Assembly (NCBI GenBank): GCA_021787395.1
Contig: JAJYLZ010000008.1
Location: 11,290 to 75,289 of the forward strand
DNA length: 64,000 bases
Origin: Chloroflexota bacterium
GTDB lineage: Bacteria; Chloroflexota; Limnocylindria; Limnocylindrales; CSP1-4
Reading direction: 5' to 3'
Shown: piece after piece, positions 1 through 64,000 of the stretch
How positions within the stretch are numbered: the stretch's first letter is position 1
How the letters are laid out: the number at the start of each line of letters is the position of its first letter
Translations under genes and position numbers: made by a program
The notes under the pieces: model-generated
Seen by the model: only the letters and a program-made list of their open reading frames with translations
Databases searched by the model: none
What the model was told of the DNA's origin: nothing

Positions 1-44
1 CTGCAGGGCACGCGCGTCGGCCGCCTGCCCCGCCAGCGTGGGGG

Positions 45-74
45 TTGACTCGGCCGGGACCCGCCGAGTAGACT
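45..74 (+). promoter_or_regulatory. sigma70-type promoter TTGACT-N18-TAGACT
   Basis: TTGACT at 45-50 and TAGACT at 69-74; predicted transcription start near 80, at the 5' end of the structured RNA. Confidence 0.65.
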
Positions 75-79
75 CCCGG

Positions 80-250
80 TCGGTCGAGCAGGTCGCTCGG
101 CACGTCCTACTACCGGAGGCGAACGCCAGATGGTGCAGAACGCATTCCTCTGCCCGAGCACGTCGGCGCCCATCGGCGCTGCCGTTGACGGGAGGAGTGT
201 GCCCACCGCAGGGTAGGACGCGGGGCGAGAGCCCCAGGAGCGACCACCGA
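80..250 (+). ncRNA. candidate structured ncRNA or cis-regulatory leader (unassigned; partial resemblance to raiA-motif core)
   Basis: Nested helices read directly: 80-84/246-250, 91-98/238-245, 103-110/213-220, 141-150/192-201; hairpins 118-127, 166-179 and GGGGC-GAGA-GCCCC (222-235, GNRA loop); flanked by a promoter and a terminator-like hairpin. Confidence 0.6.
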
Positions 251-286
251 GCCGTGGGCCACCAAGCCCGCGGCTCAAGTGTTTTT
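249..286 (+). terminator. intrinsic terminator-like hairpin
   Basis: GAGCCGTGGGC (249-259) / GCCCGCGGCTC (266-276) followed by AAGTGTTTTT. Confidence 0.5.
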
Positions 287-417
287 CGGGGCTGATCACG
301 CCCCCGAGACGCGAGCCGCAGGCTCCCGGACTTCCGGGCCCGCGGCTCGTCCCATGTCTGGGACCCGTGGCCCGGCTCGCGAACTCACCGAGCCACTGCA
401 ACCGCAAGGAGGGTCCC

Positions 418-1308
418 GTGACCACCACCCTCGCGCCCGAACTGAACATCGCCCGCCCGGCGTTCGAGGACGCCGCCGCGTCCGCGAGCGCGACCGTGGC
501 CACGGCGCCGGCCCTGCTCGTCGAGCACGTCACCAAGCGCTTCCGGCCCGACCGCCGCAAGGCACCCGTCCTCGCGATCGCCGATGTCTCGCTCCGCCTG
601 GAGCGCGGCTCGATCCACGGGGTCCTGGGCGCCAACGGCTCCGGGAAGTCCACCCTGATCCGCCTGGTCTCCGGGCTGCTCACGCTGGACGAGGGCCGGG
701 TCGAGGTGTTCGGCCTCGACATCGAGCGTGACGAGCTCGCGGTCAAGCGGCTCATCAACCGGGTCAGCGTGGACGCGGCGTTCTTCAAGAAGCTGAGCCC
801 CATGGAGAACCTGCTGTTCGCCGCCCGCCTGTACGGCCTCGAGGCCGAGGCGTCACGGCGAGCGGCGACGAGGATTCTCGGCCGGCTCGGCATCGCGCAG
901 AGCCGCCTCGGCCGCCCGATCGAGCAGATGAGCCGGGGCATGCAGCAGAAGGTCGCCATCGCGCGGGCGCTGCTGACGAGCCCGACCCTGCTGCTGCTCG
1001 ACGAGCCGACCACCGGCCTCGACCCGCGCAGCAAGCTCGAGGTCCAGGCGTTCATCGAGGAGGTGAATGCGATGCACGACGCGACGATCGTCCTGACCAC
1101 GCACGACCTGGCCGAGGCTGAGCGCCTGTGCGACCGCATCACGCTCCTGCGCGGGGGCCGCGTGGTCGCCGAGGGCACCACGCCCGAGCTCAAGCGCCTG
1201 GTCGCCGAGCGGTACGGGCAGCCCGAGACGCTCGAGGCCGTGTTCATGACGTTCACCGGCCGCTCCCTCGACGACGACGTCGAGGAGGACGGCGAGACCG
1301 ACGACTGA
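418..1308 (+). CDS. ABC exporter ATP-binding protein (DrrA/NodI-like)
   Basis: Walker A GANGSGKST, signature MSRGMQQ, Walker B LLLLDEPT; GTG at 418 behind an AAGGAGG RBS. Confidence 0.92.
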   Translation: MTTTLAPELNIARPAFEDAAASASATVATAPALLVEHVTKRFRPDRRKAPVLAIADVSLRLERGSIHGVLGANGSGKSTLIRLVSGLLTLDEGRVEVFGLDIERDELAVKRLINRVSVDAAFFKKLSPMENLLFAARLYGLEAEASRRAATRILGRLGIAQSRLGRPIEQMSRGMQQKVAIARALLTSPTLLLLDEPTTGLDPRSKLEVQAFIEEVNAMHDATIVLTTHDLAEAERLCDRITLLRGGRVVAEGTTPELKRLVAERYGQPETLEAVFMTFTGRSLDDDVEEDGETDD

Positions 1309-1328
1309 AGGGCGAAAGGAGGTCCGCG

Positions 1329-1400
1329 ATGACGACGCACCGAGACCCGCAGCCCCGCCGGCATCAGGCCACCCCCTTCCGAGAGGACAACCCGACATGA
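1329..1400 (+). CDS. micro-ORF, 23 aa (MTTHRDPQPRRHQATPFREDNPT)
   Basis: Strong RBS AAAGGAGG at 1315-1322; stop overlaps the next ATG (ATGA). Confidence 0.4.
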   Translation: MTTHRDPQPRRHQATPFREDNPT

Positions 1401-1597
1401 CCACCATCGACTTCCGATACGCCGTGATGAAGGAGCGCCAACCCCGCTACCGACCCGAGGCCGAGCACGAGCGCGAGGCCCGGGCCGCGCAGCGGCCCAT
1501 CCGCCGCCGGGTGGGCGCCTCGATCATCCGGTTCGGCCAGAGAGTGGCTGGAGAAGCCGTGCGCGATGCGCTCCTCGACTCCTCCGCCCCCGCCTGA
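1397..1597 (+). CDS. small hypothetical protein, 66 aa
   Basis: GAGGA RBS; basic/helical sequence; translationally coupled to the upstream micro-ORF. Confidence 0.65.
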   Translation: MTTIDFRYAVMKERQPRYRPEAEHEREARAAQRPIRRRVGASIIRFGQRVAGEAVRDALLDSSAPA

Positions 1598-1678
1598 CGA
1601 GATGACCCTCCCGTCGGGCCCGCGTGCCGCGCCGGGCCGATCCGGCCCGGCGCGCCCCCTCCTGAAAGGAACCCTCCG

Positions 1679-2482
1679 TTGGCCCTCATCACGTCCGAGC
1701 TGAAGGCGTCGTACGCCTTCGTCGAACGCAACTTCTTCCTCACCCGGCGCTACTGGGGGTGGGAGCTGGCGTTCCTCGTCTACTCCGTCGCGGGCGCGCT
1801 GTCGATCAGCCTGATCGGCGCCGCGGCCGGCGACGACCGCCTGCTGCTCACGCTCATCATCGGCGCGGTGTTCTGGAACTACCTGTCGGTGGTGTTCAGC
1901 TGGATCGCCGACACGATCTCGGTGGAGCGCTGGGAGGGGACGCTCGAGTACACCTTCATGGCCCCGGTCCGCCGCTGGACCCAGCTGCTGGGCTCGTGCC
2001 TGTACGCGATGGCGTACGGCCTGGTCCACACCGCGGCCATGCTGCTCGTGCTCCTGGTGTTCTTCCCGCAGCTCCGGCCCGAGTCGATGAACCTGCTCAC
2101 CGCGGCCGGCTTCGTCCTGCTGGGCTCGTTCAGCTTCGTGGGCATCGGCATGATGGCCGCCATCCTGCCGCTGCTGTACGTCGAGCGCGGCGCGCAGATG
2201 ACGTTCGTGATCCAGTCCTGCCTGCTGCTGGTCTCCGGGGTCTACTACCCGGTCAGCGTCCTGCCGGGCTGGATGCAGGTGCTCTCGCACCTCTCGCCGG
2301 CGACGTACGTCCTGGCGGGGGTGCGGGCCGGCCTGCTCGACGGGACGCCGGTCACCGGGCTGTGGGGCGACGTCCTGCCGCTGATCGCGATGGGCATCGT
2401 CCTGATCCCGGCCGGCCTCTGGGCGTTCGGCCGGGCCGAGCGCTACGCCAAGCGCACCGGCAAGCTCAAGCGGGTGGGCTGA
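1679..2482 (+). CDS. ABC-2 type exporter permease
   Basis: About 6 TM helices; ERWEGTLE and SGVYYPVSVLP motifs; TTG start behind AAAGGA. Confidence 0.9.
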   Translation: MALITSELKASYAFVERNFFLTRRYWGWELAFLVYSVAGALSISLIGAAAGDDRLLLTLIIGAVFWNYLSVVFSWIADTISVERWEGTLEYTFMAPVRRWTQLLGSCLYAMAYGLVHTAAMLLVLLVFFPQLRPESMNLLTAAGFVLLGSFSFVGIGMMAAILPLLYVERGAQMTFVIQSCLLLVSGVYYPVSVLPGWMQVLSHLSPATYVLAGVRAGLLDGTPVTGLWGDVLPLIAMGIVLIPAGLWAFGRAERYAKRTGKLKRVG

Positions 2483-2484
2483 CG

Positions 2485-3621
2485 ATGGACGGACCCGAGC
2501 CCGGCCTCGCCGGCGCCTGCCCCGCTCCCCTGCCCGTCCCGGTCGGCCTCGGCTGGGACGAGGCCTGGGCCGCCGGCTTCGTCCCGTTCGCGGACGGACG
2601 CCGTCGGCCTGGCCGGGTGGTCGCCGCCCACCGCGGCGCCTGGATCCTCGCCCTCGAGGACGGCGACCGCGACGCGGTCCTGGCCGGCCGGCTCCGGCAC
2701 GAGGCCGTCCGGCCGGGCGACCTGCCTGCCGTGGGCGACTGGGTGGCCGCCGAGGCCGAGCCCGCCGCACACGGCCCGGCGGTCATCTCGGCGATCCTCC
2801 CCCGCCGCACCGTGTTCCGGCGCGCCTCCGACGACGGCACCGCCAGCTCCGAGCAGGTCCTCGCCGCGAACGTGGACGTCACCCTCGTCGTCACCGGCCT
2901 CGACGGCGACTTCAACCCGCGCCGCCTCGAGCGCTACCTCGCCGTCGCCTGGAGCGGCGGCACGACGCCGGTGATCCTGCTCAACAAGTCGGACGCGGCG
3001 GTGGACCCGGAGGCGGCGCGGACCGCGACCCTGGGCGTCGCGCCCGGCGTGGACGTGCGGCTGATCTCCGCGCTTGCCGGGACGGGCCTGGACGACCTCG
3101 CCCGCGACCACCTGAGCCCCGGGCGCACGGCGGTGGTCCTGGGCTCGTCGGGCGCCGGCAAGTCCACGCTGCTCAACGCCCTGCTGGGCGAGGAGCGTGC
3201 GCGGACGGGCGCCGTCCGCGCCGACGACGGCCGCGGGCGCCACACGACCACCCATCGCGAGCTCCACCGCCTGCCGGGCGGCGGTCTGCTCATCGACACG
3301 CCCGGGATCCGGTCGATCGGCGTCGCCGGCGCCGACGCTGGCCTGACGGCCGCCTTCGCGGACGTGGCCGAGCTCGCCGCCAGCTGCCGGTTCGCCGACT
3401 GCCGGCACCAGGGGGAGCCGGGCTGCGCGGTGCAGGCCGCGCTGGGCGAGGGACGGCTGTCGCCGGCGAGGCTCGCGGCCCACCGCAAGCTCGAGCGCGA
3501 GGCGGCCCATGCGGCGCGCCAGGCGGACCGCCTCCTGCGCGAGGCGGACCGCCGCAAGTGGAAGGCGATCAGCACCGCGGCACGGGAGCACGTGGCGCGC
3601 AAGTACGGGAGGGAATCCTGA
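2485..3621 (+). CDS. rsgA: ribosome small subunit-dependent GTPase A
   Basis: Circularly permuted GTPase: NKSD, GSSGAGKST, GRHTTT, DTPG, Zn-finger CRFADCRH..EPGC; start placed at ATG 2485. Confidence 0.95.
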   Translation: MDGPEPGLAGACPAPLPVPVGLGWDEAWAAGFVPFADGRRRPGRVVAAHRGAWILALEDGDRDAVLAGRLRHEAVRPGDLPAVGDWVAAEAEPAAHGPAVISAILPRRTVFRRASDDGTASSEQVLAANVDVTLVVTGLDGDFNPRRLERYLAVAWSGGTTPVILLNKSDAAVDPEAARTATLGVAPGVDVRLISALAGTGLDDLARDHLSPGRTAVVLGSSGAGKSTLLNALLGEERARTGAVRADDGRGRHTTTHRELHRLPGGGLLIDTPGIRSIGVAGADAGLTAAFADVAELAASCRFADCRHQGEPGCAVQAALGEGRLSPARLAAHRKLEREAAHAARQADRLLREADRRKWKAISTAAREHVARKYGRES

Positions 3622-4655
3622 TGGAACTTGAAGCCGCCCTGCCCGACGGCGTTGCCTTCCGCTCGGGAACGGCCGCCGACTGGCCGCTGCTGGCCCAGCT
3701 CTTCAACGAGGACCATCGGGGCAACGGCATCGACGAGCGGGAGTCGGCCGACAACCTGGCTGGCATGTTCGAGGCCGATCCCAGGTTCGCCATGGACCGC
3801 GACGTGCGCATCGCCGAGGCGCACGGGGAGGCCGTCGGCTTCTCGCTGGGCCGCGTGCGCGAGCGCGACCAGACCCTGGTCGGCGAGACGTGGGGCGCGG
3901 TGGTGCCCGCATGGCGGCGCCGCGGCATCGGGTCCGCGCTCCTGTGGCGGGCGATTGCGGCACTCGAGCCCCTCATGGAGGACGACCCGCGGCCCTGGCC
4001 GCGGGAGCTGCGCAACTGGGCCGACGACGTCGAGACCGGGACCATCGCGCTCTACCGCTCAGCGGGCTACCTCCCGATCAGGTACGGGTTCGCGATGCGC
4101 CGGCCCTTGTCCGGCCAGCTGCCGGAGCACCCGCTGCCGGCGGGCCTCGAGCTCAGGCCCGCGACGGAGCGCCAATCCCGGGCGATCTTCGAGGCCGAGG
4201 CCGAGGCCTTCCGCGACCACTGGGGCCACGAGGAGCCCACCGACGCCCTGTTCGCCTCGTGGTACAGCGATCCCGAGCTCGACCCGAGCCTCTGGGAGGT
4301 GGCCTGGGACGGCGACGAGATCGCGGGTGTCGTGCTCGGGATGATCCGGACTCGCGAGAACGAGGAGCTGGGCGTCCGCCGCGGCTGGCTGGACCGCGTG
4401 TCGGTCCGCCGGCCCTGGCGCGGCCGGGGCCTCGCCAAGGCGCTGTGCGCCGCGTCGTTCCGGGCCCTGCGCGAGCGGGGCATGGACGAGGCGTGGCTGG
4501 GCGTGGACGGCGCGAACCCCACCGGGGCGCTCCAGCTCTACGAGGGGCTCGGCTTCCACGTGGCGCGCCGCTGGACGGTCTACGGCCGGCCGCTCGACCG
4601 ACCTGCCCCGCAGGGCTGGCGGAGCGCCGGCGATCGCGGGACCATGGGGCCATGA
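3621..4655 (+). CDS. tandem-domain GNAT N-acetyltransferase
   Basis: Two acetyl-CoA-binding motifs (WRRRGIG, WRGRGLA) and NPTGALQLYEGLGF; ATGA overlap with rsgA. Confidence 0.85.
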   Translation: MELEAALPDGVAFRSGTAADWPLLAQLFNEDHRGNGIDERESADNLAGMFEADPRFAMDRDVRIAEAHGEAVGFSLGRVRERDQTLVGETWGAVVPAWRRRGIGSALLWRAIAALEPLMEDDPRPWPRELRNWADDVETGTIALYRSAGYLPIRYGFAMRRPLSGQLPEHPLPAGLELRPATERQSRAIFEAEAEAFRDHWGHEEPTDALFASWYSDPELDPSLWEVAWDGDEIAGVVLGMIRTRENEELGVRRGWLDRVSVRRPWRGRGLAKALCAASFRALRERGMDEAWLGVDGANPTGALQLYEGLGFHVARRWTVYGRPLDRPAPQGWRSAGDRGTMGP

Positions 4656-5341
4656 CGCGCCACCCAGTCCTCGCCGCCGTGCTCGCAGCGCTGCTCGCCG
4701 CCGGCTGCGGGGCGAGCAGCGGGCCGGGCCAGACGGCCGGCGCCGCCACGGCCGCTGCGTCCGCGACCGCCGCTGCATCCGCGACGGCCGGGCCCGCTTC
4801 CACGCCGCCGGCGACCCCGGGCGGCACCATCGAGCCACCGACGGAGGCGCCCACGATGACACCCGACAGCGCGACCGCGAGCCCGAGCCCGACGCCGCGG
4901 TTCACCCTGACGTCCACGGCCTTCCGCGAGGGCGGCGGGATCCCGGCCCAGTTCACCTGCGACGGCCGGGACGTCTCCCCCGCCCTGGCCTGGATCGGCG
5001 CGCCGGCCGGCACCGGGTCGCTGGTCCTCGTGGTCGACGATCCGGACGCCCGCGACTTCGCGCACTGGACCGCATACGCGATCGACCCGGCCACGACCGG
5101 CCTCGCCGAGGGTGCCGGCGCGGCCTCGTCCCGCCTCGCACAGGGCACCAACGACTTCGGCCGCGTCGGGTACGGCGGGCCCTGCCCGCCGTCGGGCACC
5201 CACCACTACGTGTTCACGCTGTACGCCCTCGCCGCGCCGCTGGGCCTGTCCGGGTCGCCGCGCGCATCGGCGGTCCGGGCCGCGCTCGCCAAGGCGCGAA
5301 CCCTGGGCAGGGCGACCATCACGGCCACGTACCGGCGCTGA
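4652..5341 (+). CDS. YbhB/YbcL family (PEBP/Raf kinase inhibitor-like) lipoprotein
   Basis: Lipobox LAAGC, Ala/Thr/Pro linker, DPDA, HW, GYGGPCPP and HHYVFTLYAL motifs. Confidence 0.9.
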   Translation: MTRHPVLAAVLAALLAAGCGASSGPGQTAGAATAAASATAAASATAGPASTPPATPGGTIEPPTEAPTMTPDSATASPSPTPRFTLTSTAFREGGGIPAQFTCDGRDVSPALAWIGAPAGTGSLVLVVDDPDARDFAHWTAYAIDPATTGLAEGAGAASSRLAQGTNDFGRVGYGGPCPPSGTHHYVFTLYALAAPLGLSGSPRASAVRAALAKARTLGRATITATYRR

Positions 5342-5405
5342 GCTCGAGGCTCGAGCCCAGCGCGGGAGGGTCTCCCTCGCCGGCCTCCCGACCAGCAGAC
5401 GGCGG

Positions 5406-6044
5406 TCAGAAGGGCAGGCGCCCGTCCCGCCTGACGACCTCCATCCACGGCCGCTCCCTGCCGATCGTGGTGGCGGCCCCGTGACCGGGCAGCACGCGGA
5501 GCGCGTCGTCGAGCCCGGCCAGCCGCGCGATCGACTCGGCCATCTGCTCGGGGGATCCGTTCGGCAGGTCGACCCGGCCCCAGCCGCCCGGGAACAGCGT
5601 GTCGCCCGAGAACAGGAGGCCCTCGTCCCGGTGGAGCAGGCACACGGACCCCGATGTGTGGCCGGGCGTGTGGAGGACCTGGAGCCGGATGCCGCCGAAG
5701 CGGACCTCGCCGCCCTCGGCCAGCTCCACGGCCGGCACCGACGGGATGATCTCGAACGGCGCGAACAGCGGGTGCGGGTCGAGCAGGTAGTGGTTGTCCG
5801 CGGGGTGGATCGCGATCTGCGCCCCGGTGTGCTCGGCGACGGCCTTGTTCTCGCCCACGTGGTCCCAGTGGCCGTGCGTGCTGACGATGAGTCGGAGGGC
5901 CCAGCCGCGGGCGTCGAGGACCTCCGAGATCCACGGCAGGCAGGGCGTGGCCGTGTCGATGGCGATGGCCTCGCGACTGCGCTCGTCGGCGAGCACGTAC
6001 ACGTTGGTGTTGAGGGGGCCGATGACGGCGTGGAGGCGCTCCAT
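5406..6044 (-). CDS. MBL-fold metallo-hydrolase (glyoxalase II/YcbL-like)
   Basis: THGHWDH, TPGHT, SGDTLF, PGHG. Confidence 0.9.
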   Translation of the reverse strand: MERLHAVIGPLNTNVYVLADERSREAIAIDTATPCLPWISEVLDARGWALRLIVSTHGHWDHVGENKAVAEHTGAQIAIHPADNHYLLDPHPLFAPFEIIPSVPAVELAEGGEVRFGGIRLQVLHTPGHTSGSVCLLHRDEGLLFSGDTLFPGGWGRVDLPNGSPEQMAESIARLAGLDDALRVLPGHGAATTIGRERPWMEVVRRDGRLPF

Positions 6045-6168
6045 GGACCCCAGTCTCGCAGGTGCGGCCGAAGGGCGCGCAGGCGCAACGGCTTCGTGAC
6101 GATCCGGGGGCTTCCGGCCCTCGCCCGTGCCAGGCCGCACGAGCACACTGCAGCTGGAGGTGGTCGAG

Positions 6169-6414
6169 ATGACGGCCATGACGCACATCAGGGCGAAGAT
6201 CACCCCCTGGGACGACTCGGCGTTCGTCCGTGCCTTCGAGATCGCGCGCGGAGCCACCGAGCACGAGGGCTTCGACGACGGCCCCAAGGCGGGGGCGCAC
6301 GTGCAGCAGCTGCTGCGCGAGGCGGGCTACCCGAGGGCCACCGTCGAGGTGATCCGGACCGCCCGGGAGGCCCTGGAGCAGACCTCGCACTGGATCGTCT
6401 CGCGCGACGGGTAG
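6169..6414 (+). CDS. small hypothetical protein, 81 aa
   Basis: GGAGG RBS before ATG 6169; globular-looking sequence; no family recognised. Confidence 0.65.
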   Translation: MTAMTHIRAKITPWDDSAFVRAFEIARGATEHEGFDDGPKAGAHVQQLLREAGYPRATVEVIRTAREALEQTSHWIVSRDG

Positions 6415-6445
6415 CCGCCTGCGGGCGAGAGCGTCTCGTCGGCGG

Positions 6446-6889
6446 TCAGCCGGCCTCGAGCTTCGCGCGGATGCAGTCGAAGGTCTGGCCGATCATCTTG
6501 TTGGCCGTTCCCTCGATCATCCGCCCCCCCACCGACGCGAGCCTGCCCGCGATCGCCACGTCCGCGGACCAGTCCATCGTGGTGGGCCCGTCGGGCGGCC
6601 CCGACAGCGCCATCACCGCCGAGGCGTCCACCGCCGACCCCGGCGCCTGGCCGTGCGCCTTGATCTGCGCGCGGTCAGGCTCCGCTCGCTCCGCGATCGA
6701 CATGTCCACCGCGAACCGGGACGAGATGAACCCGACGCCCACCTTCGCCCTGGCCCTGAAGTGGTCGGCGTCCACGACCTCGATCGACTCCACGCCCGGG
6801 CCGCAGGAGCCGACCCGTTCCGGATCCATCAGGAAGGCCCACACTCGCTCGCGGGGCGCGGCGATCACGACGGTGCCCTTGAACTGCAT
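6446..6889 (-). CDS. coxG: CoxG/SRPBCC family protein
   Basis: APRERVWAFLMDP..CGPG and GRLASVGGRMI pattern; downstream of the cox cluster. Confidence 0.85.
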   Translation of the reverse strand: MQFKGTVVIAAPRERVWAFLMDPERVGSCGPGVESIEVVDADHFRARAKVGVGFISSRFAVDMSIAERAEPDRAQIKAHGQAPGSAVDASAVMALSGPPDGPTTMDWSADVAIAGRLASVGGRMIEGTANKMIGQTFDCIRAKLEAG

Positions 6890-7026
6890 CTTCCCCTCCG
6901 GGACGGCTGCGGCATGTTGACGGCGGGGATCTCGACGCCTGGCCGGCGCCCGATCCCGGGTCATCGTGCAGACGGGGTGGACCCGCACGATACCATCGGG
7001 CGCGGCGCGGCCCCGACCGCGCGGCG

Positions 7027-7884
7027 TCAGCGCCGTGGAACCGCCCAGGTCACGACGCCGACCGATCCGACCGGCCCCGCGGCGAGGGTCCAGGCGCCGT
7101 CGCGGAAGGCGATCATGCCGGGCATCGCCGCCCGGAAGCGCAGGTCCTTCTCGCCGCCCTCCGCGATGAACAGCTGGCGGCGCAGGAATGCGGCCAGGGC
7201 GTCCACCGAGTCGAACGAGCGCGTCGAGCGCTCCACGCGGACCACCTCCGCGCGCCGTCCCCGGGCGTCGAGCAGGGCCAGCAGGTCCGGCAGCGCGGGC
7301 AGCGGGGAGCGCTCCTCGCCGTGGACGATCGGCCAGAACGGGTCGGCAACGGCCCCCGGGCTGTGGTCGGTCATGACGGCCACGCACCGCTCGCGCGCGG
7401 CGGCCTCCATCGCGTCGAGGAAGGGGCCGATCCGCTCGATGTCGTAGCCCACGTGCGCGATCAGCGCCACGTCCGCGGCGGGCAGCTGCCCGAGGTCCTC
7501 GAGGGCCTCCGGCCAGCTGCCGGGCACCACCCGAACGTTCGTGAGGCCGTGCTCCTCGGTGCCCGTCCGGAGGGCCCGGCGCATGCCAGCCGAGGGCTCG
7601 ACGGCGATCACCTCGCGCACCCGGAGCGCCAGCGGCAGCGCGTACCGGCCGGCGCCCGCGCCGATGTCCAGCCAGGCGGCGTCGGGACGCGCGATCGACT
7701 GCAGCACGTCGAGCACCGGCTCGTCCGTGCGGCGGGGGTCGGCCACGAAGAGCGAGCTCACCGGGGCGTAGAAGTCCGAGCTCTGCGACTCCCGGAGGCG
7801 CTCGGCCTGCTCGCGGTTGGCGCGCACGTGCTCGGACCAGGCGGCCTCGAGGTCGGCTGAGAGGGCGGGGGCGTCGGAGTTCAT
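7027..7884 (-). CDS. class I SAM-dependent methyltransferase
   Basis: Motif I LDIGAGAG and VEPS; ATGA overlap with mocA. Confidence 0.85.
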   Translation of the reverse strand: MNSDAPALSADLEAAWSEHVRANREQAERLRESQSSDFYAPVSSLFVADPRRTDEPVLDVLQSIARPDAAWLDIGAGAGRYALPLALRVREVIAVEPSAGMRRALRTGTEEHGLTNVRVVPGSWPEALEDLGQLPAADVALIAHVGYDIERIGPFLDAMEAAARERCVAVMTDHSPGAVADPFWPIVHGEERSPLPALPDLLALLDARGRRAEVVRVERSTRSFDSVDALAAFLRRQLFIAEGGEKDLRFRAAMPGMIAFRDGAWTLAAGPVGSVGVVTWAVPRR

Positions 7885-8495
7885 CGCGAATCCTCGGCGG
7901 GGTCGGCTGCGGCGGCGGCCAGATCAGCGGGAGTGTCCACATCGGGGTTGGCGCCCTCGACCGAGACCTCGAGGACGAGCTCGGGGCGGCTGGCGAGCAG
8001 CGGGCCGAGCCCGCGGTCACCGTCGAGGCCGGCCGCCAGCGCCCACGCGGAGCGCCGGACGAGCACCGGGTTCGGCGCGGGGTCCACCGGATAGCGGGCG
8101 CGGATGAAGGACGCCCCGGCGGCCCCGGGCGAGCCCGCCGCGGCCACGATCCGGCGGACCGCCTCGGGCCGGAGCGCCGGCTGGTCGCCCAGCACGACGA
8201 GCACGGCATCGGCGCCCGGGACCTCCACCGCGGCGTCCAGGCCCACGCGCAGCGAGCTCGACAGGCCGTCGGCCGGCCGCGGGTTGACCACGCGGCGCTC
8301 GCCGCGCCACGCGACGCTCCGCTCGATCGCCGCGGCGTCGGCTCCCAGCACCACGACCACGTCGCGCAGCGAGGCGCCGGCCAGCGCGTCGAGCACGTGC
8401 TGGAGGACCGGCCGGCCGTGGAGCGGTGCGAGCAGCTTGGGCGAGCCGAACCGCGTGGACGCGCCGGCGGCGAGGACCACCGCGACGAGCGTCAT
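7881..8495 (-). CDS. mocA: molybdenum cofactor cytidylyltransferase (MocA-like)
   Basis: LAAGASTRFGSPK, LGDQP, GDRG and DVDTP. Confidence 0.85.
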   Translation of the reverse strand: MTLVAVVLAAGASTRFGSPKLLAPLHGRPVLQHVLDALAGASLRDVVVVLGADAAAIERSVAWRGERRVVNPRPADGLSSSLRVGLDAAVEVPGADAVLVVLGDQPALRPEAVRRIVAAAGSPGAAGASFIRARYPVDPAPNPVLVRRSAWALAAGLDGDRGLGPLLASRPELVLEVSVEGANPDVDTPADLAAAAADPAEDSR

Positions 8496-9610
8496 CCGCC
8501 AGCCTCGCGCTCGCGGGCGAGGTCGCGCATCGGCCGGCCGGAACCGGACCGACGCTCGGCGACCACCTCGGCCATGATCGAGAGGGCCGTCTCGGGCGGC
8601 AGCCGGCCGCCCAGGTCGAGCCCGATGGGGCCGCGCAGCCGGTCGAGCTGCTGCGCCTGCACGCCAGCCGAGAGCAGGCGCGACCGCCGCTCCGCCTGTG
8701 TCTTGCGCGAGCCCACCGCGCCGACGTACCGGCAGCCGCGGCGCAGCGCCTCGACGATGGCCGGTTCGTCGAACTTGACGTCGTGCGTGAGCACGGCCAC
8801 CGCGTCGGCCGGCCCGAGGCCGATCTCGTCGGCCGCCTCGTCCGGCCAGCCCACGACCAGGCGGTCCACGTCGGGGAACCGCGCCTCGGTGGCGAAGGCA
8901 GCCCGGCCGTCGACCACGACGGTCTCGTAGCCGAGCTCCCGGGCCAGGCGGACCAGCGTCCGGGCGACCTCGACCGCGCCCACGACCACCAGCCGGGGCC
9001 GGACCGGGTACGCCTCGATGAACGCCTGGCGCCCGGCGACCTCGACGGTCCGGCTCACGCCGTGGGCCAGCAGGTCCAGGGCCGCCTTGACGAGCGCCCC
9101 GTCCGCGGCCGCATCGCCCAGGGTCCCCTCCAGCGTGCCGTCGTCGCGGACGACCAGGGGCGCGGCCGGGGTCTCGCCCTGGCCCGGCTGGTGCGCACCG
9201 AACGTCGGCGGCGGGGCGTCGCCGGGGAGCAGGGTCACGACCGCGCGGCCGCCCGACCGGCCCGCGGCCGTCTCGCGGGCGGCGTCGGCCGCCTCGACGG
9301 GCACCGCGGGCTGGACCAGGACGTCGATCGTGCCGCCGCACGCGAGGCCCACGTCCCACGCCTGCTCGTCACTGATGCCGTAGCGGAGCACGCGCTGGCG
9401 GCCGTCGCGCAGCGCGCGCGCGATCTCCTCGGCGGCAGCCCCCTCGACGCAGCCGCCGGACACGGAGCCCGCAAGCCGGCCGTCGCTGGTGACCAGCAGC
9501 ACGCCGCCCTCGGGCCGGGGCGCGCTGCCGAACGTCCGCACGACCACCGCGCGGCCCACCCCGACGCCTTCGGCGGTCCAGGCGTCCAGCTGGTCGAGCA
9601 GCTCGCGCAC
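8492..9610 (-). CDS. xdhC: XdhC/CoxF family Moco-insertion chaperone
   Basis: GSAPRPEG, GSVSGGCVE, VGLACGG, THDVKFD and GPIGLDLG. Confidence 0.9.
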   Translation of the reverse strand: MRELLDQLDAWTAEGVGVGRAVVVRTFGSAPRPEGGVLLVTSDGRLAGSVSGGCVEGAAAEEIARALRDGRQRVLRYGISDEQAWDVGLACGGTIDVLVQPAVPVEAADAARETAAGRSGGRAVVTLLPGDAPPPTFGAHQPGQGETPAAPLVVRDDGTLEGTLGDAAADGALVKAALDLLAHGVSRTVEVAGRQAFIEAYPVRPRLVVVGAVEVARTLVRLARELGYETVVVDGRAAFATEARFPDVDRLVVGWPDEAADEIGLGPADAVAVLTHDVKFDEPAIVEALRRGCRYVGAVGSRKTQAERRSRLLSAGVQAQQLDRLRGPIGLDLGGRLPPETALSIMAEVVAERRSGSGRPMRDLAREREAGG

Positions 9611-9615
9611 GGGGC

Positions 9616-11004
9616 CTACCTCCCCTTGCCCAGCGGTCGCGCCTGGTCGCGCGAGACCGTCGTGCCGCCCACGACCGACGGCCTCGAGGCGATGGGCGCC
9701 TCGAGGCCCATCGACGGCGCCACCGTGGTGGCGTGCGTCACGGCGGCGCCCCGGCGCGCGGTCCCGAGCGACGTCCCCGCGAGGATCACGCCCAGCCGCT
9801 CCAGCGAGGCGAGCGTGCCGGCGGGCAGGAAGTCGTCGATGTACGGGAAGGCGGCCTTCATGCCCGCCGCCAGCGGCTGGTAGCCGGGGGCCGACGCGAG
9901 CGGGTTGAGCCAGACCAGGCGGTGGCAGTTGCGCCGCAGGCGCGCGGTCTCCGCGGCCACCAGCGAGGGGTCGCCGCGGTCCCAGCCGTCCGACACCACG
10001 ATCACCACGCCGCTCGTCCGCAGCGTCCGGCGCGCCCAGTTGTGGTTGAACTGCCGGAAGCTCTCCCCGATCCGCGTGCCGCCCGCCCAGTCGGTCACCG
10101 TGTCGGCCACCCGGGCGAGGGCGCGGTCGCGGTCGCGGTCCTTCATCAGCCGCGTGACCCGGGTGAGCCTCGTGCCGAACACGAACGACTCGGTGCGGAC
10201 GTCGTTCTCGCGCGCCAGCGCCTGGACGAAGCGCAGCAGCAGCCTCGAGTGGCGCTCCATCGAGCCCGAGATGTCGCACAGGACCACGAGCTGCCGGGGC
10301 TCCTTGACCGGTCGGCTCCACACCCAGTCGGTCAGCTCGCCCGTGGCGAGGTTGCGCCGGTACATGGCCCGCGGGGCGAGCCGCCGCCCGTGCGGGTGGA
10401 GCTCGTGGCGGCGCGTCCGCCGCCGCTCCAGCCGCGGCTTGAGCAGGTCCACGAAGCGCTCGGCGTCACGGAGCTCGGCGCCCGTCATGCGGTCGAAGTC
10501 GCGGTGGCGGAGGGCCTCGCCGCGGGACCAGGCGTCGGGCGAGATCGTCTCGCCGTCCACCTGCGCCCCGTCCTCCACATCGACCGTCTCCTGCACGCCC
10601 ATCCGCGCGACGTCGGCCAGCGTGGCCTCGCGACCCTCCGCCGCCTCGTCGGACTCGCCGGGCTCGCCGTCGAGCTCGCGGTCCGCGTCCGGGTTCGGGG
10701 GCATCTCCGGACGGCCCGGCATCAGCTTGCGGCCGCGGCGCCGCCAGAACTGGGCGAACACGCGGTCGTACACCTCGCGGTCGTCCCGACGGCGCACGAA
10801 CAGGGCCTCGCCCGCGTCGTGGACCTGGTCGCGCCGGCCGAGGTCGACCAGGCTCAGCGCCCGGGCGAAGTCCATCGCCGCGCCCAGGTCCGCCGCGAGG
10901 CCGGCCGAGCGCAGCGCACGGCCGAACCCGACCGCCTCGGCGAGCAGGCGGCGCCCGTCCACGATCTCGCCCGTGGGCGCCTGGAGCAGCGGCGACTCGG
11001 TCAC
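9616..11004 (-). CDS. coxE: CoxE family VWA-domain protein
   Basis: MIDAS CDISGSM, FGTRLT, WAGGTRIG, SDGWDRG and WLNPL. Confidence 0.9.
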   Translation of the reverse strand: MTESPLLQAPTGEIVDGRRLLAEAVGFGRALRSAGLAADLGAAMDFARALSLVDLGRRDQVHDAGEALFVRRRDDREVYDRVFAQFWRRRGRKLMPGRPEMPPNPDADRELDGEPGESDEAAEGREATLADVARMGVQETVDVEDGAQVDGETISPDAWSRGEALRHRDFDRMTGAELRDAERFVDLLKPRLERRRTRRHELHPHGRRLAPRAMYRRNLATGELTDWVWSRPVKEPRQLVVLCDISGSMERHSRLLLRFVQALARENDVRTESFVFGTRLTRVTRLMKDRDRDRALARVADTVTDWAGGTRIGESFRQFNHNWARRTLRTSGVVIVVSDGWDRGDPSLVAAETARLRRNCHRLVWLNPLASAPGYQPLAAGMKAAFPYIDDFLPAGTLASLERLGVILAGTSLGTARRGAAVTHATTVAPSMGLEAPIASRPSVVGGTTVSRDQARPLGKGR

Positions 11005-11091
11005 GCCTACAGACTAGCCGACCGCCGGATTCGCGCTCGCGGGGCGGCGCGCGCCCGCGGGCGCGCGGTGCGGGACGCGCCGAGGGCCGGC

Positions 11092-12051
11092 TCAGGCCTG
11101 GGCGGCGGTCGCCTCGGCCAGGTACCGGCGCGCGTTGGCGCCCTTGACCGCGCGGATGTCCTCCTCGTACTTGAGGACCACGCCCAGCGTCTCGTCCACG
11201 GTGTCGCCGTCGAGCCCGGTGGCGCCGAGCGACAGCAGCGCGGCGGCCCAGTCGAGCGTCTCGGCGACGCCGGGCACCTTCGTCAGGTCGGCGGTGCGCA
11301 GCCGGTGGACGAAGGCGACGAGGTCGCGGGCGAGCGCGGCCGGCGCGTCCGGCACGCGGGTCGAGACGATCTCGAACTCCTTCTGGGCGGTGGGGTAGTC
11401 GATCCAGTGGTACAGGCAGCGGCGCTTGAGCGCGTCGTGGACCTCGCGCGTGCGGTTCGAGGTGAGGACCACTCGCGGCGCCTGCTCGGCCCGGATGGTG
11501 CCGATCTCGGGGACCGTGACCTGGAAGTCCGAGAGGATCTCGAGCAGGTACGCCTCGAACTCCTCGTCGGCGCGGTCGATCTCGTCGATGAGCAGCACCG
11601 GGGGCACGCCGTCGTGCGCCTCGAGCGCCTGGAGCAGCGGGCGCTTGAGCAGGAACTCGGGCCCGAAGATGTCGCGGGCGCTGGCCTTGGCGATCTCGCC
11701 GCGCGCCTCGAGCAGCCGGATCTCGAGCATCTGGCGCGGGTAGTTCCACTCGTAGACCGCGGTGTTGACGTCGAGGCCCTCGTAGCACTGGAGCCGGATC
11801 AGCCGGGCGCCGAGGCTGGCCGCGAGCACCTTGGCCAGCTCCGTCTTGCCCACGCCCGCCTCGCCCTCCAGCAGCAGCGGCCGCCCGAGTTCGAGCGCGA
11901 GGAAGACCGTGGTCGCCAGCGACCGCTCCGCGATGTAGCCCTGCTCCCGGAAGGCGCCCATCAGGCCATCGATCGACTGCATCGGGAGGGGCCGCGCGGC
12001 GCGGGCGGCGGTTCGGGAGGCGGCCGCTTGGGCGGCGGGCTGATCGGTCAT
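11092..12051 (-). CDS. coxD: CoxD/MoxR family AAA+ ATPase
   Basis: GEAGVGKT, LLIDEIDR, TSNRTREVHDALKRRC and PGVAETLDW. Confidence 0.92.
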   Translation of the reverse strand: MTDQPAAQAAASRTAARAARPLPMQSIDGLMGAFREQGYIAERSLATTVFLALELGRPLLLEGEAGVGKTELAKVLAASLGARLIRLQCYEGLDVNTAVYEWNYPRQMLEIRLLEARGEIAKASARDIFGPEFLLKRPLLQALEAHDGVPPVLLIDEIDRADEEFEAYLLEILSDFQVTVPEIGTIRAEQAPRVVLTSNRTREVHDALKRRCLYHWIDYPTAQKEFEIVSTRVPDAPAALARDLVAFVHRLRTADLTKVPGVAETLDWAAALLSLGATGLDGDTVDETLGVVLKYEEDIRAVKGANARRYLAEATAAQA

Positions 12052-12109
12052 GACGGCGATGCTACACCGGGCGGCGCTCCGGGTCGGCCGGGCGGCTGTC
12101 CCCCGCCGG

Positions 12110-13165
12110 CTACCCCCCGGGCGCGCCGAGGTCCCGCGCGTAGGCCGGGAAGCGGAACCGCTGCGAGCCGTCGAGGATCCCGCCGTGGGCCAGCCGTGCG
12201 ACGGTCGCGGCCGTCGCCGGATAGCCGGCCGCGAGCAGCGGCAGGAGCAGGTCCGCGGCGGTCGCGCGCGAGTAGGCGCCGCACGACGGCAGCCCCACCA
12301 CGGCGACCGGGCCGAGACGGGCGAGCCAGAGCATGGAGCCCGGGTGGGCTGGCACGCCGCGGCGGACGACGCGGCCGCCGAGCCGGTCGAGGGCGACGAA
12401 GAACGCGTCGCCGGGGTCGGTGCTGGCGCCGCCTGCGGTGAGCACGATCCGGGCCGCTCCCCTGCCCCGGGTGGCGGCCGCGAGCGCCGCCGCCACGGCA
12501 TCCGGGTCGTCGGGGACGTGGGCGATGCCGGCCAGCGTTCCGCCCAGGCCGGCCACGCGCGAGCAGATGGACGCCTCGAACCGGATGCGGTCCGCGTCCG
12601 AGAGTCGCTGCTTGACGACCACGGCGACCCGCGTCGGCCGGAATGGGCGCACGCGCACGACCGGCCCGCCCCGGCCCGCCGCGGCCTCCGCTCGGCGCAG
12701 GACGCCGTCGGGGACCAGGTGCGGCGCGACCTTCGCCGACGCCACGAGGTCGCCCGGCGCAACGATCCGGCCGGAGGCGACCGTGAACAGCTCGACCGGG
12801 TCGATCCGGTTGAGTCGGTCGAGCGCGGCCAGGCGGACCTCCACCACGCCGGCAGCAGCGGCCAGCAGGTCCACCCGCGACTGCACCGGCCCCTGCAGGG
12901 TGACGCCCGCCGCCGTCGGGTCGCCGGCCACGGCGGTGCTCGCAAGGCGAAGTGCCGCGTCGTCCTCGTGGACGTCGTCGGGCGCGGGGACGAGCACGGT
13001 GAAGGCCCGCCCCGGGGCTGCGCCCGCCAGCGCGTCGAGGTCCGCGGCCGTCAGCCGGCGGCCCTTGGCCCATCGCCGGCCCGCCACCACGAGGTCCCGG
13101 GCCAGCACGGCGCCGACGAGCCCGGCCGGCGACGGCCGGCCGGGCTCCAGGTGCTCGACGCGCAC
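12110..13165 (-). CDS. molybdopterin-binding (MoeA/CinA-like) protein
   Basis: AGGASTDPGD and GVPAHPGSMLWL; located inside the cox cluster; start uncertain. Confidence 0.75.
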   Translation of the reverse strand: MRVEHLEPGRPSPAGLVGAVLARDLVVAGRRWAKGRRLTAADLDALAGAAPGRAFTVLVPAPDDVHEDDAALRLASTAVAGDPTAAGVTLQGPVQSRVDLLAAAAGVVEVRLAALDRLNRIDPVELFTVASGRIVAPGDLVASAKVAPHLVPDGVLRRAEAAAGRGGPVVRVRPFRPTRVAVVVKQRLSDADRIRFEASICSRVAGLGGTLAGIAHVPDDPDAVAAALAAATRGRGAARIVLTAGGASTDPGDAFFVALDRLGGRVVRRGVPAHPGSMLWLARLGPVAVVGLPSCGAYSRATAADLLLPLLAAGYPATAATVARLAHGGILDGSQRFRFPAYARDLGAPGG

Positions 13166-13194
13166 GCCCGTCTGGATGCTGCCGGGTGGCGCGG

Positions 13195-14055
13195 TCAGCG
13201 GACTCGCGCCAGCGCCGCCCCGATCGCCCGCCTCGCGTGCACGACGGCCATCGCCGCACGGTACTCCCGCCCGGCGTGGATGTCCGCGTTGACCTCGCGG
13301 TCGCCGACGACCAGGGCCGCGGCGGCGGCCACCGCCTCGGGGGAGCCGGTGGTCCCGACCAGCGCGGCCTCGACCTCGCGGGCGCGGTACGGGTGGTCCG
13401 ACACGCCGGTCACCCCCACGCCCGCCCACTCGATCAGGCCCCCCGCGCCCAGGACCACCACGGCGGCGACCCCGGCGATCGGGTAGCCCGACGCCCGCTG
13501 CTCGAGCGACGCGTACGCCGACCCGGCGTCCGCGCGCGGGGCTGGCAGGATCACCGCGGCCAGGATCTCGTCGCGGGCGAGCGCCGTCGTGAACGCGCCC
13601 TGGAAGAAGCCGTCCACCGGGACGGTCCGCGACCCGGCGGCCGACTGCACCACGACCTCGGCGTCGAGCGCCAGCAGCGCCGCCGGGAGGTCGGACGCGG
13701 GGTCTGCGTGGGCCACGGCGCCGCCCACGGTGCCGCGGTTGCGGACCTGGACGTCGCCGATGCCCGGCAGCGCGTCGGCGACCACGCCGTAGCGCACGGC
13801 CGGCGAGTCCGCGAGCTCCGCGTACGTGGTGAGCGCGCCGACGGACAGCCGCCCGTCGTCGAGCCGGCGCACGCCCCGGAGCTCCGCGAGGCGCCCGATG
13901 TCCACCAGGCGGGCGGGCTGGGCCAGCCGCAGCTTCATCAGCGGCAGCAGGCTCTGGCCGCCGGCGATCACCTTGGCGCCCTCGTCGGAGGCGAGGATGC
14001 CGAGCGCGTCCTGCAGCGAGGAGGCCCTGGTGTACTCGAAGGCTGCCGGGATCAT
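13195..14055 (-). CDS. coxM: FAD-binding medium subunit, xanthine dehydrogenase/CODH family
   Basis: [13 protein letters not shown] and [16 protein letters not shown]. Confidence 0.93.
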
Positions 14056-16454
14056 GCCTGGCCTCCCTTGGCGCTCTGGATGGCGCTCCAGACCTTCTGC
14101 GCGGTGAACGGCATGTCGAGGTGGCGGATGCCTAGCGGGCTCAGCGCGTCGTTGACCGCGTTGGCCACGGCGGCCGTGGACGCGATGCAGCCGGCCTCGC
14201 CGACACCCTTGACCCCCAGCGGGTTGACCGGTGACGGCGTGACCGTCTCGTCGAGCTCGAAGCTGGGCAGCCACTCGGCGCGCGGCAGCGCGTAGTCGAG
14301 CAGCGAGCCGGAGAGCAGCTGCCCGTCGTCGTCGTAGACGGCCTCCTCCCACAGCGCCTGGCCGACGCCCTGGGCGATGCCCCCGTGCAGCTGGCCGTCC
14401 ACGATCATCGGGTTGATCTTCTTGCCCACGTCGTCCACCGCCACGTAGCGGACCAGTTCGGTGTTGCCCGTCTCCTCGTCCACCTCGACGACCGCGATGT
14501 GGGTGCCGAACGGGAACGTGCAGTTGTCGGTGTCGTGGTAGGCGGTCTCGTCGAGGTACGGCTCCATGCCCGGCGGCGTGTCGAACGCGAGGTCGAGCGC
14601 GAACGCGATCTCCTGGAGCGTCTTCTTCTTGTCGGGCGAGCCCTTCACGCGGTACTCGGCGCCCTCGACCTCGATGTCGTCCACGTTGGCCTCGAGCATG
14701 TGGGCCGCGTACCGGCGGGCCTTGTCGCGGATCTTGGCGGCCGCCTTGACGGCGGCGCCGGTGCCCACGTTGGACGTGCGCGACCCGTAGGAGCCGTAGC
14801 CGAACGGCGTGCCCTGGGTGTCCGAGTGCTGGACGACGATGTCCTCCATCGGGACGCCCAGCTCGTGGCTGACGATCTGCGCGAAGGTGGTCTCGTGGCC
14901 CTGCCCCTGGGGCTGGGTGCCCATCGTGACCACGACCTTGCCGGTCAGGTGGACCTTGATGTTGGACGACTCCCACATCGCGGCGCCCCAGCCCTCGCCC
15001 ACGGCGCCGATCCACTTGGACGGCGCGACGCCGCAGACCTCGATGTAGGTGGACAGGCCGACCCCCAGCAGCTTGCCGCGCGCCCTCGCCTCGGCCTTCC
15101 TGGCCGCCATGTCGGCGTAGCCGGCCATCGCGAGCGCCTTGTCCATCGCGGGCTCGTAGTTGCCCGAGTCGATGTACAGCTTGCTGCCGTTGACCGCGGT
15201 CAGGAGGCCGGACGGGTTGTCGTAGGGGAAGGCGTCGGGCGGCAGGAAGTTGCGCCGCCTGACCTCGGCGGGGTCGATGCCCAGCTCGTCGGCGACGAGG
15301 TCCATCGCCCGCTCGACCACGTAGGTCGCCTCCGGGCGGCCCGCGCCGCGGTAGGCGTCCACGAACGTCGTGTTGGTGTAGACGCCGGTCACCTCGCAGT
15401 GGACCGCGGGGATCTTGTACGGGCCTGACAGGATGCGCCCGTAGAGCGTGGTGGGGATGCCGGGGCCGATCGTGGACAGGCGCCCGCCGAGGTTGGCGAG
15501 CGTGCGGACCCGCAGGCCCTTGACCTCGCCCTGCCTGGTGGCCGCCACGTCGACGTAGGTGATGTGGTCCCGGCCGTGGATGGTGGAGCCGAAGCTCTCG
15601 CGCCTGGTCTCGACCCACTTCACCGGGCGGCCGCCGACGAGCCTGCTCGCGAACAGCGACAGCGCCATGTCGGCGTAGCAGTAGATCTTGGAGCCGAAGG
15701 CGCCGCCCACGTCAGGGCTGATGCACCGGATCTTCTGCTCGGGCACGCCCATCACGAAGGCGGCCAGCAGCAGGCGCTGGATGTGCGGCGTCTGGCTGGA
15801 CATCCAGATCGTGTACTCGTCGGTGCCCGGGTTGTACCAGCCGATGTCACCCCGGACCTCCATCGGGTTGGGGATCAGCCGGTGGTTCACGAGGCGCTGG
15901 CTGACCACCACCTCCGCGCCGGCGAACGCCGCGTCGGTGGCGGCCCTGTCGCCCACCTGCCAGTCGAACACGCGGTTGTTGGGGGCGTTCTCGTGGAGCT
16001 GCGGGGCGCCGTCGGCCAGCGCCTTCTCGGCGTCGGTGACGGCCGGCAGCGGCTCCCACTCGACCTGGATCAGCTCCAGCGCGTCCACCGCCTGGGCGGC
16101 CGTCTCGGCGACCACGGCGGCCACGCCCTCGCCGGTCCACTTGACCGAGTCGGTGGCGAGCGCGCGGGGCGTGTTGACGTTGTTCTGGATGCCCGACGCG
16201 CCGCCGGCGGGCCAGGCCATGGGCAGCGGGTTGTACGGGATGTCGGCGCCGGTGATCACCGCCACCACGCCGGGCGCCGCCTTGGCGGCCGAGGTGTCGA
16301 TGGACCGGATGTTGGCGTGCGCGTAGGGGCTGCGCAGGATGGCGAGGTGGGCCATGCCGGGCAGCTTGATGTCGTCGAGGTAGCGGCCCTTGCCGCTGAT
16401 GAAGCGCGGGTCCTCCACCCGCTTGACCGGGGCGCCGAGGACGTCGGTGGCCAT
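14052..16454 (-). CDS. coxL: molybdopterin-binding large subunit, form II CoxL-like
   Basis: [15 protein letters not shown], active-site loop [16 protein letters not shown] and KGVGE. Confidence 0.93.
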
Positions 16455-16465
16455 CTCCCGCCCTC

Positions 16466-16954
16466 CTACGCCGACGCGGCGGCGCCGCGCATCACGGCGG
16501 CGGCCTCGCGGACGGCGGCCACGATGTTGTGGTAGCCGGTGCAGCGGCAGATGTTGCCGGCGATCGCGTGCCGGATCTCCGCCTCGCTCGGGTCGGGGTT
16601 GCGGGCCACCAGGTCGGCGGCCGCCATGATCATGCCCGGCGTGCAGAACCCGCACTGCAGGCCGTGCTTGTCCCAGAACGCCTGCTGGATCGGGTGGAGG
16701 GAGCCCACCTGGCCGAGGCCCTCGATCGTGGTCACCGACGTCCCGTCGGCCTGCGCCGCGAGCACCGTGCAGCTCTTCACGGCCCGACCGTCCACGTGGA
16801 CGGTGCAGGCGCCGCACTGGCTGGTGTCGCACCCGACGTGGGTGCCGGTGAGCTCCAGGTCCTCCCGCAGCATCGTGACCAGGAGGGTGCGGGGTTCGAC
16901 GTCCACCTCCCGGTGTTCGCCGTTCACTTCGAGCGCGACGTGCAGCTCGGCCAC
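16466..16954 (-). CDS. coxS: 2x[2Fe-2S] small subunit
   Basis: [11 protein letters not shown] and QCGFC..CRC; GAAGGAGG RBS before GTG 16954. Confidence 0.93.
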
Positions 16955-17647
16955 CAGGACGACCTCCTTCTGCCGTGTCCGGCATGGCCGCGGGTCCCGC
17001 CGCGGCCGACAGGGGTGACGCTGATCGTCCGCCGGGAAGCCGCGGGCGGGGCCCGGGCGTCGACGGGTGGTGCATGGGTCCGACGCGGCCAGGAGGCAGT
17101 GGCCCCCGGATGGTGGGGGAACACCGGGCGCAGGCGCGGCACCCCGGATGGTGGCAGGGTGGCGGGAATGCTGCAAGCGGGGGTGTCAGCGGGTGGCTGG
17201 ACCCGGGGAGAGGTCCCGGAGGGGTGGCTGGACCGGCGGTCCAGACGCGAGGCACGAGGGCGCCCGGGGCTGGACTCCCGCTCCAGCCCAGCGCGTGCGC
17301 GGGCCGTCCGGCATGTCCGCCGCTGGACCCCCGCGCCAGCCGGCGGCCGACGACGGACAGATGTTGGGACTGGCAGTCCAGCGCCCTCCCAGGCGGCGAC
17401 GCCGCAGCGCCGCTCCCCGGCGGCGGGGACGAGCGCGCTCCCCGGCGTCGCCCGGCGTCGCCACGGACCGCCTGCCCCGGGCAGGGGCTGGTGCGGGTTC
17501 TGCGGAGGCGTTCGGGCGGGTCGGCTCTTCATCTGCGCCGGAGCGGGGGTCATGCTGCCCCCGGCGCCGGGGGATTGGGCCGCGGGGCCCCGCGCCCGGG
17601 CGACCGGAAGAGGGGCCGGCGCCGAGGCGTCCCGGAGGGAGAGGGAG

Positions 17648-18970
17648 ATGGGCGTGCTGCCCAGTCCGGCGCGTCGGCGGGCGCTCCGGATGCTCTTCGC
17701 CGCCGCGACTGTCCTGGCCCTGGCGGCCACGGCTGCCGGGCCCGCTGCGGCCAGCCCGGGCAGGCTGATGCCGCAGGTGGTCTCGGTGGGCTCGCACTAC
17801 GACAGCGACCCAGACTTCACGGGGTTCGCCGCGGAGATGGCCTACTGCGCCGGGGCCAAGAGCACGACGCCGGACATCCACACCTACGAGTGGACCCCGT
17901 TCCAGGACAACTTCCAGGCGTACCTGGAGGGCACGTGGCCCGAGGGCTCGGAGGGCACGCCGGAGACCGTCGCGACGTGGTTCGGCGGCCACCGGATGCA
18001 GTACTTCGCCGGCCACGGCCTGCTGACCCCCATCCCGACCGTCTGGAGGCAGATCGAGCACAACTACTCGCCCGCGATGCAGGAGCTGTCAACCGGGCCC
18101 GACGGGCAGCTCTACTTCGTGCCCCAGTTCACCTACCCCTGGGTGGTCCTGTACAACACGAGCGTGTTCGCCGCACACGGCTACACCGTGCCGACGACGT
18201 TCGACGAGTTCCTCGCGCTGGCCGGCCGGATGCAGTCCGACGGGCTGGTGCCGCTCGCCTTCGGCGACGCCGACGGCTGGGAGGCCATGGGCCTGTTCGA
18301 CATCCTGGACATGCGCCTCAACGGCTTCGACTTCCACATGGGCCTGATGAACGGCGCGCAGTCCTGGACCGACGCCCGCGTCAAGGCCGTGTTCGAGCAG
18401 CTGCGCGACCTGCTGCCGCTCGCCTCGCCCGACCCCCTGTCCCGCTCCTGGCGGGACGGCGCTGCCGAGCTCGCCGACGGCACCGCGGGCATGTACTTCC
18501 TGGGCACCTTCGCCAGCTGGGCGATCGACCCCTCGGTCATGCCCGACATCGACATGTTCGCGTTCCCGGTGTTCGGCAACGCGTACGACGCCGAGGCGGC
18601 CATCGACGCCCCGGTTGACGGCCTGGCCATGACCACGAACACGACCAACCTCTCGGCGGCCCAGCGCCTGCTCGCCTGCGCCGGCAGCCCCGCCGCGCAG
18701 CTCCAGTTCCTGGCCTACGACAGCGGCTACATCGCCGCCGCCAAGACCGCGGACACCAGCTCCTACACGCCGTTCCAGCAGCGCATGGCGTCGGTCATCG
18801 CGTCGGCCGGCCACATCGCCCAGTTCATGGACCGCGACATGCGGCCCGACTTCGCGGGGCCGGGCGGGATGCAGACGTTCCTCACCGACTTCCTCGCCAA
18901 CCCGGACCAGGACCTCGACGCGTTCCTGGCGGGCATCCAAACCGCCTGGGACGCGCTGCCGCCGGAGTGA
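17648..18970 (+). CDS. extracellular solute-binding protein (carbohydrate ABC family)
   Basis: N-terminal RRR plus hydrophobic signal; YFVPQ..YN, GMYFLG and APVDG motifs. Confidence 0.8.
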   Translation: MGVLPSPARRRALRMLFAAATVLALAATAAGPAAASPGRLMPQVVSVGSHYDSDPDFTGFAAEMAYCAGAKSTTPDIHTYEWTPFQDNFQAYLEGTWPEGSEGTPETVATWFGGHRMQYFAGHGLLTPIPTVWRQIEHNYSPAMQELSTGPDGQLYFVPQFTYPWVVLYNTSVFAAHGYTVPTTFDEFLALAGRMQSDGLVPLAFGDADGWEAMGLFDILDMRLNGFDFHMGLMNGAQSWTDARVKAVFEQLRDLLPLASPDPLSRSWRDGAAELADGTAGMYFLGTFASWAIDPSVMPDIDMFAFPVFGNAYDAEAAIDAPVDGLAMTTNTTNLSAAQRLLACAGSPAAQLQFLAYDSGYIAAAKTADTSSYTPFQQRMASVIASAGHIAQFMDRDMRPDFAGPGGMQTFLTDFLANPDQDLDAFLAGIQTAWDALPPE

Positions 18971-19069
18971 TCCCGCGGCCAGCTTGCGCCCAACGGGGCA
19001 ACAGGGGCCCGGCCGGCCGTCCGGCGGGCCCCTGCCTCGTGTCTGGGGTCACGGCGAGCCGCCGGGCCG

Positions 19070-20329
19070 TCAGCCCGCCGCGGCCACGTCCCGCAGCGCC
19101 GCGTCGAAGCCCTCGGCGATCCGCGCGATGTCCTGCTCGCTGATCACGAACGCGGGCGAGAACTGGATGCCCACGCTCCGGATGTTCCGGGTGAGCACGC
19201 CGTGCCGCCTGGCCGCCGCCGCCACCGCGTCCACGGCGCCCGGGTTGGCCGCCCGGGCCTCGGCCGACAGCTCCACGGCGGCGGTCAGGCCGACGGTCCG
19301 CACCTCGCCCACCAGCGGCGACGAGGCCAGCCGGCCGATCTCGCGCTCCACCACGGGCTCGAGCGCCCGCACCCGACCCACCAGGTCCTCGCGCTCCATG
19401 ATGTCGAGGTTCGCCATGGCGGCGGCGCAGGCGGTCGCGTGGCCGGAGTAGGTGTAGCCGTGGCGGAACACCGCGCCCGGGATCGGCTCGTCCCAGAACG
19501 GCGCCCGGACCCGGCGGCCCACGACCACGCCGCCCAGCGGCACGTAGCCCGAGGTGACCGCCTTGGCGAACGTGATCATGTCGGGCTCGATCCCGTAGCG
19601 CTGGCTCCCCCACCACCAGCCGGTGCGGCCGAACCCCGTGATGACCTCGTCGGCGATCAGCAGCACGTCGAACTGGCGGCACAGCTGCTGCAGCCCGGCG
19701 AGGTACTCGGGCTGGGGCGGGATCACGCCGCCGGCGCCCACCACCGGCTCCGCGATGAACGCCGCGATCTCCGCCGACCGCGCGGCGAACAGCGACTCCA
19801 CCGCGTCGAGGTCGTGGACGCCGACCTGGATGGTGTCCGCCACCAGGGTCCCGTAGCCCGCCTTGTTGAGCGGGATGCCGGCCAGCGACGTGCCCAGCGC
19901 CGCCATGCCGTGGTAGCCGTGCTCGCGGTGGACGATGATCCGCTTCTCGGGCCGGCCCACGACGTCCCAGTAGCGGCGCGCCAGCTTGCCCGCCGTCTCG
20001 ACCGACTCCGACCCGCCGCTGGTGAGGAACACCGCCGCGTCGGGCATCGGCGCCATCGCCGCGATCCGCGCCGCCAGCTGCACCGTGGGCTCGGTGGTGT
20101 AGGCGCCGAACGACGAGTAGGCCGAGATCCGCCGCATCTGGGCCGCGGCCGCGTCGGCGATCTCGGCCCGGCCGTAGCCGGCGACCGTGTACCAGAGCGC
20201 GGCGGTGGCGTCGAGGTACTGGTTGCCGTTGACGTCGGTGACCCAGGCGCCGTCGCCCTCGCGGATCACCAGCTCGGCGTCCTTGACCACGTGCATGTCG
20301 GCGAAGCCGTGCCAGAAGCTGGTGCTCAT
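19070..20329 (-). CDS. class III PLP aminotransferase
   Basis: SGGSES, YHG, EPVVGAGG, DEVITGFGRTG, FAKAVTSG and GYTYSGH. Confidence 0.93.
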   Translation of the reverse strand: MSTSFWHGFADMHVVKDAELVIREGDGAWVTDVNGNQYLDATAALWYTVAGYGRAEIADAAAAQMRRISAYSSFGAYTTEPTVQLAARIAAMAPMPDAAVFLTSGGSESVETAGKLARRYWDVVGRPEKRIIVHREHGYHGMAALGTSLAGIPLNKAGYGTLVADTIQVGVHDLDAVESLFAARSAEIAAFIAEPVVGAGGVIPPQPEYLAGLQQLCRQFDVLLIADEVITGFGRTGWWWGSQRYGIEPDMITFAKAVTSGYVPLGGVVVGRRVRAPFWDEPIPGAVFRHGYTYSGHATACAAAMANLDIMEREDLVGRVRALEPVVEREIGRLASSPLVGEVRTVGLTAAVELSAEARAANPGAVDAVAAAARRHGVLTRNIRSVGIQFSPAFVISEQDIARIAEGFDAALRDVAAAG

Positions 20330-20426
20330 CGGGTCTCCTTGCGCGCGGGACGGGCCGGGGAGGCTGGGGCCCCGGGCCCGGGGGTCGGGCTCTCGGCGGG
20401 GGCGCGGCCAGACTACCCCAGACCGG

Positions 20427-21524
20427 TCACCGGTCTCGCTGCTGGGCCTCGCGGGCCTGGCGCCGCCGGGCGGCCCGGTTGTCCGCCGGCAGCGGGCGGG
20501 CGTCCCGCACCGTCCGAGGGTCGAGGCCCGCCTCGACGGCGTCGTCGAGGTTCATGGCGGCGTACGACGCGCCCTTCGCCAGGCGGCGGACGGCCGCCTG
20601 CGCGGCCTCCGGGGTCCGGTCGGCGAGGCGGGTGGCGTTGGCGAGGCCCACGCGGGCCAGCCCGCGGTCGTTCGAGGAGGCGGCGTACTGCGCGGCCCAC
20701 ACCAGTTCGGGCGCCTGGTCCACCTCGACGCCGTCCTCGCGGGCGGTCAGGACCGCGCACACGATCCCGCGGTCGCCCGGCGCCTGGCGGACGAGGTACC
20801 AGTTGTCGGGGCCGGCGATCAGGTCCACCAGCAGCGACTGCCAGGGTGCGTCGAAGAAGGTGGCGCCGCCGGCGGCGTGGGCGGACCCGCCGGTGATGGC
20901 GAGCATCGCGTGCATGTCGCCGACGCGGGCGAGCAGTCGCCGGCTCGCGTTCGTGAACAGCGCCCGCTCCGAGGCGTTGTCGCCGATCGCCACCGCATCG
21001 GGCTCCTCGACCACGATCATCGGGCAGTCCGCCTCGGCCAGCGCGGCGACCTCGCGGCCAAGCGCCTCGGCGATGCTCAGCGTCACGTCGAAGCGGGCGG
21101 CGGTCAGGCCGACCGGGGGCGGCGGCTCCTCGTCCGCCTCCCGAGCCCGGCGCACGGCGTCGTCGATCGCCAGGCGGCCCAGGGTGTACGGCCCGGGCAC
21201 GGCCTGCGCGACGGCGGCCGCCCCGGGCGCCGCGGCCGATGCGGCGGTCCAGGCCGCGACCAGCGGCCGCTCGGCGTCGAGGCGGCCCTCGAAGATGGCC
21301 AGCCGGACCGCCTCGGTCATGTCAGGCCAGCGCACCTGGCCGTCGGTGAGCAGCCCGAAGCCGGCCTCGGCCTGGGCGGCCAGGACCTCGGCCACGAGCC
21401 GGCTGGTGGCGGCCTCGAGCGCCGCGGCGTCGGCACGCCCGGCGGCCACGTCGGCCTCGAGCGCGGCCAGGTCGATCCCGTCGGAGGTCACGCGGGGCCA
21501 GGGCCCCTGCAGCATGGCGAACAT
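20427..21524 (-). CDS. MetE C-terminal-like (methionine synthase II/UROD-like barrel) protein lacking Zn ligands
   Basis: AQAEAGFGLLTDGQ, VPGPYTL and IVVEEP; no HxC or PxCG motif. Confidence 0.6.
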   Translation of the reverse strand: MFAMLQGPWPRVTSDGIDLAALEADVAAGRADAAALEAATSRLVAEVLAAQAEAGFGLLTDGQVRWPDMTEAVRLAIFEGRLDAERPLVAAWTAASAAAPGAAAVAQAVPGPYTLGRLAIDDAVRRAREADEEPPPPVGLTAARFDVTLSIAEALGREVAALAEADCPMIVVEEPDAVAIGDNASERALFTNASRRLLARVGDMHAMLAITGGSAHAAGGATFFDAPWQSLLVDLIAGPDNWYLVRQAPGDRGIVCAVLTAREDGVEVDQAPELVWAAQYAASSNDRGLARVGLANATRLADRTPEAAQAAVRRLAKGASYAAMNLDDAVEAGLDPRTVRDARPLPADNRAARRRQAREAQQRDR

Positions 21525-21630
21525 GCGGGAGATCGTATCGTCCCGACGGGCTTGGGTATGATCGGAACGACGGGCGGGCCCCGCGCGAGAGGGTGCGCCG
21601 GGCCACGCGAGCTGCCCGCACGGAGGACAG

Positions 21631-22251
21631 GTGCCGGGAAACGACGACGCGCAAGCGCAGCGCCGTGCCGAGGACGCCGCCCTGCTGACGCGGATCGTCG
21701 CCCGCGACGAGGCCGCGGTCGAGGAGCTGTACGCCCGCTACGCCGGGCCCCTCTACTCGCTCGCGTACCAGGTCACCGGCGCCGAGAGGTTCGCGCAGGA
21801 CGTGGTCCAGGAGACGTTCGTCGCCGTGTGGCGCGACGCCGTGCGCTTCGACCCCGAGCGGGGCGCGGTGGGGCCGTGGCTGTTCTCCCTGGCGCGCCAC
21901 AAGGCGATCGACCTGGTCAGGCGCGAGCAGAACGTCCGCAAGCGGACGGCCGACGTCGACCTCGAGTTCGAGCAGGCCGACGACGACGTCGACCAGGAGG
22001 CCTGGCTGCGAATCCGGCGCGAGCGCGTCCGGGCGGCGATCGAGGAGCTCACGCCCCTCCAGCGCGAGGCGCTCGAGCTGGCGTTCTTCGGGGGCCTCAC
22101 GCACGTCGAGGTGGCGGAGCGCCTCGGCATCCCGCTGGGCACGGCCAAGACGCGCATCCGCAGCGCGCTCCTGCGACTCCGGGACGTCCTGGGCGATTCC
22201 CTGTCCGACGCTCCGGGCGGCGCGGTCCTCGAGCCGGGGGCGAGCGCATGA
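21631..22251 (+). CDS. ECF RNA polymerase sigma factor (SigK-like)
   Basis: DVVQETF..W region 2, ARHKAID, and region 4 with GIPLGTAKTRIR. Confidence 0.9.
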   Translation: MPGNDDAQAQRRAEDAALLTRIVARDEAAVEELYARYAGPLYSLAYQVTGAERFAQDVVQETFVAVWRDAVRFDPERGAVGPWLFSLARHKAIDLVRREQNVRKRTADVDLEFEQADDDVDQEAWLRIRRERVRAAIEELTPLQREALELAFFGGLTHVEVAERLGIPLGTAKTRIRSALLRLRDVLGDSLSDAPGGAVLEPGASA

Positions 22252-22496
22252 CCCGCGGCCACCGGCACGGCGGAGACCTGGCTGCCGGCGCGGCGCTGGC
22301 TGACCTGACCCCGCGGGAGCTGACCCGCTGGGCCCGACGGCGCGCTGCGTGCCCCGCCTGCCGTGCGCTCGAGGCCGAGCTCGACGGGGTGCTGGCCGAG
22401 CTGGCGCTGGCCGCGTCGCCGCGCCTGCCGCCGCCGTCGGTCCTGGACGGGATCCGCGCCGAGATCCGGGCGCAGGCCGAGCCGTCGCGGTCCTGA
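22248..22496 (+). CDS. short cytoplasmic zf-HC2-like anti-sigma protein, 82 aa
   Basis: ATGA overlap with the sigma gene; H..CPAC and PPPSVLDGIRAEI. Confidence 0.7.
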   Translation: MTRGHRHGGDLAAGAALADLTPRELTRWARRRAACPACRALEAELDGVLAELALAASPRLPPPSVLDGIRAEIRAQAEPSRS

Positions 22497-22504
22497 GGCC
22501 GGGT

Positions 22505-23761
22505 TCAGCCGAGTCCGGCCAGCGGGCTCCAGTGCTGGTACCCGAGCGCCCACAGCGCCCCGAAGGCCACCGCGAGCCCGAGAAGGCCGATCGCCTGGAC
22601 GGCGAGCATGCCGCCGCGCCCGAGCAGCGGCACCGCCGTGCCGGGCTCCGGCCCCGGCCTGAGCCACAGCGAGTTCCGCACCGGCACGCCGGTCGGCATG
22701 AACAACAGGCCGAACCAGAGCCCCGTGAGCAGGCCGCCGACGTGGGCGAGGTTGTCGATGTCGGGGGAGGTGGCGCCCAGGTACAGGTTGAGCGCGATCA
22801 GGCCCACCAGGTTGACGAACAGGCCGCGCGTGTTCGGGCCGAGGTTCGGCCGCTGCACCGCGAGGGCGCCGACCAGCAGCCCGAACAGCCCGAAGATCGC
22901 GCCCGAGGCGCCGACCGCGAGCTGGTTGACGACGACGTTCTGCACGATCTGGGGCCCGGGGGCGAACGAGAGGAGCGAGCCGCCGAGCGCGCACACGACG
23001 TAGACCGCGAGCATGCGCCAGCGCCCGTACAGCCGCTCCACGAGCGGCCCGAAGATCCAGATCGCGTACATGTTGAACGCGAGGTGCAGCGGGTTCACGT
23101 CGAGCGGCAGGTGGACGAGCGCCACGGTCAGGAGCCGGTACAGCTGGCCGGCCGCGACTGCCGCCTTGTCCAGCTCCAGGGCCGCCAGCAGCTTGCCGCC
23201 GTCGGCGCCGCCGATGTCCGCGACCAGCGAGACGATCGTGGTCACCCCGATGATCGCGAGCGTCATGACGGCCGCCGAGCCGCCCCGCGCCCGGGAGAAG
23301 TACCGGCCCGCCGCCTTCGAGTCGCCCAGCTCCCGGCTCAGCCAGCCGAGGCGGGACGCGATCTCGGCCTTGTCCTGCGGCGGCGCGAGCCGGTCGGCCT
23401 GCCGGTAGGCGTCGAGCGCGCCGGCCAGGTCCGCCCGCCGCACCCGGGCGCCCGCCAGCTCGCGCCAGGCGGGGTAGCTCGCCGGCGTCAGCGGCAGCTG
23501 CGTGACCTCCTGCCAGGCTCCCACGGCCTGGTCCTCCTGCCCCAGCCGGTGCATCGCCTGGCCGAAGCCGAGCAGGGCTGCCGACGTCACGGCCGGGTCG
23601 TCGAAGCCGATGACCCGCTGGTAGAGCCGCGCCGCGTCCAGGAACTGGGACGCGCCCATCAGCTCGGCGGCGTGGTCCAGCGCGCCGAGCGCCTGTTCGC
23701 GGCCCAGCGGCCCGCTGCTGGCGAGCGTGCCGTGGAAGTCGAAGGAGGGCTGACCTGTCAC
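22505..23761 (-). CDS. TPR-fused rhomboid intramembrane serine protease
   Basis: N-terminal TPR-like helices; HLAFNM, GASGAIFG (catalytic Ser) and AHVGG (catalytic His); GTG 23761 sits 6 nt after a TACCCT -10. Confidence 0.85.
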   Translation of the reverse strand: MTGQPSFDFHGTLASSGPLGREQALGALDHAAELMGASQFLDAARLYQRVIGFDDPAVTSAALLGFGQAMHRLGQEDQAVGAWQEVTQLPLTPASYPAWRELAGARVRRADLAGALDAYRQADRLAPPQDKAEIASRLGWLSRELGDSKAAGRYFSRARGGSAAVMTLAIIGVTTIVSLVADIGGADGGKLLAALELDKAAVAAGQLYRLLTVALVHLPLDVNPLHLAFNMYAIWIFGPLVERLYGRWRMLAVYVVCALGGSLLSFAPGPQIVQNVVVNQLAVGASGAIFGLFGLLVGALAVQRPNLGPNTRGLFVNLVGLIALNLYLGATSPDIDNLAHVGGLLTGLWFGLLFMPTGVPVRNSLWLRPGPEPGTAVPLLGRGGMLAVQAIGLLGLAVAFGALWALGYQHWSPLAGLG

Positions 23762-23901
23762 GAGGCGAGGGTACACGGGCCGGCCGCCCGCGGCGCCATC
23801 GGCCGGAGGTACCACCGCAGCTCGCCAGCCCTCCTGCCGGCGTCCCGCGAGCGGGGCGAGGGCAGGAGTCGCGGGCCCTGGGCCGACTAGACTGGTGGCC
23901 A

Positions 23902-24597
23902 ATGTGCGGACGGTTCCAGCAGCAGCGGCCGACCTCGGAGCTCGCGGCGATCTTCGAGGCCGAGGACCTGACCGACGGCCCGGGGCCGCGGTTCAACATC
24001 GCGCCCACCAACGAGGCGTCCGTCGTCGTGCAGCGCGAGGACCGCCGCGCGATCGTGCGCTACCGCTGGGGCCTGGTCCCGGCCTGGAGCGACGACCCGA
24101 GGATCGCGTCGCGCACGTTCAACGCCCGCGCCGAGTCCGTGGCCACGAGCCCGATGTTCCGCGACGCGTTCAAGCGGCGCCGGTGCCTCGTGCCCGTGGA
24201 CGGCTTCTACGAGTGGCACCGGGCCGGTGCGGAGCGTACCCCGCTCACCATCTTCGACCCCGACGGCCGCCCGCTCGCGCTGGCGGGCCTGTGGACTGGC
24301 CGCCAGGACCCCGAGACCGGCGAGTGGCAGCGCACGTTCACGGTCATCACCAGCCGCCCCAACGCGTTCATGGCCCGCATCCACGATCGGATGCCCGTCG
24401 TGATCGAGCCGGGCGACTGGGGGCTCTGGCTGGACCCGGCGCCGCGAGATGCGGGCGAGCTGCTGGCGCTCCTCGAGCCGCGCGAGGACCTGGCCCTCGA
24501 CGGGTACGCGGTGCGACCGCTGGTGAACAGCGTCCGCAACGACGGCCCGGAGCTGCTGGTGCCGGCTGCGGGCGCAAGCGGACTGCTCCTCCCCTGA
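23902..24597 (+). CDS. SOS response-associated peptidase (SRAP/YedK)
   Basis: MCGRF N-terminus (catalytic Cys2), FNARAE, GFYEW and IHDRMP. Confidence 0.93.
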   Translation: MCGRFQQQRPTSELAAIFEAEDLTDGPGPRFNIAPTNEASVVVQREDRRAIVRYRWGLVPAWSDDPRIASRTFNARAESVATSPMFRDAFKRRRCLVPVDGFYEWHRAGAERTPLTIFDPDGRPLALAGLWTGRQDPETGEWQRTFTVITSRPNAFMARIHDRMPVVIEPGDWGLWLDPAPRDAGELLALLEPREDLALDGYAVRPLVNSVRNDGPELLVPAAGASGLLLP

Positions 24598-24622
24598 GGT
24601 CAGCCCGCCGGACTGCGCCGGG

Positions 24623-25312
24623 TCAGTCGGCCGGGGAGGTCTCCCAGCCGGTGGCGCCCTGCGCGGCCGCGAACGCCTCGGCGGGCGGGGCCCCGGCGTC
24701 CAGCGTCGCCGCGTACGCCGCGACGATCGCCTCGAAGGCGCCCGCGTCGCCCTCGTCGGGGCTCGGCACGGAGAGCACCGTGGCGTCCTCGGGCAGGCCG
24801 GCGGGCACCGCGCCCGGCGCCTCACGCACCGGCGGGAGCAGCACCACCAGCTGCATCTGGGCGTAGCCGGCCGCCGACACCGCGGCGGCGAGCGCCTCAG
24901 CGGGGGCGTCCTCGGTGACCACCAGGACGCCGCTGGGCTCGAGGTACCGGACGGCGAGGTCCACATCCGCGCCCTCGAGGCGGGCGCCGGCCGAAGAGGC
25001 GGTCCTGGCAGCCGCCCGGCGGGAGGGCACAGGCTCGCCGACGGGAGACGAGCCGTCATCGTCGGGCGCCGCGGGAGGCGGGTCCACGACCAGGGTCGGC
25101 CGCGTGGGGTCGCGCAGGACGGTCGCGTGCCCGACGCCCGCCCGCGCGAGGGCGATGAGGAGCGCCTCGCCGGCGGCGTCCTCGCCGACGCGGCCGACCA
25201 GCTCCACGCGCGCGCCCCGAGCGGCGGCGGCGAGGGCGATCCCGCAGGCGCGGCCCGCGGGTCCGGGCGGGACGGCCGAGCGCCAGGCCGGACTGCCGAC
25301 GATCACGATCAC
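24623..25312 (-). CDS. truncated PfkB/ribokinase-like protein
   Basis: N-terminal ARGARVELVGRVGEDAAG matches PfkB; no C-terminal DTxGAGD. Confidence 0.6.
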   Translation of the reverse strand: MIVIVGSPAWRSAVPPGPAGRACGIALAAAARGARVELVGRVGEDAAGEALLIALARAGVGHATVLRDPTRPTLVVDPPPAAPDDDGSSPVGEPVPSRRAAARTASSAGARLEGADVDLAVRYLEPSGVLVVTEDAPAEALAAAVSAAGYAQMQLVVLLPPVREAPGAVPAGLPEDATVLSVPSPDEGDAGAFEAIVAAYAATLDAGAPPAEAFAAAQGATGWETSPAD

Positions 25313-25358
25313 GCGGCCAGCCTACACCGGTGCGAGCCGGTCTCGGGCGGCTGGCGCG

Positions 25359-26153
25359 TCAGTGGTCGGGCGAATGCGACGGCCAGGGCGACCAGCTGGG
25401 CCAGGGCGACCAGCTGGGCCAGGGCGACCAGCTGGGCGAGGGCGACGGGGAGCCCTCGCCCTCGCCGCTGCCCTCGGGGGTCGGCGACGGGCTGGCGGTG
25501 GGCCGCGGCGTGCCGGTCGGGCGCGGCGTGGCCTTCGAGCCGCCCGATCCGTCCTGCGCCCTCGGCGTGCCGGTCGGCTCACCGGAGTCGCTCGGCTCGG
25601 GGCTCTCCGAGACGCCGGGCGCCTCGCTGCCCTGCGGCGCCGAGCTCTCGGCCGGCTCCGGGGAGGCCGACAGCCCGGGAGGCTCCGAGGCGGTCGCGGG
25701 CGCGGCCGGGGACGCGGTGACCCCCGGCACGGGACCGGGCGCTCGATTGCCGAACAGGCCGAGCGCCCCGGCGGCGCCCGCGGCCGCGGCGCCCGTGACC
25801 AGCGTCGCGGTCAGCACCAGGGCGAGCGCCTGGGCGCGCGCGGCGGCCGGGAACCCGTGGCCGAACGCGACCCGCACGGCGTCCCGCAGCGAGGCTGCCA
25901 ACGCCACCGGCGCCAGGCGCCGAACGGCGGATCCGGCGGCGGCCACGGGCGCGGGCGCGGGCTCGGACGCGACGGCCGCCATGACCCGGTCGGCGAAGCC
26001 GGCACTCGGCCGGACCGTTCCGCGGTCCGCCACGCCCTCGAGGTCGCGGGCGAGCCGACCGTCTGCCGCCACGTCGTCGGGCGGCAGCTCCAGCCCGCCC
26101 AGCTCGGACGCGGAGAAGGGGTTCGGGTTGTGGCCCGGATAGCGCGCGCTCAT
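25359..26153 (-). CDS. putative membrane anti-sigma factor with Pro/Ser-rich tail
   Basis: ATGA overlap with the ECF gene; GFADRVMAAV cytoplasmic motif, one TM helix, low-complexity C-terminus. Confidence 0.75.
   Translation of the reverse strand: MSARYPGHNPNPFSASELGGLELPPDDVAADGRLARDLEGVADRGTVRPSAGFADRVMAAVASEPAPAPVAAAGSAVRRLAPVALAASLRDAVRVAFGHGFPAAARAQALALVLTATLVTGAAAAGAAGALGLFGNRAPGPVPGVTASPAAPATASEPPGLSASPEPAESSAPQGSEAPGVSESPEPSDSGEPTGTPRAQDGSGGSKATPRPTGTPRPTASPSPTPEGSGEGEGSPSPSPSWSPWPSWSPWPSWSPWPSHSPDH
25380..25433 (-). repeat. 3x 18-bp in-frame tandem repeat encoding (SWSPWP)3
   Basis: GGCCAGGGCGACCAGCTG repeated on the + strand at 25381-25434. Confidence 0.95.
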
Positions 26154-26839
26154 CGGTCCTGCTCCTCGAGGGCCTTGCGCAGGCGGGCCAGGCCCCGGTG
26201 CAGGTGCGTCTTCACCGTGCCCAGCGGGCGGTCGGTCGCGGCCGCGATCTCGAGCAGCGACCGCTCCGCGAAGAACCGCAGCGCGACGACCTCGCGGTAC
26301 GGCTCCTCGAGGGCGGCCACGGCGGCCCGGATGCGGGCGTCCTGCTCGGCCCGCAGCACGCTGTGCGCGGGATCGACCGCGTCGGCGCCGCCAGCCGTCC
26401 GGAAGCGGTCCCGGCCGGGCTCGTCCGCCTCCGCCGCGATCGGGTCGAGCCAGGTCACCTGCTTCCGCCGGCCGGCGTTGCGGATCGCGAGGCGGACCGC
26501 GATGCGCGCCAGCCAGGCGCCGAACGGGCCGTCGGCGCGCCACGAGCCGAGCGACCGGTAGGCGATCACGAACGCCTCCTGGGCGACGTCCTCGGCCTCG
26601 GAGCGGTCGCCGAGGATGCGCGCGCAGGCCGCGACCACCCAGGCGCTCTCACGCTCGACCAGTTGGCGGTAGGCGTCCCGGTCACCAGCCAGCACGGCTG
26701 CGACGATCGTGCGGTCATCATTCGCGGCTTCGGGTTCGAGGGCGACGTCCGGGCGTCCGTCCGTGGGCGTGTCCTCCGTGCTGCGCGATGCGCCGGCCCG
26801 GGCGGGGCCGGCGTGGGCTCGTGCCCCGTCCGCCGCCAT
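26150..26839 (-). CDS. ECF RNA polymerase sigma factor (SigW/SigE-like)
   Basis: AEDVAQEAF, FGAWLARIA, LEEPYREVVALR and PLGTVKTHLHR; start uncertain (26839 or 26881). Confidence 0.9.
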   Translation of the reverse strand: MAADGARAHAGPARAGASRSTEDTPTDGRPDVALEPEAANDDRTIVAAVLAGDRDAYRQLVERESAWVVAACARILGDRSEAEDVAQEAFVIAYRSLGSWRADGPFGAWLARIAVRLAIRNAGRRKQVTWLDPIAAEADEPGRDRFRTAGGADAVDPAHSVLRAEQDARIRAAVAALEEPYREVVALRFFAERSLLEIAAATDRPLGTVKTHLHRGLARLRKALEEQDR

Positions 26840-27160
26840 TGTCGCGGACGAGGGGGATACCCATCGCAGAACGGAAGTCATCGGCTCCGGGTCAGGAGGG
26901 CCTACCGGTCGCCACCTCCATGATCGCCCCGGTCGCCGGGCGCGCCGCCACGGCGGCGGCCGTCCCCGGACAGCTCGGGGGTTGAGCCGACGGGGCGCTC
27001 CGATGCGGGCTGCGTCGCGGCCGCTCGGGCGGGCTGGCGGCGGGTCGGGCGGTCTCGCATGGGCTGGGCGCTCCCGGGGTGGATGCAGCCTCCATGGCGG
27101 GGCCGCTTCACCCTGTGTGAGCCGCCGCCCCGCGGAAAGGTTTCAGCGGCGCCGCCGGCG

Positions 27161-28393
27161 TCAGCGCGCGCCGAGGACCGCCGCCCCGCCGCCCGTCCCG
27201 AGGCGCCGGAGCTCGGGGACCAGGGCGGCCACGGCCAGCGCGCCCAGCGTCGTCAGCACCGCGCCGCCGCCCACCGCGAGCGCGGGCGACGTACGCTCCG
27301 CGACGGCGCCCGCCGCGAGGTTGCCCAGGGGGATCAGCCCGGTGGACGTCAGGATGTAGAGGCTCATCACGCGGCCCCGGAGGCGCGGCGGCACCAGCAC
27401 CTGGACCAGCGTGTTGGTGGTGGCGTAGTAGCCCACCTGGCACGCCCCGAGGACCGCCAGGGCGGCCATCGAGAGCGGCACCACGCGCGACCAGCCGAAG
27501 ACCGCCTCGGCGACGCCCGCGATCGCGAGCGAGCCGAGCAGGGCGCGCCCGCTGCCGCCCGACGGGCGGAGCACCGCCATCGCGAGCGCGCCGGCCAGCG
27601 CGCCGACGCCGATCGACGCGCTGAGCAGGCCGAGCCCGGCTGCGCCGATGCCCAGGACGTCTCGGGCGAAGACGGGCAGCAGCATGAGGTAGTTGAGCAG
27701 CAGCAGCGCCGGCAGGCCGGCCAGCAGCACCAGCGCGGCGACCACCCGGCTCCCCCGGACGTACCGCACGCCGTCGAGGAGGTTGGACCACATCGAGGCC
27801 TGCGCCCGCGCCATGGCGGACGGCGAGCCCTTGGGCAGCGAGAGGAACACGACCGCGACCGCCACCAGCGCGAGCCCGTTGCCCCAGAACGCGAGGTAGA
27901 GCCCGCCCGCGGCGATCACGGCGCCAGCCGCCGCGGGGCCGATGATCCGGGACAGGTTGAACTGGGCGGAGTTGAGCGCCACGGCCGAGCCGACCGTCCC
28001 CCCGTCCACGAGGGTGGACACGATCGCCTGGTAGGCCGGCGTCTGGACCGCGACGGCCACCCCGGCGAGCGCGGCCAGCAAGGCGACGTGCCAGAACGCG
28101 ACCGCCCCCGTCGTGGTCAGGAGCGCCAGCACCAGGGCCACGATCGCGGCGAAGCCCTGCGTCGCCACCAGCACCAGCCGGCGGTCCACCTGGTCGGCGA
28201 TCACGCCGGCCGGGACCGACAGCAGCAGGATCGGCAGCTGGCCGATGGCCGACACGACGCCCAGCGCCTCGGGCGAGTTGGTGAGCTGGAGGACGAGCCA
28301 GCCCTGGGCGGTCGACTGCATCCAGGAGCCGATCGAGCCGATGAACGCTCCCGCCAGGTACAGCCGGAAGGCGGTGGACGCCAGCGCGGGCAA
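27161..28393 (-). CDS. MFS transporter
   Basis: FRLYLAG..IGSWMQ, GVIADQVDRR and LRGRVMS, about 12 TM; first usable start is TTG 28393. Confidence 0.88.
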   Translation of the reverse strand: MPALASTAFRLYLAGAFIGSIGSWMQSTAQGWLVLQLTNSPEALGVVSAIGQLPILLLSVPAGVIADQVDRRLVLVATQGFAAIVALVLALLTTTGAVAFWHVALLAALAGVAVAVQTPAYQAIVSTLVDGGTVGSAVALNSAQFNLSRIIGPAAAGAVIAAGGLYLAFWGNGLALVAVAVVFLSLPKGSPSAMARAQASMWSNLLDGVRYVRGSRVVAALVLLAGLPALLLLNYLMLLPVFARDVLGIGAAGLGLLSASIGVGALAGALAMAVLRPSGGSGRALLGSLAIAGVAEAVFGWSRVVPLSMAALAVLGACQVGYYATTNTLVQVLVPPRLRGRVMSLYILTSTGLIPLGNLAAGAVAERTSPALAVGGGAVLTTLGALAVAALVPELRRLGTGGGAAVLGAR

Positions 28394-28481
28394 CCTCGCC
28401 GCGAGGCCGCTCTGCGCGCCTCGCGCCGCGACGGGCTCGGCGGCAGGACCCGCCGGACCCGCGGTGGTGGCCGTCTCGCCG

Positions 28482-29873
28482 TCAGCGGTCGTGGCCTGAC
28501 GCCTCCGGCTCGTCCACGACGACCTCCACCGGGGCGATGCCCGCCGACTCCAGCTCGCCGGCGATCCTGTCGTGGTCGCCCACCAGCACGATCGCGCACC
28601 GCTCCGGGTGGATGTGCTCGCGGGCGACCCGCAGGACATCGTCGGCCCGGACCGCCTCGATGGCGGCGCGGTAGCGGACGAGCTCGTCGTCGGGGAGGTC
28701 GTGGACGAACAGCCCGGCCAGCGACCCGGCCACCGGCCCCGGCGTCTCGAACCGCAGCGGGAACACGCCCACCAGGTAGTTCTGCGCCGCGGCCAGCTCG
28801 GCGGCAGAGACCGGCGCCTCGCGGATCCGCTCCAGCTCGCCGAGGAACTCGCGGATCGAGGGCACGGTGACCTCGGTGTTGACCGCGGCCCGGGCCGAGA
28901 ACGGTCCGGCGCCGCGCCGCAGGTCGAAGCCCGCGTACGCGCCGTAGGTGTAGCCCTTGTCCTCTCGCAGGTTGGTCATGAGCCGGGAGTTGAACAGCCC
29001 GCCCAGGATCATGCTCATGACCGAGACCGCGTGGTAGTCCGGGTGGCGGCGCGGGATGCCCGGGTGCCCGATCCGGATCTCGGACTGGACCGAGCCCGGC
29101 CGGTGGACCACCCGGATGAACCGCTCCTCGACCGCGCTGGCGGCGTCGGGCACCGGGGCGTCGGGCCGGCCGCCGGCCCAGTCCCCGAACAGCCGGCCGG
29201 CCATCGCCGTCACGGCCTCCGGGTCCACGTCGCCCACGACCACCAGGGCGGCGCCCTCCGGTCCGTACACGCTCTGGTGGACCGCCCGGAGCTCTGCCGA
29301 CGTCAGCCCGGCCACCGTCTCGGCGGTGCCCCCCGCCGGGCGGCGGTAGGGCGAGGACTCGGCGTAGACCGAGGACACGAACGCCTCGTCGGCGCGCCGG
29401 CGGGGGTCGGCCTTGGCCTGGATCAGGTCGTTCAGGCGCTCATCGCGCAGCCGGTCCACCTCGGAGGCGGGGAACGACGGCCGGCGCACCACCTCCGCCA
29501 GCAGCTCCAGCGCGGGCTCGAGGCGCGACGCCGGCACGTCCAGCCCGGCCGAGATCGCGTCCCAGCCAGCCTCGGCGTGCATCGAGGCGCCCAGGCGCTC
29601 GAAGGCCTCGGTCAGCGCGATCGCGTCGCGGAGCTCGGTGCCCTCGGTGAGGCCGCGGGCCCCGAGCACGGTCGCGCCTGCGACGGCCCCGGGCTCGTCC
29701 GCGGCGCCGGTCCGGATCGCCAGCGAGGCGGCCACGAGCTCGCGGCCGGGCATCGGGGTCACGACCACGCGCAGGCCGTTGGCCAGCACCGCGCGGTGCG
29801 TGTCGGGGAACTCGTAGCGGCGGGGCCGGCCCGGGACCGGCCGCTCCGCGATGATGCCCTCGGTCGCGCTCAT
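28482..29873 (-). CDS. M16 peptidase, non-catalytic partner subunit
   Basis: LANGL and FNSRLMTNLREDKGYTYG; no HxxEH. Confidence 0.88.
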   Translation of the reverse strand: MSATEGIIAERPVPGRPRRYEFPDTHRAVLANGLRVVVTPMPGRELVAASLAIRTGAADEPGAVAGATVLGARGLTEGTELRDAIALTEAFERLGASMHAEAGWDAISAGLDVPASRLEPALELLAEVVRRPSFPASEVDRLRDERLNDLIQAKADPRRRADEAFVSSVYAESSPYRRPAGGTAETVAGLTSAELRAVHQSVYGPEGAALVVVGDVDPEAVTAMAGRLFGDWAGGRPDAPVPDAASAVEERFIRVVHRPGSVQSEIRIGHPGIPRRHPDYHAVSVMSMILGGLFNSRLMTNLREDKGYTYGAYAGFDLRRGAGPFSARAAVNTEVTVPSIREFLGELERIREAPVSAAELAAAQNYLVGVFPLRFETPGPVAGSLAGLFVHDLPDDELVRYRAAIEAVRADDVLRVAREHIHPERCAIVLVGDHDRIAGELESAGIAPVEVVVDEPEASGHDR

Positions 29874-31240
29874 GCCTCGCCCTCCCGCTCGTCATCGGCT
29901 GCCCCCTCGCCGCCGGCGCCCTCGGGGCCCACCTCCTCGGCGGGCGCCTCGAGGGCCTCGGTCGCGCCGCCGGCCGGCAGGTAGGTGAGGACGACCCGGT
30001 TGTCCTCGCGGAACACCTGGGCGGCCACGTCGCGGATCTGCTCGGCGGTGACCGAGAGGTAGCGGGCGAGGACCGTGTTGACCAGGTCCGGGTCGTCGAA
30101 CAGCGTGGCGTACATCGAGAGGCGGTCGGCGCGCTCCTCGACGCGCGCGAGCGCGCCCAGCTCGTCGGCCTCGATGAGCGCCCGGGCGCGCTCCATCTCG
30201 TCGTCGCTCGGCGGCTCCGCGGCCAGCTTGGCCAGCTCGTCGAGGAAGGCGGCCTCGACCACCGCGGGGTCGACGCGCGGCCGGACGGTCGCGTAGCCCA
30301 GCACCGCCGACGCGCCGCCGACCGCCGGCAGGGTGGCGATCATGAGGTCCTGCGCGATCCGCTCCTCGCGCACGAGGCGCCGGGTGAGGCGGCTGCTCTT
30401 GCCGCCCGAGAGCAGCTGGGTGGCGACGTCGAGGGCGTCCAGGCGCGGGTCGCCGAACGCCGGGCCGCGGAACGCGAAGCAGATCCGAGGCAGCGGCACC
30501 TTCTCGACCACCACCTCCCGCTTCTCCTCGCCGATGACCGGCGGCAGCGACAGGTCGGGCAGCGCCGGGATGGCGGGGTTGCCCGGGATGGCCCCGAAGT
30601 AGCGGTCCACCCAGCCGCGCACCTGGGCGCGGTCACAGTCCCCGACCACGGAGATCACGGCGTTGTTGGGCACGTAGTAGGTCTGGAAGAAGTGGCGCAC
30701 GTCCTCGAGCGACGCGGCGTCGAGGTCCTCCATGGACCCGATCGTCGGGTGGTGGTAGGGATGCCACTCCGGGAACAGGTGCCCGAGCAGCTTGTGGACC
30801 CAGGTGCCGTACGGGCGGTTGTCGTAGCTCCAGCGCTTCTCGTTCTTGACCACGTCGCGCTGGTTGTCGAGGTTCTCCTGCGACAGCGCCTCGAGCAGGG
30901 TGCCCATCCGGTCCGCCTCCAGCCACAGCGCGAGCTCGAGCTGGTGCGAGGGCATCGTCTCGAAGTAGTTGGTCCGGTCCAGCCACGTGGTCCCGTTGAG
31001 CGTCCCGCCGGCCGCCTGGACGAGCGCCATGTGCTCCGACTTCCCGACGTGCGCGCTGCCCTGGAACATCACGTGCTCGAACAGGTGCGCGAAGCCGGTC
31101 TTGCCCGGGACCTCGTGCTTGGAGCCGACGTTGTACCAGACGTTGACGGCGACGACGGGCGCGAGGTGGTCCTCGGCGACGATCAGGCGCAGGCCGTTGG
31201 GCAGCCGCTCATCGCTGAACGAGACGACGGGTACGGGCAT
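29870..31240 (-). CDS. M16 zinc peptidase, catalytic subunit
   Basis: GFAHLFEHVMF (HxxEH), NGTT..DRTNY and VVKNEKR. Confidence 0.92.
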   Translation of the reverse strand: MPVPVVSFSDERLPNGLRLIVAEDHLAPVVAVNVWYNVGSKHEVPGKTGFAHLFEHVMFQGSAHVGKSEHMALVQAAGGTLNGTTWLDRTNYFETMPSHQLELALWLEADRMGTLLEALSQENLDNQRDVVKNEKRWSYDNRPYGTWVHKLLGHLFPEWHPYHHPTIGSMEDLDAASLEDVRHFFQTYYVPNNAVISVVGDCDRAQVRGWVDRYFGAIPGNPAIPALPDLSLPPVIGEEKREVVVEKVPLPRICFAFRGPAFGDPRLDALDVATQLLSGGKSSRLTRRLVREERIAQDLMIATLPAVGGASAVLGYATVRPRVDPAVVEAAFLDELAKLAAEPPSDDEMERARALIEADELGALARVEERADRLSMYATLFDDPDLVNTVLARYLSVTAEQIRDVAAQVFREDNRVVLTYLPAGGATEALEAPAEEVGPEGAGGEGAADDEREGEA

Positions 31241-31324
31241 CCGGAATGGACCCTCGGGTGACGGGGTGGGTCCGGCGATTGTAGGGCGCGCGGGCCGATG
31301 CGGGGAGCGCGGCCCGGGCCGGCG

Positions 31325-31786
31325 TCACAGGGGCACGGCTGCCGCGAGGACCGTCAGCGCCAGGGCGACCACGAACGAGTCGCGGAGCATCCTCCTCAGG
31401 GCCGCCATGTCCACCGCGTGGGCGGCCTCGTCCTCGACCCGCCGGACGGTCCCGTACGTGCTGCCGAAGTTGGACCGCCGGCCGATCGCGTAGGCGCCGC
31501 AGAACCGGCGCCGCGCCTGCAGCACCGAGAACGCGCCGCCCCACGCCGGCAGCAGGACGAGCGCGCGCGCCGCCACCGGCGCGTGGAGCGCGATCAGCGC
31601 CAGGGCCAGCAGCGCGGCCGCGGCGAGGCCGAGGATGCCGAAGGCCCAGCGGCGCCGGACCTCCCAGGGGCCGATGTTGCAGACGCCGGGGACGTAGCCG
31701 TCGCCGACGGGCTCGATGGACAGTTGGCTGGGTCCGGGTCGGGTGGTGGTCATCGGTTCCTGCTGGGCTCGTTCGGTCGCGGTCAC
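31325..31786 (-). CDS. small membrane protein of unknown function
   Basis: YVPGVCNIGP..RRR followed by 3 hydrophobic segments; QARRRFC; start may be 31753. Confidence 0.75.
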   Translation of the reverse strand: MTATERAQQEPMTTTRPGPSQLSIEPVGDGYVPGVCNIGPWEVRRRWAFGILGLAAAALLALALIALHAPVAARALVLLPAWGGAFSVLQARRRFCGAYAIGRRSNFGSTYGTVRRVEDEAAHAVDMAALRRMLRDSFVVALALTVLAAAVPL

Positions 31787-31832
31787 CCCCCTGTTCGCCC
31801 GTCGGTCGGCCGCGGATGCCCCGGGCGCGCCC

Positions 31833-34800
31833 TCAGGCGCCGGCCGGCGCGCCTCCCCGAACCGGATCGGGCCGTCTGGACGCGGGGACCCAGTCGGTCA
31901 GCGGGCGCACCTCGGCGATCGAGTCCACGAGCGACGGGTCCAGGGCCTCGGCGGCCGCCGCGCCCGTCTCGATCGAGGTGAAGCACAGGATGCCCTCGGC
32001 GATCGTGGCGTGGCGGATGTCCGCGGCGTCCCGCACCGGCCCCGAGCGCGGCGTGGGCGTGTTGACCACGAGGCGCACCCGGCCCGACGCGATCAGCTCC
32101 AGGATGCCCGCCTCGTCGCCGGCGGGCTCGGCGCCGAGCTTGGCGACCGGCAGGATCCCGGTGATCCCGACGCGCTCGAGCAGCGCCCGGGTGCCGGCGG
32201 TCGCGGCCAGGCGGTAGCCGGCCCGGACCAGCGCGCGGCCGAGGACCTTGAGCCCCCACTTGTCGCGGTCGGCGATGGACAGCAGCGCGAGCGGCGGCTC
32301 GCCCTCGCCCGCGCGGGGCGGGATGAGCGCGGCGCCGGTGAGCGCCTTCGCCATCGCGACCGGCGCCCGGTCCGAGATCCCGATGACCTCGCCGGTCGAC
32401 TGCATGAACGGCCCCACCGAGGGGTCCACGCCCCTGAGCTTGGCCGTCGAGAACGCGGGCGCCTTGACGGCGACGAAGTCGGGCGGGGACATCAGGCCGC
32501 CGCCGCGGCCCATGGAGCGGAGCGTCTCGCCCAGCGAGATCCGCACGGCGAGCTCCACCATCGGTACGCCGGTGACCTTGGACAGGAACGGGACGGTGCG
32601 CGAGGCGCGCGGGTTGACCTCGATCAGGTAGACGCCGTCGTCGCGGACGATGAACTGCGCGTTGACGAGGCCGCGGGCGCCCAGCGCGAGGCAGACGCGC
32701 TCCATCGTCGCCACGATCAGGTCGCAGTCGGCCGCGCCCACGCTCTGGGGCGGGAACCAGGCGATCGAGTCGCCGGAGTGGATGCCCGCCCGCTCGACGT
32801 GCTCGAGCAGTCCGGGGATGAGGACGTCGGTCCCGTCGCACACCGCGTCCACGTCCACCTCGATGCCCTCGAGGAAGCGGTCGATGCGCACGGGCCGGTC
32901 GGGGTCCACCACCGCCGCGGCGGCGAGGTGGCGGACGAGGTCCTCGGGCGAGTACGCGAAGTCGATGGCGAGGCCGCCGATGACGAACGACGGGCGGACG
33001 ATGACCGGGTAGCCGATGCGGTCGGCCAGCGTCAGCGCCTCCTCCACGCTCTCGGCCATGCCGCCCTCGGGCTGCGGGATGCCGAGGCGGTCGAGCAGCG
33101 CGGAGAAGCGGGTCCGCTCCTCGGCCTGGTCGATGGCCTCGAGGTCCGAGCCGAGCAGCGGCACGCCCGAGCGGACCAGCGGGGCCGCGAGGTTGAGCGG
33201 CGTCTGGCCGCCGAAGGCCACCACCGCGGGCAGCGCCCGGCCCGCCGAGAGCCCCTCGGGCCCGCCGCTCTCGAACTCGACGATGCTGCGCACGCTCTCC
33301 GGGTCGAGCGGCTCGAAGTACAGGCGGGTGGACGCGTCGAAGTCCGTGGACACCGTCTCGGGGTTGGAGTTGACCATCACCGCGCTCCACCCGTGGCGGC
33401 GCAGCACGTCCGCGGCCTGGACGGCGCAGTAGTCGAACTCGATCCCCTGCCCGATCCGCACCGGGCCGCTGCCGATGACGAGCGCGCCGGGCCGGTCCAC
33501 GGCCGGCGCCTCGGGCGCCGAGCCGGCGGCGGCGTAGGTGGAGTAGAAGTACGGCGTCTCGGCCGCGAACTCGGCGGCGCAGGTGTCCACCATGGCGTAG
33601 CCCGGCGACAGGCCGAGCCTCGCCCGGGCGGCGCGGACGGCGGGCTCCCCCACCCCGGCCAGGGCGCCGAGGTCGCGGTCCGAGAACGCGAACCGCTTGG
33701 CGGTGGCCAGCAGGGCCGCGCCGTCGGCGTCGTCCGGGTCGGCGAGCCGCGCGCCCATCGCCCGCACGTCCGCCTCGAGCTCGATGCTCCGCCCCATCTC
33801 CGCGAGGAACCAGGCGTTGATGCCGGTGACCCGCCGGACGACCTCCTGCGGCACGCCCCGGCGCAGCAGGCCCAGCACCCGCCACAGCCGCGAGTCCGAC
33901 GGGACCAGGAACTGGCGCAGCACGATCGGGGCGGCCGAGCGCTGGGCGAGCCGCGTGCTCTCGCAGGCCTGGCCGCGCTCGTCCAGCCAGCGGATCGGCG
34001 CGTCGCGGATGGTGAGGCTGTCGAGTCCGCCCACGCCCCAGCGGACGCCGTCGCCCGCGTCGTCGTGGTCCACCCCGCCGTAGACCGCGGCGAGGTAGTC
34101 GAGCGTGGGCCGCCACGAGGGGTCCTCGCCGAGCGGGCCGGCGCCCGCCTGCTCCAGGCCCCGGAGCGCCTTGTTCAGCGCCGCGCCGAACGTGCGGTCG
34201 ATCGCCATGACCTCGCCGGTCGCCTTCATCTGGCTGCCCAGGCGGCGGTCGGCGGTCGGGAACTTGTCGAACGGGAAGCGCGGCAGCTTGACCACGACGT
34301 AGTCCAGCGCCGGCTCGAACGCGGCCACGGTGGTGCCGGTGACCACGTTGGGGATCTCGGCCAGGGTCCGGCCCGCGGCGATCTGCGCGGCCACCCGGGC
34401 GATCGGGTAGCCGGTGGCCTTCGAGGCCAGCGCCGAGCTCCGGCTGACCCTGGGGTTGACCTCGATCACCGCGTAGTCGGCCGAGTCCGGCGACAGCGCG
34501 AACTGCACGTTGCAGCCGCCCTCCACGCCCAGCGCCCGGATGATCGCGAGGGCCGCGCTCCGGAGCCGCTGGTGGACCGAGTCGGTGAGCGTCTGGACGG
34601 GGGCCACCACGATCGAGTCCCCGGTGTGGACGCCCAGCGGGTCCACGTTCTCCATGGAGCACACGGCGATGCACGTGTCCTCGGCGTCGCGCATCACCTC
34701 GTACTCGATCTCCTGCCAGCCCGACAGGTAGCGCTCCACCATCACCTGGTGGATCGGACTGGCGCGGAGGCCCGACCGGACGCGCTCCCAGAACCCGTCC

Positions 34801-35402
34801 ACGCTCTCGACGATGCCGCCCCCGGTTCCGCCGAGGGTGAACGCCGGGCGCACGATGGCCGGCAGGCCGATGACGCGGAGCGCCTCCTCGGCCGAGGCTC
34901 GGCGGGCCGCCTCGTCCGGCCCCTCCACGATCGCGGACGGCGCGTACGGCTGGCCCAGGCGGTCGAGCAGGTCGCGGAACGCCTCCCGGTCCTCCGCCAT
35001 GCGGATGGCGTCGAGCGGGGTGCCCAGCAGCCGGACGCCGTGGCGCTCCAGCACCCCCGCCTCGGACAGGGCCATCGCCAGGTTGAGCGCGGTCTGGCCG
35101 CCCAGCCCGGCGAGCAGGCCCTCCGGCCGCTCGCGCGCGATGACCGACTCGATGGCCGGCACGGTGAGCGGCTCCAGGTACACGGCGTCGGCGACCGCGG
35201 GGTCGGTCATGATCGTGGCCGGGTTGGAGTTGACGAGGATCGTCCGGACCCCCTCCGCGCGCAGGGCGCGGCAGGCCTGGGTGCCCGCGTAGTCGAACTC
35301 GGCCGCCTGGCCGATGACCACCGGGCCGGACCCCAGGATCAGCACCGACGAGGGCCTGGGCCGGTGCGCGCGGACGGGCGGGCTGGGCGGCGCTGCGGCC
35401 AT
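31833..35402 (-). CDS. carB: carbamoyl-phosphate synthase large subunit
   Basis: GSGPVVIGQAAEFDY, duplicated ATP-grasp halves, EVNPRVSRSS, GSGPVRIGQGIEFDY, MGS domain. Confidence 0.97.
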   Translation of the reverse strand: MAAAPPSPPVRAHRPRPSSVLILGSGPVVIGQAAEFDYAGTQACRALRAEGVRTILVNSNPATIMTDPAVADAVYLEPLTVPAIESVIARERPEGLLAGLGGQTALNLAMALSEAGVLERHGVRLLGTPLDAIRMAEDREAFRDLLDRLGQPYAPSAIVEGPDEAARRASAEEALRVIGLPAIVRPAFTLGGTGGGIVESVDGFWERVRSGLRASPIHQVMVERYLSGWQEIEYEVMRDAEDTCIAVCSMENVDPLGVHTGDSIVVAPVQTLTDSVHQRLRSAALAIIRALGVEGGCNVQFALSPDSADYAVIEVNPRVSRSSALASKATGYPIARVAAQIAAGRTLAEIPNVVTGTTVAAFEPALDYVVVKLPRFPFDKFPTADRRLGSQMKATGEVMAIDRTFGAALNKALRGLEQAGAGPLGEDPSWRPTLDYLAAVYGGVDHDDAGDGVRWGVGGLDSLTIRDAPIRWLDERGQACESTRLAQRSAAPIVLRQFLVPSDSRLWRVLGLLRRGVPQEVVRRVTGINAWFLAEMGRSIELEADVRAMGARLADPDDADGAALLATAKRFAFSDRDLGALAGVGEPAVRAARARLGLSPGYAMVDTCAAEFAAETPYFYSTYAAAGSAPEAPAVDRPGALVIGSGPVRIGQGIEFDYCAVQAADVLRRHGWSAVMVNSNPETVSTDFDASTRLYFEPLDPESVRSIVEFESGGPEGLSAGRALPAVVAFGGQTPLNLAAPLVRSGVPLLGSDLEAIDQAEERTRFSALLDRLGIPQPEGGMAESVEEALTLADRIGYPVIVRPSFVIGGLAIDFAYSPEDLVRHLAAAAVVDPDRPVRIDRFLEGIEVDVDAVCDGTDVLIPGLLEHVERAGIHSGDSIAWFPPQSVGAADCDLIVATMERVCLALGARGLVNAQFIVRDDGVYLIEVNPRASRTVPFLSKVTGVPMVELAVRISLGETLRSMGRGGGLMSPPDFVAVKAPAFSTAKLRGVDPSVGPFMQSTGEVIGISDRAPVAMAKALTGAALIPPRAGEGEPPLALLSIADRDKWGLKVLGRALVRAGYRLAATAGTRALLERVGITGILPVAKLGAEPAGDEAGILELIASGRVRLVVNTPTPRSGPVRDAADIRHATIAEGILCFTSIETGAAAAEALDPSLVDSIAEVRPLTDWVPASRRPDPVRGGAPAGA

Positions 35403-35406
35403 CGCG

Positions 35407-36570
35407 TCAGCCGCCCCGCCGCGCCGCGTCCACGAACCGGTCGAACACGGCCAGCGCGTCGAGCGGCCCCGGGGCGCCCTCGGGGTGGTACTGGACGGTC
35501 TCGATCGGCTTCTCCGCGTGGCGGAGGCCCTCGACGGACCGGTCGTTGAGGTTGAGCTGGCTCACGCGGAACCCCGACCCGTCGGGCAGCGTCCCCCCGA
35601 GCACGTGCACCTCGTGGTTCTGCGCGGTCACCTGGACGTAGCCGGTGTCGAGGTCCTGCACCGGGTGGTTCGCCCCGTGGTGGCCGAAGCGGAGGCGGCC
35701 CGTCTCGGCGCCGGCCGCCCGGGCGACGATCTGGTGGCCCAGGCAGATGCCCAGCAGCGGCCGGCCGTCCTCGATGATCCGCTGCGCCAGCGCCACCGGA
35801 CCGGCGAGGCGCGCCGGGTCGCCCGGGCCGGGCGAGAGGACGACGCCGTCCACGTCGTCGGCGAGGACATCGTCCGCGGTCGCCGTGTGGGGGAGGATCC
35901 GGACGCGGGCCCCGCGGCGGCGGAGCGACCGGACGATGTTGGCCTTGAGGCCGAAGTCCACGATGGCGATCAGCGGCGCGTCCGGGTCGTCGCCGAGCTC
36001 GGCCACCTCGGCCGGCGAGACCTGGGCGACGAAGTCCTGGTCCTCCCAGCGCGGCACGGCCCGGGCCATGGCGATCGCCGTGTCGCGGTCGGTGACGCCG
36101 GGCGCGGTGATGACGCCCCGGAGGCAGCCGTTCGCGCGCAGGTGCCGGGCGAGGGCGCGCGTGTCCACGCCCGCGATGGCCGGGATGCCGTAGCCGCGCA
36201 GGAGCGTCGCGAGCTGGCGGGCGTCCTCCAGCACGGCGGCCGTGGCGTGGGCCACCACCAGGCCGCGGAGCCAGGGCCGGGACGACTGGTCGTCGTCCTC
36301 CAGGCGCCCGTAGTTGCCGATCAGCGGATACGTCATCACCACCACCTGCCCCGCGTAGGACGGGTCGGTGGCGATCTCCTGGTAGCCGGTCTGGCTGGTG
36401 TTGACCACCAGGTCGCCGCCCGAGGCCACGGGCGCCCCGAACGCGATGCCGGGGAACACGGTGCCGTCCTCGAGGGCGAGCAGCGCCGGTCCCGCGTCGC
36501 CGACACGCGGATCGACGATCGCGTCGGCGCGCGGCAACGGCGGTCGGTGGGATGACGGTGGGGCGATCAC
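35407..36570 (-). CDS. carA: carbamoyl-phosphate synthase small subunit
   Basis: LEDGT, TGYQE..TDPSY, SPGPGDP, GICLGHQ and QYHPE. Confidence 0.97.
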   Translation of the reverse strand: MIAPPSSHRPPLPRADAIVDPRVGDAGPALLALEDGTVFPGIAFGAPVASGGDLVVNTSQTGYQEIATDPSYAGQVVVMTYPLIGNYGRLEDDDQSSRPWLRGLVVAHATAAVLEDARQLATLLRGYGIPAIAGVDTRALARHLRANGCLRGVITAPGVTDRDTAIAMARAVPRWEDQDFVAQVSPAEVAELGDDPDAPLIAIVDFGLKANIVRSLRRRGARVRILPHTATADDVLADDVDGVVLSPGPGDPARLAGPVALAQRIIEDGRPLLGICLGHQIVARAAGAETGRLRFGHHGANHPVQDLDTGYVQVTAQNHEVHVLGGTLPDGSGFRVSQLNLNDRSVEGLRHAEKPIETVQYHPEGAPGPLDALAVFDRFVDAARRGG

Positions 36571-36627
36571 TCAGATCCCGGCGGTGCGCGGCGCGCGGGC
36601 GCCGGCGGCGGGCAAGCGAAGGTGCAT
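36571..36627 (-). CDS. putative 18-aa leader peptide (MHLRLPAAGARAPRTAGI) abutting carA
   Basis: GGAGG at 36632-36636, ATG at 36627; its TGA directly precedes the carA GTG. Confidence 0.55.
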   Translation of the reverse strand: MHLRLPAAGARAPRTAGI

Positions 36628-36638
36628 GCGGCCTCCTA

Positions 36639-36688
36639 CCCGGCCTCTCCGGACCGGTACGCCGGCCTCACGGGACCGGCTCTCAGGA
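36639..36688 (-). promoter_or_regulatory. two tandem PyrR-binding-type RNA hairpins
   Basis: GCCGGTCCCGTGAGGCCGGC (36680-36661) and CCGGTCCGGAGAGGCCGG (36657-36640) both fit the RGUCCNGNGAGGY loop motif; upstream of carAB. Confidence 0.78.
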
Positions 36689-36695
36689 CGCCCGA

Positions 36696-36704
36696 ACTGT
36701 ACCA
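36696..36704 (-). promoter_or_regulatory. extended -10 promoter TGnTACAGT for carAB
   Basis: Minus-strand TGGTACAGT just upstream of the PyrR hairpins. Confidence 0.6.
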
Positions 36705-36755
36705 CGCGGCAGGGCGGCAGGCCCGGGGGCGGGGCGCTCGCCCGCCCGACGAGGG

Positions 36756-38216
36756 CTACCCCAGCAGGGCCGATGATGCGGGCGGCGCCTCGCCGCCGGC
36801 GCGACCGCGGTCGGGGGGCGAGGGGGGCTCCGGAGCCGGCACCGGCAGCTCGACGCGGAACGCCGCGCCGCCGCCCGGCCGGTTGGCGACGCCGATGCGC
36901 CCGCCGTGGCGGTCCACGATCCACTTGGCGATGGCCAGGCCGAGGCCCGTCCCGCCCGACGGCGCGCCCGGCGCCCGCCAGAACCGGTCGAACACGTGCG
37001 GCATGTCCTGCTCGCGGAGGCCGGGCCCCTGGTCGTCCACCTCCACCGAGGCCACCCCGTTCCCGGAGCGCACGATCACGCTGACCTGGCCGTTCCGGGG
37101 CGAGTGGCGGATCGCGTTGTCCACGAGGATCGTCACCAGCTGGCGCAGCCGCCCGGGGTCGCCGTCGAGCATCGTGGGCTCCGGGTCGACCTCGACGTGC
37201 ACGCCCCGGTCTGCGGCCATCCGCCCGAGCGCACCGGCTGCCTCGAACGCGATGTCGCCGAGGTCCAGCGGCATCCGGTCGAGCGCCACGGCGCCGGAGT
37301 CGGAGCGGGCCAGCAGCAGGAGGTCGTCGACCAGGGCCGTCAGGTGGGCCACCTCGGCGTCGATGTCGTCGAGCGCCTCGCGCTGCTGCCCCACGGCCGC
37401 GTCCGGGTGGCGGGCGAGGTGCTCCAGCGAGGAGCGGATCACCGTGAGCGGCGTGCGCAGCTCGTGGCTGGCGTCGGCGGCGAACTCGCGCTGGCGACGA
37501 AGGGCTCCGCGCTGGGCTTCGAACGACTGCCGGATGGGCACCAGCGCGCGCCGGGCGTAGACGTAGCCGAACAGCACCGAGACCACGACCACCAGCCCGC
37601 CGCCCACCAGCAGCACGGTGACCAGCGACTGCAGCGTCTCGACCTCGACGGACCGGTCCTGGAGGGCCTGCAGGAAGTAGGTCTGGCCGTCCACGCGGTA
37701 CACGAACCGCTGGGTCATCAGGCGGGCCGGGAAGACCGACGTGCCGACGGTGATGTTGACCTCCCGGATGTCGCGCCCGTCGGCCGCCGCGCTCGCTGCG
37801 GCCAGGCTGCCGTCCACGGGCATCCCGGCCAGCGCAGGCGCGGGCTGGCGGTTGAGCTGGACCTGGTTGCCGCTGGCGTCGAAGGCGTAGAGCCAGACGC
37901 TGCCGCGTCCCGTCTGCAGGCCGAACTGCGAGTCCGGCGCGTCCGTGCCGGCACTGCCGTCGGGGCTCGGCTGGCCGGTCAGCGAGGCGACGACCGGGTT
38001 GACCACCGAGTCCAGCTTCGTGACCGAGGCGTTGTACAGGGTGTTGGCGACCACCGCGTACAGCGCGCCGCCGAGCACCAGGAGCACCACCAGCGTGGAG
38101 ACGCCGCTCCACAGGACCAGGCGGCGGCGGGTGTGCGCGATCAGCCGATGCTCGTCGGCCAGCGACTCCTGCTCGGCGCCGTCGTCGCGCGGGTCGACCG
38201 CGATGCCGTCAGCCAT
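36756..38216 (-). CDS. membrane sensor histidine kinase (MprB-like)
   Basis: Two TM helices; ADASHELRTP, N-box DNAIRH, DDQGPG, FDRFWR and GTGLGLAI. Confidence 0.93.
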   Translation of the reverse strand: MADGIAVDPRDDGAEQESLADEHRLIAHTRRRLVLWSGVSTLVVLLVLGGALYAVVANTLYNASVTKLDSVVNPVVASLTGQPSPDGSAGTDAPDSQFGLQTGRGSVWLYAFDASGNQVQLNRQPAPALAGMPVDGSLAAASAAADGRDIREVNITVGTSVFPARLMTQRFVYRVDGQTYFLQALQDRSVEVETLQSLVTVLLVGGGLVVVVSVLFGYVYARRALVPIRQSFEAQRGALRRQREFAADASHELRTPLTVIRSSLEHLARHPDAAVGQQREALDDIDAEVAHLTALVDDLLLLARSDSGAVALDRMPLDLGDIAFEAAGALGRMAADRGVHVEVDPEPTMLDGDPGRLRQLVTILVDNAIRHSPRNGQVSVIVRSGNGVASVEVDDQGPGLREQDMPHVFDRFWRAPGAPSGGTGLGLAIAKWIVDRHGGRIGVANRPGGGAAFRVELPVPAPEPPSPPDRGRAGGEAPPASSALLG

Positions 38217-38895
38217 CGCTCCGGTCGCCCATGCGGTAGCCGACACCGCGGACCGTCTCGATCTGGGAGCCTGCCTCCGCCAGCTTCGTGCGCAGGTAGT
38301 GGACGTAGGCGTCCACGGCATTGGGCGTCACGGCCACGCTGAACGGCCAGGCGTGGTCGAGCAGCTGGTCACGGGTGAGCACCTGGCCCGGATGGCGCAG
38401 GAGCGCCTCGAGGAGCGAGAACTCGCGCGGCGAGAGGTCCACGCTGCGCCCGTTCACGGTGACGCGCCGGGCGGCCTCGTCGAGCGCGATCGCGCCGCAC
38501 TCGAGCCGCGGCTCGGCCCGCCGGGGCCCGGGCTCGGCCCGCCGGGCGAGGGCACGCAGCCGCGCCGCCACCTCCTGGTAGGCGAACGGCTTGACGACGT
38601 AGTCGTCGGCCCCCGCGTCGAGGCCCACCACGCGGTCGTTGATGGTGTCGCGCGCGGTGAGCATCAGGATGGACACGTCCGTGCCCGCCGCGCGGATCCG
38701 CCGCGCGACGTCCAGGCCCGAGATGTCGGGCAGGCCGATGTCGAGGATGACGCAGTCGAGCCCGCCCACGCCGGTGGCGAGCTCGAGGCCGGTGCGGCCG
38801 TCGGGCGCGTGCTCCACGACGTGGCGGTCCTCCTCGAGCAGGCGGGTGAGCGCCCGCGCGAGCCGTTCGTCGTCCTCGACCAGAAGCAGGTGCAT
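38209..38895 (-). CDS. OmpR/PhoB-family response regulator (MprA-like)
   Basis: LLVEDD, LDIGLP, LTAR, GADDYVVKPF, winged helix VRGVGY. Confidence 0.95.
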   Translation of the reverse strand: MHLLLVEDDERLARALTRLLEEDRHVVEHAPDGRTGLELATGVGGLDCVILDIGLPDISGLDVARRIRAAGTDVSILMLTARDTINDRVVGLDAGADDYVVKPFAYQEVAARLRALARRAEPGPRRAEPRLECGAIALDEAARRVTVNGRSVDLSPREFSLLEALLRHPGQVLTRDQLLDHAWPFSVAVTPNAVDAYVHYLRTKLAEAGSQIETVRGVGYRMGDRSDG

Positions 38896-38912
38896 GCGGT
38901 CCCGTACCCTCG

Positions 38913-39200
38913 TCAGGGCAGGACGGCCACGTGGGTGGCCGCGCCCAGCGTTCCGCCGCCCTGGGGCTCGTCGGGCCGGAAGCGTCCGTAGGCCTGCAGG
39001 ACGACGGTCTTGCCGGCAGCCACGTCGGACCGGCTGCCGCTCGTCTGCTGATGGTAGGCGGTGGACGGGCGGGCGCCTACCGTCACGGCGGCACCGTGCA
39101 CCAGCTGGACGGCGAACGAGCCGCCGGTCACGGCGCGCAGCCCCGCCGGACCCGAGCCCCTGGACGGGGCCGGGACCGGCGGGATGGGCGGCTGGGTCAT
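38913..39200 (-). CDS. small paralog of the upstream DUF5666-like domain, without TM helix
   Basis: AGGAG RBS; aligns by eye to the C-terminal domain of 39248-39892. Confidence 0.6.
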   Translation of the reverse strand: MTQPPIPPVPAPSRGSGPAGLRAVTGGSFAVQLVHGAAVTVGARPSTAYHQQTSGSRSDVAAGKTVVLQAYGRFRPDEPQGGGTLGAATHVAVLP

Positions 39201-39247
39201 GGCTGCAATCGCTCCTGCCCGGCGCCGGGGCGCCGGGCGCGGATCCC

Positions 39248-39892
39248 CTACTGGCCCAGGACGGTGATGTCCGTCACGTCCAGCTGCAGGCCGCCGTCGC
39301 CGGGCTGGCCGCTGGGCGCCGGGCCGCCGGACGCCGCCGCGGCGGCGCCGCGGGTGGCGCTGAGCTGGACGTGCGCGCCGACCGTGACGTCCGAGGACGA
39401 CCCCGCCGCCTGGGTGTGGTAGGTCACGGTGCTCGGGACCTGGAGCGTGACGCTCTGGCCGCTGGCGGTCTGGATCGTGATGGAGCCGTTGGACACGGCC
39501 GTCACCTGCCCGTCGATCGAGAGGCCGCCGGCGCCGAACACACCCCCGAAGCCGCGGCCCGCTCCGCCGGCCTCCGGGTTGAAGCTGCCCCGGGCGAAGC
39601 CCGCGAAGCCGCCGTTGGCGAAGTTGCCGCGCGCATTCGTGCTGGCCGGGGCGGTCAGTCGGCCGCCTGCGAAGCCGAGGCCCGCGGCCGCGATCACGAT
39701 CGCGGCGACGAACGCGATGGTCCCGCCCGACGCGCCCTGGCGGGGCCTGGGGCTGGCCGAGGCGGCGATCACCGACGGCGGGATGAACGAGGGGACCGCA
39801 GGCTGCGGCGCGGGGGGCGTCGGCTGGCCCGGCACGGGCCCGGGCTCCGGGTGCGCGAATGGGTTCTGCTGGGGGGCGGGGGGCTGGGTCAC
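39248..39892 (-). CDS. membrane-anchored Gly-rich protein with DUF5666-like OB-type domain
   Basis: Pro-rich N-terminus, one TM helix, GQVTAVSNGSITIQTASG. Confidence 0.7.
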   Translation of the reverse strand: MTQPPAPQQNPFAHPEPGPVPGQPTPPAPQPAVPSFIPPSVIAASASPRPRQGASGGTIAFVAAIVIAAAGLGFAGGRLTAPASTNARGNFANGGFAGFARGSFNPEAGGAGRGFGGVFGAGGLSIDGQVTAVSNGSITIQTASGQSVTLQVPSTVTYHTQAAGSSSDVTVGAHVQLSATRGAAAAASGGPAPSGQPGDGGLQLDVTDITVLGQ

Positions 39893-39983
39893 GGGGTGGG
39901 TCTCCTCTAGAGACGGCAGGGGCGCGACGCGGCGCGCGGCGGGGCGATTCGGACGGGGGCCGGCCGGACGGGGTCGAGAGCGG

Positions 39984-40724
<741 letters not shown>

Positions 40725-40947
40725 GGTCAGCTGCGCGCTCCCGGCGCCCCGCGCCGGGGGCCGGCGCCGGGTCGGCCGACCCGACGGCCGCCGGTGCTGC
40801 CGGTCCCGGTCCGCGCGCGCGACGGGACCCCGACGATGATGGTGTTGGGGCCGTTCAGGCGAGGCCGCATGCGAGTCCTTTCCGGGCGGAGCCGATGGTT
40901 GCAGGATGAGGGCGGATGGCGCTTGCCCAGCATGGTGCCGGGCGCGC

Positions 40948-40964
40948 CTGAAAGCCGTCTGAGA
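40948..40964 (-). promoter_or_regulatory. MprA-type direct-repeat operator TCTCAG-N5-TTTCAG
   Basis: Minus strand; CATGCT -10 lies 13 nt downstream. Confidence 0.7.
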
Positions 40965-41002
40965 GGCGACCCGGGTCGCTCGGCTGTCGAGCCCGCGCGC
41001 CG

Positions 41003-42223
41003 CTAGGCGCCCTGGCCCGCCTGCGCCTTGTCGATCAGCGCCTTGGCGTCGTTGATCGGGATGGCGAAGCCCAGGCCCTGGGCGTTCGTGGACACCGCGG
41101 TGTTGAGCCCGATCACGGCGCCGGTCCCGTCGAGGAGCGGCCCGCCGCTGTTGCCGGGGTTGATCGCCGCGTCCGTCTGGATCAGGTTCTTGAGCGTCGA
41201 GGGGCGCCCGGTGACCTCGTCCCGGACGGTCACGGTCCGGCCCAGGCCCGACACGATCCCGCGGGTCACGGTCTCGGTGTAGGTGCCGAGGGGGCTGCCG
41301 ATCGCGAGCGCGGTCTCGCCCACCTGGATCTTCGAGGAGTCGGCGATCCGCGCCGGGGTGAGCCCCTTGGCGTCGATCTTGATCAGGGCCAGGTCGTTGT
41401 CGTTGGCGATCTGGATCACCGTGGCCGGGTACTGCGTGCCGTCCTCGAGGGCCACCGTCAGCGTCTGGCTGCCCTCGACCACGTGGCGGTTGGTCAGGAT
41501 GTAGCCGTTGGCGGTCAGGATCAGGCCGGAGCCGATCCCCTGCGTCGTGCCGAAGTCGAAGCCGTTGGCGCTGACGCCGTCCGCCGTGATCGTGACGACC
41601 GACTTCTGGGCATCGGCCACGATCGCGGTGATGTCGGTGCTCTGGATCGTCGTGGTGGTCGTGGCCGCGGTCTGGATGGGAGCGGACGACGCCGGCGCGA
41701 GCGTGGCGACGGCGGCCTCCTCGGGGACCAGCTCGTGCACGAGCAGCGCGGTGCCGCCCGAGGCGAGCACCGCCGCCAGGACGCCCACCGAGAGCAGCGT
41801 CCCGATGCCGATGCCGCGCGGACGGCGCTGGGCGGGCAGCGGCGCGCGCTCCGGCGTCGGCGGGAACGGCGCGGCCCAGGGGGCCGGCTCCACGGGCGTG
41901 CTCGGGGTCTCTTCCGGCCGGGCCCAGGCGGGCGCCGGGGGCGTCGGCGGGACGCCGGCGGCCGCCCAGGGGGAGGGTCCGCCCGCCCCGGGCCAGCCCG
42001 GGGGCTGCGAGGGAACGGGGGGCGTGGCGGGTGGCGGCGAGTACGACCACGAGCGGTCGGCGGCCGTCGGCTCGGAGGGGTGCGCCGCCCAGCCGGGCGA
42101 CGGCGCCGCTGCCTGGGGTGCAGACCCTGGCTGGGGGGGAACCGGGGCCTGCGCCTCAGGCAGCGGCGCGGTGTCATCCTGCCCGGAGGGTTCCGGGCTG
42201 GCTGGCGGGAAGGGCAGGGTCAT
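41003..42223 (-). CDS. HtrA/DegP-like trypsin serine protease without PDZ domain
   Basis: Pro-rich N-terminus, TM helix, TNRHVV, DLALIKI and TDAAINPGNSGGPL; ends right after the protease domain. Confidence 0.92.
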   Translation of the reverse strand: MTLPFPPASPEPSGQDDTAPLPEAQAPVPPQPGSAPQAAAPSPGWAAHPSEPTAADRSWSYSPPPATPPVPSQPPGWPGAGGPSPWAAAGVPPTPPAPAWARPEETPSTPVEPAPWAAPFPPTPERAPLPAQRRPRGIGIGTLLSVGVLAAVLASGGTALLVHELVPEEAAVATLAPASSAPIQTAATTTTTIQSTDITAIVADAQKSVVTITADGVSANGFDFGTTQGIGSGLILTANGYILTNRHVVEGSQTLTVALEDGTQYPATVIQIANDNDLALIKIDAKGLTPARIADSSKIQVGETALAIGSPLGTYTETVTRGIVSGLGRTVTVRDEVTGRPSTLKNLIQTDAAINPGNSGGPLLDGTGAVIGLNTAVSTNAQGLGFAIPINDAKALIDKAQAGQGA

Positions 42224-42286
42224 GTGGTCGGGGGCACTCCATGCGGGGACGCGCGGGAGGATTGTGACGCAGTCAACCGCACGCCG

Positions 42287-42303
42287 CTGAGATTGCCCTG
42301 AGA
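42287..42303 (-). promoter_or_regulatory. MprA-type operator TCTCAG-N5-TCTCAG (perfect)
   Basis: Minus strand, upstream of the htrA-like gene. Confidence 0.75.
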
Positions 42304-42340
42304 GAGGCGCCCGCCCGGAGCGGGGTTGAGCCCGCCCGGT

Positions 42341-43129
42341 TCACGCCTCGCGGGGCGCGAGCAGGACCCGGTCCACCAGCTCGGTCCACACCATCCGGTC
42401 GGCCGCCGTGATCGCGAGGGCGCCGAAGCCCGGCTCCGCGGCGACCCAGGCCAGCCCCGCCTCGCCCATGACGAAGCCCGCGGTCGCGTAGGCGTCGGCG
42501 AACGCGAGCGTGGGCCCGATCACGGTCAGGCTGCGCAGGCCGGCCGGCGCAGCCCCGGTCCGCGGATCGACGACATGCGCCCCGCGCTCGTACAGCCCGG
42601 ACGTCGCGACGGCCAGGTCGCGGACCCCCAGCACCGCGGCGGTCGCGTCCGCGCGGCCCGGATGGCGGATGCCGATCCGCCACGGCTCGCCGGGCTCGGG
42701 CTCGCCCGCCGCCACCAGGTCGCCGCCGGCCACGACCTGGAAGTTACGCGCGCCGGCCAGGCGCAGCCTCGCCGCCGCCTCGTCCACCGCCCAGCCCTTG
42801 ACGATGCCGGTCGGGTCGGGCCGGCCGTCCGGGCGGTGGCCCCGCGGGTCGAACGCGCCGCCGGACCGGTCGCGGACCAGGTCGGCGAGGGTGAACATCG
42901 CCTGGACGTCCGAGCTGGCGTCCTGGAACGCGAGCTCGCCCGTGCCCACGCGCGTGACCTCGCTTTCGGGCCGGAACGGGCTGAACCGGCGGTCCACGTC
43001 GTGGAGCCACTCGACGACCGCCTCGATGACGGCGTCCTCGACGAACGGGGCGCGGATGTCGACGGTCACGACCGTGCCCATGACGGGCTCAGTTCGCAGC
43101 TGGCGCGCCGCATGCGCCGGTGAGCTCAC
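42341..43129 (-). CDS. apbE: FAD:protein FMN transferase
   Basis: MGT, DPTGIVKGWAVD, AGGD, ATSGLYERG and ADAYATA; start may be 43081. Confidence 0.9.
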   Translation of the reverse strand: MSSPAHAARQLRTEPVMGTVVTVDIRAPFVEDAVIEAVVEWLHDVDRRFSPFRPESEVTRVGTGELAFQDASSDVQAMFTLADLVRDRSGGAFDPRGHRPDGRPDPTGIVKGWAVDEAAARLRLAGARNFQVVAGGDLVAAGEPEPGEPWRIGIRHPGRADATAAVLGVRDLAVATSGLYERGAHVVDPRTGAAPAGLRSLTVIGPTLAFADAYATAGFVMGEAGLAWVAAEPGFGALAITAADRMVWTELVDRVLLAPREA

Positions 43130-43130
43130 G

Positions 43131-43202
43131 TCACGGCTCCAGGCTGTCGAGCGCCGCCTGCAGCGACGGCGCGCAGGCGCCGCTCGTGTGCGTGGCGCGG
43201 CC
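43131..43202 (-). pseudogene. C-terminal remnant of an FMN-binding (flavinylated) protein gene
   Basis: Startless frame reads GRATHTSGACAPSLQAALD*, similar to the FMN_bind C-terminus SGATxTSxGYxxSLQxALD; directly upstream of apbE. Confidence 0.5.
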
Positions 43203-43264
43203 GCGGCACGGAGCGGGCTCGGGGCGCGGGTGCGGCGGTCACCCCCGGATCGTCCGGCGGGCGG

Positions 43265-43281
43265 ATGAGGCCCCGCTGAGA
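43265..43281 (-). promoter_or_regulatory. MprA-type operator TCTCAG-N5-CCTCAT
   Basis: Minus strand, upstream of the remnant and apbE. Confidence 0.55.
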
Positions 43282-43288
43282 GCCGACC

Positions 43289-45310
43289 TCAGGCGGCCCC
43301 CGAGCAGTCGTACAGGCTGCCGCCGCCCGCCCCGGCGACCTGGCGGCAGTGGCCCTGGACCCAAGCGTTGCGCTCGCCGGCCACGCTCCCCTGCCCGTCC
43401 CCGCCGAAGAACCCGCCGGGTCCCGCTCCCCGCCCGCCGAGCAGGACGTACCGCAGCTGCCCGTCGTGCACGTACTGCTGGAGCTGCTCCAGGGTCGGGA
43501 CCGGGTCGCTGCCCATGAAGCCGCCCATCGCCATGACCGGGACGCCGGACGCGAGCTGGAGCGGTCCGGCCGCGCTGGCCGACGAGACCGCCACCAGCCA
43601 GGTGGCCGAGCCCCGGTTGGCGACGAGGTAGTCAACCAGGGCGCGGTCGGTGCCGCCGGGATCGCCGCGGAAGCCGGCGAAGCCACCTGGCCCAGGCAAG
43701 CCACTCGGCCCGCCGCCGACGGGCCCGGCCGCCGGGTCGCCGCCCGTGATCGCCCGGCCGACCGTCGCCGCCGTCCAGACGGACGGCCCGACCAGGATCG
43801 CCGCCAGGCCCGCCGCCGCCGCACCCTGCGCGATCCGCCGCGCGCCCCGGTCGCCCGGGACCGCCGGCATCACCAGGATGATCGACGCGGCCAGCGCCAC
43901 GCCCAGGGCCCCGATGCCGAGCCCGGGCAGGAACGCGGGCGCGCGCCCCAGCAGCTGGAGCTGCCACCAGGCGGTGGCGAGCAGGATCAGCGCGAGCAGC
44001 GCCCCGGCCCACGCCACTCGGTCGCGGAGGCGCCACGCCTCGACCAGGCCGGCGCCGGTGAGCGCGGCTGCGGCCGGCGCGATGGCCGCCGAGTAGTACG
44101 GGTGCGCGATCCCGCCCATGAGGCTGAACACCAGGATGTGGACCACGGCCCAGCTGCCCCACAGCAGGAGGCCGGCCCGGCGCCCGTCCCGGCGCGGGGC
44201 CCGCCAGCGGGCAGCCAGACCCACCGCGAGGCCGATCCCGGCCGACGGCAGCAGCCAGCTGATCTCCGTCCCCCACTCCGCGTTGAACATGCGGAGCAGA
44301 CCCGGCGCGCCGCCGAAGCTCCCGCCGGGGCCGCCGAAGCCGCGGGCCGCGAACCCGCCCGGTCCGCCGGGCAGTCCGCCGGGGCCGCTGGGGGCACCGC
44401 CGGTCCGGCCGAAGATGCGGCCGAGCCCGTCGTAGCCGAACACCAGGTCGAGGACGGAGTTGTCGGTGCTGCCGCCGATGTACGGGCGCGAGCTCGCGGG
44501 GATCAGCTGCACGATCGCCACCCACCAGCCCGAGGCGGCCAGCGTGGCCGCGGCGGCGAGGGTCAGCCCGGCCAGCCGCCGCCGCAGGCTGCCGCGACCC
44601 GCCGCCAGGTAGGTCAGCGCGAACCCCGGCAGCACCAGGTACGCCTGGAGGTACTTGGTCAGGAAGCCCAGACCCACGAGGGCGCCGGCCAGGGCGAGCC
44701 AGGCGCGGCGGTCCGACTCGAGCGCCCGGACGAGCGCCCAGGCGGCCGCCACCAGCAGCAGGACCAGCAGGGCGTCCGGGTTGTTGTAGCGGAACATGAG
44801 CGCGGCGACCGGGGTCAGGGCCAGCGCCAGGCCGGCGATCACGGCCGCCGGGAGGCCGAACTGCCGCCGGACTGCGTCGTACAGGAGGACGGCTGCGGCC
44901 ACCCCGCACAGGGCCTCCGGGAGCAGGACCGCGAACGGGCTCAGCCCGAGCGCCCGCACCGAGAGGCCCATCAGCCACAGGGCGGCCGGCGGCTTGTCCA
45001 CCGTGATGAACCCGGCCGGGTCGAGGGACCCGAAGAACATCGCCGACCAGCTCTGGCCGGCAGCCTGCGCGGCGGCCGAGTAGTAGGTGTTCGCGTAGCC
45101 GCTGACGTCCAGCGCCCACAGGCAGACCGCAGCCGCCAGCAGGGCCACGAGGACGGCGCCCGCCCAGGCGGACGGCTCCAGCGCGCCGCGGGCCGCCAGC
45201 GCGATCCTGGGCGCCGAGCCGGCACGCCCCGGCTCGCGAACCGGCGATGGAGACATGGGAGCAGAGAGGCTCAAGGGCGGAGACCGGTGCCGGACAGACG
45301 TTCGCGGCAC
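43289..45310 (-). CDS. ArnT/PMT-like GT-C glycosyltransferase (family 39)
   Basis: YANTYY, VDKPP, RYNNPD, GFLTKYLQA and many TM helices; start may be 45256. Confidence 0.9.
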   Translation of the reverse strand: MPRTSVRHRSPPLSLSAPMSPSPVREPGRAGSAPRIALAARGALEPSAWAGAVLVALLAAAVCLWALDVSGYANTYYSAAAQAAGQSWSAMFFGSLDPAGFITVDKPPAALWLMGLSVRALGLSPFAVLLPEALCGVAAAVLLYDAVRRQFGLPAAVIAGLALALTPVAALMFRYNNPDALLVLLLVAAAWALVRALESDRRAWLALAGALVGLGFLTKYLQAYLVLPGFALTYLAAGRGSLRRRLAGLTLAAAATLAASGWWVAIVQLIPASSRPYIGGSTDNSVLDLVFGYDGLGRIFGRTGGAPSGPGGLPGGPGGFAARGFGGPGGSFGGAPGLLRMFNAEWGTEISWLLPSAGIGLAVGLAARWRAPRRDGRRAGLLLWGSWAVVHILVFSLMGGIAHPYYSAAIAPAAAALTGAGLVEAWRLRDRVAWAGALLALILLATAWWQLQLLGRAPAFLPGLGIGALGVALAASIILVMPAVPGDRGARRIAQGAAAAGLAAILVGPSVWTAATVGRAITGGDPAAGPVGGGPSGLPGPGGFAGFRGDPGGTDRALVDYLVANRGSATWLVAVSSASAAGPLQLASGVPVMAMGGFMGSDPVPTLEQLQQYVHDGQLRYVLLGGRGAGPGGFFGGDGQGSVAGERNAWVQGHCRQVAGAGGGSLYDCSGAA

Positions 45311-45383
45311 TCTCGGTGGGGAGGAGAGGAGGGTTGCGGAGCCACCGGGAGTGCCGCGTTGGTGCCCAGTACAGCGCCAGCCC

Positions 45384-45400
45384 CTGAGAAGGCCATGAGA
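45384..45400 (-). promoter_or_regulatory. MprA-type operator TCTCAT-N5-TCTCAG
   Basis: Minus strand, upstream of the GT39 gene. Confidence 0.65.
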
Positions 45401-45410
45401 GCCGGCGGCG

Positions 45411-45866
45411 TCAGGCGCCAGCCTTGTACGGATACGTCACCCAGCCGTCCACGGTGGCGGCATAGTGGTCAGGGCGGCCCGGGACCCGCGACCGTCCTGG
45501 CTTGTAGTGCAGCACCGCCGAGACGGGCTCCGCGCCCGCCATGCGGACCCGGCCAAGGACCTCGGTCATCGTCTCGCCGGTCTCCCAGACCTCGTCCACC
45601 ACGAGCACGCGCTTGCCGCTGAGCAGCGCCGCGTCGGCGAAGTGGAGCACGAGGGGTTCGGGGTGGGTGCCGCCCTCGGAGCGGTAGAACTCCACCCCCG
45701 CCACCAGGATCTCGCGCAGGTCGAGGCGATAGGCGAGCATCCCGGCCGGCACCAGGCCGCCGCGCGTGATCGCGAGCACGAGGTCGTGCTCGCGCCCCAC
45801 CTCCGCCGCCAGGGTGGCGACGAGCTGGTCGAGATCGTCCCAGGTCAGGAGCAGCGAATCCGGCAC
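45411..45866 (-). CDS. purine phosphoribosyltransferase (Gpt-like)
   Basis: AITRGGLVP and PRPP motif VVDEVWETGET; GTG 6 nt after a CATGAT -10. Confidence 0.85.
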   Translation of the reverse strand: MPDSLLLTWDDLDQLVATLAAEVGREHDLVLAITRGGLVPAGMLAYRLDLREILVAGVEFYRSEGGTHPEPLVLHFADAALLSGKRVLVVDEVWETGETMTEVLGRVRMAGAEPVSAVLHYKPGRSRVPGRPDHYAATVDGWVTYPYKAGA

Positions 45867-45911
45867 GCCCCCATCATGCGGCACGGGCCGGGCACGGTGC
45901 GACGCCCAGCG

Positions 45912-46688
45912 TCAGCCGGCGGGACCCGGAACCTCCGCGGCCGGCGGCGAGAGGAGCGGCGAGGCGGGCGCGCTCGGCGAGGGCGTCGCGCTGGGCGCGG
46001 GCGACACCATCGACGCCCCGCCGATGTCGTGGCACAGGACGCAGGTGTCGTCACCGCGCAGCGCATGGTCGATCGGCAGCGCCCCCACGCTCGACGACTG
46101 GTGGCAGTCGCGGCACTTGAGGTTCTGGGGGTCCGGGTGCGGCTTGATCGGCGGCGGGGACGGGTTGGGCTTGTGGCACAGCTCGCAGTCGTTCTGGTTC
46201 CGCCCGACCATCGAGGTCGGCAGGTGGGCGACGGAGCCGTGGCAGTCGAGGCAGGGCTTGTTGAGCGCGGCGTGCGCCTGGGTGATCGCCGGTCCCTGCA
46301 CGGGCTCCTTGTGGCAGTTGGTGCACTCGCTCTCCGGGATGCCGTCGTGGCCCGGCGCCGTCCTGCCCAGCTCCTCGTTGGTGTGGCAGGTCAGGCAGGC
46401 CGTGAAGCCGGCCAGCGGGTGGCCCATGGCGGGGATCGTCTTGACGGCCGCTGAGCCGCCGCCCTCGTGGCACAGCACGCACTGCGCCGAGGTGGGGATG
46501 TGCGCGATGCCCATCTGGAACAGGCCCCCCGACGGCGAGGCCGCGGCGGCGCCCGTGTCGGCCGGGACCGAGGATCGGGTCGGGATCAGCTGGAGCCAGT
46601 TGGCGACCATCAGCGCGGCCAGCATGGCCACCATCGTGAGGTTCAGCAGGATCAGGACGCGGAGCGTCCGGTCCAGTCGCCGTCTCAT
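45912..46688 (-). CDS. membrane-anchored multiheme cytochrome c (7 CxxCH)
   Basis: CVLCH, CLTCH, CTNCH, CLDCH, CELCH, CRDCH, CVLCH; N-terminal hydrophobic helix; ATGA overlap with the protease gene. Confidence 0.9.
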   Translation of the reverse strand: MRRRLDRTLRVLILLNLTMVAMLAALMVANWLQLIPTRSSVPADTGAAAASPSGGLFQMGIAHIPTSAQCVLCHEGGGSAAVKTIPAMGHPLAGFTACLTCHTNEELGRTAPGHDGIPESECTNCHKEPVQGPAITQAHAALNKPCLDCHGSVAHLPTSMVGRNQNDCELCHKPNPSPPPIKPHPDPQNLKCRDCHQSSSVGALPIDHALRGDDTCVLCHDIGGASMVSPAPSATPSPSAPASPLLSPPAAEVPGPAG

Positions 46689-47233
46689 GCCGTCGCCCCC
46701 TTGGGGCTGCCGCCACCCGGCCCACCGGCAGTCGCCACGAGTCCGCCCAGCTGGCTCAGGTGGTCCAGCACCGCCGCGACCGCCCGGGGGAGCGCGGCCG
46801 CCACCGGCTCGGAGAGGCCGGCGCCCAGCTCCGTCTTGCCGACTTGGACGCCCACCAACGCCACCGACTGCGGCAGCCAGCCCATGAGCCGGGCCACGGC
46901 CAGCAGCTCCCCCACGCCGCCGGGGATGCAGCGGCCCCATGCGGCGCCGGCGGCCTGGATCTCGGCGCCGCGGAGCACGGTCACGGTGCCGGCCGGCTGG
47001 TCGAGGTCCACCGCGTCGATCAGCAGCAGACTCCGCGCGCCCTCCACGTCGGCCAGCAGGTCCACGCCCAGCGTTCCGCCGTCCACGAGCCGCGTGGCCT
47101 CCGGCAGGGCGCCCGGGTCGCGCTCCGCGATGGCGCGCAGCGCCTCCACGGCCCGCACGCCGACGCCGTCGTCCCCGAGCAGGACGTTGCCCACCCCGAT
47201 CACGACAGCCGGGCCCTCGGCGTCAGGGATCAT
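46685..47233 (-). CDS. hyaD: hydrogenase maturation endopeptidase
   Basis: GVGNVLLGDDGVG, DGGT and IDA. Confidence 0.9.
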   Translation of the reverse strand: MIPDAEGPAVVIGVGNVLLGDDGVGVRAVEALRAIAERDPGALPEATRLVDGGTLGVDLLADVEGARSLLLIDAVDLDQPAGTVTVLRGAEIQAAGAAWGRCIPGGVGELLAVARLMGWLPQSVALVGVQVGKTELGAGLSEPVAAALPRAVAAVLDHLSQLGGLVATAGGPGGGSPKGATA

Positions 47234-48030
47234 GCGTCGGCCCTCTTGGCTGCCTGCTCGAGCACCTCGGGGCCGCCGTCCCGGGACTCCACGACCTCCT
47301 CCCGGGTCGGGAACTTGTAGCCGGTGAACATGCTCGTGACCACGCCCACGTTCTCGATGTGGTCGACGAGGACGCAGCTGTACACGTGGAACAGCGCGAT
47401 GGCCAGGATCAGCCACATCGTCAGGTGGTGGACCAACCGCAGCATCTGCGGGCCGAGCAGCTCGCGCAGCCAGGCGAAGGCCGTGGCGCCCGGCTCGGCG
47501 CCCATCAGCCCGTCGAGCGCGAAGCCCGTGACGGTCTCCACCAGCAGCAGCGCGAACAGGGCGAGGTATGCCGCCGCCGCCAGCTGGTTGTGGCCGAGGA
47601 CCTTGGGGATCTCGCTGCGGACGAAGCCGTAGAACCCGGCCTGGCGGAAGAGCTCGGTGAACTGCGTGCGGTTGGTCGGGATGAACGCAGTCCAGCGGAC
47701 GAAGCGGTTGCCCGCCAGCAGGTAGACCGTGCGCACGACGCCCGAGACCAGGAACGTCAGGGCGGTGATGATGTGGACCAGCCGGATGGTCGTCATGACG
47801 TTGCCGCCCGGCGGGATGAGGAACGGATCCGCGATGTAGCCCCCGGTGAGGCTCAGGGTCACGATGCAGATCGCCGTGACCCAGTGCGTGATGCGGACCG
47901 GCGCCTGCCAGATGTAGACGGCCACCCGGTCGTTGGGCCGCTGCACCGCGTGATGGGCGGCACCGGCACCGTGGGCGGACGCGCCGGTCGGGGCCGCCGG
48001 AGCGGCCAGGGGCTCGTCGAGCGCGGTCAT
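47230..48030 (-). CDS. hyaC: Ni/Fe-hydrogenase cytochrome b subunit
   Basis: VRITHW, RLVH, GHN, RLVHH and FHVY; 4 TM helices. Confidence 0.92.
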   Translation of the reverse strand: MTALDEPLAAPAAPTGASAHGAGAAHHAVQRPNDRVAVYIWQAPVRITHWVTAICIVTLSLTGGYIADPFLIPPGGNVMTTIRLVHIITALTFLVSGVVRTVYLLAGNRFVRWTAFIPTNRTQFTELFRQAGFYGFVRSEIPKVLGHNQLAAAAYLALFALLLVETVTGFALDGLMGAEPGATAFAWLRELLGPQMLRLVHHLTMWLILAIALFHVYSCVLVDHIENVGVVTSMFTGYKFPTREEVVESRDGGPEVLEQAAKRADA

Positions 48031-49802
48031 CGGATGTCCTCCCCGACTCGGGCCACCACCTCGGCGGGCGTGTCCCGACGGGGGCTGAACACGTGCGCGG
48101 CGCAGGCGGCGCAGGGCGCGAACGAGTGGACGACGCGGAGCGCCTCGAGCGGGCGCTGGGCGTCTGCGATCGGCGTGCCGACGAGCGCGGTCTCGATGGG
48201 GCCCCGGAGGTTCGACCCGTCGCGCGGCGAGAGGTTCCAGGTCGAGGCGTCGATCACCTGGTAGTCAGCGACGACCGCGTCGCGGATCGTGACCCAGTGG
48301 GCGACCGTGCCCCGCGGCCCCTCGCCCAGCGAGAACCCCTTGGCCTCCGACGGCCAGGAGCCGGGGTCCCAGTAGGTGACGTCGGCGACGGCGACGTCAC
48401 CGGCGCCCAGGTTGGCGCGCAGGTCCCCGAGCCAGAGCGGCAGCTGCTGCACGACCACCTCGGCCTCTGCGGACCGGGCCAGCAGCCGGCCCACGACGCC
48501 GCCCAGCTTGTCAACGGTCAGGTTCAGGGAGTTCACCCGCTGGGCGATCGCGGCCGTCAGGTCGGCCTGCCCGTTGGCCAGGCCGACGAGGACCCGCGCC
48601 AAGGGGCCAACCTCCATGGGCACGCCCCGGTAGCGCGGCGCCTTGACCCACGAATACGCCGTGGCACCCTCGAGGCTCTGGATCGGCAGGGCCAGGCCCG
48701 GCCAGGCTGGCGTGGTCTGCCCGGCGCTACCGCTGAGCAGGGTGTCGTTGCCGCCCGAGTGGAGGTACCAGGAGCTGGTCACGGTCTCGGTGAACTCGGC
48801 GTTCTCCACGCGCTGGGACGCCTCGAGGTTGCCCTGGTCGAGGCGACCCGTCGGGAACAACGGCTCCGGCGTGTCCTTGGCCCCCTGGGGGAACTCCCCG
48901 GCCGACAGGCACCCGCCGGGACCCGCCCCGAGTCCCACATACTCCGGGTAGGCGGCGGCCAGCAGGGCGACGTCGGGCACGAAGGCCCCCAGCACGAAGT
49001 CGCGGGCGCTGACCATCTGGCCGCTCATGAAACCGTAACCGTCGGGGCTCAACGCCTCCGGGGAGTTGGCGTCCGGGACCTGCGGGTGGTCCCGCCCGGA
49101 CGCCCCCGACGGGCCTCCCCACGGTGGCGCCACCGCCATGCCGCCCACGAGGTAGGTCTGCGGATGCGGGTCCTTGCCGCCGAGCAGCGTCTGGATGCGC
49201 ATGAACTCCCGCTGCCAGCCGATCGCCTCGAGCATGTGGGCGACCAGCAGGAGGTCCTGCTCGGGCGACAGGCGGTAGGCCGGGTGCCCCCACCAGCCGT
49301 TGCCCAGGACACCCGGGTGGCCGTCCGCCAGCTCGGCCCTCAGCCGGTCCTGGACCTTGGCGAAGTCGCTGGCCGCCTGTCCCTGGCGCTGCGCCTGTGA
49401 CGCCGCCAGCTTCGCGGTCGCGGCGGGGTCCGCGGTCGTGGCGGCCTGGACGTCCACCCAGTCCTGCAGCTGCGACAGGTAGAAGTCCATGACGTGGTCG
49501 CGGACGAGCATGGTCCCGGCGAGCAGGTTGCGGATGTGCCGGGCGTTGGTCGGGATGGTGATCGCGAGCGCGTTCTCGACGGCCCGGACCGACGCCAGGG
49601 CATGGACGCCCGTGCAGGTGCCGCAGATGCGCTGCGCCAGGAGCCAGGCGTCCCGCGGGTCCCGGCCCCGCAGGCTGAGCTCCAGCCCTCGGAACGTCAT
49701 CCCCGAGGCCCAGGCGTCCGAGACGACGCCGCCGTCCACGGCGAGCTCGACGCGGGCGCTCCCGCCGGCGCGGGTCAACGGGTCAATCGCAAGCCTCGGC
49801 AC
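48027..49802 (-). CDS. hyaB: group 1 [NiFe]-hydrogenase-like large subunit, divergent active-site shell
   Basis: L1 RICGTCTGVH, FRGLE, GKDPH, YSWVKAPR, EGPRG, L2 SFAPCAACAAH plus a 21-aa cleavable tail. Confidence 0.9.
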   Translation of the reverse strand: MPRLAIDPLTRAGGSARVELAVDGGVVSDAWASGMTFRGLELSLRGRDPRDAWLLAQRICGTCTGVHALASVRAVENALAITIPTNARHIRNLLAGTMLVRDHVMDFYLSQLQDWVDVQAATTADPAATAKLAASQAQRQGQAASDFAKVQDRLRAELADGHPGVLGNGWWGHPAYRLSPEQDLLLVAHMLEAIGWQREFMRIQTLLGGKDPHPQTYLVGGMAVAPPWGGPSGASGRDHPQVPDANSPEALSPDGYGFMSGQMVSARDFVLGAFVPDVALLAAAYPEYVGLGAGPGGCLSAGEFPQGAKDTPEPLFPTGRLDQGNLEASQRVENAEFTETVTSSWYLHSGGNDTLLSGSAGQTTPAWPGLALPIQSLEGATAYSWVKAPRYRGVPMEVGPLARVLVGLANGQADLTAAIAQRVNSLNLTVDKLGGVVGRLLARSAEAEVVVQQLPLWLGDLRANLGAGDVAVADVTYWDPGSWPSEAKGFSLGEGPRGTVAHWVTIRDAVVADYQVIDASTWNLSPRDGSNLRGPIETALVGTPIADAQRPLEALRVVHSFAPCAACAAHVFSPRRDTPAEVVARVGEDIR

Positions 49803-49803
49803 G

Positions 49804-51042
49804 TCAGCGCCCCTCCCGCCCGACGGGGGCGTCAGGGCGACCGTCAGCCTCGTCGGCGGCCCCGTGCTCGGCCGGCGCGAGGCCGACTGTCGCAGCGGGC
49901 TCGGACCGCCTCCCCGCATCGCCGACCGCCGGCGGGAGCGGGCCCAGCGGGACGGCGGCGGCTCGCTCGTGGGCAGCGATCATGCGCCGGCGCTTGAACC
50001 GCACCCCCATGCCCACCGCGTGGACGCCCATCACGCCCGCCACCCCGCCCAGGAGCGCGCCGCCGACCATGTCCACGGTCACGTTGGGGAGGAACGGGAC
50101 GGGCGAGGGCAGGCGCTTGTAGGCCGGGCCCATCGCGTTCCAGAAGCTCGGCGTCATGCAGCCCACGCAGCCGTGCCCGGCGCGGACGTTCCAGCTGGTC
50201 TTCTCGCCGTACCTGACGGTCGGGCAGTTGCCCATCGTCTCGGGGCCCTTGCAGCCCAGCTTGTACAGGCACCAGCCCCTCTGGGCGCCCTCATCGCCCC
50301 ACTCGGTGGCGAACTCCCCGAACTCGAAGTGCGGCCGCCGCTCGCACTGGTTGTGGATGAGGTCGCCGTAGGCGGCCAGGGGCCGGCTCGCGAGGTCGGC
50401 TGGGGGCAGCTCGTTGAAGGTGAGGTAGTGGACGATGACCGCCGCCAGGTTCACCGGGTTCACCGGGCAGCCGGGCAGGGCCATGTACCGGGCGCCCGCC
50501 AGGGCCCGCACGCCGCCCGCGCCCGTGGGGTTGGAGCCCGCGGCCGGGGCGCCGCCGTCGCAGGCGCAGGAGCCGACCGCGATGGTGGCCAGCGCCCCGG
50601 CGCACACCTCCCGCACGACATCGGCGGCCGGGCGACCGCCGATCAGGCAGTAGGCGCCCGAGGCGCCGCTCGGGATCGAGCCCTCGACGACCGCGAAGTA
50701 GCCGTTCCGGTAGCGGTCCATGGCGCTCGTGCGCGCCAGCTCGGCGTCACCGCCCGCCACCCCGAGGAACGCGTCGTGGTACTGGATGTCCAGGACGTCG
50801 AGGAACAGCGCGACGGTGTCAGGGTCCGACGACCGCAGGAACGCCTCGGTGTCGCCGCCGCAGGCCTGGCCGCGGATCCAGATGACCGGAAGGCGCTTGC
50901 TGCCCTCGACGGCGGCGGCGATCCGCGGAGCGTAGGACAGGGGCAGGGCGAGGGCCGCCGCCATGGCGGCCGAGAACTGGAGGAAGGATCGCCGGGTCAT
51001 CCCCCGCCGCACCAGCGCGGCGTACAGCCCGTCGTCCTGCAT
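49804..51042 (-). CDS. hyaA: group 1 [NiFe]-hydrogenase-like small subunit (Tat signal, C-terminal TM anchor)
   Basis: TRRSFLQ, ACGGD, GSCAC, PGCP, HNQCERR, CLYKLGCKGP, NC and GHGCVGC. Confidence 0.92.
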   Translation of the reverse strand: MQDDGLYAALVRRGMTRRSFLQFSAAMAAALALPLSYAPRIAAAVEGSKRLPVIWIRGQACGGDTEAFLRSSDPDTVALFLDVLDIQYHDAFLGVAGGDAELARTSAMDRYRNGYFAVVEGSIPSGASGAYCLIGGRPAADVVREVCAGALATIAVGSCACDGGAPAAGSNPTGAGGVRALAGARYMALPGCPVNPVNLAAVIVHYLTFNELPPADLASRPLAAYGDLIHNQCERRPHFEFGEFATEWGDEGAQRGWCLYKLGCKGPETMGNCPTVRYGEKTSWNVRAGHGCVGCMTPSFWNAMGPAYKRLPSPVPFLPNVTVDMVGGALLGGVAGVMGVHAVGMGVRFKRRRMIAAHERAAAVPLGPLPPAVGDAGRRSEPAATVGLAPAEHGAADEADGRPDAPVGREGR

Positions 51043-51301
51043 CTCGGACCCCGCGTACCGTGCGCCAGTGGCCTCGGATGGGACCCGGAGCGGCAGAGGC
51101 GCAAACCATCGGGACGCCGGTGTCCATGGTCGCCCACGGGGAGCCGTCGGCAGAGGCCCGATGGTCGCCGTGCCGCGGTGCCAAGGACACCGGCGGGGCG
51201 GGCCATGGGCACCCCGCCGCGGGCCGGATGGGCCCGGGCGCCCTGCCGTCGGGTACAGGCGGCCGCCGCGAACCGCCGCCGAGAGCCGTGCGGCGCATGA
51301 G

Positions 51302-51330
51302 AAAGGCCCCCCGGATCGCCCGGAGGGCCT
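51302..51330 (-). terminator. intrinsic terminator after tRNA-Lys
   Basis: Minus-strand AGGCCCTCCGG-loop-CCGGGGGGCCTTTC. Confidence 0.7.
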
Positions 51331-51348
51331 CGTTCGTGCGTGGGAGGT

Positions 51349-51423
51349 TGGTGAGCCCGCAGGGATTCGAACCCTGAACCTAGGGATTAAGAGTCCCCCG
51401 CTCTACCGTTGAGCTACGGGCCC
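51349..51423 (-). tRNA. tRNA-Lys (anticodon CTT)
   Basis: Full cloverleaf GGGCCCG/CGGGCTC, D arm GCTC/GAGC, anticodon loop CTCTTAA, GGTTCGAATCC T arm, encoded CCA; 75 nt. Confidence 0.97.
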
Positions 51424-51475
51424 GGACCGGCCGAGAGGATACCGCATGTGGGCGGCCCCGCGCGAAGTACGGCCC

Positions 51476-52972
51476 TCAGCCGGGCTGGTTGTCGATCTGG
51501 GCGCGCTGGAGGCGGCCGCTGAAGTCCACGTAGACGGCTTTCCACTCGGTGAACGTGTCCAGCGCCACGTGGCCCGCCTCGCGGTGGCCGTTGCCGGTGT
51601 CCTTCCAGCCGCCGAACGGGAGGTGCGTCTCCGCGCCCGTGGTGCCGGCGTTGACGTACACGATGCCGGCCTCGAAGTCGCGCATCGCGCGGAAGGCGGC
51701 GTTGACGTCCCGGGTGAACACCGACGCGGAGAGGCCGTAGTGGGTCCCGTTCGCCGCCGCGAGCGCCTCGGCGTAGCCGTCGACCGGGATCACCGACAGC
51801 ACCGGGCCGAAGATCTCCTCCTGGGCGATGCGGGCCATCGGGCCGACGCCGGTGAACACCGTGGGCTGGTAGAAGTGGCCGTGGGCGAGGTCACCGGCTG
51901 TCTCGCGCTCGCCGCCGCAGACGAGCTCGCCCTCGCCGCGGCCGATGGCGACGTAGGACGCCACCTTGGCAACGGCGGGGGCGTTGACGAGCGGCCCCAC
52001 CTCGACCGTCTCGTCGAGGCCGGATCCCAGCCGCAGGCGCTCGGCGCGCTCGGCGAGCCGGCGGACCAGCTCGTCCGCGATCGGCCGGTCGGCGATCACC
52101 CGCGAGCAGGCCGTGCAGCGCTGGCCCGTGGTGCCGAACGCGGACCACAGGATGCCGTCCACGGCGAGGTCGAGGTCGGCGTCGCGCAGCACCACCACCG
52201 CGTTCTTGCCGCCCAGCTCGAGCGACACCCGCTTGAGGCGGCGGCCCGCCCGCTCCGCGATGGCCCGGCCGGTGACGGACGAGCCGGTGAAGCTGATGAC
52301 CGGGACGTCGGGACTGTCCACGATCGCGTCGCCGACCTCGCCGCCCGCGCCGGTCACCAGGTTGACCGTGCCGGCCGGGAAGCCCGCCTCCGCCATCAGC
52401 TCCACGAGGAGCGTCGCGCAGTGGGGCGCGTCCGAGGCGGGCTTGAACACGACGGTGTTCCCGCTGACGAGCGCGGGCATCATCTTCCAGCACGGGATCG
52501 CGATCGGGAAGTTCCAGGGCGTGATGATCCCGGCGACCCCCAGCGGCTGGCGCACGCTCATCGCCCACTTGTCGGGCAGCTCCGACGGGACGGTGTCGCC
52601 GAACAGCCGCCGCCCCTCCCCCGCCATGAGGAACGCGATGTCGATCCCCTCCTGGACGTCGCCGCGGGCCTCCGCCAGCACCTTGCCCATCTCGCGGGTC
52701 ATCGCCCGGGCGAGGCGCTCCTTGTGCTCGGCCATCAGGGCGCCGAAGCGGTACAGGATCTCGCCGCGCTTCGGGGCCGGCGTGGCGCGCCAGGCCGGGA
52801 AGGCCTCGCCCGCGGCCCGCACGGCCATGGCCACGTCTGCGGCGGTGCCCGCCTGGAAGCGGCCAACCACGTCGCGGGTGTCGGCCGGGTTGACGCTTTC
52901 GAACGTCGCCCCCGAGACCGAGTCGACCCAGCGGCCGGCGATGAACAACTGGTGCGTGGCAGGCTCGGGCAT
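51476..52972 (-). CDS. NAD(P)-dependent aldehyde dehydrogenase
   Basis: ITPWNFP, FTGS, ELGGKN, GQRCTA, QEEIFGP and PFGG. Confidence 0.95.
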   Translation of the reverse strand: MPEPATHQLFIAGRWVDSVSGATFESVNPADTRDVVGRFQAGTAADVAMAVRAAGEAFPAWRATPAPKRGEILYRFGALMAEHKERLARAMTREMGKVLAEARGDVQEGIDIAFLMAGEGRRLFGDTVPSELPDKWAMSVRQPLGVAGIITPWNFPIAIPCWKMMPALVSGNTVVFKPASDAPHCATLLVELMAEAGFPAGTVNLVTGAGGEVGDAIVDSPDVPVISFTGSSVTGRAIAERAGRRLKRVSLELGGKNAVVVLRDADLDLAVDGILWSAFGTTGQRCTACSRVIADRPIADELVRRLAERAERLRLGSGLDETVEVGPLVNAPAVAKVASYVAIGRGEGELVCGGERETAGDLAHGHFYQPTVFTGVGPMARIAQEEIFGPVLSVIPVDGYAEALAAANGTHYGLSASVFTRDVNAAFRAMRDFEAGIVYVNAGTTGAETHLPFGGWKDTGNGHREAGHVALDTFTEWKAVYVDFSGRLQRAQIDNQPG

Positions 52973-53078
52973 GGCGGACCTCCGGGATGGCGACGGTGGC
53001 GCGATCGTCGAGTGCGGGGGGCGGCGGCGTCAAACGCAGTGCCTTGCGGGAACCTGCGAGACGCCGGAAGATCGCGTC

Positions 53079-53876
53079 GTGCCCAACCCCGACCGGGAGC
53101 CCGACTCTCCGCTGCTGGAGTTCGATCCCGCCCGCGGGGCGGTTATCGAGCCCAACGCGGCCGTCCGCGGCTTCGTCGTGCCGGAGACGCTGGTCATCTG
53201 CTTCTTCCGGGAGGCGATCGACCGGCTGTGCGAGGCGGAGGGCGCCCGCGAGGTCGGCCGCCTGGCATCGGAGATGGGCGAGGTGCCCGTCCGCGCCGTC
53301 GACTGGAAGGGGACCAGCGTCGGGATCGCGCAGGGCGGGGTCGGCGCGCCGCTGGCCGCCGGCTGGCTCGAGGAGCTCGTTGCGCTGGGCGCTCGGCGAG
53401 TGGTGGTCGCCGGCGGGGCGGGCGCGCTCGTGCCGGGCCTCACGCTGGGCCACGTGGTGGTGCCCACGGCGGCGGTCCGCGACGAGGGCACCAGCCACCA
53501 CTACCTGCCGGCGGCGCGGCTGGTCGAGCCCACGCCTGAGGCCGTGGCGGCCATCACCCGCGTCCTGGAGCGGGACGGCGTCCCATACCGTGCCGGCACG
53601 ACCTGGACGACAGACGCGCCCTATCGCGAGACCCGCGCCAGGGTCCGCCGGCGCGTGGCGGAAGGCTGCCTCACGGTGGAGATGGAGGCGGCCGCGCTGT
53701 TCGCGGTCGCCAAGTTCCGGGGCGTCTCCCTGGGCCAGATGCTGTACGCGGGGGACGACCTCTCCGGCGACGCGTGGGACCCGCGTGGCTGGATGCACCA
53801 CGCCAGCGGACGCGACCTGCTCTTGCGCCTGGCCTGCGAGGCGGCGGTCGCGATGGGCGCGACGGCCTCAGGCTGA
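53079..53876 (+). CDS. nucleoside phosphorylase (PNP/UDP family)
   Basis: GVGAP, RDEGTS, WTTDAPYRET and VEMEAA. Confidence 0.88.
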   Translation: MPNPDREPDSPLLEFDPARGAVIEPNAAVRGFVVPETLVICFFREAIDRLCEAEGAREVGRLASEMGEVPVRAVDWKGTSVGIAQGGVGAPLAAGWLEELVALGARRVVVAGGAGALVPGLTLGHVVVPTAAVRDEGTSHHYLPAARLVEPTPEAVAAITRVLERDGVPYRAGTTWTTDAPYRETRARVRRRVAEGCLTVEMEAAALFAVAKFRGVSLGQMLYAGDDLSGDAWDPRGWMHHASGRDLLLRLACEAAVAMGATASG

Positions 53877-54047
53877 CGGCTGTCCCTTCGTCTCGAGCCG
53901 CTCCAGCAGGGCGCGGACCTCGTGGAGCTCGTCCGCCTCCTGGCGGCCGAGCGTCGAGCGGAGCAGCTGGAGCGCCGTCCGGACCAGCTGGAGCTCCTCG
54001 TCAGTGAGCTCGAGCGTCACCTTGGTGGGAGCGAGGGTCTGGGGCAT
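53868..54047 (-). CDS. small helical hypothetical protein, 59 aa
   Basis: GGAGG RBS; VTLELTDEELQLV..LLERL amphipathic pattern. Confidence 0.65.
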   Translation of the reverse strand: MPQTLAPTKVTLELTDEELQLVRTALQLLRSTLGRQEADELHEVRALLERLETKGQPSA

Positions 54048-54379
54048 TGCGGGCACCTCCCGCGACGGCGGTCGGACCGGGACGGCCGGCGGCGTCCCTG
54101 CCGACGAGCCTGATCGTGATCACGGCCGACCGCCTCCGCAAGAGGCCGATGTCCCGGGCCATCGGCACCGGTTCCCCCTTCTCACCGCCCTCGGCGGTGC
54201 TGGGCACGTCCACTGCGGCCGCACACGCTCGGCGAGGGTGCCGGATACCGCCACCGGTGGTGGGCGGGTCCAATCCAGCGGGCTTGCACCGCCGGCGGCG
54301 GTGCCACCGATGCGGGGGCCGGGCGCGCGGGAGCAGGCGCGCTGCGAGGGGGCAGTCGCCGCTGACCGCCCGATCCGCC

Positions 54380-55615
54380 TCAGACCCGCTCGAAGGCCAT
54401 GGCGACTGACCCGCCGCCCCCCAGGCACAGCGTGGCCAGGCCGTACCGCCCGCCCCGGCGCCGCAGCTCGTGCAGCAGGGTGGCGACGATCCGGGCGCCG
54501 GACGCGCCGATCGGGTGGCCCAGCGCGATCGCGCCGCCGTTGACGTTGACCTTCGCCCAGTCGAATCCGAGCTCGCGGCCGTCGGCAAGGACCTGGGCGG
54601 CGAACGCCTCGTTCACCTCGACGAGGTCGTAGTCCGCGGGGGCCAGGCCGGTGCGCCGCTCCAGGGCCCGGACGCCCTCGATCGGCGCCAGAAACAACCA
54701 CTTCGGCGTGGTCTCGGCCTGCGCGTAGCCCACGATGCGGGCGAGCGGCTGGAGGCCGTACTGCTCCACGGCCCGCTCGGACGCCACGACCGTGGCCGCG
54801 GCCCCGTCGGTGATGCCCGGTGCGTTGCCCGCCGTCACCGTCCCCCTCGTCGCGTCGCCGCGGTCATCGCCCTCGGGCAGCGGGAACACCGCCGGCAGCC
54901 GTGCCAGCAGTTCGGCCGAGGTGTCGCGGCGCGGGCCCTCGTCCACCGTCACCACCGTCTCACGGCCCTTCGCGTCGCGGATCGTCACGGGGGCCATCTC
55001 GTCGTCGAAGCGCCCGGCGTCGATCGCCGCCACCGCCCGCCGGTGGCTCTCGAGCGCGAAGGCGTCCTGGTCCTCCCGCGACACGCCGGCGCGGATGGCC
55101 ACCCGCTCGGCGTGCGTGCCCATGTGGCAGTCGTCCACGGCACACCACAGGCCGTCGAGCACCGCGGCGTCGTCCAGCGCCCCCTGCCCCAGCCGGTAAC
55201 CGAAGCGCGCCTTCCGGAGCAGGAACGGGGCCTGGTTCATCGACTCCATGCCACCGGCGACGAACACCTCGCCGTCACCCGCCTTGACCCCGGCCGCCGC
55301 GTACATGATCGCCTTGAGCCCCGAGCCGCACACGCGGTTGACCGTGGTCGCGGGCACCGTCTCCGCGAGCCCGGCCCGGAGCAGCGCCTGTCGCGCGGGG
55401 GCCTGGCCGGCGCCCGCCTGGAGCACCTGGCCCATGATGACCTCGGCGATCGGGGCGGCCTCCGGGAGGCCGGACCGGTCCACGGCGGCGCGGATGGCGG
55501 TCGCGCCGATGTCCACCGCGGGCACCCCCGAGAGGGCTCCGCCGAACTTGCCGATCGGCGTCCGGGCGGCGGCGACCAGGTAGACCTTTCCGTCGGGTCC
55601 TGCGAGCTCATCCAT
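54380..55615 (-). CDS. acetyl-CoA C-acetyltransferase (thiolase)
   Basis: RTPIGKF, NRVCGSG, NEAFA, HPIGASG and CLGGG. Confidence 0.95.
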
Positions 55616-55678
55616 GGCCGGACTGTACACCCCGGCAGGGTGCGCGCCGGACACGCCCGGGCGCGCCGGGCGGGTGCC

Positions 55679-56539
55679 TCAGCGCGGGTAGCTGTGGAAC
55701 CCGCGCCCCGTCTTCTGGCCGAGGTGCCCGGCCGCCACCAGGTCCACCAGCACCGTCGGCGGCTCGAACTGCGGCCCCCCCAGCCCTTCGTGCAGGACCC
55801 GCATGACCCCGAGGCACACGTCGAGGCCGATGAAGTCGGCGAGCTCGAGCGGGCCCATCGGGTGGTTGAGCCCGACCCTCGCCCCGGTGTCGATGTCCTC
55901 GGCGGTGCCGGTCCCCTCCTCGTAGGCGTGCATCGCCTCGGCCAGGAACGGCATCAGGATGCGGTTGACGATGAACCCGGGCCGGTCGGCGCTTACGATG
56001 ACCTGCTTCCCCAGCTCGGCCGCCAGTTCGCGGACGGCGGCCTCGGTGGCGTCATCCGTGGCCGCGCCCCGGATCAGCTCGACCAGCGGCATGACCGGCA
56101 CGGGGCTGAAGAAGTGCATCCCCACGAACCGCGTGCGGCGCGCCTCGGACGTGGCCGCGGCGAGGCGGTCGATCGAGATGGACGAGGTGTTGGACGCGAA
56201 CACGGCGTGCGCGGGGGCCAGGGCGTCGAGCGCCGCCCAGAGCGCGGTCTTGACCGCCTCGTCCTCGAACACCGCCTCGACCACGAGGTCGGCGTCGGCC
56301 GCGGCGCCCGGGTCGTCGACCGGCGTCAGCCGGGCCAGGATGGCGTCGCGGTCGGACGGGCTCAGGCGGCCCTTCGAGACGGCCCGGTCGAGGTTGCCGG
56401 CGATGCGGTCCCGACCGGCCGTCGCACGGGCGAGGTCCGGCTCGTAGAGCGTCACGCGCTTGCCGATGGCCGCGTGCACCTGGGCGATGCCGTGGCCCAT
56501 CAGCCCGGCGCCGGCGACGAAGACGTGGTCGATGCTCAT
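55679..56539 (-). CDS. hbd: 3-hydroxybutyryl-CoA dehydrogenase
   Basis: GAGLMGHGIA, SNTSS, GMHFFSP, GFIVNR and HPMGP. Confidence 0.92.
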   Translation of the reverse strand: MSIDHVFVAGAGLMGHGIAQVHAAIGKRVTLYEPDLARATAGRDRIAGNLDRAVSKGRLSPSDRDAILARLTPVDDPGAAADADLVVEAVFEDEAVKTALWAALDALAPAHAVFASNTSSISIDRLAAATSEARRTRFVGMHFFSPVPVMPLVELIRGAATDDATEAAVRELAAELGKQVIVSADRPGFIVNRILMPFLAEAMHAYEEGTGTAEDIDTGARVGLNHPMGPLELADFIGLDVCLGVMRVLHEGLGGPQFEPPTVLVDLVAAGHLGQKTGRGFHSYPR

Positions 56540-57534
56540 GGGGCCTCCTCCCGGCCAAGCGCGGCCAGCAGCGCGTCGGCGGCCGCGTAGGGATCCGTCT
56601 CGTGGCGGGCGACGCGCTCGAGGGCGGCGTCGGTCGTGGGCGTCAGGGAGGGCGACGCGAGCCGCTCCCACAGGCGCTCGGCGAGCACCGCGCGAACCTG
56701 GGCCGCGGCCCGGGCGCGGCGGGCGGCCGGCGCCGCCTCGGCAGCTCCGTCGGCCCGGTGGCGGTCCAGGGCGGCCAGCAGCTCCGGCACGCCCTCCCCG
56801 GTCAGCGCCGTGACGACGAGCACGTCCGGGCGCCGAGCCGAGGGCCCGTCCGCCCGGCCCGACTCGCCCGGCGGGGTGAGCATCGCCCGCAGCTGTGCCG
56901 CGGTGCGCTGGGCGCCGGGCCGGTCGCCCTTGTTGACGACCACGATGTCGGCCACCTCGAGCAGGCCGGCCTTGATCGCCTGGACCTCGTCGCCCATCTC
57001 GGGCGCCTCGAGCACGACAGTCGTGTCCGCCGCCGCGGCCACCTCCACCTCGCTCTGGCCGGTGCCGACGGTCTCGAGGAGGACGACGTCGAACCCCGCG
57101 GCGTCGAACACCGCAGCTGCGGACGTGGACGTGGCGGCGAGCCCGCCGGCGTGCCCGCGCGAGGCCATCGAGCGGATGAACACGCCGTCGTCCGAGGCGT
57201 AGGACTGCATCCGCACACGGTCGCCGAGGAGGGCGCCGCCCGTGATCGGCGACGACGGGTCCACGGCCACCACGGCGACGGTCCGGCCGGAGGCGCGCAG
57301 CTGCGCGATCAGCGCGGCGACCAGGGTGGACTTGCCGGCGCCCGGCGGTCCGGTCACCCCGACCAGGTGGGCGCCGCCGGCGAGCGGGTACAGCAGCCGC
57401 AGCGCCTGCTCGGCGACCGCGGTGTGGTTCTCCACCGAGGTCAGCAGGCGGGCGAGGGCGCGGCGGTCCCCGGCGCGCGCGGCGTCGGCCAGGGCCGCGG
57501 CGCGTTCGGCGGGCGAGCCGCCCGGCTCGGTCAC
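56536..57534 (-). CDS. meaB: acyl-CoA mutase-associated GTPase
   Basis: [34 protein letters not shown] and NKGD. Confidence 0.93.
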
Positions 57535-57938
57535 GCCTCGCGCGGCGTGGCGTTGGCGCGGATGAAGTCGGCGACCTCGCGGATGGTCGTGCCCGGGCCG
57601 AACACACCCGAGACGCCGGCCGCCCGGAGCGGCTCGACGTCGTCGTCGGGGATGATCCCGCCAACGGCCACCAGCACGTCGCCCAGGCCCTTCGCGCGCA
57701 GCTGGTCGCAGACGCGCGGCACGAGCGTCATGTGGGCGCCCGAGAGGATGGACAGGCCCACCACGTCCACGTCCTCCTGGAGGGCGGCCGTGACGATCAT
57801 CTCGGGGGTCTGGCGGAGGCCCGTGTAGACGACCTCGAACCCCTCGTCGCGGAGACCGCGCGCCAGGACCTTGGCGCCCCGGTCGTGGCCGTCGAGCCCG
57901 GGCTTCGCGATCAGCACCTTGAGCGGTCGGTCGGTCAT
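57531..57938 (-). CDS. stand-alone cobalamin-binding subunit of an acyl-CoA mutase
   Basis: [10 protein letters not shown] (DxHxxG), SILSGAH and GGIIP. Confidence 0.93.
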
Positions 57939-58167
57939 GGCGGGATTGTAGGGCCACGGAGCGGTCCCGAGGCGCCGGCCCGGGCAGTTCCCGGGCGCTT
58001 GCCCGGCGGCGCGTCGAGGCGATGCCGGTGCCTCGCAACCTGGGCATTTCTAGGTAGCGGGGAGTCCGAGGCTCCGGCATACTCGCGCCTTCCCGGGGGC
58101 GGAGGCTCCGTCGGCGCTGCGCGCAGCCGCGGTGTCCTGTTCGGCGTCCCGAGCGCGAGGAGGAATC

Positions 58168-59277
58168 ATGAAGCGTCCCATCACCGCGGCGGTCGCGGCG
58201 GCCTGTCTGGTCGCCACGGTCGCGGCCTCGAGCGCCGTGGCGGACAGCCCGGCCTACACCGTCGTCGCGGGCGGCCTGCACAGCCCGCGCGGCCTCTCGT
58301 TCTCGCCCGACGGCACGCTCTACGTCGCCGAGGCCGGCCTCGGCAGCGGGACCACCACCACGCAGCCCGGCTTCGGCTTGACCGGCCGCGTGTCGGCGAT
58401 CGACGGCGCGACGGGCAGCGCGGCGTCGGTCCGCACCGTCCTCGACTCACTGCCCTCGGCCGCCGCCTCCGACGGCACCGTGGGGCCGGCCGGGATCTCT
58501 ACCCAGGGCAACGGCAACATCGACGTCATCATGTCCCTGTCGCAGCAGGAGACCGGTCTGCCGAGCCCGATCGGCCACCTGCTCAAGCTGACGCCCTCGG
58601 GCCAGTCCCGGTCGCTCGCTGACGTGGGGGACTTCGACTACGCGTGGTCGACCGACAACCAGTCGCTCGCCCCGCACGACTTCCCCGACAGCAACCCGTA
58701 CGGCGTGCTCGCCGTCCCGGGCGGCGAGTACGTCGCCGACGCGGGCACCAACACGCTCGACTGGGTGAGCGCGAGCGGCCGGATCTCGGTGCTCGCCTTC
58801 TTCCCCAACAACACGCTGGCCGACGCGACCCCCACCTGCATCGCGCAGGGTCCCGACGGCGCGCTCTACGTGGGCACGCTCGCGTTCGTGGACTCCCTGG
58901 GGTCCATCCTCAACCCGCACCTGCCGCCGCCGCATCCCGCGGCGATCGTCTACCGCGTCGACCCGGCGAACGCCGATCCGTCGAGCCTCACGTCCGTCCT
59001 GACCCTGGCCACCCCGTGGGCGACGTCGCTGTGGCCGATCACCGGCTGCGCGTCCGACGGCACCAACCTGTACGTCTCGGAGTTCATCTCCGGTGTCGGG
59101 CAGACCGGACCGTACGGTGACGTGGTCTCGATCCCGTTCTCGAACCCCTCGGCCCAGACCTCGCTGACCGGCGGCACGCTCGCCTTCCCGGGCGGCGTGG
59201 CGGTGGGGCCCGACGGCAAGGTCTACGTCTCGAACCAGAGCACGTCTAGCAACGGCCAGGTGGTCAGGATCAACTGA
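58168..59277 (+). CDS. secreted ScyD/ScyE-family beta-propeller protein
   Basis: Signal peptide; GLHSPRGL..LYVAEAG, DSNPYG, DAGTN and GPDGALYVG. Confidence 0.8.
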   Translation: MKRPITAAVAAACLVATVAASSAVADSPAYTVVAGGLHSPRGLSFSPDGTLYVAEAGLGSGTTTTQPGFGLTGRVSAIDGATGSAASVRTVLDSLPSAAASDGTVGPAGISTQGNGNIDVIMSLSQQETGLPSPIGHLLKLTPSGQSRSLADVGDFDYAWSTDNQSLAPHDFPDSNPYGVLAVPGGEYVADAGTNTLDWVSASGRISVLAFFPNNTLADATPTCIAQGPDGALYVGTLAFVDSLGSILNPHLPPPHPAAIVYRVDPANADPSSLTSVLTLATPWATSLWPITGCASDGTNLYVSEFISGVGQTGPYGDVVSIPFSNPSAQTSLTGGTLAFPGGVAVGPDGKVYVSNQSTSSNGQVVRIN

Positions 59278-59301
59278 GCCCGGCCGCACGAGCGCGTCCC
59301 C

Positions 59302-59332
59302 GAGGCCGTCCGCCGCACCGGCGGACGGCCTC
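59302..59332 (+). terminator. strong hairpin between convergent genes
   Basis: GAGGCCGTCCGCCG / CGGCGGACGGCCTC inverted repeat. Confidence 0.55.
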
Positions 59333-59406
59333 GCCGCGTCTCGCAGGGCGGACGCCGAGGGCCCCGGGGTCGGGCCGGGCTTCCTGCGGGCGACCCGCGA
59401 GCGGCC

Positions 59407-60081
59407 TCAGCCCTCGGGCGAGCGGCGGCCGATGTGGGCGAAGAACTCCGCCCGCGTCTTGTCGTTGCGGCGGAACAGGCCGAGGACCGCGGCGGTGGTC
59501 ATGACCGTGCCGGGCTTGCGGACGCCGCGCATGGCCGCGCACAGGTGCGTCGCCTCGAGCACGACCCCCACCCCGTCCGGCTGGAGGCGCTCCATGAGCA
59601 GCTCGGCGATCTGCTGGGTCATCCGCTCCTGGACCTGCAGGCGCCGGGCGTACATCTCGACGATCCGGGGGATCTTCGACAGTCCGATCACGCGCCCCTT
59701 CGGGATGTAGGCGACGTGGGCGCGCCCGAAGAAGGGCAGCAGGTGGTGCTCGCACAGCGAGTGGAACTCGATGTCCCTGACCACGACCATCTCGGAGTAC
59801 TCCACCTCGAAGATGGCCCGGTTGATCAGGCGGTCCACGTCCACGTGGTAGCCCGCGGTGAGCTCGCGGTACATGCGGTGCATGCGGGCGGGCGTGTCGA
59901 CGAGGCCCGCCCGGGCGGGGTCCTCGCCGATCTCGATGAGGATCTGGCGGACGGCCGACTCGATCCGGCCGTTCGAGCGGCCGGGCTCCGGCGGCGGCGC
60001 GTCGTCGCCGTCGTCCGTCTCGATCTCGTTGACGATCCGGCGGACGTGGTCGGGCAGGGCGGCGGGGTCGTTGCGCGGCAT
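59407..60081 (-). CDS. folE: GTP cyclohydrolase I
   Basis: [22 protein letters not shown] and HLCAAMRG. Confidence 0.96.
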
Positions 60082-60154
60082 CGCGCCGATGGTACCCCTC
60101 AGCGGACGGCGTCGGCCCCGACCGGCTCGGGGCGGCCCTCGGCGTCCTCGGGCT

Positions 60155-61261
60155 TCAGGCCTCCACCCCCGCGGCCGTGAAGCCCAGCGCCGGCCGCGGG
60201 TCGTACGGGCGGCCCTCGGCGCCGCGCAGCCAGGTGCGCGCGTTCTCGCCCAGGGCCGGCAGGTAGTAGCCGCCCTCGGCCAGGATCACCAGCCGCTTGC
60301 CCAGCCCGGCCGTCCGCCGGCCGACCTCGTGGTAGACGTCGGTGGTCAGGGCGAAGTCGCCGATCGGGTCCTGCCCGTAGGTGTCGAAGCCGAGCGAGAC
60401 CACCACCACCGAGCCCGGCTCCGACGCGATGCGGTCGAGGCCGCGGTCGAGCGCCGCGAGGTACTGCTCGTTGGTGCAGCCCGGCGGCTGGGGCAGGTTC
60501 AGGTTGGCGCCCGCCCCGTCGCCCTCGCCGGTCTCGTCCTCCCAGCCCAGCACGTACGGGTACTGCCGGTCCGGATGCGCGTGGATCGACACGTACAGCA
60601 CGTCGCCGCGCCGCCAGAAGATCTGCTCGGTGCCGTTGCCGTGGTGGTAGTCCACGTCGAGGATCGAGACGTGCTCGCCGGTCCGGCGGGCGATCTCCTG
60701 GGCCGCGATGGCGGCGTTGTTGAAGTAGCAGAAGCCCCCGTACATCGAGCGCGCCGCGTGGTGGCCGGGGGGCCGGCAGATGCCGTAGGCCGCGGTCTCG
60801 CCGCCGTCGAGGACGAGGTCGACCGTGGTCAGCGCCACGTCGACGGCGGCGCGGGCGGCGGCGTACGTCCCGGCCACGATGGGCGTCGAGGTGTCGAGCG
60901 CCCAGAAGCCGGGCCGGCCGTCCGCGCGCGGCGTCTCGTGGCGGAAGCGGTCCGACATGCCCTCGGTCAGGCCCGCGGCCATGATCGTCTCGGGGATCAG
61001 GTGGTCGTACGGGTGGCGGATCGCCCGCGCGCCCGCCCACGCCTGCTCGAGGAACCGCAGGAGCCCGGGGTCGTGGACCGCGGTGATCGGGCCCTCGCCG
61101 TGCTCGGCGGGCTCGCCGAACTCGAAGCCCCCGTCGGCAAGGAGCGAGGCCCGGATCCGCTCCGCGCGGGCGGCGACCTCGTTGGCCGGGACCTGGACCC
61201 CGAGCACGGTCTGCGTGGTGATGTCGTGGCCGAGGTGGAGCGGTGAGTACACGACGCGCAT
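60155..61261 (-). CDS. histone deacetylase-family amidohydrolase (acetylpolyamine amidohydrolase-like)
   Basis: [28 protein letters not shown] and EGGY. Confidence 0.9.
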
Positions 61262-61392
61262 CGGGGGCCTCTGGGGCGGGGGGCTGGACGTGGAGTGGAT
61301 CGTAGCGGGACGGCCGCGCCGCGGCCTCCCGGGCGCCCGTCGTGCGCGACCACGTCGGCGGGGCCCCGCATCGCGGCTAGGATACGGGCGCG

Positions 61393-61815
61393 ATGGTCAA
61401 GCAACGCCGAGGCTCCAAGGCTGCGCGCCGACGCCCGCGGCCGGCGTCGCACCACGTCGGATTCGACCGCCTCGTGGACCGCGCCATCGCGTCCATCCCG
61501 GCGCAGTTCCGCAGGGCCCTCGACGGCGTGGCGGTCGTGATCGCCGACGAGCCCAGCCGCGAGCAGCGCCGCGAGAACGGCCTCGGCCCCGACGAGACCC
61601 TCTACGGCCTGTACGAGGGCGTGCCCCTGGCCGAGTGGGGCGGCGATTGGGTCCCGGTCCCGACGCGGATCGTCCTGTTCCGCCTGCCGCTCGAGGAGGA
61701 CTTCCCCCACCCCGACGACCTCGCGGAGGAGGTCCGGATCACGCTGCTCCACGAGCTGGCCCACCACCTGGGCATCGAGGACGAGGACCGCCTCCGGGAG
61801 CTCGGGATCGACTAG
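61393..61815 (+). CDS. minimal zincin-like metallopeptidase (DUF1025-like)
   Basis: LYGLYEGVP, RIVLFR and LLHELAHHLG (HExxH). Confidence 0.85.
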   Translation: MVKQRRGSKAARRRPRPASHHVGFDRLVDRAIASIPAQFRRALDGVAVVIADEPSREQRRENGLGPDETLYGLYEGVPLAEWGGDWVPVPTRIVLFRLPLEEDFPHPDDLAEEVRITLLHELAHHLGIEDEDRLRELGID

Positions 61816-61854
61816 GCCGGGACCCGCGGCGGGCCGTCCGGCGCCCGGCCCACT

Positions 61855-63093
61855 CTACCCCAGGGGCATGGCCAGCACGCCGATCACGAGCGACGCGAGC
61901 GCGAGGGCGGCCACGGCCGCGAGGCCCGGCGTGAACCAGGGCTCCCAGGCGCGCCGCCCGCCCAGGGGCCGGCGCCGCCCCAGCTCCAGCCCGCCCGTGT
62001 AGTGCGTGAGCGCGACGAAGGCGTGGACCGCCGGCGCCGCCGCGATCGCCTCGGCGAGCAGGACCAGCGTGCCGTAGGCGAACACGAGGGCGGCGGCAAG
62101 GAGCACGGCGAGGGCCGGCGGGAAGTGGTCCGCCAGGCCCGCTCCCGACACGACCCGGGACACGGTGTCAACGGCGAGGCCAAGCCCGAACTGGACGACC
62201 AGGCCCGAGAGCACGGAGAACAGCGTCACCGCGAACGCCAGCCGCACGCGCGTGCGGGCGAGGCGGACGGACCGGCGCAGTGCCTCGACGGCGCCGGCCT
62301 CCCCCAGCACGATCCCCGGCGTGGCGTAGATGAACGGCATCCCCACCACGATGCCCACCAGCACCGAGACGCCGTAGCCGAGGACGTCCGTGCCGCCGAT
62401 GGCCGCACCGAGCAGGCCGTTGAGCACGAACTCGACGGCCAGCGACAGGGCGCCCACCAGGACCTCGGCGGCGAGGACGGGCCAGAACCGGGCTCGGCTC
62501 ACCGCGATCGACTCCCGGAGCCGGAGGGGCCGCCCCTCGGCCCGTCCGCCGATGATGGCCGTGGCGAGCGCCCTCGCCTCGACACCCCCCGCGATGAAGC
62601 CGAGGGACGCCGGGGCCAGGGCGAGCAGCAGCCACCACGCCCACGCCGGCAGCGGGGTCCCCGGGCCGGCGCCGGCGAGGGCGTCGGCGGCGCCCGACGC
62701 CACCGCGCTGCCGAACAGCGCCACGGCCGGCGCCACCGTCACCAGCAGGATGAGCCCGATGTAGAACGAGGCGCTGCGGAGGCCGGCGTCCGGCCGGGTC
62801 AGCAGGTCGAGCGACATGCCCACCAGCCTGCGGGGCCCGAGCGGGATCGCCAGCACCTCGGCGGTCGGGGGCGGCTGGGGCACGGGCGTGGCCGGCCCCT
62901 CCGGGCCTGACCCGCCGACCCGGAGGAATGCCGGCGGGGGCGGGGGGCCGAAGGCGGGCGGGGGCGGGGGGCGGAGCGGGGATGCGGCCCGGGGCGGTGG
63001 AGCCTCGGCGGAGGAAGGGGAGGTCGACTCGGCCGGGGCCGTCGGCTCGGGCGCCGGCGTCGGCCGTTCGGGCGGCCCCCCGGCGTCCGTCAC
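61855..63093 (-). CDS. polytopic membrane protein of unknown function with Pro-rich N-terminus
   Basis: Multiple TM helices; GTG overlaps the stop of the dehydratase gene. Confidence 0.7.
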   Translation of the reverse strand: MTDAGGPPERPTPAPEPTAPAESTSPSSAEAPPPRAASPLRPPPPPAFGPPPPPAFLRVGGSGPEGPATPVPQPPPTAEVLAIPLGPRRLVGMSLDLLTRPDAGLRSASFYIGLILLVTVAPAVALFGSAVASGAADALAGAGPGTPLPAWAWWLLLALAPASLGFIAGGVEARALATAIIGGRAEGRPLRLRESIAVSRARFWPVLAAEVLVGALSLAVEFVLNGLLGAAIGGTDVLGYGVSVLVGIVVGMPFIYATPGIVLGEAGAVEALRRSVRLARTRVRLAFAVTLFSVLSGLVVQFGLGLAVDTVSRVVSGAGLADHFPPALAVLLAAALVFAYGTLVLLAEAIAAAPAVHAFVALTHYTGGLELGRRRPLGGRRAWEPWFTPGLAAVAALALASLVIGVLAMPLG

Positions 63094-64000
63094 GCCGACG
63101 ATCCCAGGGGGGCGGCGGCGGCGAGCAGCTCGCCCAGGCGCTCCACGGCGACGTTGCCGCCGGACAGGATCACGCACACGCGGTCGCCCTCGCGGAGCGG
63201 CACCGCGCCGGTCAGCACGGCCGCCAGCGCCGCCGCGCCCGCCGGCTCGAGGACCTGCTTGAGCCGGTCCACCGCGAACCGCAGGCCGGCCAGGATGGCG
63301 GCGTCGGGGAGGACCACCACGTCCTCGAGGTAGTGCTTCGCGACCGCGGTCGCCAGGCGCCCGGCAGACGGCGCGTTGAGACCGTCGGCGACGCTGCGCG
63401 GCACCAGCGGCACCGGCGCCCCGGCGGCCAGCGCCCGGCGCAGCGCGTCGGAGCCCTCCGGCTCCACCCCGTAGACGCGGACCCGCGGCCGGCTCTCGCG
63501 GAGCGCGACGGTCACGCCGCCCAGCAGTCCGCCGCCGCCGACCCCGACCACGACGACGTCCACGTCGGGCAGGTCCTCGAGGATCTCCAGGCCGCAGGAC
63601 CCGTTGCCCAGCAGGACCTCCGGGTCGTCGTACGGGTGGACGAGCACGAGGCCGCGATCCTCGCGCAGGCGCTCCAGCCGCTCCAGCGACTCGCCCACGT
63701 GCCGGCCGTGGAGCACCACCTCCGCGCCGTAGCCCAGGCAGGCGGCAACCTTGGACGCGACGGCGTCCTCGGGCATGACCACGGTCATCGGCACCCCGGC
63801 CTCGCGCGCGGCCCACGCGTACGCCTGGCCGGCGTTGCCCGCGGAGATGGTGATCGCGCCGCGCCGCCGCTCGTCGTCGGTCAGCGACGAGATCCTGGCC
63901 AGCGCCGCCCGCGGCTTGAACGACCCCGTCTTCTGGAGGTGCTCGGCCTTGAGGTACAGCTGGCCGTCGGCGAGGCGGACGCCCCGGGCGGCGCCGGCGA
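63090..64000 (-). CDS. PLP-dependent threonine/serine dehydratase (5' end outside window)
   Basis: KAEHLQKTGSFK, SAGN, GVGGGGL, ADGL and EPAGAAA. Confidence 0.9.
   Translation of the reverse strand, partial: AGAARGVRLADGQLYLKAEHLQKTGSFKPRAALARISSLTDDERRRGAITISAGNAGQAYAWAAREAGVPMTVVMPEDAVASKVAACLGYGAEVVLHGRHVGESLERLERLREDRGLVLVHPYDDPEVLLGNGSCGLEILEDLPDVDVVVVGVGGGGLLGGVTVALRESRPRVRVYGVEPEGSDALRRALAAGAPVPLVPRSVADGLNAPSAGRLATAVAKHYLEDVVVLPDAAILAGLRFAVDRLKQVLEPAGAAALAAVLTGAVPLREGDRVCVILSGGNVAVERLGELLAAAAPLGSSA

Follow-up and report, generated by a model that had tools for sequence, protein, structure and literature searches.

In [NiFe]-hydrogenases, Glu28 of the large subunit (E. coli Hyd-1 numbering, which we use for homologous positions throughout) is regarded as a proton gate common to all members, and fast H2 activation is considered to need a canopy made up of Arg509, Asp118 and Asp574. 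The term 'universal proton gate' has been applied to E28, and replacing this Glu by Gln (E25Q, E28Q) cripples hydrogenases of Desulfovibrio and E. coli (PMC8020662, PMC5902676). In Hyd-1 E28Q, H2O/OH- entering beside the residue restores part of the function (PMC8020662). Additionally, the E14Q mutant of T. roseopersicina Hyn, a group 1e enzyme, is still about 50% active in vitro and uses an Arg487-Asp103-His104-Glu436 route; this relative can thus do without the Glu (PMC3325256). Hyd-1 itself (group 1d) has become the laboratory frame for these positions through its E28Q/E28D, R509K, D574 and P508A variants, all of which are engineered, single and activity-lowering.

The closest described enzymes to those examined here are in HydDB group 1f, which includes Roseiflexus and the Chloroflexales (PMC6776052) as well as Acidobacterium ailaaui, other Acidobacteriota and Frankia synton-3. 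Group 1f operons share a core of small subunit, large subunit, cytochrome b and protease. Their small subunits of ~410–420 aa (PMC11879354) are Tat-exported and carry a CxxN/D plus GxCAxDGG proximal-cluster pattern. All 61 of the 61 canonical 1f loci encode RIEGH, CGVC, HFYHLH, EAPRG, VVPSTWN and DPCxxC in the large subunit. Additionally, the canonical protease has the SxHQxG motif, hyp genes are often adjacent, and the large subunit is the best conserved.

The DNA analyzed here, a 64-kb stretch which we call the window, comes from a mine drainage metagenome. On its minus strand, to which all coordinates below refer, it carries five consecutive genes that share the 1f core and the 1f small-subunit traits but depart from group 1f in the large-subunit motifs, the protease motif, the adjacency of hyp genes and the conservation of the large subunit. 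The small subunit (49804–51042, 412 aa) is matched by Pfam Oxidored_q6, NiFe_hyd_SSU_C and TAT_signal and by TIGR00391 (361 bits). Adjoining it, the large subunit (48027–49802, 591 aa) has a GTG start, a TGA stop and no internal stops, and Pfam NiFeSe_Hases matches it end to end at 530 bits. These are followed by a Ni/Fe-hydrogenase b-type cytochrome (47230–48030, 266 aa; TIGR02125 at 127 bits, above its cut-off), a HycI/HyaD-type maturation endopeptidase (46685–47233, 182 aa; Pfam HycI, 63 bits) and a heptaheme cytochrome c with seven CxxCH motifs (45912–46688, 258 aa). Both the cytochrome b and the heptaheme cytochrome named as partners in a preliminary description of this locus are thus present. 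Together the five products would form a Tat-exported, membrane-bound module. The heptaheme gene and a ~17-residue insertion in the large subunit are absent from canonical 1f.

To place the large subunit among solved enzymes, we compared it with known structures. The best match by sequence is group 1e Hyn from A. vinosum (3MYR, 461 bits), in which the proton-network residues have the same numbers as in T. roseopersicina Hyn; Arg487-Asp103-His104-Glu436 correspond to R497, D102, H103 and E446 of the window protein. An AlphaFold2 (AF2) model of the large subunit (pTM 0.85) superimposes on 3MYR and Hyd-1 with TM scores of 0.87–0.91. Because pLDDT falls below 50 at residues 9–14, 61–68, 210–242 and 565–591, which include the 17-residue insertion, the model does not describe the pocket geometry around the metal site. 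Group 1e Hyn keeps the Glu, the His-rich motif, the canopy Asp and VVPSTWN, whereas the window protein does not. The membrane partners of group 1e Hyn are Isp1/Isp2 rather than a cytochrome b and a heptaheme cytochrome c. Hyd-1 shares the fold, metal ligands and canopy Arg of the window protein; in contrast to the engineered Hyd-1 changes, those seen here are natural, combined and fixed in a lineage, and include an Asp at position 530. The periplasmic hydrogenases of Desulfovibrio (groups 1a/1b) resemble the module in having a multiheme redox partner, cytochrome c3. However, they are soluble, lack a cytochrome b and keep all of the canonical active-site residues, whereas the cytochrome here binds seven hemes, seems to be membrane-anchored and is encoded with a cytochrome b.

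Several other groups were considered and ruled out. Groups 1h, 1l and 1m lack a Tat signal and cytochrome b, both of which are present here; the group 1h structure 5AA5 scores 87 bits against 461 for 3MYR, and the two subunit genes are adjacent. In group 1l, which has been reported from Limnocylindria, transmembrane genes separate the genes of the two subunits. Regulatory group 2b enzymes are cytoplasmic, lack a Tat signal or C-terminal extension and are linked to a histidine kinase; the Tat signal, cytochrome b and C-terminal tail of the module exclude this group.

To map individual residues, the large subunit was aligned with E. coli Hyd-1, Salmonella Hyd-5 and A. vinosum Hyn, and the state of each position was counted in 136 sequences of the variant clade (defined below) and in 65 canonical relatives. 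Every motif reading of the preliminary description is correct in this alignment. The E28 position is Gly13 (codon GGC, 49764–49766). Across the clade it is G in 116, N in 12, S in 4 and D in 4 of the 136 sequences and is never E, the residue found in 65/65 canonical relatives. Similarly, canopy Asp574 is replaced by Ala562 (DPC to APC, 48117–48119), so that of the canopy trio only R497 and D102 are kept. This position is A in 85, N in 17, D in 15, S in 12 and G in 5 of the 136 clade sequences, and D in all 65 canonical relatives.

In the window protein, Asp518-Ala519-Ser520 (48243–48251) replaces Val530-Pro531-Ser/Thr532, converting VVPSTWN to IDASTWN. V530 is thereby D518 (codon GAC, 48249–48251) and P531 is A519, a position occupied by A or G across the clade. 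Asp530 is present in 136/136 clade sequences and 0/65 canonical relatives, and among 150 representatives (50% identity) it is confined to clade members. An Asp530 that simply stands in for Glu28 as a nearby carboxylate was also considered, but position 530 borders the CO pocket, on the side of the Fe and not of Ni-Cys576. Further replacements are H122 by D106, A507 by G495 and L512 by V500.

The remodelling extends beyond the positions listed in the preliminary description. Thr62 (49617–49619), between the two N-terminal Cys, converts CGVC to CGTC and corresponds to V78 of Hyd-1; T occupies this position in 124/136 clade sequences and V in 65/65 canonical relatives. L126 is also replaced, by S. 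In Hyd-1, V78 and L126 are the equivalents of the gas-gate residues V74 and L122 of D. fructosovorans. The window protein additionally carries N227D and G503S. The His-rich motif is lost clade-wide, and Asp530, Asp227 and Ser503 are fixed. Lastly, the insertion of ~17 residues (PPWGGP...HP, 49083–49136), which follows LVGGMA, is specific to the clade, and within it W228, G229, G230, P231, H239 and P240 are invariant.

Against these changes stands a set of residues that are kept. As previously described, the four metal Cys (C60, C63, C564 and C567), R497, the RGLE Glu, H67, the C-terminal tail and the ORF are all intact in the window protein, as is H570. In the clade, C76, C79 and C576 are each present in 136/136 sequences and C579 in 135/136. 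Arg497 (48312–48314), the equivalent of canopy Arg509, forms with D102, H103 and E446 an Arg-Asp-His-Glu network whose members are found across the clade at R509 (132/136), D118 (134/136), H119 (136/136) and E458 (136/136). E57 and H582 are each present in 136/136 sequences, and the Mg-site ligands and H229 show little or no variation among the 136. Some sublineages depart from this pattern: R509 is lost in those labelled L013, L016 and L029, and D118 in L016 and L029. The lineage has thus given up the Cys576-Glu28 gate, the His-rich motif, canopy Asp574 and the gas-gate pair Val78/Leu126, and has kept the four metal Cys, Arg509, Asp118, His119, Glu458 and the Mg site.

The substitutions are common to at least 136 homologues that are 52–79% identical and come, without exception, from Chloroflexota or Limnocylindrales-type MAGs. 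In a large-subunit tree, the variant clade is monophyletic (SH-aLRT 100) and is sister to canonical Limnocylindrales sequences (SH-aLRT 97). It lies within the Roseiflexus/Acidobacteriota/Anaerolineae radiation (SH-aLRT 99), apart from the group 1c, 1d and 1e references; the group 1f placement is by this tree, whose references cover subgroups 1c, 1d, 1e and 1f. Chance does not account for these states, since at least 136 homologues in a single clade share them. The module defines a large, monophyletic, uncharacterized lineage of Limnocylindria-type Chloroflexota, descended from canonical group 1f. It does fall in a described subgroup, as the preliminary description had allowed it might, but as a distinct subclade without a characterized member. 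No description of the lineage was found in the literature searched. At least one MAG has both canonical and variant operons.

The concerted nature of the changes, proposed from the single sequence, is borne out by their sharing across the clade under purifying selection: they are neither private to this genome nor relaxed, as dN/dS of the large subunit is 0.08–0.35, indicating that the gene is not decaying. The dN/dS values are informative for close pairs only, since dS plateaus at ~0.6–0.8 in this lineage of 75% G+C and makes estimates at deep divergence unreliable. Conservation within the module follows the order cytochrome b > small subunit > heptaheme cytochrome > large subunit in every clade pair, with mean identities of 79%, 70%, ~64% and 58%, respectively. 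The most conserved protein is thus the cytochrome b and the least conserved is the large subunit. In canonical relatives the order is reversed, with mean identities of 66% for the large subunit, 61% for the small subunit and 46% for cytochrome b.

We also examined the partner proteins. The small subunit carries a twin-arginine (Tat) signal and the ligands of the distal and medial FeS clusters, the medial-cluster position reading SWNVRAGHGCVGC. The proximal-cluster motifs are CGGD and GSCACDGG, a CxxD/Asp pattern. We rejected these non-canonical motifs as a trait of the clade, because CxxN/D plus GxCAxDGG is found across group 1f (Roseiflexus, Acidobacteriaceae). The heptaheme gene, on the other hand, is present in every clade locus that reaches far enough downstream and in 0 canonical loci, and the spacing of its CxxCH motifs (28/24/24/22/24/24) is the same in 18/18 clade loci examined. 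Its product has an N-terminal hydrophobic stretch resembling a membrane anchor. Against the PDB it gave only weak, generic multiheme matches; its c3/c7/TmcA-type hits were likewise weak. Of its 445 homologues, the few with a named source are 'hypothetical proteins' of Limnocylindrales/Chloroflexota. Because the five-gene module with its heptaheme cytochrome is clade-specific, the earlier term 'undescribed hydrogenase-derived system' is a fair one.

Maturation may differ from that of canonical relatives. The large subunit ends in a C-terminal extension of 21 residues after His570 (48030–48092); tails are ~20 aa in the clade versus ~15 aa in canonical relatives. Most clade members keep both the tail and the protease gene, with the tail absent in L029 and P0137 and the operon protease gene absent in L029. 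The module had been credited with its own protease, and a HycI-family gene is indeed present. However, it is not of the intact canonical type: aligning it with HyaD, HybD and canonical 1f proteases shows that the His conserved in SxHQxG is missing, and its dN/dS of 0.30–0.45 is the highest of the operon. A motif scan and tblastn with hypF/C/D/E of L027 found no hyp genes anywhere in the window (64 kb) or up to 8 kb from any variant locus. hypF/C/D/E adjoin 27 canonical loci and 0 variant loci. HypD is common in Limnocylindrales generally. A search for operon expression in three small metatranscriptomes of the same mine-drainage study returned only spurious matches of 18–25 bases.

Taken together, the residues kept by the lineage, purifying selection, the Hyn E14Q and Hyd-1 E28Q precedents, the conservation of all five genes and the MAG with both operons make it most likely, by a modest measure, that these proteins are still NiFe enzymes which oxidize H2 by means of a re-routed proton path. 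The large subunit would still carry an NiFe(CN)2CO center, with H2 cleaved on that side of the site where Arg509 lies. Protons may then leave through the Arg-Asp-His-Glu network, through water in the space of Glu28/Val78/Leu126, or through both, with the invariant Asp530 possibly tuning or serving the new arrangement. Electrons would pass along three FeS clusters to the cytochrome b, and so to quinone, and/or to the heptaheme cytochrome on the external side of the membrane. An enzyme slower or differently matured than canonical 1f is suggested by a large subunit that evolves faster, by an altered protease and by the missing hyp neighbors. Several observations count against H2 oxidation. The large subunit is less conserved than its partners, whereas in canonical relatives it is the best conserved; R509, D118, the tail and the protease gene are lost in some sublineages; the protease lacks its His and no hyp genes lie beside variant loci. 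We also know of no role for an Asp beside the Fe(CO) pocket. Lastly, loss of the equivalent Glu in E25Q and E28Q cripples other enzymes (PMC8020662, PMC5902676). Still, for the earlier suggestion that this is possibly not an H2 enzyme we found no positive evidence. The metal Cys, R509, D118, H119, E458, Mg ligands and H229 are near-invariant (n = 136), and the suggestion is not supported given that T. roseopersicina Hyn, a close relative, stays partly active as E14Q and uses an Arg-Asp-His-Glu route (PMC3325256).

It is doubtful, though deserving of real weight, that the NiFe subunit is no longer a conventional H2 oxidizer and instead either catalyzes a different or very slow reaction at a re-lined metal site, with Asp530 as a new functional group next to the Fe ligands, or mainly anchors an electron conduit of FeS clusters, cytochrome b and heptaheme c. 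In the form of a repurposed module, selection would now act on what the small subunit, cytochrome b and heptaheme cytochrome do, such as passing electrons between the quinone pool and partners in the periplasm or outside the cell. The large subunit would mainly serve structure or assembly or act as a slow sensor, turning over H2 little or not at all. We consider this form unlikely. The inverted order of conservation in every clade pair is what it would predict, and residues for fast catalysis are lost stepwise, with E28, D574 and the His-rich motif gone throughout and R509/D118 gone in some sublineages. A degenerate or missing protease, the occurrence of tail-less forms and the lack of nearby hyp genes point the same way, as does the mine drainage origin of the DNA, an environment whose multiheme cytochromes are commonly discussed with iron redox chemistry. 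However, a mere scaffold hardly explains why the metal Cys, R509, D118, H119, E458, the Mg ligands and D530 are near-invariant over 136 sequences that are ~55% identical. Furthermore, dN/dS is well below 1, and most members retain the C-terminal tail and protease gene.

The other form, a new chemistry at the metal site, appears improbable. Here an opened and polarized gas-gate end (V78T, with L126 replaced by a small or polar residue), Asp530 beside the Fe ligands and the loss of Glu28 would give a different substrate, diatomic-ligand set or bias, such as H2 evolution or turnover of another small molecule. Consistent with this, Asp530 is invariant in and exclusive to the clade, the replacements around the site (V78T, G503S, A507G, L512V, P531A/G and N227D) are concerted, and the conserved insertion is peculiar to the clade. 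Yet we know of no four-Cys [NiFe]-hydrogenase relative that acts on another substrate, the remaining architecture (Tat export, three FeS clusters, cytochrome b) is that of an uptake hydrogenase, and the AF2 geometry lacks confidence at the four low-pLDDT stretches. Finally, the idea of a pseudoenzyme in decay, or of an artefact of assembly or annotation confined to this MAG, can hardly be entertained. The large-subunit dN/dS of 0.13–0.35 in the clade does exceed the 0.05–0.09 of canonical close pairs. However, the ORF is intact, the clade has gained new invariant residues, and homologues with the same states come from many studies, with megabase contigs among them. Against a near-identical population variant, the large subunit shows 9 synonymous and 2 non-synonymous differences, and this ratio together with the at least 136 sharers refutes decay or artefact.

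A large natural lineage under purifying selection without Glu28, Asp574, the His-rich motif and the gas gate offers a natural test of Cys-Glu versus Arg-based models of the proton pathway. Variant genes have probably been counted as group 1f H2 oxidizers; should conventional H2 oxidation prove to be lost, surveys that count them in this way would miscount. Variant genes are common in Chloroflexota MAGs of soil and other environments.

The large subunit of the [NiFe]-hydrogenase is encoded at 48027-49802 on the minus strand by a reading frame of 591 residues (GTG start, TGA stop, no lesions), and the Pfam NiFeSe_Hases domain spans the entire frame with 530 bits. Each motif was checked residue by residue by alignment to solved structures and to E. 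coli HyaB from MG1655; residues are numbered as in HyaB (Hyd-1) unless marked as window residues. The preliminary description had proposed a rebuilt active-site shell, and all of its motif readings were borne out. The replaced positions (window residue in brackets) are E28 (G13), H122 (D106), A507 (G495), L512 (V500), V530 (D518), P531 (A519) and D574 (A562). Intact as claimed are all four metal cysteines, R509 (R497), the RGLE glutamate, H83 (H67) and the C-terminal tail, which extends 21 residues beyond window residue H570; D118/H119 (D102/H103) are also retained. Additionally, we found changes that had not been listed: V78 to T and L126 to S (in D. fructosovorans, V74/L122 form this gas-gate pair), N227 to D, G503 to S, and a 17-residue insertion past LVGGMA.

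A search of 5.8 billion proteins yielded thousands of hydrogenase large subunits, and in almost all of the best 120 matches (53-100% identical) TRxGGx replaces TRIEGH. We compared 80 loci of GTDB species representatives. Those sharing 50-73% identity with the query belong to uncultured Chloroflexota/Limnocylindrales and carry both E28 to G and V530 to D. Those at 43-50% identity (Acidobacteriota, Roseiflexus, Oscillochloris, Anaerolineae, others and some Limnocylindrales) all have the canonical RIEGH, CGVC, HFYHLH, EAPRG, VVPSTWN and DPC. Thus, the substitutions are common to homologues rather than private to this genome. In a maximum-likelihood tree of 108 sequences, those with E28 and V530 replaced (the variant clade) are monophyletic (SH-aLRT 100), with canonical Limnocylindrales sequences as their sister group (SH-aLRT 97). 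Both sit within a Roseiflexus/Chloroflexales/Acidobacteriota radiation (SH-aLRT 99) that is separate from the included 1c, 1d and 1e references. The enzymes of Roseiflexus and Chloroflexales are group 1f (PMC6776052), and the term 1f variant has been applied to Anaerolineae versions that lack cytochrome b (bioRxiv 2021.08.23.457424). Membership in group 1l or 1m was rejected for the variant clade. One metagenome-assembled genome, RBG_16_72_14 (Chloroflexi bacterium, GCA_001797035.1), carries two operons on two contigs, one canonical (L021) and one variant that includes the heptaheme cytochrome gene (L088), so the two types can coexist as paralogues; this co-occurrence suggests that they diverged after duplication.

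To define which positions changed across the clade, we compared 136 variant with 65 canonical sequences. V530 is replaced by D in 136/136 variant and 0/65 canonical sequences, and Asp at 530, a residue which we take to line the CO pocket, occurred only in variant-clade members when 1.8 billion proteins were surveyed through 150 representatives at 50% identity. P531 to G/A, G503 to S, A507 to G and L512 to V are also fixed replacements, V78 is T in 124/136 and N227 is D in 119/136. Position 28 is G in 116, N in 12, S in 4 and D in 4. Within the insertion, window residues W228, G229, G230, P231, H239 and P240 are newly invariant. Relaxed positions are I27, H30, the His-rich motif (H122, H125, L126 and H127), Y206, T569 and D574 (A 85, N 17, D 15, S 12, G 5). 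The metal cysteines are kept (C76, C79 and C576 each 136/136; C579 135/136), as are R509 (132/136), D118 (134/136), H119 and E458 (each 136/136), the Mg site (E57 and H582, 136/136) and H229 (135/136). Basal or divergent clade members depart further from the canonical state: loci L013, L016 and L029 have Gly in place of R509, L016 and L029 also have Ser in place of D118, and the large subunits of L029 and homologue P0137 stop at the His, with the tail absent. A separate set of ~470-aa large subunits among the distant representatives (P0204, P0212, P0230, P0241, P0248, P0262, P0269 and P0275) reads CxIC with N/H/S at the E28 position and may, judging by sequence, be a sensory-type group likewise lacking the Glu.

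The window gene differs from a population variant of itself by 9 synonymous and 2 non-synonymous changes, and dN/dS is 0.13-0.18 in close pairs within the clade and 0.19-0.35 in deeper pairs, where dS is near saturation. The gene is therefore under purifying selection, and a pseudogene or artefact is excluded. The large subunit is nevertheless the least conserved structural component in every within-clade pair, with clade mean identities of 58% for it, ~64% for heme c, 70% for the small subunit and 79% for cytochrome b. Canonical relatives, the sister clade of the same taxon among them, show the opposite order (66% for the large subunit, 61% for the small subunit and 46% for cytochrome b). Pairwise identity of cytochrome b in the clade (68-89%) is above that of every other subunit, and in canonical relatives cytochrome b is the least conserved of the subunits.

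Five translationally coupled minus-strand genes form the operon, and their lengths are identical in gene calls on near-identical contigs. The small subunit with a Tat signal (49804-51042) and the large subunit are accompanied by a cytochrome b of the hydrogenase type (47230-48030), an endopeptidase of the HycI family (46685-47233) and a heptaheme cytochrome c (45912-46688) whose hydrophobic N-terminal stretch resembles a membrane anchor, in agreement with the two cytochromes claimed earlier. In all 18 clade loci examined, the heptaheme cytochrome has seven CxxCH motifs at almost constant spacing, and the gene was found in no canonical locus. Its 445 homologues are unnamed except for a few Chloroflexota "hypothetical proteins", and it matches known families, of c3/c7 type, only weakly. 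The small subunit has unusual proximal-cluster motifs, CxxN/D in place of CxxC plus GxCAxDGG. These were rejected as a variant-clade feature, since canonical 1f small subunits of Roseiflexus, Acidobacteriaceae and Limnocylindrales (loci L019-L067) share them and they are a trait of the whole group; a Pro-to-Asn change preceding the medial GHGCxGC is restricted to a subclade. Past the heptaheme gene, the related locus L005 (12395-17323) encodes YceI-like, GT39/PMT_2 glycosyltransferase, ferric-reductase-like FAD/NAD membrane, FMN_bind and ApbE proteins. The comparable region here (42341-45310) encodes a phosphoribosyltransferase, GT39 and ApbE; unlike in relatives, neither a ferric-reductase-like nor an FMN_bind gene was seen in it.

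The enzyme had been credited with its own protease. A HycI-family gene is indeed present, but in variant-clade endopeptidases the conserved SxHQxG motif has lost its His, presumably His93, one of three metal ligands in HybD. The window protein reads RCIPGGVG at this site, versus SLHQNS, SPHQLG or SAHQVG in E. coli HyaD/HybD and canonical 1f proteins. The dN/dS of the endopeptidase (0.30-0.45) is the highest in the operon, and the gene is missing at three loci (L015, L018 and L029). Homologues of hypF/C/D/E accompany 27 canonical loci at a distance of up to 8 kb; none was found that close to any variant locus or in the 64-kb window, and HypD is common across Limnocylindrales generally. The protease, tail, Arg and hyp observations are signs of a changed life cycle.

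An AlphaFold2 model of the large subunit, built from a 44-sequence clade alignment (pTM 0.85), can be superposed on both A. vinosum Hyn and Hyd-1 (TM 0.87-0.91). With the metal-binding segments and the insertion at pLDDT <50, where window residue Asp518 sits with respect to the Fe ligands or to window residue Cys564 is something that we infer. In T. roseopersicina Hyn, an Arg487-Asp103-His104-Glu436 network was proposed and tested by mutagenesis, and the E14Q mutant kept ~50% of in vitro activity (PMC3325256). Numbering verified by alignment on the A. vinosum chain shows that this network is exactly the R509-D118-H119-E458 retained by the clade. Additionally, Hyd-1 E28Q is partly rescued through incoming water or hydroxide (PMC8020662).

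That the metal ligands, Mg site and Arg-Asp-His-Glu network are invariant at ~55% overall identity argues, at the level of sequence, that a NiFe centre is probably still made and used. The preliminary description had doubted that this is an H2 enzyme; we lean towards an H2-oxidising one as the most economical reading. Protons would leave by the Arg side or by water-mediated transfer, replacing the Cys-Glu gate, and cytochrome b, the heptaheme cytochrome or both would receive the electrons. Two other explanations draw on the inverted subunit conservation, a protease that is degenerate, sublineages without the tail or the Arg, and the absence of linked hyp genes. That the catalytic subunit has been repurposed or is nearly inactive seems unlikely, and altered chemistry at the metal site is more improbable still.

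The literature searched does not describe any hydrogenase clade that lacks the proton-gate Glu or any that has a heptaheme cytochrome as partner, and the variant clade is of clear interest to hydrogenase specialists. The window DNA, 75% G+C, is present in mine-drainage metagenomes. Three small metatranscriptomes of one such study gave no real coverage of the operon, and four DNA runs of the same study hold it almost fully (81-100% of sampled words).

Follow-up and report, generated by a model that had tools for sequence, protein, structure and literature searches.

The proximal cluster governs the oxygen handling and the running direction of [NiFe] hydrogenases. To our knowledge, the clusters have been measured in no enzyme of group 1f, nor in any of the lineage described here, which we place beside that group. 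Group 1f includes the enzymes of Acidobacterium capsulatum and A. ailaaui (PMC5900883), Roseiflexus, Geobacter sulfurreducens (Hya) and Frankia (synton-3), which have a Tat signal, a C-terminal anchor and a cytochrome b; in the small subunits from Roseiflexus, Geobacter and Frankia, Asn or Asp replaces the second Cys of the proximal CxxC motif (PMC5364354). The Frankia subunits are 410–420 amino acids (small) and approximately 573 amino acids (large) in length (PMC11879354). Non-Cys residues at the fourth-ligand positions are also found in M. smegmatis Huc (group 2a; 7UTD/8DQV), where the clusters are of the [3Fe-4S] type and the operating potential is raised (PMC10017518). In the group 1h enzyme of C. 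necator (5AA5) one ligand of the proximal [4Fe-4S] cluster is an Asp, on which the O2 insensitivity of the enzyme depends (PMC11023054). A different arrangement occurs in the membrane-bound, cytochrome-b-linked group 1d enzymes (E. coli Hyd-1, C. necator MBH), which retain all four canonical Cys and add to them, close to the proximal cluster, supernumerary Cys at positions 19 and 120.

We analysed a window of 64,000 nucleotides from a Chloroflexota genome, with a G+C content of approximately 75% throughout; coordinates are those of the window and all of the features described in it lie on the minus strand. The gene of interest (49804..51042) encodes a protein of 412 amino acids, P0001, which matched the Pfam families PF10518 (TAT_signal), PF01058 (Oxidored_q6, E 3e-19) and PF14720 (NiFe_hyd_SSU_C, E 1e-29) and scored 361 bits against the hydrogenase small-subunit model TIGR00391 (hydA; cut-off 179.5). 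In HMMER searches it aligned with the small subunit of the D. vulgaris Miyazaki enzyme (1h2a_S) with an E-value of 1e-80, and its top Foldseek matches were group 1 small subunits, a result that speaks to the general fold only. The protein has the layout of an exported group 1 small subunit, with an N-terminal flavodoxin-like (NuoB-like) domain and a C-terminal Fe-S domain, preceded by a twin-arginine signal peptide, MTRRSFLQFSAAMAAALALP (PF10518, residues 15–34; 50941..51000), and followed by a C-terminal transmembrane anchor helix (50002..50076, within a helix that AlphaFold2 places at residues 323–362) and a low-complexity tail. Since 120 homologues (alignment A2) share its start, Tat motif and C-terminal helix, neither chance nor sequencing error is a concern. 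The closest relatives of P0001 were all from metagenome-assembled genomes of Chloroflexota or Candidatus Limnocylindrales.

The small subunit gene is the first of an operon and is followed, in this order, by genes for a large subunit, a cytochrome b, a maturation protease and a cytochrome c. The large subunit gene (48027..49802) has a GTG start one base past the TGA of the small subunit gene, and the cytochrome b membrane subunit (PF01292) is encoded at 47230..48030. The HycI-type hydrogenase maturation protease (PF01750) was listed as an ORF at 46685..47416 and the membrane-anchored cytochrome c, recognised by Pfam and by a count of seven CxxCH motifs, as an ORF at 45912..46940; both genes probably begin later than listed. 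Next to the operon we saw no hyp maturation genes. Taken together with the Tat signal and the anchor, the adjoining large subunit and cytochrome b genes identify P0001 as the small subunit of a Tat-exported, membrane-anchored, cytochrome-b-linked [NiFe] uptake hydrogenase. An operon that ends in a seven-haem cytochrome c is unlike those of group 1f. The cytochrome c carries an N-terminal helix, and ORFs containing six or seven copies of CxxCH occurred in most of the related loci that were long enough to show one.

The original prediction for this gene, made from the letters of the window, was that the small subunit departs from the usual iron–sulfur ligand motifs in three places and is normal at the distal cluster. 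To fix the motif columns we used HMMER alignments to 1h2a_S and to Hyb-type enzymes and re-read the codons, and all three departures stood, as did the distal site. The proximal CxxC motif of P0001 reads CGGD (residues 61–64; 50851..50862) and aligns with CTGC of 1h2a_S, the general form being CxGC; Cys61 is the first proximal ligand, and Asp64 occupies the column of the second (Cys20 in Hyd-1/MBH numbering), so that the fourth thiolate is missing. The segment that carries the third ligand, Cys159, reads GSCACDGG (residues 157–164; 50551..50574) and aligns with GTCATFGG of 1h2a_S. It has an additional Cys, Cys161, at +2 from the ligand, and an Asp, Asp162, at +3 that was invariant in the family. 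The fourth proximal ligand is Cys192 in a GCP motif (50464..50472), assigned from the family alignment. A further acidic residue, Glu120 of VVEGSIP (50683..50685, counted from the 1h2a_S alignment), was invariant in the 120 homologues; it is the equivalent of Asp81 of Hyd-2, a carboxylate beside the proximal cluster that is able to capture a displaced Fe (PMC5902676). The distal ligands were all present, namely His230 and Cys233 in HNQC (50344..50355) and Cys258 and Cys264 in CLYKLGC (50251..50271). At the medial cluster the first ligand is Cys273 (50224..50226) and the other two, Cys292 and Cys295, lie in SWNVRAGHGCVGC (residues 283–295; 50158..50196), which aligns with NWPVDAGHPCIGC of 1h2a_S and has Asn285 before GHxCxGC, in place of the Pro of standard enzymes and the Cys of NiFeSe enzymes.

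We then asked how the missing proximal Cys is distributed in the family, for which the best 120 homologues (58–95% identical to P0001; alignment A2) were used together with a maximum-likelihood tree rooted on the paralogue encoded in the same genome. Position 64 was Asn in 89 of the sequences, Asp in 23 and Glu in eight, and was never Cys or any other residue. At least 11 changes among these three states occurred on the tree, some of them exchanges of Asn and Asp between near-identical sisters. The strict limitation to Asn, Asp or Glu indicates that a side-chain oxygen is important at this position, and the free exchange of Asn and Asp that the two residues support much the same cluster. The original prediction of a distinct set of motifs fails for the main one, given that absence of the Cys is universal among the homologues and its change to Asn or Asp a published hallmark of group 1f. 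The loss of the Cys at position 64 was thus inherited with the clade and was not an invention of P0001.

A second hydrogenase operon of the same genome, on another contig (G000:C96, locus L083 3242–8192, plus strand), bears on where this loss arose. It encodes a small subunit, a large subunit of 573 amino acids, which matches the length of the Frankia group 1f protein, a cytochrome b and a protease. The motifs of the small subunit are CAGN, CAWDGG and SWPIGAGHGCIAC, with WP before GHGC, and the large subunit retains the RIEGH motif. We obtained an Acidobacterium anchor for group 1f from a homologue search with this small subunit, the two being 66% identical; among the representative clusters, whose names were taken from an exact look-up, Helicobacter and some Bacillota were found, and no group 1f. 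The small subunits from Acidobacterium (P0416), Thermomicrobiaceae (P0420) and Acidobacteriota (P0414) were 63–66% identical to the paralogue and all had CAWDGG; P0420 and P0414 had Asn at the position of the missing Cys and P0416 had a complete CAGC. The Asn/Asp hallmark is thus common in group 1f and short of universal. We conclude that the organism keeps a standard group 1f enzyme as well as a divergent one.

It can be seen from the comparison of the two enzymes that P0001 is close to group 1f and distinct from it. P0001 resembles the group in its length, in its Tat signal, anchor and cytochrome b, in the replacement of Cys in the proximal CxxC (CGGD), and in the CA[WF]DGG and GHGC motifs that its lineage and the paralogue have in common. 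However, P0001 is only 41% identical to the paralogue, its lineage has Asn instead of Pro before GHGC and, at +2, replaces Trp by Phe, Val or Cys, and its partner large subunit is without the Glu of RIEGH and without the Asp of DPC in L2. The N-terminus of that large subunit reads DPLTRAGGSA where RIEGH is found elsewhere, so that the proton-gate Glu is absent; its L1 motif is RICGTCTGVH and its L2 motif SFAPCAACAAH, in which DPC has become APC, and the canonical catalytic shell of group 1f (RIEGH Glu, DPCxxCxxH) is accordingly missing. None of the large subunits that we recovered from 80 related genome loci kept the RIEGH Glu, and the L2 residue was Asp in basal members of the lineage with WP before the medial motif and Ala or Asn in those with WN. 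With RAGGS for RIEGH and APC for DPC the lineage is no plain member of group 1f. In the small-subunit tree it grouped with the group 1f paralogue of its own genome (SH-aLRT 93), and the lineage and clusters of the CAGN and CTGD type fell in one clade (SH-aLRT 99); the clusters with which it grouped at these two levels were of the CAGN, CTGD and CAGD type. We treat this large Chloroflexota lineage, which is of the Limnocylindria type, as a sister or variant beside group 1f.

The original prediction also held that the unusual proximal motif had co-evolved with the altered large subunit. The paralogue argues against this, since there CAGN and CAWDGG stand beside a large subunit with RIEGH, and the change of Cys to Asn or Asp and the CAxDGG motif must therefore predate the alteration of the large subunit. 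A broad sample of small subunits, obtained by scanning all of 1.84 billion representative proteins and grouped in 50%-identity clusters, contained 28 other clusters in which the fourth ligand is replaced by Asn, Asp or Glu, and these were spread over several separate small-subunit clades.

What remains of that prediction is a proximal cluster with altered ligation and a shifted potential, which is a fair inference from the absence of the fourth thiolate once co-evolution with the large subunit is set aside. We consider it probable that P0001 has a proximal site of the Asp type that was inherited with its clade, in which three thiolates (Cys61, Cys159 and Cys192) are complemented by Asp64 and the additional Cys161 is not a ligand. 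Asp64 would cap or ligate the fourth corner of the cluster. By analogy with the actinobacterial-type enzyme of C. necator, the cluster could well be a [4Fe-4S] with three Cys and one Asp, a reading to which we give a little under an even chance; a [3Fe-4S] cluster as in Huc is a serious and somewhat less favoured candidate. The choice is close, as the exchange of Asn and Asp would be awkward if Asp gave a 4Fe and Asn a 3Fe cluster. Neither model enzyme is a close match. The group 1h enzyme has a proximal site of three Cys and one Asp, a likeness drawn from the published ligand set and not from an aligned column; it is cytoplasmic and lacks the Tat signal, anchor and cytochrome b that P0001 and its operon have, and its small subunit (5aa5_A) was the weakest PDB match to P0001 (E 1e-20, as against 1e-80 for group 1b). 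Huc resembles P0001 in having non-Cys residues at fourth-ligand positions; however, it is cytosolic and oligomeric, reduces menaquinone directly and has 3Fe clusters at all three positions, whereas the distal site of P0001, with His and three Cys, is canonical. Under either of the two main options we expect a potential above that of an all-Cys cubane, which would bias the enzyme towards H2 oxidation.

With the missing Cys accounted for by the clade, the sole new element in the proximal motifs is the extra Cys, which is most likely a non-ligand substitution. In the best 120 homologues position 161 was Phe in 67, Cys in 25, Val in 19, Ser in four, Ala in three, and Thr and His in one each, and seven changes between Cys and non-Cys were counted on the tree. 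Cys161 was found in 21 of the 25 members of a subclade with 99% support that includes P0001, and outside this subclade it arose at least three more times. Asp64 was likewise concentrated there, in 17 of the 25 members as against six of the 95 other homologues, and this coincidence in a supported subclade may point to a subclade-specific function. Nevertheless, within the subclade 75% of the core columns equalled or exceeded position 161 in conservation, whereas all of the ligand Cys were conserved without exception and position 64 was strictly Asp or Asn. In the broad sample, eight of the 131 other 50%-identity clusters had Cys at +2, and of the six of these in which both motifs could be scored, three had a complete CxxC; an example is the small subunit P0166 of Helicobacter sp. 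15-1451/H. monodelphidis, with CSGC and GSCACYGG. The suggestion that the extra Cys is a co-evolved element of the cluster therefore finds no support, as the position is variable and weakly conserved and Cys also occurs there beside a complete set of ligands. We think it probable that Cys161 is no cluster ligand and that it simply stands in for the Phe or Val of its relatives; its distribution is that of a neutral or packing substitution.

We also looked for changes elsewhere in the protein that accompany the extra Cys. Phe80 and Tyr186 followed Cys161 in the main subclade and were missing at the independent origins of Cys161, so that they reflect a clade signal and not compensation. Cys147, a candidate disulfide partner, showed no co-variation with Cys161, and no other partner Cys co-varying with it was found among the homologues. 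Independent contrasts gave no signal of coupling between Asp64 and Cys161, in a test that had few informative pairs and no statistical power. Three homologues (P0029, P0040 and P0117) have Ser for the Cys of GCP at position 192 and are left with two proximal Cys, and all three lack Cys161, which indicates that Cys161 does not make up for loss of Cys192 either.

An alternative explanation for the extra Cys that would restore an all-Cys [4Fe-4S] cluster is that the fourth thiolate has moved, with Cys161 binding as a CxC pair with Cys159 and Asp64 relegated to the second shell. There is a vacancy at the cluster, since the canonical fourth Cys is missing, and Cys161 lies only two residues from a ligand, in the loop around the cluster, and is the prevailing residue in its subclade. 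Against this, Ser or Ala persists at position 161 in some members of that subclade; three quarters of the core columns surpass this position in conservation; the strict Asn/Asp at position 64 shows that constraint there has not been relaxed; other relatives carry bulky Phe or Val at 161; and Cys at +2 also occurs in enzymes with four Cys ligands. An AlphaFold2 model built from the 120-sequence alignment is weak evidence on the same side. Its quality is modest (mean pLDDT 66, and below 50 in the C-terminal Fe-S domain) and it places residues 158–162 in a helical turn, in which the side chain at +2 would face away from Cys159 and that at +3 towards it. We therefore regard a transfer of the ligand to Cys161, like any role of this residue at the proximal cluster, as improbable, at around one chance in a dozen.

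Another alternative is that Asp162 of the CAxDGG motif, and not residue 64, is the true fourth proximal ligand throughout the clade. All 120 homologues have Asp162, as does the group 1f paralogue, and it takes the place of an aromatic residue found at +3 in other groups, and in the broad sample Asp stood at +3 in half of the clusters with Asn, Asp or Glu at ligand position 2, as against five of 63 all-Cys clusters. It was, however, absent from 14 clusters with Asn, Asp or Glu at ligand position 2, and conversely the Acidobacterium group 1f small subunit with its complete CAGC still has CAWDGG and the five other all-Cys clusters have Asp at +3 as well. Since all-Cys relatives also carry it, we rejected Asp162 as a substitute ligand, which we hold to be marginally less probable still than the transfer to Cys161; the occurrence of Asp at +3 with and without loss of the Cys marks it as a clade trait that is independent of that loss.

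Least probable of all, and in our estimate quite remote, is that Cys161 and Asp64 together form a flexible proximal cluster for O2 tolerance analogous to the six-Cys [4Fe-3S] of group 1d: extra Cys near the proximal cluster do confer O2 tolerance in group 1d, and O2 insensitivity in group 1h requires the Asp ligand (PMC11023054), and the combination of Asp64 and Cys161 is enriched in one subclade, but P0001 has Gly63 and Gly164 in the two columns of the supernumerary group 1d Cys and Asp in that of Cys20, the position of Cys161 varies, and in the contrasts, which had little power, changes at these two residues were not coupled. A new coordination in the Asp64–Cys161 subclade, whether by a CxC-bound fourth thiolate or as a redox-flexible cluster with five ligands, is thus unlikely overall. 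If true, the five-ligand cluster would be a functional analogue of the O2-tolerant [4Fe-3S] built from different residues, and the new coordination would sit in an enzyme that has also lost its proton-gate Glu.

The third departure, Asn285 before the medial motif, is the norm of the lineage: 109 of the best 120 homologues had Asn at this position, nine had Pro, and one each had Thr and Ser, and Ala was also seen there in further genomes. The three medial Cys were invariant in the 120 sequences. In D. fructosovorans the substitution P238C, which introduces a Cys at the equivalent place, shifts the potential of the medial cluster from +65 to −250 mV (PMC4463661), and a Cys before GHxCxGC is the mark of the group 1a [NiFeSe]-type medial [4Fe-4S] cluster. 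With Asn here, the medial cluster of P0001 should be a [3Fe-4S] held by three Cys, and Asn285 would at most tune it through a hydrogen bond. The basal members of the lineage, which have Glu64, still have WP and are already without the large-subunit Glu, and the Asn therefore arose within the lineage, later than the loss of that Glu.

On the preferred reading of a three-Cys, Asp-type proximal site, electrons would pass from the NiFe site through the proximal, medial and distal clusters to the cytochrome b, the distal cluster being presumably the usual [4Fe-4S] with His and three Cys and the donor to the cytochrome. The set of features in P0001 is real and largely ordinary for its clade, the main motif being a known clade trait. 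The lineage nonetheless offers a natural series of Asn, Asp and Glu at the site of the missing Cys, with or without a neighbouring Cys, which is suited to a study of the choice between 3Fe and 4Fe clusters at sites of this kind.

The operon is flanked in the window by genes of other kinds. Downstream, at 43289–45310, are genes for a PMT_2/YkcB-type glycosyltransferase and a phosphoribosyltransferase, and upstream, at 51476–52972, is an ORF of 498 amino acids that by eye resembles an aldehyde dehydrogenase.
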